Positions 1-64,000 are shown, counted from the stretch's first letter. The stretch is DNA of 64,000 nt from Eledone cirrhosa (GCA_964016885.1 OZ024746.1:75516001-75580000), one strand, 5' to 3'. The notes: generated by a model not told the origin, from the sequence alone. Made by a program: numbers and translations.

Positions 1-28467: not shown

Positions 28468-28652
28468 TTGGCGGTGGATTGGCAGTATCGGTAGAGGGTC
28501 GGACGCCATGCTTTCCAGCATAGTTACGTCCCTTTACGATCTGAGTTCAAATCCCGCCGAGGTTGACTTTGCCTTTCATCCTTACGGGGTCGATAAAATA
28601 AAGTACCAGTAATGCACTGGTAATTGCTGGCCTTGTGCCTAAAGTAGAAACA
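28468..28652 (+). mobile_element. tRNA-derived SINE
   Basis: Same family as 6231-6414. GTTATTTACAATAGA is repeated on both sides. Confidence 0.9.
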
Positions 28653-29491
28653 GTTATTTACAATAGATTTCAATTTCCTCCCTTGATGTAACCTCCTCTT
28701 CCATTTTGACTCGAATTTGGAATTTTAAGCAAAGGGTCAAGGAAAATTGAATCAAATCAACCCCAGAACTCAACTCATACTCCATTGTATTGAGCCCGGA
28801 AGAATGAAAGACTAAGATGAGCTCAGCTGGATTTGAAGTCAGAACGTAAAGATCTTGAAGAAATCATTTCTATGACGCTCAAGCGATTCCTCCAATCCAC
28901 CACCCTCTAATCACTTCAATTTCGTTCCAATTGACTCGTAGGGGACTGAGGCCGGTATTCTTACATTACTTTAGCTTTTACGGTGGATTGGCAGAGTTGT
29001 TAGAGCGTCAGGCAAATACTTACCAGTATTTGTTCCGGCTCTTTACGTTCTGAGTTCAAATCCCGCTGAGGTTACAGGGTCGATAAAATAAAGTACCAGT
29101 AATGCACTGGGGGTCGATTTAATCGACTTTCCTCTTCCCAAAAAAATTGTTGGCCTTGTGCCTAAATCAGAAACTATTATTTTAGCTTTTACATTACGCA
29201 ATGTCATTCAGTGATAAATAAATAAATGAATACACTGTTTGTATGGTATAGAAAATGTTATAGTACGTTGAATTTTACTCTAATGTTGGCTGAGGTTTGA
29301 AAGTATCACGGCTAACCATTGTCAAATAGGCTGTGTACCAGTGAGAAACCTGGCAGTATGTATTTATATTGAAATAATTATTTCTCCGACAATTCACCAT
29401 GAGAAATATCTTGTTATCGCCAATAAAATATGTGTGAATTGGTTATTCTCTGGGTGTGTGAAAATAAAATATTGATACTGATATATATATA

Positions 29492-29583
<92 letters not shown>

Positions 29584-29739
29584 TGTAAAGAATACATCTC
29601 TCTCTCTCCCTATATACATACATAGGCAGATATGTATTGTGTGTAAGGGAAATATATTGTTTGTCTATGAATGTGTATATATATATATACAAATAAATAA
29701 ATATATATATATATACATACATATATATATATATATATA

Positions 29740-29878
<139 letters not shown>

Positions 29879-30072
29879 ATATTAAACATATATAACTTTA
29901 TAGTCAATAGGAAATATCTGAATACCTATATAGCTCAACTTGGCGGGGTCGGGGCGAGCAATAGAGAATTAACGTTTATTTATCTATTCATGTAACTTGT
30001 TTTCTGTCTGCCTGTCAGCTTATCTATCCACACACACAGACACACACACAGACACACACACACACACACACA

Positions 30073-30108
<36 letters not shown>

Positions 30109-30171
30109 TACACACTCACGCACACACACACACAAATATATATGTGTGTGTGTGTCTGTATATATATATAC

Positions 30172-30202
<31 letters not shown>

Positions 30203-30211
30203 CATATATAT

Positions 30212-30249
<38 letters not shown>

Positions 30250-30285
30250 ATATATATATATATATATATCCATATATATCCATAT

Positions 30286-30383
<98 letters not shown>

Positions 30384-30410
30384 ATATATATATGGATATA
30401 TATATATGGA

Positions 30411-30449
<39 letters not shown>

Positions 30450-30502
30450 ATATATATATATATATATGGATATATATATATATATGGATATATATATATG
30501 GA

Positions 30503-30545
<43 letters not shown>

Positions 30546-30603
30546 ATATATATATATATATATATATGGATATATATATATATATGGATATATATATATA
30601 GAT

Positions 30604-30653
<50 letters not shown>

Positions 30654-31100
30654 ATATATATATATGGATATATATATATATATATATGGATATATATGTA
30701 TATATATAAATATATATACATATACATGTGTATGATGTATGTCTGATTTATCACTCACTCTCTTTTACACACACTATCTCTCTCTCTCTCTCTCTCTCTC
30801 CCCCTCTCTCTCTCACTCACGCTCTCTTTCTCTCCTACCTTTATCTTTCTACCTATCTCACGGTTTTCCTACCTAGACTCAGGCACACACCTCCCTCCCC
30901 ATTTACCCGGATACATACCCACATATCTGTCTACCTATTCAAATACCCCACATACCCCACCTATCTGCTGTTCCATGTGTTATCCTACCCCCTACTGACA
31001 TCAAAGACATTGCTAAACCTCCCCACCCACTCCAAACTATGACCCTCACACACACATACCTGAACAGTTACTTTTTAACAGTCTGTATATATATATGTGT

Positions 31101-31132
<32 letters not shown>

Positions 31133-31403
31133 CTGTGTGTGCGTGTGTGTGAGTGTATGCGCAGATTTGCACACATGTATATATATGCATGCGGAGATAT
31201 GCGCATATAGATAAATACATATATATACATACACACACATACGTGCAAAAATACATACATACATATGTACATACGTACATACATACATACGTACATACAT
31301 ACATACATACATACATACATACATACATACATACATACATACGTACATACATACATACATACATACATACATACGTACATACGTACATACATACATACAT
31401 ACA

Positions 31404-31432
<29 letters not shown>

Positions 31433-31434
<2 letters not shown>

Positions 31435-31748
31435 GCCACTGGCACTCCGTCGGTTATAACGACGACTGTTCCAATTGATTCGATCAATGGAACTGATTAC
31501 TCGTGAAATCAAATTGCAAGTGGCTGAGCATTCCACAGTCACGTGAACGACAAACGTAGTTCTGAGGAAGATTCAATATAACACAGAACGTGACAAGGCA
31601 AGCACAACTCATATATGCCAGCTGAGTAGACTGGAGCAAAGTGATATAAAGTGTCTTGTTCAAGGACACAATACGCTGTCGGGATTCGAAATCACGACCT
31701 TTTGATTTTGAGCCGAAAGCCCTAACATCTAAACCTCGTGCCTTCACA
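31433..31748 (-). mobile_element. tRNA-derived CORE-type SINE in (TACA)n
   Basis: B box-like GATTTCGAATCCC and CORE-like TTGTGTCCTTGAACAAGACACTTTAT. Confidence 0.7.
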
Positions 31749-31820
31749 CATACATACACACACATACATACATACATACATACATACATACATACATACA
31801 TACATACATACATACATACA

Positions 31821-33950
31821 TGGTGGCTGCCAACTCGTTTTCGAGTACGGCCACTACTTTATATCCATGTAGGAGAAGCCCTACCGATGCACTGAACGAG
31901 TGTGACTTCTTAGTCCAGCCAGTGACTTGAAAACTCTGGTACAAACACTACACTTGTGACAATTATTGACACATAGTGCTGGCCCCATGGTAAAAGAAGA
32001 ACATACATACATACATACATACATACATACATACATACATACTTGTGTGTGAAATGCGTTTTTTTTTTATTCTGTACATATGAGCATGTACGCATAATTC
32101 TATAAATATGGGCATACATGTGTATGTATATTATTACAGCTGGCTGTGTATAGGCATGTGTACATATGTATGCACACATGCATCTGATGTATATATATAT
32201 ATATATATATATAATGTACATTCATATATATGCGTATATATACATATTGGTGTCTATACGCACAGTAAATATGTGGCTTGTGCTTATGCTTACGCTATCT
32301 ACATATCGTCAAGTACATTTACTTATATAGAAGCACATACGCATTTACACATACATACATGTATACATATATACTTGCATACATACATATATATATGGTG
32401 GCTGCCAACTCGTTTTCGAGTACGGCCACTACTTTATATCCATGTAAGAGAACTCCTACCGATGCGCTGAACGAGTGTGACTTTTTAGTCCAGCCAGCGA
32501 CTTGAAAACTCTGGTACAAACACTACACCTGTGACAATTATTGACACATAGTGCTGGGCCCATGGTACCATGTGACGACAAGTGCAGAGAGATCTCCAGA
32601 TATAAAGCAATGCCTGTGCCGTGAAGCTTTTATAGTGAGCAAAGGCACTGCACAAAGCCAGTCCCACTCTCTTAACCAAGATGATATTTACCAAAAAGAA
32701 GAACAAATCAACATCATTGGATACCATTAGTGTTGCAGGTGTTATATCAGAGTTTTCCTTCTCCTAGAATTCTGCCTTGACAAAGGCTAAGGGGTCATCT
32801 CTCCCGGTGATTTTGGATGGCCATTGACTCTTAAGAGCTTCCTTTCCCTTTGACAGGTTTTGTTTTTAGTCCTGCAGGATGTCCAAAGTCACCCTCCTCA
32901 CCAAGAAACCTTGGTGGGGTTGCCAGTTTAGTCGCCAATGACCCGACCATGAGACAGGTTGTACTGGGATACATGTTACCAGTAGCACCAATTGGTGAGC
33001 TGACATACATACATACATGGTGGCTGCCAACTCGTTTTCGAGTACGGCCACTACTTTATATCCATGTAGGAGAACCCCTACCGATGCGCTGAACGAGTGT
33101 GACTTTTTAGTCCAACCAGCGACTTGAAAACTCTGGTACAAACACTACACTTGTGACAATTATTGATACATAGTGCTGGGCCCATGGTACCATGTGACAA
33201 CAAGTGCAGAGAGATCTCCAGATATAAAGCAATGCCTGTGCCGTGAAGCTTTTATAGTGAGCAAAGGCACTGCACAAAGCCAGTCCCACTCTCTTAACCA
33301 AGATAATATTTACCAAAAAGAAGAACAAGTCAACATCCTTGGATACCATCAGGGTTGCAGGTGTTATATCAGAGTTTTCCTTCTCCTAGAATTCTGCCTT
33401 GACAAAGGCTAAGGGGTCATCTCGCCCGGTGATTTTGGATGGCCATTGACTCTTAAGAGCTCCTTTGCCCTTTGACAGGTATTGTTTTTAGTCCTGCAGG
33501 ATGTCCAAAGTCACCCTCCTCACCAAGAAACCTTGGTGGGGTTGCCAGTTTAGTCGCCAATGACCCGACCATGAGACAGGTTGTACTGGGATACATGTTA
33601 CCAGTAGCACCAACTGCTGACCTGACATATATAGATACATACATACATGCATACATACATACATGCATGTACAGATACATACATGTATAGATACATACAT
33701 ACATGCATACATACATACATACATACATACTTGCATGCATACATACTTGCATGCATGTATGGTGGCTGCCAACTCGTTTTCGAGTACGGCCACTACTTTA
33801 TATCCATGTAGGAAAACCCCTACCGATGCGCTGAACGAGTGTGACTTTTTAGTCCAGCCAGCGACTTGAAAACTCTGGCACAAACACCACACCTGTGACA
33901 ATTATTGACACATAGTGACGGGCCCATGATACCATGTGACGACAAGTGCA
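31821..33950 (-). mobile_element. Tandem cluster of non-autonomous RTE derivatives: complete ~610-bp copies at 32396-33004 and 33018-33626, truncated copies at 31821-31991 and 33760-33950
   Basis: RTE 5'-UTR-like motif GGAGAAGGAAAACTCTGA fused to an ORF2 terminal zinc finger [23 protein letters not shown]. (TGTA)n-like tails. Confidence 0.85.
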
Positions 33951-34111
33951 TACATACATACATACATACATACATACATACATACATACATACATGCATA
34001 CATACTTGCATACATACATACTTGCATACATACATACTTGCATACATACATACATACTTGCATGCATACATACATACATACATACATACATACATACACT
34101 CAAACATACAT

Positions 34112-34180
<69 letters not shown>

Positions 34181-34182
34181 AA

Positions 34183-34377
34183 ACAAAGGAAATGTGGTAA
34201 GGAACCAGGTGGACCATAACGCACCAAAGTACTCAATACTTGGGGTAGTAGAGTGGGTAATAGGAACCAGTAAGTTCCTGTGCTCAAGCCGTTTCCACGG
34301 CTAATTCTGGACTGCTAATTCAGTCCAGAATTAGCCGTCGAAACGGCTTGAGCTCAGCCGTCGGGGTCTTACTGGTT

Positions 34378-34381
<4 letters not shown>
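34183..34381. mobile_element. Family A hammerhead repeat, inverted pair
   Basis: Junction CTGGACTG-CTAATT-CAGTCCAG, flanked by (TA)n. Confidence 0.85.
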
Positions 34382-34441
<60 letters not shown>

Positions 34442-34651
34442 TACAAAAACGACATGGTGGATGGAGCGGGGGGGGGGGTTAGTTAAGAGGCCGACGGTGT
34501 GGAGCGGGAGGGTGTTGCTAACGGAGATGAGTGTTGGAATGATGTAGTAAAGGCAAAGAGAGGAGGAAGGGAAAGCCGTGTGGTGCTGAGGTATGCCCGA
34601 GTGGTCGGGTGGTCGGGTAGACGGGTGCTTGTGTGGACATTCCGTTCACAC

Positions 34652-34771
34652 CTAACTGTGTAATACAACAGACTCTGTTGGTTGTGGTGGGGTTGGGAAG
34701 ACTTCAGCAAACATGGTTGCGGTTAGTTGGCCCAATGTCCTGTCTGTGTACCCTTCTTGACACAGACACCT
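34652..34771 (-). CDS. Candidate exon with an EGF-like CxCxxGY motif
   Basis: Branch/acceptor CACTAATGTACCCCCGTTCCAG, then RCLCQEGYTDRTLGQLTATMFAEVFPTPPQPTESVVLHS*. The final EGF cysteine is missing. Confidence 0.3.
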   Translation of the reverse strand, partial: RCLCQEGYTDRTLGQLTATMFAEVFPTPPQPTESVVLHS

Positions 34772-34794
34772 CTGGAACGGGGGTACATTAGTGC

Positions 34795-35860
34795 ATGGGT
34801 GGCTGGATGGGTGGTTGGGCGGTTGCTTGAGGTGGTTGGGCGGTTGGTTGGGTGGTTGGGTGGCTGGATGGGTGGCTGGATGAGTGGTTGGGCGGTTGGT
34901 TGGGTGGTTGGGCGGTTGGTTGGGTGGTTGGGTGGCTGGATGGGTGGTTGGGCGGTTGGTTGGGCGGTTGGTTGGGTGGTTGGGCGGTTGGTTGGGCGGT
35001 TGGTTGGGTGGTTGGGTGGTTGGTTGGGTGGTTGGGTGGCTGGATGGGTGGCTGGATGAGTGGTTGGGCGGTTGGTTGGGTGGTTGGGCGGTTGGTTGGG
35101 CGGTTGGTTGGGTGGTTGGGTGGTTGGGCGGTTGGTTGGGTGGTTGGGTGGTTGGTTGGGTGGTTGGGTGGCTGGATGGGTGGCTGGATGAGTGGTTGGG
35201 CGGTTGGTTGGGTGGTTGGGCGGTTGGTTGGGTGGTTGGGTGGCTGGATGGGTGGTTGGGCGGTTGGTTGGGCGGTTGGTTGGGTGGTTGGGTGGCTGGA
35301 TGGGTGGCTGGATGGGTGGTTGGGTGGCTGGATGGGTGGCTGGATGGGTGGTTGGGCGGTTGGTTAGGTGGTTGGGCGGTTGGTTGGGCGGTTGGTTGGG
35401 TGGTTGGGTGGTTGGGCGGTTGGTTGGGTGGTTGGGTGGCTGGATGGGTGGTTGGGTGGGTGGTTGGGCGGTTGGTTGGGCGGATGTGTGGTTAGTTGAG
35501 TGGTTGTATATGTGGTGGTATGGTTAATTGGGTGGCGGGTTGGGTGGTTTGGTTGGTTGGTGGTTAGATGGATTGGGGGGGGGGGGGACTGGATGGATGG
35601 CTGGATGGTGGGACGGCAGGATGGCGGGTTGGCGGGATGGATGGATGGCTGGATGGTGGGTTGCCGGGTTGGCGGGATGGCGGGGTGGATGGTGGGACGG
35701 CAAGATGGCGGGTTAGCTGGGTGGATGGATGGCTGGATGGTGGGACGGCAAGATGGCGTGTTGGCGGGATGGGTGGCTGGATGGTGGGACGGCAGGATGG
35801 CGTGTTGGCGGGATGGATGGTGGGACGGCAGGATGGCGTGTTGGCGGGATGGATGGATTT
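34795..35860. repeat. G-rich GGTTGG/GGATGG compound tandem repeats
   Basis: Degenerate 8-12 bp units grading into ~34-38 bp units. Confidence 0.85.
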
Positions 35861-36007
35861 GATGATCTCGTTGATGGTTGAGTGGAAGCTGTATGATCTG
35901 CAGGATGTATATATGGGTACATAGATGCATTGGTGAAGGGGTGGATGGTTGTATGATTGGATTACCAGGTTGATAGGTGAATGGGCTGGTGTGTTGTTGG
36001 ACGTTTG

Positions 36008-36550
36008 GATGGTTGAGTAGAGGGTTCATGGGTAGGTGGATGGTTGGATGAAGTGGTGGATGGTTGAGTAGGTGGTTCATGGGTAGGTGGATGGTTGGAT
36101 GAAGTGGTGGATGGTTGAGTAGATGGTTCATGGGTAGGTGGATGGTTGGATGAAGTGGTGGATGGTTGAGTAGAGGGTTCATGGGTAGGTGGATGGTTGG
36201 ATGAAGTGGTGGATGGTTGAGTAGGTGGTTCATGGGTAGGTGGATGGTTGGATGAAGTGGTGGATGGTTGAGTAGATGGTTCATGGGTAGGTGGATGGTT
36301 GGATGAAGTGGTGGATGGTTGAGTAGAGGGTTCATGGGTAGGTGGATGGTTGGATGAAGTGGTGGATGGTTGAGTAGAGGGTTCATGGGTAGGTGGATGG
36401 TTGGATGAAGTGGTGGATGGTTGAGTAGAGGGTTCATGGGTAGGTGGATGGTTGGATGAAGTGGTGGATGGTTGAGTAGAGGGTTCATGGGTAGGTGGAT
36501 GGTTGGATGAAGTGGTGGATGGTTGAGTAGAGGGTTCATGGGTAGGTGGA
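36008..36550. repeat. 51-bp minisatellite, about 10.5 copies
   Basis: Unit GGATGGTTGAGTAGAGGGTTCATGGGTAGGTGGATGGTTGGATGAAGTGGT. Confidence 0.95.
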
Positions 36551-36939
36551 ATGTTGGCGCGTTTCGGGAGAAATGCGTGAGGGTGTATGGAGAAAAGTGT
36601 TAGGAATATGTGTAGTAGAAGTTGTGAATTTTTCGACTAGATAGATAGATAGATAGACAGACAGGCAAACAGATAGATAGGTAGATAGATAGATAGATAG
36701 ATAGATAAATTTCTATTTATTTGCCACGAGGGCACAAAAGAAGGGGACATTTACACAGTGGGGGAGTTTACATAAATCGAGTAAAGAAAAAAGGAATAAC
36801 AATAATAATATAACAATAAAAAGTCCTCAAAAGGGAGGGGGCGTGTTGGGGATTGCACATACCCCCGAAAAGTGTGCAACTCTTTTCGCGGAGGAAGCCC
36901 AGAGAGGAGGCGCTCCCCCTTTCCTCTTCACTTCTTCAC

Positions 36940-39900
36940 CTACAGAACAATGTAGAGAGAAGGCCCATTTACACGGGCCATTCTCGCTTCTTTCACCCAC
37001 CTTTCATAAAACTGTCTGGGACCAAGCACTTCTCTCTCCATCCTGATCCTTCTTCCGAAGTGGTATCGGAAGAAGTAAACCAGGTGATGGCCGGAGAGAA
37101 AGTCACCCGACCTCAGACCTTTCAGGCGCGTCCACCACACAACCTCTTTCATCATGGCTATTACGCACAGAAAGACCGCCTCTGCTTCATTTCTGAAGGG
37201 AGGAGGCGGCTTGATGTTCACCACAGACTCGGCGGTTAATCGAATCGGCGCCACACGCGACAGCAGTCGTTCGACGTAGCCCCACAGATCGGCAACGCCC
37301 GGGCAGTGTACCAGTGCATGCGCAACGGTTTCCTCGTCGCGCACGCATCTGGGACAGATCTTTTTCGCGGGATCCCTGCCCGGGCGCCCGTGTCTGTAGA
37401 GCTTTTCTCGAACGGGCAGAGCCCCCCGGTAACACTGCCAGGCTAGGGACCTCTGGAAGTTGTCCATGGGTCCCGGGCCGAAAGTTCTACCGAACAGGCT
37501 GGCCAGTTCGTCCTCCTCCATGCCTAGCGACTCTCCAAGGGTGTCGTCGCCCCTGCTAGCCACCAACCCTCTATAGAATGTCGAGGTGGATTCTCCACTG
37601 ACAGTCGGGTCCGCTTGCCAGATAGCCGTGAGCGCCTGGGCACACTCAGTGTGCCAGTTGCCCAGTTTTCTCGGTCTTTGCTTCACCCAGGATTGCAGTT
37701 CGGTGAGCGAGACGAGCTGTGGGAAGGCTCGCCTCACAAACGGGGCCCACACCGGCTGACCGTTGAGGAATACCTGTAGATGCCGTAGCCTCAATGCGTG
37801 CCTACGCATCAACAGCCACGGCATACCCAGCCCTCCTTTCGAAGGGTGCTGGCAGCAGATGGATCTCCTCACCATGGGAGGCCGCTTCTTCCAGAGGAAC
37901 TGGAAGAGCATGCGTTCCATGATGGTGAGCTTTTCCTTGGGGCAAGGCACGACGGTCAGGCGGTAGTAGATGACGGACGCTATGTAAGCGTTCGTCACCT
38001 CCGCCCGACCTTTCAGTGATAGTTTGCACTTGGCCCACTTCTGGGTCAGCGCAAACACCCTGCTCGTCACCTCGCCCCAATTCTTCTCCACCTGGAGGTC
38101 CGGTCCGAACCAGACCCCGAGCAGCTTCACCGGGCCCTCCGTCCACCGCCCGACGACACCGTCTAACGGCATCGGTTTGCCCCTCCACGTTCCGAGTTGC
38201 AAACCGACTGACTTGTCCTGGTTCAGCTTAGCCCCCGTCAGCCTTTCGTATTCCTCCAGTAGGGTGGCGATCGCCCCGATTTCCGAGGCGTCCGCCACCA
38301 TTACTGTTACGTCGTCGGCATAGGCCGAGACCGCTTTGTGCAATCCCGGTTCCAGGGGTATGCCCCGCAGCAACTCCAACTTCCGCAGCAGTGGCTCGAG
38401 AGTCAATACGTACAGAAGGGAGGAGAGGGGGCACCCCTGTCTGATGGATCGGGTGATTTGAAACGGCTCCGAGAGGTAGCCGTTTACTTTAATCCTAGAG
38501 TAGATGTTGCCACTGTGCATGGCAGAAATCCAGCCCCTGAAAACGGGTCCGAAGCCCGCCGCCGCTAGCACCGCATCCAGGTAACCATGGTCGACCCTAT
38601 CGAACGCCTTAGATTGATCCAAGTTGATCAGGGCCCCACCAAAGCCGGGTTCGTAGCCAACCCTCTCTATGATGTATCGCATGAGGTGGAGGTTGTCGTG
38701 AATGGACCTGGACGGGATAGCGCATGTCTGCGCGTCTCCCACCAAACCACCCACCACAAGCGCCAACCTCTTCGCCAACACCTTGGCCAAAATCTGTAAC
38801 TCTGCATTCAGCAGAGTTATGGGCCTAAAGTTACTTAAGTCGTCCCCCTTGCTCTCGTCCTTCCTCACTAGCGTGACCACGCCCTTGGTCACAGAACAGG
38901 AAATTCTCCCGTTCTGTTGCCAGTTGCAATAGACAGCCTCGAGGAGTTCGGAGAACAAGACCGGCATAGCTAAATAAAGTTCGTATGGTAGACCATCGAG
39001 ACCCGGGGATTTGCGTCTGCTGCATTGGCTGAGCGCTTCCCCGATTTCAGTGGCTGTGATTGGCCCTTCGCAGCACTCCGCTTCGCCGCTCGAAAGACGC
39101 GGTAGACCGTCGAGGTATGGACCGAAGTCCACATCCCCGTCCGGCCCCCCGCCACCTCCGAACAGTCGAGCAAAGTGCCTTTGAAAGGTCTCGCACATTC
39201 GCTCAGGTTCAAGGATCACCCGTCCATCCTGGTCTCGCAAAGACCGAATGGTGGATTTAATCCCACTCTTGGCTTCTGTCACGCGGGCCCAGCTAACAGC
39301 TTTGGTCCCCTCGTTTCCTAAAGCACGTATTTTACTTCGGACAACGCAGCCTTCGTGCTTCGCGTCAAAGAACTGGCTCAATGCCGTTCTCGTCGCTAAC
39401 ACTCTGGCTACGTCTCCGCTCCTAATCGCCTCTTCTAGTTTATCTGTTAACTCCCTTTCCCTCCTATTTCTATTAGCCGCTAGTTCCTTACTGTAACCTA
39501 TCGAACTTACTCTAATCTCTCTCTTTAGAGATATCCACCACCTACTGTTGACGATCGCTCCCGTCAACCGCATCTTAACTAAGCTACTAATCCGGTTTCT
39601 GTAATCTTTCTTTGTCGGTAAGGACAAGTTCATCTTCCAGTAACCGGGACCCTGTCTATGCGTTCTATCAAGGTTGACCACGCAGGTCACTAATTTGTGA
39701 TCTGAATAGCCAACCATGATCAGTTCTGGACAACTAAATACGTCCCTATCCTTACTCCTAACCAAAAACCTATCTAGGTACGATCTAGATTGTCCACTGC
39801 GGTTTGCCCAGGTCCAGGTTGGCGCAGTTGGACAATCTAGTCGAAATCTATCGACCAGGTCGAATCGATCGAGTAACCCCTTGAGGCTGCTACACCCCCC

Positions 39901-40375
39901 CTCTATCGGGACATGCCCCTGCATAGTCCCAACGCGCATCTAGGATTCCATTCCAGTCCCCCACTAAAAGCAGGGAACGCGACGTTCCTAGAAAACTCTC
40001 CAGACGTTGGAAGAAGTCGGCTCTCTCCGCCCCGAAGGGAGCATAAAGACCGACCAGTCTGAAAGCCCCGCCTTCACCACCTCCGACGTCCAGCACCAGT
40101 AATCGACCCCCCGGGTCCGAGTGAACAATCTGTACGTCGAGAGTCAGACGTTTATCCAGCAGTACGGCAACTCCCCCCCCCCCCCCGCCTCCGGGTTGAC
40201 AGAGAGATGCGTGCATCTCAAAGTCATCGAAGGCGGGCGCCAGCTGTCTCACGCTGCTGATCCGACTCTCGCAAACAACCATCACATCTATACTTTGTGA
40301 CCTGAGGTCACTTAGAAGCTTTGCTTGCTTCCAAGCTGAGCTCAGGCCACGCGCGTTCAAACAGCCAACTCTCAA
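36940..40375 (-). CDS. ORF2: AP-endonuclease + reverse transcriptase + C-terminal zinc finger, with one frameshift at the C-run near 39895-39901
   Basis: EN motifs GCLNARGL, VCESR, GDWN, SYLDRFLV, SDH. RT motifs KSPGLDG, FRPITLLN, LDQSKAFDRVDH, QGCPLS, YADD. Zinc finger CPRC..ETVAHALVHC. Confidence 0.93.
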
Positions 40376-40380
40376 TTGAT

Positions 40381-42217
40381 CTATTTTGGTGTTGAAAGTG
40401 AAGAAAGAAAAGCACTTACCTCTCCGGGTTGCGTAATTTCCATGGCATCAGGTGTGTTGGGTGGAGGGATGTTTTGTGGTGGTGTGGGGGTACACGTGTG
40501 TGGTGGGGTTGGGGTATTTGGAGTTGTGTCAGGGAGAGGGGCGGTTATGGGGAAATCTTTCAAGAGGACGCGATTCAACGGTTTTAAACAGGGGGGGCTC
40601 ACGTCCCGTCTGAATTGTTCTTTTAAGGAACGATAAAGGTCCAGAGGGACCTTTATCATTTTTAAATGGGTGAAGTTCTCTGTTGAGATAAAGTTTGGCC
40701 CTTCGGTCTGCACCATAGGGTTATTGTTTATTAATTTAACCAGTTTTTTGTTTTCTTTATTTATATATGTGTATTGCAACGTCTTTTTTTGTGATGCTGT
40801 CAATGTTTCGGAGAGGGGAGGCGCAGATTTATTTTTGTTTGTTGAGGGTGGGGTGTTTTTGATTGGAGTTGGTGTCTGTGTGTGGGTTATTTGTGGTGTG
40901 CTGGGTGTGTGTTTTCTTTTTTTTCTTTTAACTTGTCTGAAGGCTTCTCCTCCTTCTTCTTCAGAAGTTGGGGGAAACTCTTCAGCGCTAGGTGGGAGGG
41001 ACGTGTTGTGTGGTTGTTTTTTTTTTGCGGGAGGGGTAGATTTGTTACTGTTTTTTTTATTATTTGTTTGGAATGGGTTTTGTGGTGGTGGTGGTGGTAA
41101 TGTTTGTGTCGTGCTTGTGGTTGGTGATGGTGGTGGTGATGTTTGTGTTGTGGTTGGTGGTGGTGATTTTTGTGTCGTGCTTGTGTTTGGTGCTGGTGGT
41201 GGTGATGTTTGTGTTGTGTTTGTGGTTGGTGGTGTTTGTATTTTGTTTGCTGTGTGTGGTATTAGTGTATTTTTGGAGGTGGGTGGTGCTGGTGTACTGT
41301 TTGTGGTGGGTGTGGGCAATAGTCCTTTTTGGGGGATACGTTTCGGGCAGTTAGCCTTAACGTGTCCCCTTTCCATGCATAAATAACATGCTGGTCTTCT
41401 CCCCTCTACAATTATGTCTATTGGGGTAAGGTCATCCAGCCAGATGCGATCCGGGATTTGTGCTATTCTTTCGGGCCTCATTTGGACTAGTATGTCGAGG
41501 CCCATTCCCAGGAACGCATCTCCAGTTGCCTTCCCCATTGACAGCATAGTGTCTTCGCCCATATCAATGAAGCCAGCAATAGCCCACCAGAAGTCCATTG
41601 TGGGCAGCATTGTTTTTACTTTTACTCTCTGTGTTCTTCTACCCATGTAGGAGGGATAGAAGCTATATGTTGTCGACGAGAGTGGGCTTAGGGAAAGCTT
41701 CTCCGCCGTTTCTTTGTCTCTTGTTAGGACCGAAATGCTGCCATAGAGTCGGTCCTTTCGTATGAAGAGAATATTCTTCATATAGTCTTTTAGGACTAAC
41801 TCTATTTCCATTTGGCTGGGCTGTGCTGGCTTTCTTGTCTGGTTCAGTATAGTTCTGTATATAACTGTGTTTTCTGCTCTGGCTTTCTTGAATTCTGGGG
41901 GGGGAGTTAATGGAAAACATTCCGTTCTCCCCCAAAACAATATGTTTCTTTGCTTCGGCCAGTTTTTCTCTGGCGGCAGTTAGGTCAATTGGTGTGTATG
42001 TAATGGATTGCTTTGTTTTCTGGGCGAAAGTTGCCCTGTCGTTATTTGTATTATTTTCTGTTTGTTTGTTTTCTGTTTGCTCATTTTCCTTAACATTTGT
42101 TTTTTCATTTTGTTTGTTTGTTTCAATGTCTAATTTTGTTGTAATTATTTTTTGTTCTTCAGACTTGGGGGGCGTGGCAGAGCTAATGGCAGACATGTCT
42201 GCCATCTTTTCCGCCAT
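40381..42217 (-). CDS. ORF1: gag-like nucleic-acid-binding protein, with one frameshift at the G-run near 41896-41905
   Basis: Starts MAEKMADMS, CCHC knuckle CYLCMERGHVKANC, Pro/Thr-rich C-terminus, basic patch KRKKRKH. Confidence 0.85.
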
Positions 42218-42418
42218 GCTGCCAAGAAAGAAATTTTTCGGCAAAAATAGATATTTATTTTACCCCCTAAAAAGGGGGTAAATGCAAAAATGTTTCCCTA
42301 AATAACAGGGGTTAGTGTTCCAAATGTGTTGCACTAAAAAATTTATCCGGTACTTACAATAGTAAGGGTAAATCCCGATGGAATAGCGGAGCCGATGCGA
42401 AGCGTGTCTTACTCTATC

Positions 42419-42458
<40 letters not shown>

Positions 42459-42459
<1 letters not shown>

Positions 42460-42797
42460 TTCTTTATTAGCCACAAGGGCGCAACAAGAAAGGGGACAAT
42501 ACAAAGACATGCCGGGGATTTTACATACAGTCGTGTAAAAAATATAAAAACAAACAATTTCAACAATCGAAATCCCCAATAGGGGGGAGGCGCCACAAAT
42601 GGGTTGTTTAATACCCCGTCGATAGAACAATCCTCAACTCGAGGAGCGTGTTGTGCAAGTGCTCCTTTCTTCCTTTTGCTCTCTTCCTCAACCTACAGGC
42701 TTATAAACAGAGAAGGCCCAATCACTCGGGCCATTTTCGCTTCATTCACCCACCTTTCAGTAAATTTACTGGGGTGCAGTGCCTCTCTCTCCACTTT
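42459..42797 (-). mobile_element. 5'-truncated Tx1 relative (3' end)
   Basis: Homologous to 36708-37040, flanked by (GATA)n. Confidence 0.9.
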
Positions 42798-42852
42798 CGA
42801 CTAGATAGATAGATAGACAGACAGGCAAACAGATAGTTAGGTAGATAGATAA

Positions 42853-42906
<54 letters not shown>

Positions 42907-42907
<1 letters not shown>

Positions 42908-43220
42908 TGTTTCTTTATTAGCCACAGGGGCACAAAAGAAGGGGACAAATACAAAGGGGGAAGTTTACATACAATAAAAACGTGTAAAATGTTATCACAA
43001 ATGCAATTTAAAAAGTTAGTCGATTTTCCCCAATAGAGGGAGACAGTTTATATGGGTAACACATACCCCCGAAAAAATTTGCAACCCTCATCTCCAGGAG
43101 TACGAAGAGTTTGTACTCCTTTCCTCTCCTCCTCCTTTTCCTCAACCTACAGGCTGATATAGAGAGAAGGCCCATTCACTCGGGCCATTCTCGCCACTTT
43201 CACCCACCTTTCATAAAACT
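42907..43220 (-). mobile_element. 5'-truncated Tx1 relative (3' end)
   Basis: Shares GAGAAGGCCCATT...CACCCACCTTTCATAAAACTG with the full-length copy, flanked by (GATA)n. Confidence 0.9.
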
Positions 43221-43237
43221 GATAGATAGATAGATAA

Positions 43238-43294
<57 letters not shown>

Positions 43295-43295
<1 letters not shown>

Positions 43296-43568
43296 TTCTT
43301 TATTTGCCAAAAGGGTGCACAAGATATGGGACAATACAAGGACATACGGCGGGGATTTTACATACAATCATGTAAAAAGAGTAAAATTATAACATAAAAA
43401 ATTTAACAATCGAAATCCCCAATAGAGGGGAGGCTTTACAACTGGGTTGTTTTACACTCCGTAGATAGAACAACCCTCAACTCCAGGAGCATGTTTTGCA
43501 AGTGCTCCTTTCTTCTCTTCCCTCTCTTCCTCAACCTACAGATTTATATACAAAGAAGGCCCAATCAC
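43295..43568 (-). mobile_element. 5'-truncated Tx1 relative (3' end)
   Basis: Same 3' UTR family, with (GATA)n on both sides. Confidence 0.9.
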
Positions 43569-43623
<55 letters not shown>

Positions 43624-43666
43624 GAAGGTATGTAAGTATATATCTATATATATATATATATATATA

Positions 43667-43776
<110 letters not shown>

Positions 43777-44129
43777 ATATTTTGCCTATGAAACAGAGAG
43801 CATATATATTGAAGACGGAAGCAGCTGCACTAATATCGAGGCAGTTGTAACGAAACTTATCTGGGCATAGAGTGATGGGGGTAAGCATATTGGTGGAAAC
43901 AAAAGATGTCTCCATAAGTAAGTGCGGCTGATAAAGCTAGATCTGTGGTTTGTGTATAGTGAAGTGTAGAGATAATAGCCCACGGATGTTGTGCAAGACC
44001 ATCTCAGATAACATTCCAACCAGCTCTGGTTTCTCTTACTTTCATCCAGTTGGACCATAAATAATGATGTTGATAGTCAAAAATATTTTATAAATGGTAT
44101 ATATACGTTTATGCCTATGTATATGCATC

Positions 44130-44223
<94 letters not shown>

Positions 44224-44508
44224 CATGATGGATACAAGAAACTGGTTAGACCATTATTCGCAAGAGTACTCGATCCTCGGGGTAGTAGAGTATAATTATA
44301 TGAATTGTCAGGACCCCGACGGCTGAGCTCTTGCCGTTTCAACACCGAGCTCCAGACTGGAACTGACTCATACATACACACACACGCACACACACACACA
44401 CACTCACACACTCATATATATATATTTATATTACTCTTTCACCTGTTCCAGCCATCTGGGGCACCGCCTATATATATGTATCTATTTATATATATGTATA
44501 TAAAATCC

Positions 44509-45161
44509 AGGTCTAGCAAATAGAGAAAAAGTTTTAAAATAAATTTTTTTAAAATTCACTGTACTTACTATATGTGCCTTTACCGCGGTTTCAAGTTCCA
44601 AACTAAACGGATAATCCAAGCGGATCTCCATTGAGAAGGGAACTCTCTTCAGAAAGCTCTTCTCGCTCGGAGAATATAAAATTCCCGAGTTTAAATCACA
44701 AACTGACGCCATACAAAACTATTCCCAGATAAGAGTGAATGATGAAAGAAATAATTTTGTCTAGTGCCGTGGTATTTTTTACACGTAGGAACACATACTT
44801 TATTATTATTAATCTCCCCTGAGGTTGAGATAACACTTGGTCGTTTGGACTGCTGCTATTTCTAGTGACAGGACATTGACCTGTCCACCCTGCCTTCTGT
44901 CTTTGCACACGGCACTAGGCAAAATTATTTCTTTCATCATTCACTCTCATCTGGGAATGGTTTTGTATGGCGTCAGTTTGTGATTTAAACTCGGGAATTT
45001 TATATTCTCCGAGCGAGAAGAGCCTTCTGAAGAGAGTTCCCTTCTCAATGGAGATCCGCTTGGATTATCCGTTTATTTTTGAACTTGAAACCGCGGTAAA
45101 GGCACATATAGGCGAATTTTTTTTAATTTATTTTAAAACTTTTTCTCTATTTGCTAGACCT
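44509..45161. repeat. Inverted repeat with ~260-bp arms (44509-44771 and 44908-45161) and a hammerhead in each arm
   Basis: The arms are reverse complements with few differences, around a 136-bp spacer. Confidence 0.9.
45022..45103 (+). ncRNA. Type I hammerhead ribozyme (mirror copy at 44576-44657, minus strand)
   Basis: GCCTT-CTGAAGA-GAGTTC...GAACTT-GAAA-CCGCGG-TA-AAGGC. All core nucleotides are canonical and stem III is palindromic. Confidence 0.88.
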
Positions 45162-45340
45162 AGATGTTATATGTTCTGGCTTGTTACACTTGTTACACTT
45201 GTCAGTGTATGTCCTTCGGTGCCTTGATGAACTTGCCGAAGGTACCGAAGTATAGGAGGAAGGGTTGTTAAACTGAGCAACCTATTATGTCCACATATAC
45301 ACACACATACACACACACACACATTATATATACACACATA

Positions 45341-45526
45341 GGGCGGTGAATTGGCAGTATCGGTAGAGGGTCGGACGCCATGCTTTCTAGCATAGTTACG
45401 TCCCTTTACGATCTGAGTTCAAATCCCGCCGAGGTTGACTTTGCCTTTCATCCTTACGGGGTCGATAAAATAAAGTACCAGTAATGCACTGGGTAATTGC
45501 TGGCCTTGTGCCTAACGTAGAAACAA
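45341..45526 (+). mobile_element. tRNA-derived SINE
   Basis: Same family as 6231-6414. Confidence 0.9.
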
Positions 45527-45541
45527 TTATATATACACACA

Positions 45542-45710
<169 letters not shown>

Positions 45711-46043
45711 CTGTGTGTGGCTATTACGTTCTCGTTGCGTCAGCCGAGTTTGGGAGAACGAGTGATCCGCGTTTGATTTGACGAATTTGGAAGGGGTGTA
45801 TGGTTTTTTGGGCAGGAGTCATGGCTAAAGGTTAATGTTCGGTTTGAGGTATTTGTTGAGATTTAGTAGACTGATTGAAGCAAATATATATCTATATATA
45901 ATATATGCAGTAATAAACACAGTAAATCGTGTGTCTAAAATTACGAGGGTTGAAATACCACATTTGTTTGAGAAATGTAATCAGATGCAAACGGAATATA
46001 CATAAAATAAAATATATACAGACCGCCTCAATAACTATTACAT

Positions 46044-46114
46044 CTCCTGGACAGATTAGGGATTTAATCTGTTTCGCCCTGAGAATTGTTTGTAACAGAT
46101 AATCCGTGGGCTCA
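46044..46114 (-). ncRNA. 5'-truncated hammerhead ribozyme
   Basis: TGA-GCCC...GGGC-GAAA-CAGATTA(loop)TAATCTG-TC-CAGGAG. The 5' core is replaced by an inverted copy of 45900-45931. Confidence 0.6.
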
Positions 46115-46222
46115 CGATTTACTGTGCTTATTACTACGTATGTTATTAAAATGCTCAGTATTTATACTTTGAGCTTGTTAATTACAGGGTATCAGTATAA
46201 GTTATAAACTGTGCCTTTTATT

Positions 46223-46275
<53 letters not shown>

Positions 46276-46328
46276 CAGAATTAGCCGTCGAAACGGCTTG
46301 AGCTCAGCCGTCGGGGGTCCTACTCGTT

Positions 46329-46365
<37 letters not shown>

Positions 46366-47065
46366 TTATATTTATATTTATATTTATATAATCTGCTGGT
46401 TGTTTTGAAAAGTCTAGTAATAAATACAGAGTTGAGTCTTTCTGTGTGAGCTTGGTTACGCGTATGTGTGTGTGTGTGTGTGTGTGTGTGCATGTCTATG
46501 CATGTCTATGCATGTGTGTGCATGTGTGTGTAAAAGAGAGAGAGAGGAGAACCAGGTTGACTGTTATGGAATGAGGGGGGGGTAATGACGTCTGAGAGTT
46601 AGTGACTGGAACAATGACGACCAAGAGTGGCTACCATAGTTTAAATAGATTCCACCAAGAGATAAAATCACATTAAAAACATGGAATGACGCAACATCTT
46701 ATTCGTTTCAGCTGTGTTCATTATACAATTATACACACAGCAGATATCTACCTGAGATATGTTAAGAGAGACACTGTCACAGCTACTCGTGCTGAAGTCA
46801 TCCCTAATATTACGTTGAAAACATAAGACTTTGTATCGTAATACTAGTGGCTCCACTTCTGTAGTCTTCCTGTCTGTTCTGGGTAGATGCTTAGTTTATG
46901 ACACGGTGAGCATGCGTGCGTGTCTCGACGTGTGTGTATATGAATCGTTTATCTATATGTGTGTATGAGTATATGTGTATGTTTATATATGTTTGTGTGT
47001 GTCGCTCTAATTATTTTTGATGGTTTCTGCCAAATATATATATATATATATATATGTGGGGGGGG

Positions 47066-47125
<60 letters not shown>

Positions 47126-47218
47126 AAGCGTGAGTGTGCATATGTATTAATGTATGTATGTATGTATATGTATGTATGTATATATGTATGTATGTATATA
47201 TGTATGTATATATGTATA

Positions 47219-47650
47219 TTGGATACCATCAGGGTTGCAGGTGTTATAATCAGAATTTTCCTTCTCCTAGAATTCTGCCTTGACAAAGGCTAAGGGGTCA
47301 TCTCTCCCGGTGATTTTGGATGGCCATTGACTCTTAAGAGCTCCTTGTTCTTTTTGGTAAATATCATCTTGGTTAAGAGAGTGGGACTGGCTTTGTGCAG
47401 TGCCTTTGCTCACTATAAAAGCTTCACGGCACAGGCATTGCTTTATATCTGGAGATCTCTCTACACTTGTCGTCACATGGTACCATGGGCCCAGCACTAT
47501 GTGTTAATAATTGTCACAAGTGTAGTGTTTGTACCAGAGTTTTCAAGTCGCTGGCTGGACTAAAAAGTCACTCGTTCAACGCATCGGTAGGGGTACTCCT
47601 ACATGGATATAAAGTAGTGGCCGTACTCGAAAACGAGTTGGCAGCCACCA
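47219..47650. mobile_element. Non-autonomous RTE derivative with a 5' inversion
   Basis: 47219-47342 is the reverse complement of the segment that normally precedes 47345-47650. Confidence 0.85.
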
Positions 47651-47993
47651 TATATGTATATATGTACATCTGAAATATATATGTCCCAAAGTCATAATAA
47701 TCGTCGATCACTATAATAATAGTTGAGAAAATCTGGTAACGTACCCGTACTCCAGGAGTACTTCACCCGTTTTGTTTTGTTCGACTATTTTATATAGTGA
47801 TCAACTATTTTGTCGTCATTCGCATTGGAACACAAACAATTCAACTTTCAAAAGTTCCCAATGTTTCCAAAGTTAACTGCTTTGTTTAGAGAGAGAGATT
47901 GATAGATAGATGAATATATATATGCATATATATCCATGTATGTATATGTATGCATATGCATTCATACATACATATGCATACATATACATATCG

Positions 47994-48042
<49 letters not shown>

Positions 48043-48092
48043 GAGTTCAATCGGGGGTAACCACAGTAAGTAAGGTATCCAATACAAGGCTT

Positions 48093-48144
48093 GGTTTTCC
48101 TGATGATTTCCTTAGAATGAAACAGTTCTCGTCCTGTAGAAGCC
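48093..48144 (+). ncRNA. Type I hammerhead ribozyme
   Basis: GGTTTTC-CTGATGA-TTTCCTTAGAAT-GAAA-CAG(TTCTCGTC)CTG-TA-GAAGCC. Confidence 0.8.
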
Positions 48145-50019
48145 ATTTCTATATTAAATATTATATAATAATAAACAAGAAAGTCGGTTTCATTTGTACA
48201 TCCCTATTTATTTTGTTATACGTATTTATTTTGTTACATTTTTTGTACATCCCTATTTATTTTGTTATACGTATTTCAAAGTCGTAAGGCAGTTGTATAA
48301 CAACTACCCTATGTGTTCTCTTGAGACAAAAATCCAAACGAGATGTAAAGTTCCATTGATATATTACCAGTCATATGTGTTATTCACTTTGCCGACCAGT
48401 AAGCAAATGTCCGAAATTCTCTAGCTGCAGTTCTTATATGTGTGGAAGATAGATATTCCACTTGGTGTTGCTGCTTGTGAACTGGCGAGGGCATCAAGTT
48501 ACCTGATTGGTCCCTTGATTCCCACTGAGGCATGTATGAACTGTTAGTCTTTTTTTTTTTTTTAATACTAGATTTTATTCACTTAGATACTAATTCTAAT
48601 TTTAGATATTTGTATTCTGATGCTGGTGTTATAATATCTATATATTAATGCTTAATTAATTATTTGGTGGTCTATTTAACATTATTTAAGTTTTAACCAT
48701 ATACTCTACGAAATGTCTTATTAATTTTGTGTAAACAAGAATTAAACATTTCAGAGCGTTTATTGATAATTTTATGTGTACTATTTATGATGTGTAGAGT
48801 CTCTGTAGAGCAGGGGTCACACATCCTAGCTATAGATCCATTTATATATGGAAAAGCATGTGAGAGTTTTGACCAAGAAAGGGAGTATTCCTCTTTTTTA
48901 TTTTTTAGCGACCAAATAAATAGGGATGACCAAATAAATAGGAATGTACAAATGAAACCGTTTACTATTATAATAAAACTCCGGATGAACAAAAAACGTG
49001 GAGTGCTTTACATCTGTTAAGAAAATGTCGGCAGATTTTCAATCAACCAACTTTCTTCAATTGAATAAATAAAATATTACATATGTGTGTGTGGGGGGGG
49101 GGGGGTGTTCGTGTGTGTATGCGTGTGTGTGTGTGTGTATATATACATATATACCAGCAACCGTAACAATAATAACAACAAAATTCATACAAAACAACAA
49201 AGAAACTAAACTACAATAAACCTCCGGTAAAAAGACTGTTGAATGGTGGCGAGGTTTGAACCGGAAATACATTGATAAGAAATGTCTAAAGATAAGTAAA
49301 GAAATCATCGAACAGAGAGGTTTGTTGCGTGTGAAGTCATATGATATTATGTTGTAATGGCGTCTGTGCAATGAAAGTAACAGACCGAATGGCTGTCGTA
49401 GGCACGATGATGTCTGTTGATTAAAACTACGTTTCCTGTTCAATGGAAGATGCGATGTTAATGCATAATGTTTTCCCGAAAAATATTCAGCATTTGAATC
49501 TTAAATATTCATTTGTATGTTGTTGTTTTTTTTTTTTTGGGGGGGGGGGGGGGGGGGCTCTACATTCATTGGACCGGATCCACGCTAATACCATCTTGAA
49601 GTGATTTTAGCCGATCATATCGACATATGCACTTATTTTGTGACAAGTAAACGTATAAATAAATAAACAAATAAATGTATTAATAAACAAATAAATAAAT
49701 AAATAAAAGCTCACATACACACAAACCCGTATATAATGCATACACAGCCCAAGTACACAGCTCTCAAAAATAAGATGGTGGAAGACAGAAAAAAGGAGAG
49801 ACACAAAATAACAAAAGTAGTCACTGGGGGATCACAGAATGTGTGACGAAAGAACTTTGAAGACAATCATTAACTAAACAACCATCCGGTTATTAAACTA
49901 ACCGACTGGGAAATTATAATAATAAATTGAAGTGAAAATACATAAGTGCATGTGTTTTTCATTGGCAACATGACCCTCCCAAAGTCTAACAATATGTATA
50001 TATTTTTTTATTGTCTCTT

Positions 50020-50607
50020 AATAATTGTTTCTACTTTAGGCACAAGGCCAGCAATTATCCCTGTGCATTACTGGTACTTTATTTTATCGAACCCGTAAGG
50101 ATGGAAGGCAAAGTTAACCTCGGCAGGATTTGAATTCAGATCAGAAAGGAGCGTAACTCTGTGCTGCAAAGCCTGTTGTCCGACCCTCTACCGATACTGC
50201 CAAACCACCACCCTCTGTCTCTTAATAATTGTTTCTACTTTTGGCACAAGGCCAGCAAGTACCAGTGCAGTACTGGTACTTTATTTTATCGACCCCGTAA
50301 GGATGAAAGGCAAAGTCAACCTCGGCGGGGTTTGAACTCAGATCGTAAAGGGACGTAACTATGCTGGAAAGCATGGCGTCCGACCCTCTCTTAATAATGG
50401 CTTCTGCTTTATAGACAAAGCCAAAAATGTTGGGGAGGGGAAAGTTGATTCGATCGACCTCAGTGCATTACTGACACTTTATTTTATAAACCCCCTAAGT
50501 ATGACAGACAAAGCTTACCTTTGGGATTTGAACTCAGATCGTAAAGGGCCATAACTCTATTCCTCAAAGCATGGTGTCTGACACTCTACCGATACTGCCA
50601 ATCCACC
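50020..50607 (-). mobile_element. Three tandem tRNA-derived SINEs
   Basis: Copies start near 50022, 50226 and 50395. Confidence 0.9.
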
Positions 50608-50652
<45 letters not shown>

Positions 50653-50653
<1 letters not shown>

Positions 50654-51000
50654 TTGTGGATGTGGCCTGCCCGTTCGACACAAGAGTGCAAGAGAAGGAG
50701 AGGGAGAAAATTAACCGATACCAGGACCTAAAGTGGGAGGTGAAAAGGATTTGGAACTGCCATGAAGTCAAAGTGATCCCGATTGTCATAGGCGCACTGG
50801 GGACTATCTCCAAAGGTTTCCAGGGATGGTTAAAGAAAATCGGCCCCTTCACGCTGTTTGGAACGCTTCAAAAGGCATGCTTGCTTGGAACAGCAAGAAC
50901 CCTCCGATACGTCCTGAATATCTGAGGCTGCAGGTAGTGGCTTGATATTCAATCCAACGGACTTTCCAGTTAACCAACATCAATGACTGAGATTCAAGGA
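50653..51000 (+). mobile_element. 5'-truncated R4/Dong-type (restriction-like endonuclease) retrotransposon in (TAA)n
   Basis: DVACPFDTRVQEKEREKINRYQDL...VIPIVIGALG...LQKACLLGTARTLR is an RLE C-terminus. AAT repeats on both flanks. Confidence 0.85.
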
Positions 51001-51179
51001 ATAACAATAACAATAATAATAATAATAATTGTTTCTACTTTAGAGACATGGCCAGCAATTTGAAAGGGGGGGGGGTCGATTAAATCGGCCTCAGTACATT
51101 ACTGGTACTTTATTTTATCGACCCCGTAAGGATGAAAGGCAAAGCTAACCTCGACGGGATTTGAACTCACCACTCTCGC

Positions 51180-52042
<863 letters not shown>

Positions 52043-52385
52043 ATGTTTTTCCAGTCATTGATGCTAAGGTTAAGGTAATTGCTTGGGCAAACAATTATTC
52101 TTTTTTCTTTTTGTTTGTTTCTGTTAATTGTTATTGATGGTATATCATGAGCGACGTGTTAGCGTGTTCAGTGACCATCTACTGTTCTTTTCTATACCCC
52201 TCACCCACCGGTACACACGCAACATCCCCCACATCACGTGATCTTTTAAAACCATTGACTCCTTGACTCTTCCATTTCAATCTAACTTGCTCCTCTTTTT
52301 TACGTGACCTTCAGCCATTTTCTCCCAGTGTCACCCTCTTGACGCCATTTTTATGAACCCTAGTGACCCCTTTTCTATCCCCTAT

Positions 52386-52445
<60 letters not shown>

Positions 52446-52548
52446 CTCTACCACTGCTATATCCCCCCCTTTTCGCCAATATCTGTCATTATAACTTAAC
52501 GCACTAATTCTTTACATTTCTTTTACGCCCTATGAGAAGCCATATATC

Positions 52549-52628
<80 letters not shown>

Positions 52629-52810
52629 CTTGACATCACGTGATTGACAGCCATCTCAGCGAAAACTGGTATCACGTGATCAGAAAATAAAAATGTGACA
52701 TCTCAAAAAAAAATATCGCCGTGTTTCTCACTTTTGACGCATATATTTAGCATTTATTTACTTTGTTGTTGTTGTTGTTGAAATTGTAGTCGTAGTCGTC
52801 GTTGTTGTTA

Positions 52811-53267
52811 TTAACCCTTTTGATACCAAACCGCCTGAAATCATCATTGGTTCTATCATACAGAGTTGTTTATTTTAGAAGTTTTATATTTATATAAAAC
52901 CATCCATCATAATTTTCTGTAACAACCTTTATTAAGTTTGATTCCAGTCATCATATGTTCCAGCTTAATAATTGTTTCTACATTTGGCACAAGGCCAGTA
53001 ATTAATCAGCACATTACTGGTACTTTATTTTATCGACCCCGTAAGGATGAAAGGGCAAAGTTAACCTCGGCGGGATTTGAACTCAGTCTGTAAAGGGACG
53101 TAACTACGCCGGAAAACATGGCGTCCGACTCTCTACCGATACTGCCAATCCACAAAGTCAAGTAAGTTATATCATTACCCACCTCCCTTGACTCTTGATT
53201 ATTTTCAATATTATTTTAGAATTATAGATAGTTTCTTTCATTAGAAATATGGTAACGAATGGGTTAA
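52811..53267. mobile_element. TTAA-flanked (piggyBac-like) MITE containing a nested SINE (about 52966-53152)
   Basis: TTAA-CCCTTTTGATACC ... GGTAACGAATGGG-TTAA imperfect terminal inverted repeats. A related left end occurs near 9203. Confidence 0.65.
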
Positions 53268-53844
53268 AATTTATGATGCTCCATTCATTTATTTCTCTTT
53301 CATCTAGTCCATCTCACCACCCCATCATCCCCATCCTCATCATCCCCACTCCAATATCTTATTTAAGAATCAGACTACTTTCTATGGGAAAATTCAAATA
53401 ATAAAAATAACACAAAGAATAAAATAACTGTTTCTACTTTTGGCACAAGGCCAGCAATTACTCAGTACATTACTGGTACTTTATTTTATCGACCCCATAA
53501 GAGTAAAAGGCAAAGTTAACCTCAGGGGGATTTGAACTCAGATCATAAAGGGCCGTAACTCTATGCTGCAAAGCATGGCGTCCGACCTTCTACTGATACT
53601 GCTAGTCCACCACCCAAAGAATAAAATAACACTTGAAAGATGTTCCTCTTTCCGCCATTAGGTCGACAAATACTCGCCATTGTGATCGGTTTTAGTGGCG
53701 TATAAACTGTTACACCTTTGATCATAAGTTTGTTTGATCAGCGTTGACCTTGGGCTAAACATTCACAACAGATCCCATTGATTGGAGCAGATGGTACTGA
53801 AGTGAGATGTTATCAATAATATGAGATCTCGTAGGATTTCACTA

Positions 53845-54292
53845 TTGACAAAGAGTTGTGACGTAATTTACAACAAGAAATCACGTGAGTTGCAGCAGAC
53901 GACAAAGAATTGTGACGTAATAAACAACAACAGGTCACGTGATTTGGGGCAGACAACAAATAGTTGTGACTTATTCAACAACAACAAGAAATCACGTGAG
54001 CTGAAACAGACGACAGAGAGTTGTGATGAAATCAATTGATCGATGGATCGAATTGATCGACAAAATCGCAGGCTTCATTTGGTGTACTGTGTGTGTTGTA
54101 TGGAACACGTCAAATCGGACCAAGGAAACAATGTTTCCATTGCTGATATTATCTACAGGTCGCAGAGACATAATCAATAAACAAATAGAAATATATAATA
54201 TCGGCTGGAGCAGACGACAAGAAATGATGACGTATTCAACAACAAGCGATCACGTGGGCTGGAGCAGGTGACAAAGAATTGTGTGACGTAAT
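53845..54292. repeat. Degenerate ~55-bp repeat carrying TCACGTGA and TGACGTAA motifs
   Basis: TCACGTG at 53881, 53935, 53992 and 54250. TGACGTA at 53859, 53913, 54228 and 54284. Confidence 0.7.
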
Positions 54293-54811
54293 CTGTGATT
54301 ATGTGTGACAAAATATTTTGATGACTGACTAAGAAAATATTTTGACAGAGAAGGAGGGGGTGATCAGAAAAAGCAACGGCGAAGATGTCGGTGCCGGTAG
54401 AAGGGTGTGTAGAAGGACGGAGGGTTGTTGGTAGAATAGTTAAGATAAGGAAGCAGGGGTGGAGGATAGATAAGTTGTGGCGGAGAGAGAATCTGGCATA
54501 AGACATTAAGGGTGATAAAAATCACGCTGACATATTCTTTATCTGGGAACTGGAACTGGGTGGAAGTCTCTAGAACAATTGTCCCGTCTGGGAGTGGTGG
54601 TGTGGTGGTTGTGGTGATGGACGAAGAGGCTATATGGTAATGCTTGCGGTGGTGGTGGTGGTGGTGGTATGTTTGTGTATTTGTGTGTGTTAGTGGTGAC
54701 GGTGGTGTTGTTGTTGTTGTTAGTGGTGGTGGTGGTGGTGGTGGTGGTGGTGGTGGTGGTAGTGGTGGTGGTGGGCAGAACGACCACAATCATTATCATC
54801 TACATCCCTAC

Positions 54812-54842
<31 letters not shown>

Positions 54843-55258
54843 GTAGTTGTCATAGTAACTGTCACCGACATTATCATCGTCATCTACCATCATTAATTTA
54901 TTAACACAGTGGATTGACAGTATCGGTGGAGGGTCGGACGCCATGCTTTCCAGCATAGTTACGTCCCTTTACGATCTGAGTTCAAATCCCGCCGAGGTTA
55001 ACTTTGCCTTTCATCCTTACGAGGTCGATAAAATAAAGTACCAGTAACCAGTAATGCACTGGGTAATTGCTGGCCTTGTGCCTAAATTAGAAACAATTAA
55101 TTTATTAACACAGTACGATGTGAATTGTGTGAGATTTAGGAGTCAAATGGGCTCTCATAGAGACTTATTCTTGTTGGTGGGAAGTGGCAGTGGGGTTAAG
55201 AAGTTCGCTTTGAATTTACTGGTTCGAAGTATAATGGACAGATATATATATATATATG

Positions 55259-55462
55259 TAGGAACGAGTAGGACCCCGACGGCTGAGCTCAAGCCGTTTT
55301 GACGGCTAATTCTGTCCAGAATATGTCCAGAATTAGCCGTCGAAACGGCTTGAGCTCAGCCGTCGGGGTCCTACTCGTTCCTATTACCCACTCTACTACC
55401 CTAAGTATTGAGTATTTTGGTGCGTTATGGTCCACCTGGTTCCTTACCACATTTCCTTCGTT
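55259..55462. mobile_element. Family A hammerhead repeat, inverted pair
   Basis: Head-to-head arms in (TA)n. Confidence 0.85.
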
Positions 55463-55534
55463 ATATATATATATGTATATATATTAATTCAAAATATTAA
55501 CAAATATAGACATTCGTGTGATCAAGTAAATTTT

Positions 55535-55595
55535 ATTATACATATTTCAGAGGTACTGAGCTATCTTCAACAGTACGTCCTCATCAGGATATATA
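55535..55595 (-). ncRNA. Degenerate hammerhead ribozyme
   Basis: ATC-CTGATGA-GGACGTACTG...CAGTACCTCT-GAAA-TATG-TA. The 3' strand of stem I is damaged. Confidence 0.55.
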
Positions 55596-56902
55596 TAATT
55601 GATTAATTGACTATTTCTTATTAACTTAAGGATTCGAAAATAAACCGTCATATAACTACACCCAGATATATATTTGATATTTTGATTGATTGATTATTTC
55701 TAGATAATTTAACGATTCGAAATTATTCATTCATAAAGCTATGTCCAAATATATATTTATATATATATTTTTGCATCATCTAACTATGCGCTGTTTATCC
55801 ACGACAACGTTACCGAAAAAAACAAAACATACCCAACTACCACTAAATCCTCTCTTATGCAAAAATAATTGTTTCTACTTTAGGCACAAGGCCAGCAATT
55901 ACCCAGTACATTACTGGTACTTTATTTTATCGACCCCGTAAGGATGAAAGGCAAAGTAAACCTCGGCGGGATTTGAACTCAGATCATAAAGGGACGTAAC
56001 TCTATGCTAGGAAGCATGGCGTCCAACCCTCTACCGATACTGCCAATCAACCACCTTTATGCAAAAATAATTGTTTCTACTTTTCGCACAAGACCAGCAA
56101 TTACCCAGTACATTACTGGTACTTTATTTTATCGACCCCGTAAGGATGAAAGGCAAAGTTAACCTCGGCGGGATTTGAACTCAGACTGTAAAGGGACGTA
56201 ACTATGCTGGAAAGCATGGCGTCCAATTTATTCTATAGAAATTATTGTTGTAAATAAAAATGCGTTTCTCTTATAGAAGTTGTGTGCTTTATTAAGAAAA
56301 CCTAATATTTCTTAAGTGTTTCATGTTATTTCAGGAATTTTTCAAATTAACTATTGGTAAATTTGATTCAGAACGTTTTTAAACATTTGTTGGGGTTGCC
56401 TGGATGTGTCCACATAAATTTCTTTAAGAAGAAAAAATAAAATGGTCGAGATGGGGAACAGTATACCGCTTTTGAACAGAATTAATCATTGCGTATACTA
56501 TGTTCCAACTTAAAGGTGTTTGAGGATCGCCTAACAGTTGTCCGATTGAGCTGAAATTTTGCACACCCGTGATTTTGTTAATTGAAACAGGATTAGTGGG
56601 TGGGAGCAACTTTCGGAAAATTACCTATTGCTAAGGGCCACCCTAATATATATATATATTATATAGATTATTCATGTTTATTTATATGTTAATCAATTTC
56701 TAGTTATTATAAAATGCTCGGACCTACTCGTTAGAATCTTAGAGCTTATTTTACGGGTGATATGGCGCATGTCTTTCTGGCATGACACCTATAATTTTGA
56801 TTCAGATTAAATTCATTTGATTTATCTTAATTTTGGATATAGATATATATATATATATATATGGAGGAAGTTATAGTTCACTTGAAGGATTGTGTAATAA
56901 GG

Positions 56903-57262
56903 TATAAACTTTTGTATATGTATAATAAAGCCAAAACAATGCAGGTATGGACATACAGGTATGGACATAGAATAAAGAATGCAAATGCAAAAGATATTGT
57001 TGACAATTAGTCTTTTACCTTAGATTTATTTAAATATCCTTAATTTTCGAGATAATATCTCTTCTTCGGAGGGAAGTAAAGCGGTTAAACCAGTGTTCTA
57101 ACCGCTTTACTTCCCTCCGAAGAAGAGATATTATCTCGAAAATTAAGGACATTTAAATAAATCTAAGGTAAAAGACTAATTGTCAACAATATCTTTTGCA
57201 TTTGCATTCTTTATTCTATGTCCATACCTGCATTGTTTTGGCTTTATTATACATATACAAAC

Positions 57263-57269
<7 letters not shown>
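56903..57269. repeat. Palindrome with ~170-185-bp arms and a hammerhead-like motif in each (57114-57148 +, 57038-57072 -)
   Basis: 11-nt central loop. Motif CCT-CCGAAGA-AGAGATATTATCTC-GAAA-AT-TA-AGG (U4C core variant). Confidence 0.85.
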
Positions 57270-57297
<28 letters not shown>

Positions 57298-57884
57298 TGT
57301 ATGTATGTATGTTTGTATGTATGAAATGTCGTTCTCCCGAACACATCGGAATATCTACACCGTAATGTATCCACTCTAATATGAAAATTCGTATTTAAAA
57401 CATACGATTTTTGTAAAATCATTGAGTTAGCGATTAACGGTGATTCTAGACGAAATCTATTGTCTGGCTCGTTATTATTAATATATATATATATGTTGCC
57501 AATATATATTTTTCCCGCTTTTTGATGCTAAATTATTAATAACAATATACTATATTTGCCGGCCTATATTTTACGTTATGTTTTGATGTATATATTCATA
57601 GATGGGAAAAGCCAGTATCTTCAGATGTCTCGACCACGGTTTCGTCATGCAAGACCGATATCAGACATCTAATATCGGGAGAACGACGACTCTCATATAT
57701 ATATATATATATATATTTTTTCTTTATTTTTTTTTTTTTACCTGTTCCAGCTGAGGCCATGCTGGGGCACCGCCCTTGATATATATATATATATATATTT
57801 CAGGTCGCTCTTCAGCGCTACTGTAACCCAGTAGAATATGTGCATGGTCGGGTCGTCGGTGACTAAACCGGTAACCCCTACATT

Positions 57885-58150
57885 AAAAATTACTTTTCTT
57901 GCAACTCGGAGACTCATTACATTATAACGTATAAAGGCTGCCACGGACATTACAGGCACTTGCCTCCGAAGACGAATTAAAGTTCAACCGTCCACAAATG
58001 AGGGCCCCACACACCAGAAAAATTCCTCTAAGCCAACATATAGAGGAATGTGGAGGACAAATTCTGCCAAATGTTGATGTCTTCCTGGCTGAAATTTTCA
58101 AATAAGAAAAGATTTTTCATAAGTACAATTCCAACCAAAACTCAATTTTT
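57885..58150 (+). pseudogene. Degraded Penelope-like GIY-YIG endonuclease fragment
   Basis: SCNSETHYIITYKGCHGHY..GTCLRRRIKV..HTRKIPLSQHIEECGG..FQPKLN, read across frameshifts. Confidence 0.55.
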
Positions 58151-58485
58151 TACACACTGAAAAAAAAATTATTTAAAAACAAAAGCCTGAATTACGTTCA
58201 TTGTAATGAACCATAATCTCCTCGATATAAGCGACAAATATAAAACCAGTTGCATCCCTTATGTTCAACAAGACCACAAGCGACCAACCATGTGAGATAA
58301 ATATAAACGAAAAACATTTTGCGAAAGACTGTAACGAAAATCTGAAACCCGTAAAAGTAAGCAAAAGTATATAAATAATCATCAAATTACCTGGCACACA
58401 TGAATACAGAAACTTTCTAAGTAACCAAAAAATCAGTCATTGAATTTTTCAAAATCTATTTTCCCTATAACACGTGATTTGTAAA

Positions 58486-58550
<65 letters not shown>

Positions 58551-58551
<1 letters not shown>

Positions 58552-58753
58552 ATAATAATAAATTTGAAGACTAAAATCCAAAGAGGGCTCGATAAGGATA
58601 AATATATATCAAATATATAAGAACCGTAGAGCAAATATTTATTAAAATAACAGATTAAAGTTTAAGCAAAGAATCGCTGCTTTCACCCTTAGATCCCGTT
58701 AAGGGTGAAAGCAGCGATTCTTTGCTTAAACTTTAATCTGTTATTTTAATAAA
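58551..58753. mobile_element. Family B pLTR-like repeat, asymmetric palindrome
   Basis: Arms meet at CACCCTTA-GATCCCGT-TAAGGGTG. Contains GAAA-GCA..TGC-TT-AAAC, the 3' half of a hammerhead. Confidence 0.8.
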
Positions 58754-59262
58754 TAAATAAATATATATATATATATATATTGTAGAGAGAGAGGGGGGGT
58801 TTCCTATTGTATCAAGCGTTCAACTAATACATTTCTTCATTCTACTGTGATGTCTGCTTCGTTGATTTTTCTATTTACTTTTGGCATATATATATATGTG
58901 TGTGTATATATGTATTTACATATGTATGTATGAGGGGCGTGTGTGTATGGATGGGTGGGTGTATGCGTGGGAGTGTCTATTTTATGCGTGTGCGTGTGTT
59001 GTAAATTGTATATCTAGATGCCGTGTACCCGCATCCGGGTTAAACTGACCTCATTGCTTCCTGTCACCAAAGGAATTCAAAAAACGTAGTCAACATATAA
59101 TCATAACCATATATACACACTCCCTCAAACACACACACACACACGCGCGCGCGCGCGCGCGCGCGCGACACACACATATATATATATATATATATATGTA
59201 TATATTTATTATATATATATATATATATACATAATATACACACGCATATATATTAATAATAA

Positions 59263-59318
<56 letters not shown>

Positions 59319-59425
59319 ATATAATAATAATAATTAATTAAGTAAGTAAGCATTGATTTACTTGAACAGGAAGTTCAGAGTAACATGTGCGTTCTTACAT
59401 CACTGTATAATATACATGCATATAT

Positions 59426-59700
59426 ACAGTATACCCTCGGCATTCGCAGTCCCTGTTATTCGCGGGTTATTTTCCTTAGAACCTAACTAATAATTATTCG
59501 CGGAATTGTAACTATCTTCTGCGATGTTTTAATGGCTATTTTCGTGGTAATATACATTTTTTTACGCTTTTTAATGCTAAATTATTAATAACGATATACC
59601 GTATTTGCCGGCCTATATTTTACGCTATGTTTTGACGTTATAGGCATTTTTATGGACCACGTCCAATATTCGCGGATGCTCTAGGAACGTATACCACTTT
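59426..59700. mobile_element. Tigger/pogo-like MITE fragment
   Basis: TA-CAGTATACCCTCG end with internal ATTCGCGG repeats. Internal sequence is shared with 57515-57590. Confidence 0.45.
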
Positions 59701-59799
59701 TCCTCTATTTGAACTCGGGATTTGAACTCAGAATGGAAAGGGCCGTAACTCTATGCGTCAAAGCATGGCGTCCGACCCTTTACCGGTACTGCCAATCCA

Positions 59800-60008
59800 A
59801 TAATAATAAATGTGAGAGACTAAAAGAGGGCTCGATAAGGATAAGTATATATCAAATATATAAGAACCAAAGAGCAAACATTTATTAAAATAACAGATTA
59901 AAGTTTAAGCAAAGAATCGCTGCTTTCACCCTTAACGGTATCTTCTGAGACTTCAGAAGATCCCGTTAAGGGTGAAAGCAGCGATTCTTTGCTTAAACTA
60001 AAATCTGA
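59800..60008. mobile_element. Family B pLTR-like repeat, asymmetric palindrome with a CAGAAGA core
   Basis: Centre TCTTCTGA-GACT-TCAGAAGA, then TCCCGTTAAGGGT-GAAA-GCA..TGC-TT-AAAC. Confidence 0.8.
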
Positions 60009-60280
60009 GACAGCGTTTAAGCCTAATAGAGGTATATATGAAGATATATTCATAGAGGAAAATAAAGAAAAAATTGTTTTTCGTTTCGTTTCGAAAAAAT
60101 ATTTTTCTTCGGCATCGAAGCTACCCATATGTTTATTGTATATAAATACGTTTTATATATATGCCTTCATATACACCCATATATATCATCACCAGTGGCA
60201 GCTCAGTCTCAGAAGACTATGCTTAATGCGCCTGGAGGTATGACTAGTCTCTGGCATCGTTTGTTGTGACTGTCCAGACA

Positions 60281-60317
<37 letters not shown>

Positions 60318-60325
<8 letters not shown>

Positions 60326-60636
60326 AGATCAAAAGATGGTTAAAGGAGTTCCATGTATTTTATTATGCGCATTTCAAAAACAAACATCATCATGCAATAA
60401 TATTTGTGTTTTCATCAGATAAAACAGGAGAACATGATATGAAGGCTAAAAAACACTTGTGGATAGTGCAGTTTTAAATCAACTGCACTATCCACAAGTG
60501 TTTTTTAGCCTTCATATCATGTTCTCCTGTTTTATCTGATGAAAACACAAATATTATTGCATGATGATGTTTGTTTTTGAAATGCGCATAATAAAATACA
60601 TGGAACTCCTTTAACCATCTTTTGATCTTATATTAT
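60318..60636. repeat. Perfect palindrome with 156-bp arms and a 7-nt loop
   Basis: Centre GCAGTT-TTAAATC-AACTGC. No mismatch seen between the arms. Confidence 0.95.
60529..60597 (+). ncRNA. Type I hammerhead ribozyme (mirror copy at 60357-60425, minus strand)
   Basis: GTTTTAT-CTGATGA-long stem II-GAAA-TGCGCA-TA-ATAAAAT. Canonical core, palindromic stem III. Confidence 0.88.
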
Positions 60637-60722
60637 GTATACTCCAGTCCTACAAACTGTAGAGTGCTTCTTATCCGATATCTGCATTGCTTTATTGTAC
60701 TACAATAAAACTCACCTCCTAC

Positions 60723-60842
<120 letters not shown>

Positions 60843-60851
60843 TATATATAA

Positions 60852-60944
<93 letters not shown>

Positions 60945-60950
60945 CATACA

Positions 60951-61337
60951 TGGTGGCTGCCAACTCGTTTTCGAGTACGGCCACTACTTTATATCCATGT
61001 AGGAGAACCCCTACTGATACGCTGAACAAGTGTGACTTTTTAGTCCAGCCAGCGACTTGAAAACTCTGGTACAAACACTACACTTGTGACAATTATTGAC
61101 ACATAGTGCTGGGCCCATGGTATCATGTGACGACAAGTGCAGAGAGATATCCAGATATAAAGCAATGCCTGTGCCGTGAAGCTTTTATAGTGAGCAAAGG
61201 CACTGCACAAAGCCAGTCCCACTCTCTTAACCAAGATGATATTTACCAAAAAGAAGAACAAGTCAACATCATTGGATACCATCAGGGTTGCAGGTGTTAT
61301 ATCAGAGTTTTCCTTCTAGAATTCTGCCTTGACAAAG
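60951..61337 (-). mobile_element. 5'-truncated non-autonomous RTE derivative
   Basis: Homologous to 32396-32800, with (TACA)n flanks. Confidence 0.88.
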
Positions 61338-61475
61338 GCTAAGGGGTCATCTCTCCCACAAATACATATACATACATACATACATACATACATACATACA
61401 TACATACATACATACATACATACATGATCCTAAGAGGTCATCTCTCCCACAAATACACATACATACATACATACA

Positions 61476-61567
<92 letters not shown>

Positions 61568-62042
61568 TATATATATATATAAATATAATAATAAATCAAG
61601 AAAGAAGAGTGACATGGTTTGCTATACAATAAGGGCTCTATTCACATTGCTGACAATTGTTTCTCTAAACTGGTAGGTCTAGAGATCGCTACCATCCTCA
61701 CTACAATGAAAATATTTTATATGTCAGATAATAAATAAATCTTACGGTCAGCAAACCTACAGTAAAGTAAATGGTCCATTATTTTAAGCCCCAGGTTATC
61801 TTTACACTATATATAATATACCCCATGACAGCTTTTACATGTCAATTTCATACATCTGCCTCGTATCAGTTCGTTTTACATGCTAAAGTCATCAGTATAC
61901 ACTATGTCTTACTTAGATTGATGTTGTGATTATTTTAACTATTTACAGTCTAGCTAATTTATTTGAGTATTGTTATTATTGTTCTGATTTAATGCCACTA
62001 CTATATATAGAAGCCATGCCTGTGTATTCCTTCATTCTCGCA

Positions 62043-62150
62043 TGCTCTGGTGAATTGACTGGTTATAACAAAGTATTGGAGATCGATTGACGCAAAAACA
62101 GGCGCGTATCGATCTCTAGACCTACCAGTTCAGAGAAACAATTGTCAGCA
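62043..62150 (+). ncRNA. Hammerhead-like motif with an extended stem II; its 3' part is duplicated in inverted form at 61587-61688
   Basis: TGCT-CTGGTGA-..ACTGGT..GAGATCGAT..ATCGATCTC..ACCAGT..-GAAA-CAATTG-TC-AGCA (A6G variant). Confidence 0.7.
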
Positions 62151-62408
62151 ATGTGAATAAAGCCCTTATTGTATAGAAAACCATGTCACACTTCTTTCTT
62201 GATTTTTTATTATTACTCCAAGTGTAAACTACATAGAAATCACCGCGGACTCGCTGCATCACTATGGAAACGTCTTGTTGAGTCAAACTTAGTCAAGTGT
62301 TAATACTATCCACTACTCAGAGTACCCTAACTCGACTACATCTAAGTGGACTACCTATAACAATAATTTGTTATCCCGTATATATATATATATATATATA
62401 TATTTATT

Positions 62409-62473
<65 letters not shown>

Positions 62474-62613
62474 CTGTTTCTACGTTAGGCACAAGGCCAG
62501 CAATTACCCAGTGTATTACTGGTACTTTATTTTATCGATCCCGTAAGGATGAAAGGCAAAGTTATATATATATATAACGGCGATGAATTAGTTTTGCGAG
62601 GTTTTTGATATGA

Positions 62614-62930
62614 AATTGTAAAACTAGAAACGTAGTCTATAGCATAAGATGTACAGAGGGAACTTGCAGAAACATGACTACAACATACATAGGCGAGACA
62701 GCTCGTAGCATAGGTGAAAGGATAGACCAACACTGGGGGAACTAAAAGGACGAAAAAATGGTTCAGTACTATACGAACATGCCAGACAACAACACGACGG
62801 TAACATAGACAACATAGAAATTAGAATAATATCTAAACATAGAAATGACCCAGCAGATAGGCAAATCAGAGAGGCCAGTGAAATAGAAATTAGAAGGTCA
62901 AGGCTAAACAGAAAAAAATTAATGGAATAA
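62614..62930 (+). pseudogene. Penelope-like element GIY-YIG endonuclease C-terminus (one frameshift)
   Basis: NCKTRNVVYSIRCTEGTC..YIGETARSIGERIDQH / ..VLYEHARQQH..RQIREASEI..RLN. Confidence 0.85.
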
Positions 62931-63214
62931 CAACAACACCCAAACAAACAACACTGACCTAAGAGAAGTATAAATAAATAAATAAATAGATAAATAAATA
63001 AATAAATACATACACAAGCACAATAACAACAAACACATATAAACACACACTAGTAAAGATAGAATACATTAACCAATACACAGCCACCCAATCACGAACA
63101 CACATCAAACGCATGCGCAAAGAAGACAAAATAAAATAAACAAATAAATAAATATATAAACAGACTAAATAAAGATGGCGTAGAAAATACAATGCAACGG
63201 GAGGAAACAATAGC

Positions 63215-63256
63215 ACCACTGACGATGTTGCAGATGTGCAACGAAAGAACTTTGAT
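63215..63256 (+). ncRNA. Hammerhead motif in the 3' region of the Penelope fragment
   Basis: ACCA-CTGACGA-TGTTGCAGATGTGCAAC-GAAA-GAAC-TT-TGAT. A decayed relative lies at 49821-49860. Confidence 0.7.
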
Positions 63257-63497
63257 AAACTATATATATATGTGTTTGTGTCTATATTGTATCTGTATTT
63301 TTGACCGTTGGTCAGTCAATGGCAACATTGAGGACCGAATAAATTAGATTACCGATCACTCTCTTTTTAAATGTTACAGAGTTTTCCTCTCCCACATCCC
63401 TCTATCTAGTGCCACTAAGACGGCTTCACTCTTCAAGAGCGTGAAACTAATAAACCTTTTTTCGTACTGCCTCTCTGTTTTGTTCCCGTTCCATTTT

Positions 63498-63536
<39 letters not shown>

Positions 63537-63747
63537 ATACTTGGGGAGGGTCATATTTGTGTAATATTGCCGGAATTAATAACAGAACACACTCACTGTT
63601 TGGTTGGTTTTCGCTTTTCGCTTCTGTGTCTTTTATATCGGTAATCTAATATAATCTAATATATTCGGTCCTCAATGTTGCCATTGAATGACCGACGGTC
63701 AAAAATAATACAGATACAATATAGACACAAACACATATATATAGTTT

Positions 63748-63750
<3 letters not shown>
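63255..63750. repeat. Inverted repeat with ~95-bp arms (63255-63352 and 63652-63750)
   Basis: Reverse-complement arms immediately 3' of the hammerhead. Confidence 0.8.
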
Positions 63751-63818
<68 letters not shown>

Positions 63819-63908
63819 CGAAGGAAATGTGGTAAGGAACCAAGTGAACCATAACGTACCAAAGTACTCAATACTTAGGGTAGTAGAGTGGGTAATAGGA
63901 ACCAGTAA

Positions 63909-64000
63909 GACCCCGACAGCTGAGCTCAAGCCGTTTCGACGGCTAATTCTGGACTAAATGAAAATTTATCCTGGTATTTAAATAGCCGAGCTTCTCAAGG
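63909..64000 (-). ncRNA. Family A hammerhead with a U3-A8 variant core (runs off the window edge)
   Basis: CC-TTGAGAA-GCTCGGCTA...TAGCCGTC-GAAA-CGGCTTGAGCTCAGCTG-TC-GGGGTC. Confidence 0.7.

Follow-up and report, generated by a model that had tools for sequence, protein, structure and literature searches.

Two ORFs, a CCHC knuckle in ORF1 and a C-terminal zinc-binding region in ORF2 are typical of Tx1 retrotransposons, and the endonuclease of Tx1L reportedly nicks its specific target in vitro; the Waldo, Mino and Dong elements belong to the R1 and R4 clades. Tx1 is placed inside the L1 clade (PMC3747384), and several of its members are directed to microsatellites: the teleost elements Kibi and Koshi target (TC)n and (TTC)n, respectively (PMC4494074, PMC3812793), and crocodilian families of the Tx1-1_Crp group target (TTCC)n/(TTTC)n, with the related SINEU-3 forming tandem insertions that sandwich a target duplication (PMC4494074). 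Other microsatellite-targeting non-LTR retrotransposons are Waldo in (ACAY)n, Mino in (AC)n and Dong in (TAA)n, none of them listed for GATA/TATC (PMC3812793). Surveys of octopus repeats describe L1-Tx1 elements as active or expanded, with no targets given in the sections concerned (PMC13282606, PMC8967140). No retrotransposon targeting GATA/TATC is reported in the literature searched; Repbase and Dfam, outside that search, could hold one. The TATC target described here and the pairing of TATC families with a sister family in ATT appear to be new; microsatellite targeting by Tx1 is already known.

The window, which is the whole stretch of 64,000 nucleotides of the Eledone cirrhosa genome that was analysed, contains at 36.7-43.6 kb four LINE pieces with homologous 3' ends, all on the minus strand and with GATA arrays in between (Table 1). 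Like Kibi and Koshi, these are APE-type LINEs in one microsatellite with the sense strand on the pyrimidine-rich strand (PMC4494074, PMC3812793), but the unit is TATC and the host an octopod. With the crocodilian Tx1 families they share a preference for a tetranucleotide microsatellite (PMC4494074); they differ in the unit and in being young families with intact copies (both ORFs are open in 9 of the 37 copies of family A whose 3' end was located).

Table 1. Features of the retrotransposon stack in window coordinates.
Feature	Position	Strand	Description
Degenerate GATA array	36631..36707	.	behind copy 1; holds one duplicate of the segment of at least 50 nt
Copy 1	36708..42420	-	full-length LINE, family A, 5.7 kb, without poly(A)
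ORF2 of copy 1	36940..40384	-	APE endonuclease, RT and zinc-binding domain
C-terminal zinc-binding region (Pfam zf-RVT)	37282..37449	-	E=2e-5, below cut-off
RT core (Pfam RVT_1)	38110..38844	-	E=4e-24
ORF1 of copy 1	40381..42217	-	intact copies encode about 611 aa; visible CX2CX4HX4C knuckle
(GATA)9	42421..42456	.	between copies 2 and 1
Copy 2	42457..42794	-	338 nt, 5'-truncated, family B (young)
GATA array	42795..42907	.	between copies 3 and 2; holds the other duplicate of the segment of at least 50 nt
Copy 3	42908..43220	-	313 nt, 5'-truncated, family C
GATA array	43221..43292	.	between copies 4 and 3
Copy 4	43293..43569	-	277 nt, 5'-truncated, family D (older)
(GATA)13	43570..43622	.	before copy 4

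The initial annotation had described one full-length and three mutually diverged, 5'-truncated copies on the minus strand, and the coordinates and pairwise identities (72-86% over the shared last ~270 nt) agree with it. It had also stated that the window holds no other copy, and searches by tblastn with ORF1/ORF2 and by blastn with the 3' UTR gave no related sequence in the window outside 36.7-43.6 kb; the two other short TATC/GATA arrays, at 2769 and 21769, are both without an element. Its placement of GATA at or next to every junction is borne out by the arrays that separate the copies, with a refinement at the 5' junction of copy 2: directly next to it are 9 bases outside the repeat, which belong to a degenerate segment of 50 nt or more that is repeated behind copy 1. 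This doubled segment around copies 2 and 1 is likely a long target-site duplication made by copy 2, and the likely order of insertion is copy 4 first, copies 3 and 2 next, and finally copy 1, which would have entered the tail of copy 2. The doubled segment would also fit an explanation in which the repeat is a tail plus a duplication or slippage product, no target preference exists, and the stack arose by local duplication, a process for which near-identical tandem pairs in the genome (L112/L113, 99.84%) provide precedent, but the divergence of the window copies from one another, each of which has closer relatives on other contigs, speaks against it.

Several other sequences were observed at or near the stack. 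The 5' junction of family A at 42415-42426 forms a short inverted repeat, TCTATC-TT-GATAGA. Folding of the 5' UTR is unremarkable (z=-1.26), and no ribozyme was found in 36500-43700 by an Rfam scan, which gave two chance matches only, far below the cut-off. Very homogeneous minisatellites occupy 36006-36557 (51-bp unit, 10.8 copies, 98%), separated by 80 bp from where the stack ends on its 3' side, and 25659-26304 (28-bp unit, 23 copies, 99%). A dispersed repeat of 400-650 bp with ACAT tracts lies at 19031-19428, 32334-33640, 47034-47682 and 60758-61536, in both orientations and with several copies 94-96% identical.

Each window copy was compared with its own genome (3.0 Gb), and the best 40 matches per search were taken, a sampling that is therefore skewed to young copies. 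Among these best 40 matches, the closest relatives of copies 1-3 are 99-100% identical and those of copy 4 are 86-94% identical; on this basis, copies 1-4 were assigned to four families, A-D. The single element of the initial annotation is thus replaced by a group of related families, four of which are represented here by one copy each. Three of the four families (A-C) are, by these identities, very young. All 40 of the family A genomic copies examined align to copy 1 at 97.6-99.7%, mostly over its whole length, and family B has an intact full-length natural copy (L210). Further related families, with ORF2 proteins roughly 65-87% identical to that of family A, adjoin these in head-to-tail trains. 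In 60 evenly spaced 10-kb stretches of the genome, matches to A, B or C (E<=1e-10), which include sister families, cover 9,949 of 600,000 bases. Variable 5' truncation, a fixed 3' end and target-site duplication, the hallmarks of target-primed insertion, are all present. The idea that copy 2 represents a short non-autonomous element was rejected, as the truncation point varies among its relatives, some of which are full-length.

The intact family A copy L096 has matches to Pfam Exo_endo_phos (E=2e-11) and RVT_1 (E=1e-23) that place an APE endonuclease N-terminal to the RT in ORF2; the zf-CCHC match in ORF1 (E=0.019), like the zf-RVT match in ORF2, is below the curated cut-off. Among solved structures, the closest relative is human L1 ORF2p (PDB 8uw3 and others), matched over residues 5-853 with E=4e-48 versus 2e-23 for R2. 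The likeness to human L1 extends to the EN-RT-zinc architecture, target-primed insertion, 5' truncation and duplications (PMC1950540), but unlike human and other mammalian L1, the elements here have no poly(A) tail, a target other than TTTT/AA, and a CCHC knuckle in ORF1. Among 20 clusters of relatives looked up, no protein is named Tx1 and the closest named protein is a hypothetical protein of Argonauta hians (64%), which together with the repeat landscape suggests an octopod host. Formal membership in Tx1, for which the criterion is that the RT groups with named Tx1 references and not with L1 (RTclass1), is likely; the rows of the RT tree built here are unnamed or hypothetical proteins.

Whether TATC is a target or a tail was judged from the flanks of genomic copies, with the same 60 stretches (600 kb) as background for TATC runs, in which the upstream-repeat rate is 0.23% for at least two units and 0.055% for at least three. 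Full-length family A copies have TATC directly upstream in 39/40 cases and GATC in 1/40, with at least two units in 39/40 and a reverse-orientation repeat in 0/40. At the other end, copy 1 terminates in AATAAATAGAAA plus TT and is followed by TATC, and the flank TTTATC follows AATAAATAGAAA in all 37 family A copies with a located end; full-length copies of families B and C, inspected by eye, come after TATC runs in 17/17 cases. Half of the full-length family A copies (20/40) sit behind the end of another element. The tandem pair L112/L113 has a 20-nt degenerate duplication and three extra TATC units (12 bases) upstream that are absent from the downstream target copy; the full-length RNA or slippage may therefore supply upstream TATC, and the 5' flanks of full-length copies are not independent evidence for the target.

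The 5' ends of truncated B and C copies cannot bring the repeat from the start of the RNA. The 80 B and C loci, less 17 full-length copies and 8 that were dropped (3 that ran off the locus, 2 with element sequence upstream, 1 duplicate locus and the window's own 2), provide 55 such copies; the 5' junctions of families D and F are too diverged for a tally. Within 30 nt upstream, at least two TATC units are found in 42/55 and at least three in 40/55, with the reverse orientation in 0/55, and removal of the 16 that follow the end of another element leaves 28/39 with at least two units. At the 3' junction, the target sequence opens with TATC in 49/55 copies and with TCTC in 1/55, unlike the (TC)n or (TTC)n insertion of Kibi and Koshi. 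The 13 copies that lack two upstream units were divided by eye into four whose duplication starts with TAT, four with a junction that holds roughly one unit, and five without upstream TATC. Where PMC4494074 recognizes target specificity if more than 20% of flanks are of one sequence type, the corresponding numbers here are 39/40 and 42/55. The initial annotation had allowed that the repeat could be only a 3' tail, in which case 5' flanks would be mostly something other than GATA; in both the full-length and the truncated sets the repeat is upstream of most copies, in one orientation. The explanation by tail, duplication and slippage gains something from the fact that tails expand and from L213, in which ~65 nt of repeat precede the unique part of the duplication, but a perfect upstream run that exceeds the downstream one by a unit or more, as seen in 17/55 truncated copies, is impossible from a tail plus duplication, and that explanation is very improbable. 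A real target preference for (TATC)n/(GATA)n, with the repeat not just a tail, is virtually certain. The specificity that the initial annotation proposed is therefore upheld as a strong flank preference with a short core, C/TATCT (the slash marking the nick), and not as a strict requirement, given the five truncated copies without upstream TATC. A dispersed repeat unrelated to the LINE was also seen to carry internal (TA)n(TATC)n between conserved flanks (L243:4320, L284:8503 and 8850).

The position of the nick was estimated from 13 target-site duplications with a readable end, hand-picked by eye from truncated copies. They span 7-17 bp if microhomology is excluded and 8-19 bp if it is counted, and 13/13 begin with TAT. 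The four bases upstream of the duplication are TATC in 7/13, compared with 78 of 1857 background TATCT sites (4%; p=3e-7), and end in C in 11/13, compared with 429 of 1857. Longer duplications also occur, such as 64 nt in L111 and the segment of at least 50 nt around window copies 2 and 1; occasional duplications of 50-80 nt, as opposed to the usual 7-19 bp, were noted in L111, in L213 and in the window at 36631-36683 / 42795-42855. Two mechanisms of target choice can be compared with these data. In one, pairing between RNA and DNA sets the target: the endonuclease is relaxed, extension is limited to nicks that can pair with the RNA's UAUC end, and arrays are favoured because they offer many registers. 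This mechanism predicts the fixed orientation equally well, and it suits the insertions into unique DNA, of which L003 and L010 have a match of only 3-5 nt and which, together with L193, need just a duplication that opens with TAT(CT). Pairing of the RNA with the primer, however, uses only bases downstream of the nick, so the skew to TATC upstream implicates the endonuclease, with the residual caveat that units may have been gained upstream by slippage once the element was in place. In addition, isolated TATCT outnumbers array-embedded TATCT by ~23:1 in the background, yet 42/55 truncated copies are in arrays. Target choice by RNA pairing is, on balance, unlikely. The endonuclease would then quite probably be the main determinant of the target, a role read from the flanks.

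Two sister families surfaced in the evenly spaced genome sample with a different repeat at their ends. Family F (L246, L288-L317) has an ATT-type 3' junction in 24/30 copies and TATC in 0/30. Family G (L318, L320-L342) has (ATT)n upstream in 20/20 full-length copies, TATC in 0/20, and ATT runs at the 3' end in all three of the 20 copies that were read whole. An RT tree with 32 rows places the TATC families together with the Argonauta protein and a single F row (94/89, not starred), and a well-supported G clade lies beside them; the F row (L246) is degraded, has less than half of its positions filled and sits on a long branch, and its placement was therefore disregarded. The endonuclease of G is 57-64% identical to that of A, as judged from two to three partly covering G copies, compared with 66-82% among TATC families. 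Endonuclease residues with a fixed difference between G and the TATC families are concentrated in the segment that immediately precedes the GGVAV motif, and one is in the beta-hairpin loop (NRSG versus NRIG), a loop that influences target choice by the L1 endonuclease (PMC1950540). The 3' repeat of the sister families changes along with the target, as choice by RNA pairing would also predict. Sister families that use another repeat weigh against passive accumulation, in which insertion is random and copies survive in microsatellite-rich regions of low recombination; this has been proposed for Drosophila Waldo near CA repeats (PMC3812793), and the E. cirrhosa genome is very rich in microsatellites, but one rare repeat is involved (7 arrays of at least 4 units per 600 kb), phase and orientation are fixed, and the association is already present in copies that are 99-100% identical. 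Such accumulation is the least credible of the explanations considered, hardly to be entertained. A SINE-like repeat of ~190 bp, with an end reading ...CTTGTGCC..AGAAACA plus ATTAT (17 ends found by one pattern), is abundant in the window (e.g., 6230-6420, 10003-10400, 28470-28660, 45340-45530, 50020-50390 and 55860-56225); from its similar 3' end, it is likely a non-autonomous partner of the ATT-type sister LINEs.

The stack is thus best interpreted, with good probability, as four LINEs of related families that prefer (TATC)n/(GATA)n and insert in one orientation, likely by means of an APE endonuclease that nicks the GATA strand. The endonuclease would read roughly TATC/TATCT and nick the GATA strand within the first bases of TAT, the exact bond not being resolvable. 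Target-primed reverse transcription would start at this nick, at the TATC/TATC step, from an RNA without poly(A) that probably ends in a few UAUC bases able to pair with the freed 3' end, and the second nick would be made 7-19 bp downstream or at times much further away. The full-length RNA probably starts inside the upstream array, so that a TATC leader or microhomology would aid 5' joining. Each insertion is predicted to duplicate and add repeat units, and later copies of any family would land at the junctions; because repeat is left on both sides of each insertion, copies would stack into mixed-family trains.

Relative to intact L096, the coding sequence of copy 1 has two frameshifts, each from a single added base (~41904 in ORF1, ~39901 in ORF2), and six added in-frame bases in the run 40173-40186; these homopolymer changes may be real or may be assembly errors. 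The open frames of the nine intact family A copies measure 625 and 1166 codons from stop to stop. The start position of ORF2 in family A is ATA, which overlaps the stop of ORF1 as A-TAG (40381-40384, minus strand) and is present in 36 of 37 copies, the other one not being located, whereas ORF2 begins with ATG in the examined copies of families B, C, E, E2 and G. SART1 has an overlapping stop-start of UAAUG, and family A resembles it in overlapping the ORF1 stop with the ORF2 start position but differs in that the overlap is A-UAG and AUA takes the place of AUG, its use as a codon being putative (PMC3894237). Family A ORF2 may be reached by reinitiation at AUA or by -1 slippage at the stop, or the element may be mobilised in trans. 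Use of the GTAAGT at the ORF1 end as a splice donor was rejected as a route to ORF2, as the nearest AG in family A would leave the ORF1 frame unchanged, and no AG precedes the ATG in families B and E2. A GTRAGT/GTAGGT motif is found near the end of ORF1 in every family examined, with or without the stop inside it. Donor-like GTAAGT/GTAGGT/GTGAGT occurs at ~40414-40419 and ~42349-42354 (minus strand), with homologous sites in L210, L198, L227, L225 and L341, and GTAAGT is present in the 5' UTR of families A, B and D; these motifs perhaps serve U1 binding. A tentative scenario, which is more doubtful than not, is that target choice has changed naturally within the octopod LINE radiation, families choosing (TATC)n or (ATT)n by means of a small number of loop residues together with repeats to match at either end of the RNA, and that the youngest TATC family expresses its ORF2 from AUA by stop-start coupling at A-UAG.

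The concept of microsatellite targeting is twenty years old, and the choice of microsatellite by APE-type retrotransposons has been described as poorly understood (PMC3812793). Young, intact TATC families beside a close ATT sister make target choice testable by swaps of domains and RNA ends, and the pair would, if the interpretation is true, constitute a retargetable system for insertion of DNA into harmless microsatellites. Because (GATA)n arrays are present in many animal genomes, a specific all-RNA insertion system would find many non-coding landing sites, with a precision limited by the 5/55 truncated copies that have no upstream TATC. In the genome of E. cirrhosa itself, 3 of the 7 arrays of at least 4 GATA units in the 600-kb sample touch element sequence, and the element families also shape the GATA repeats of their host.
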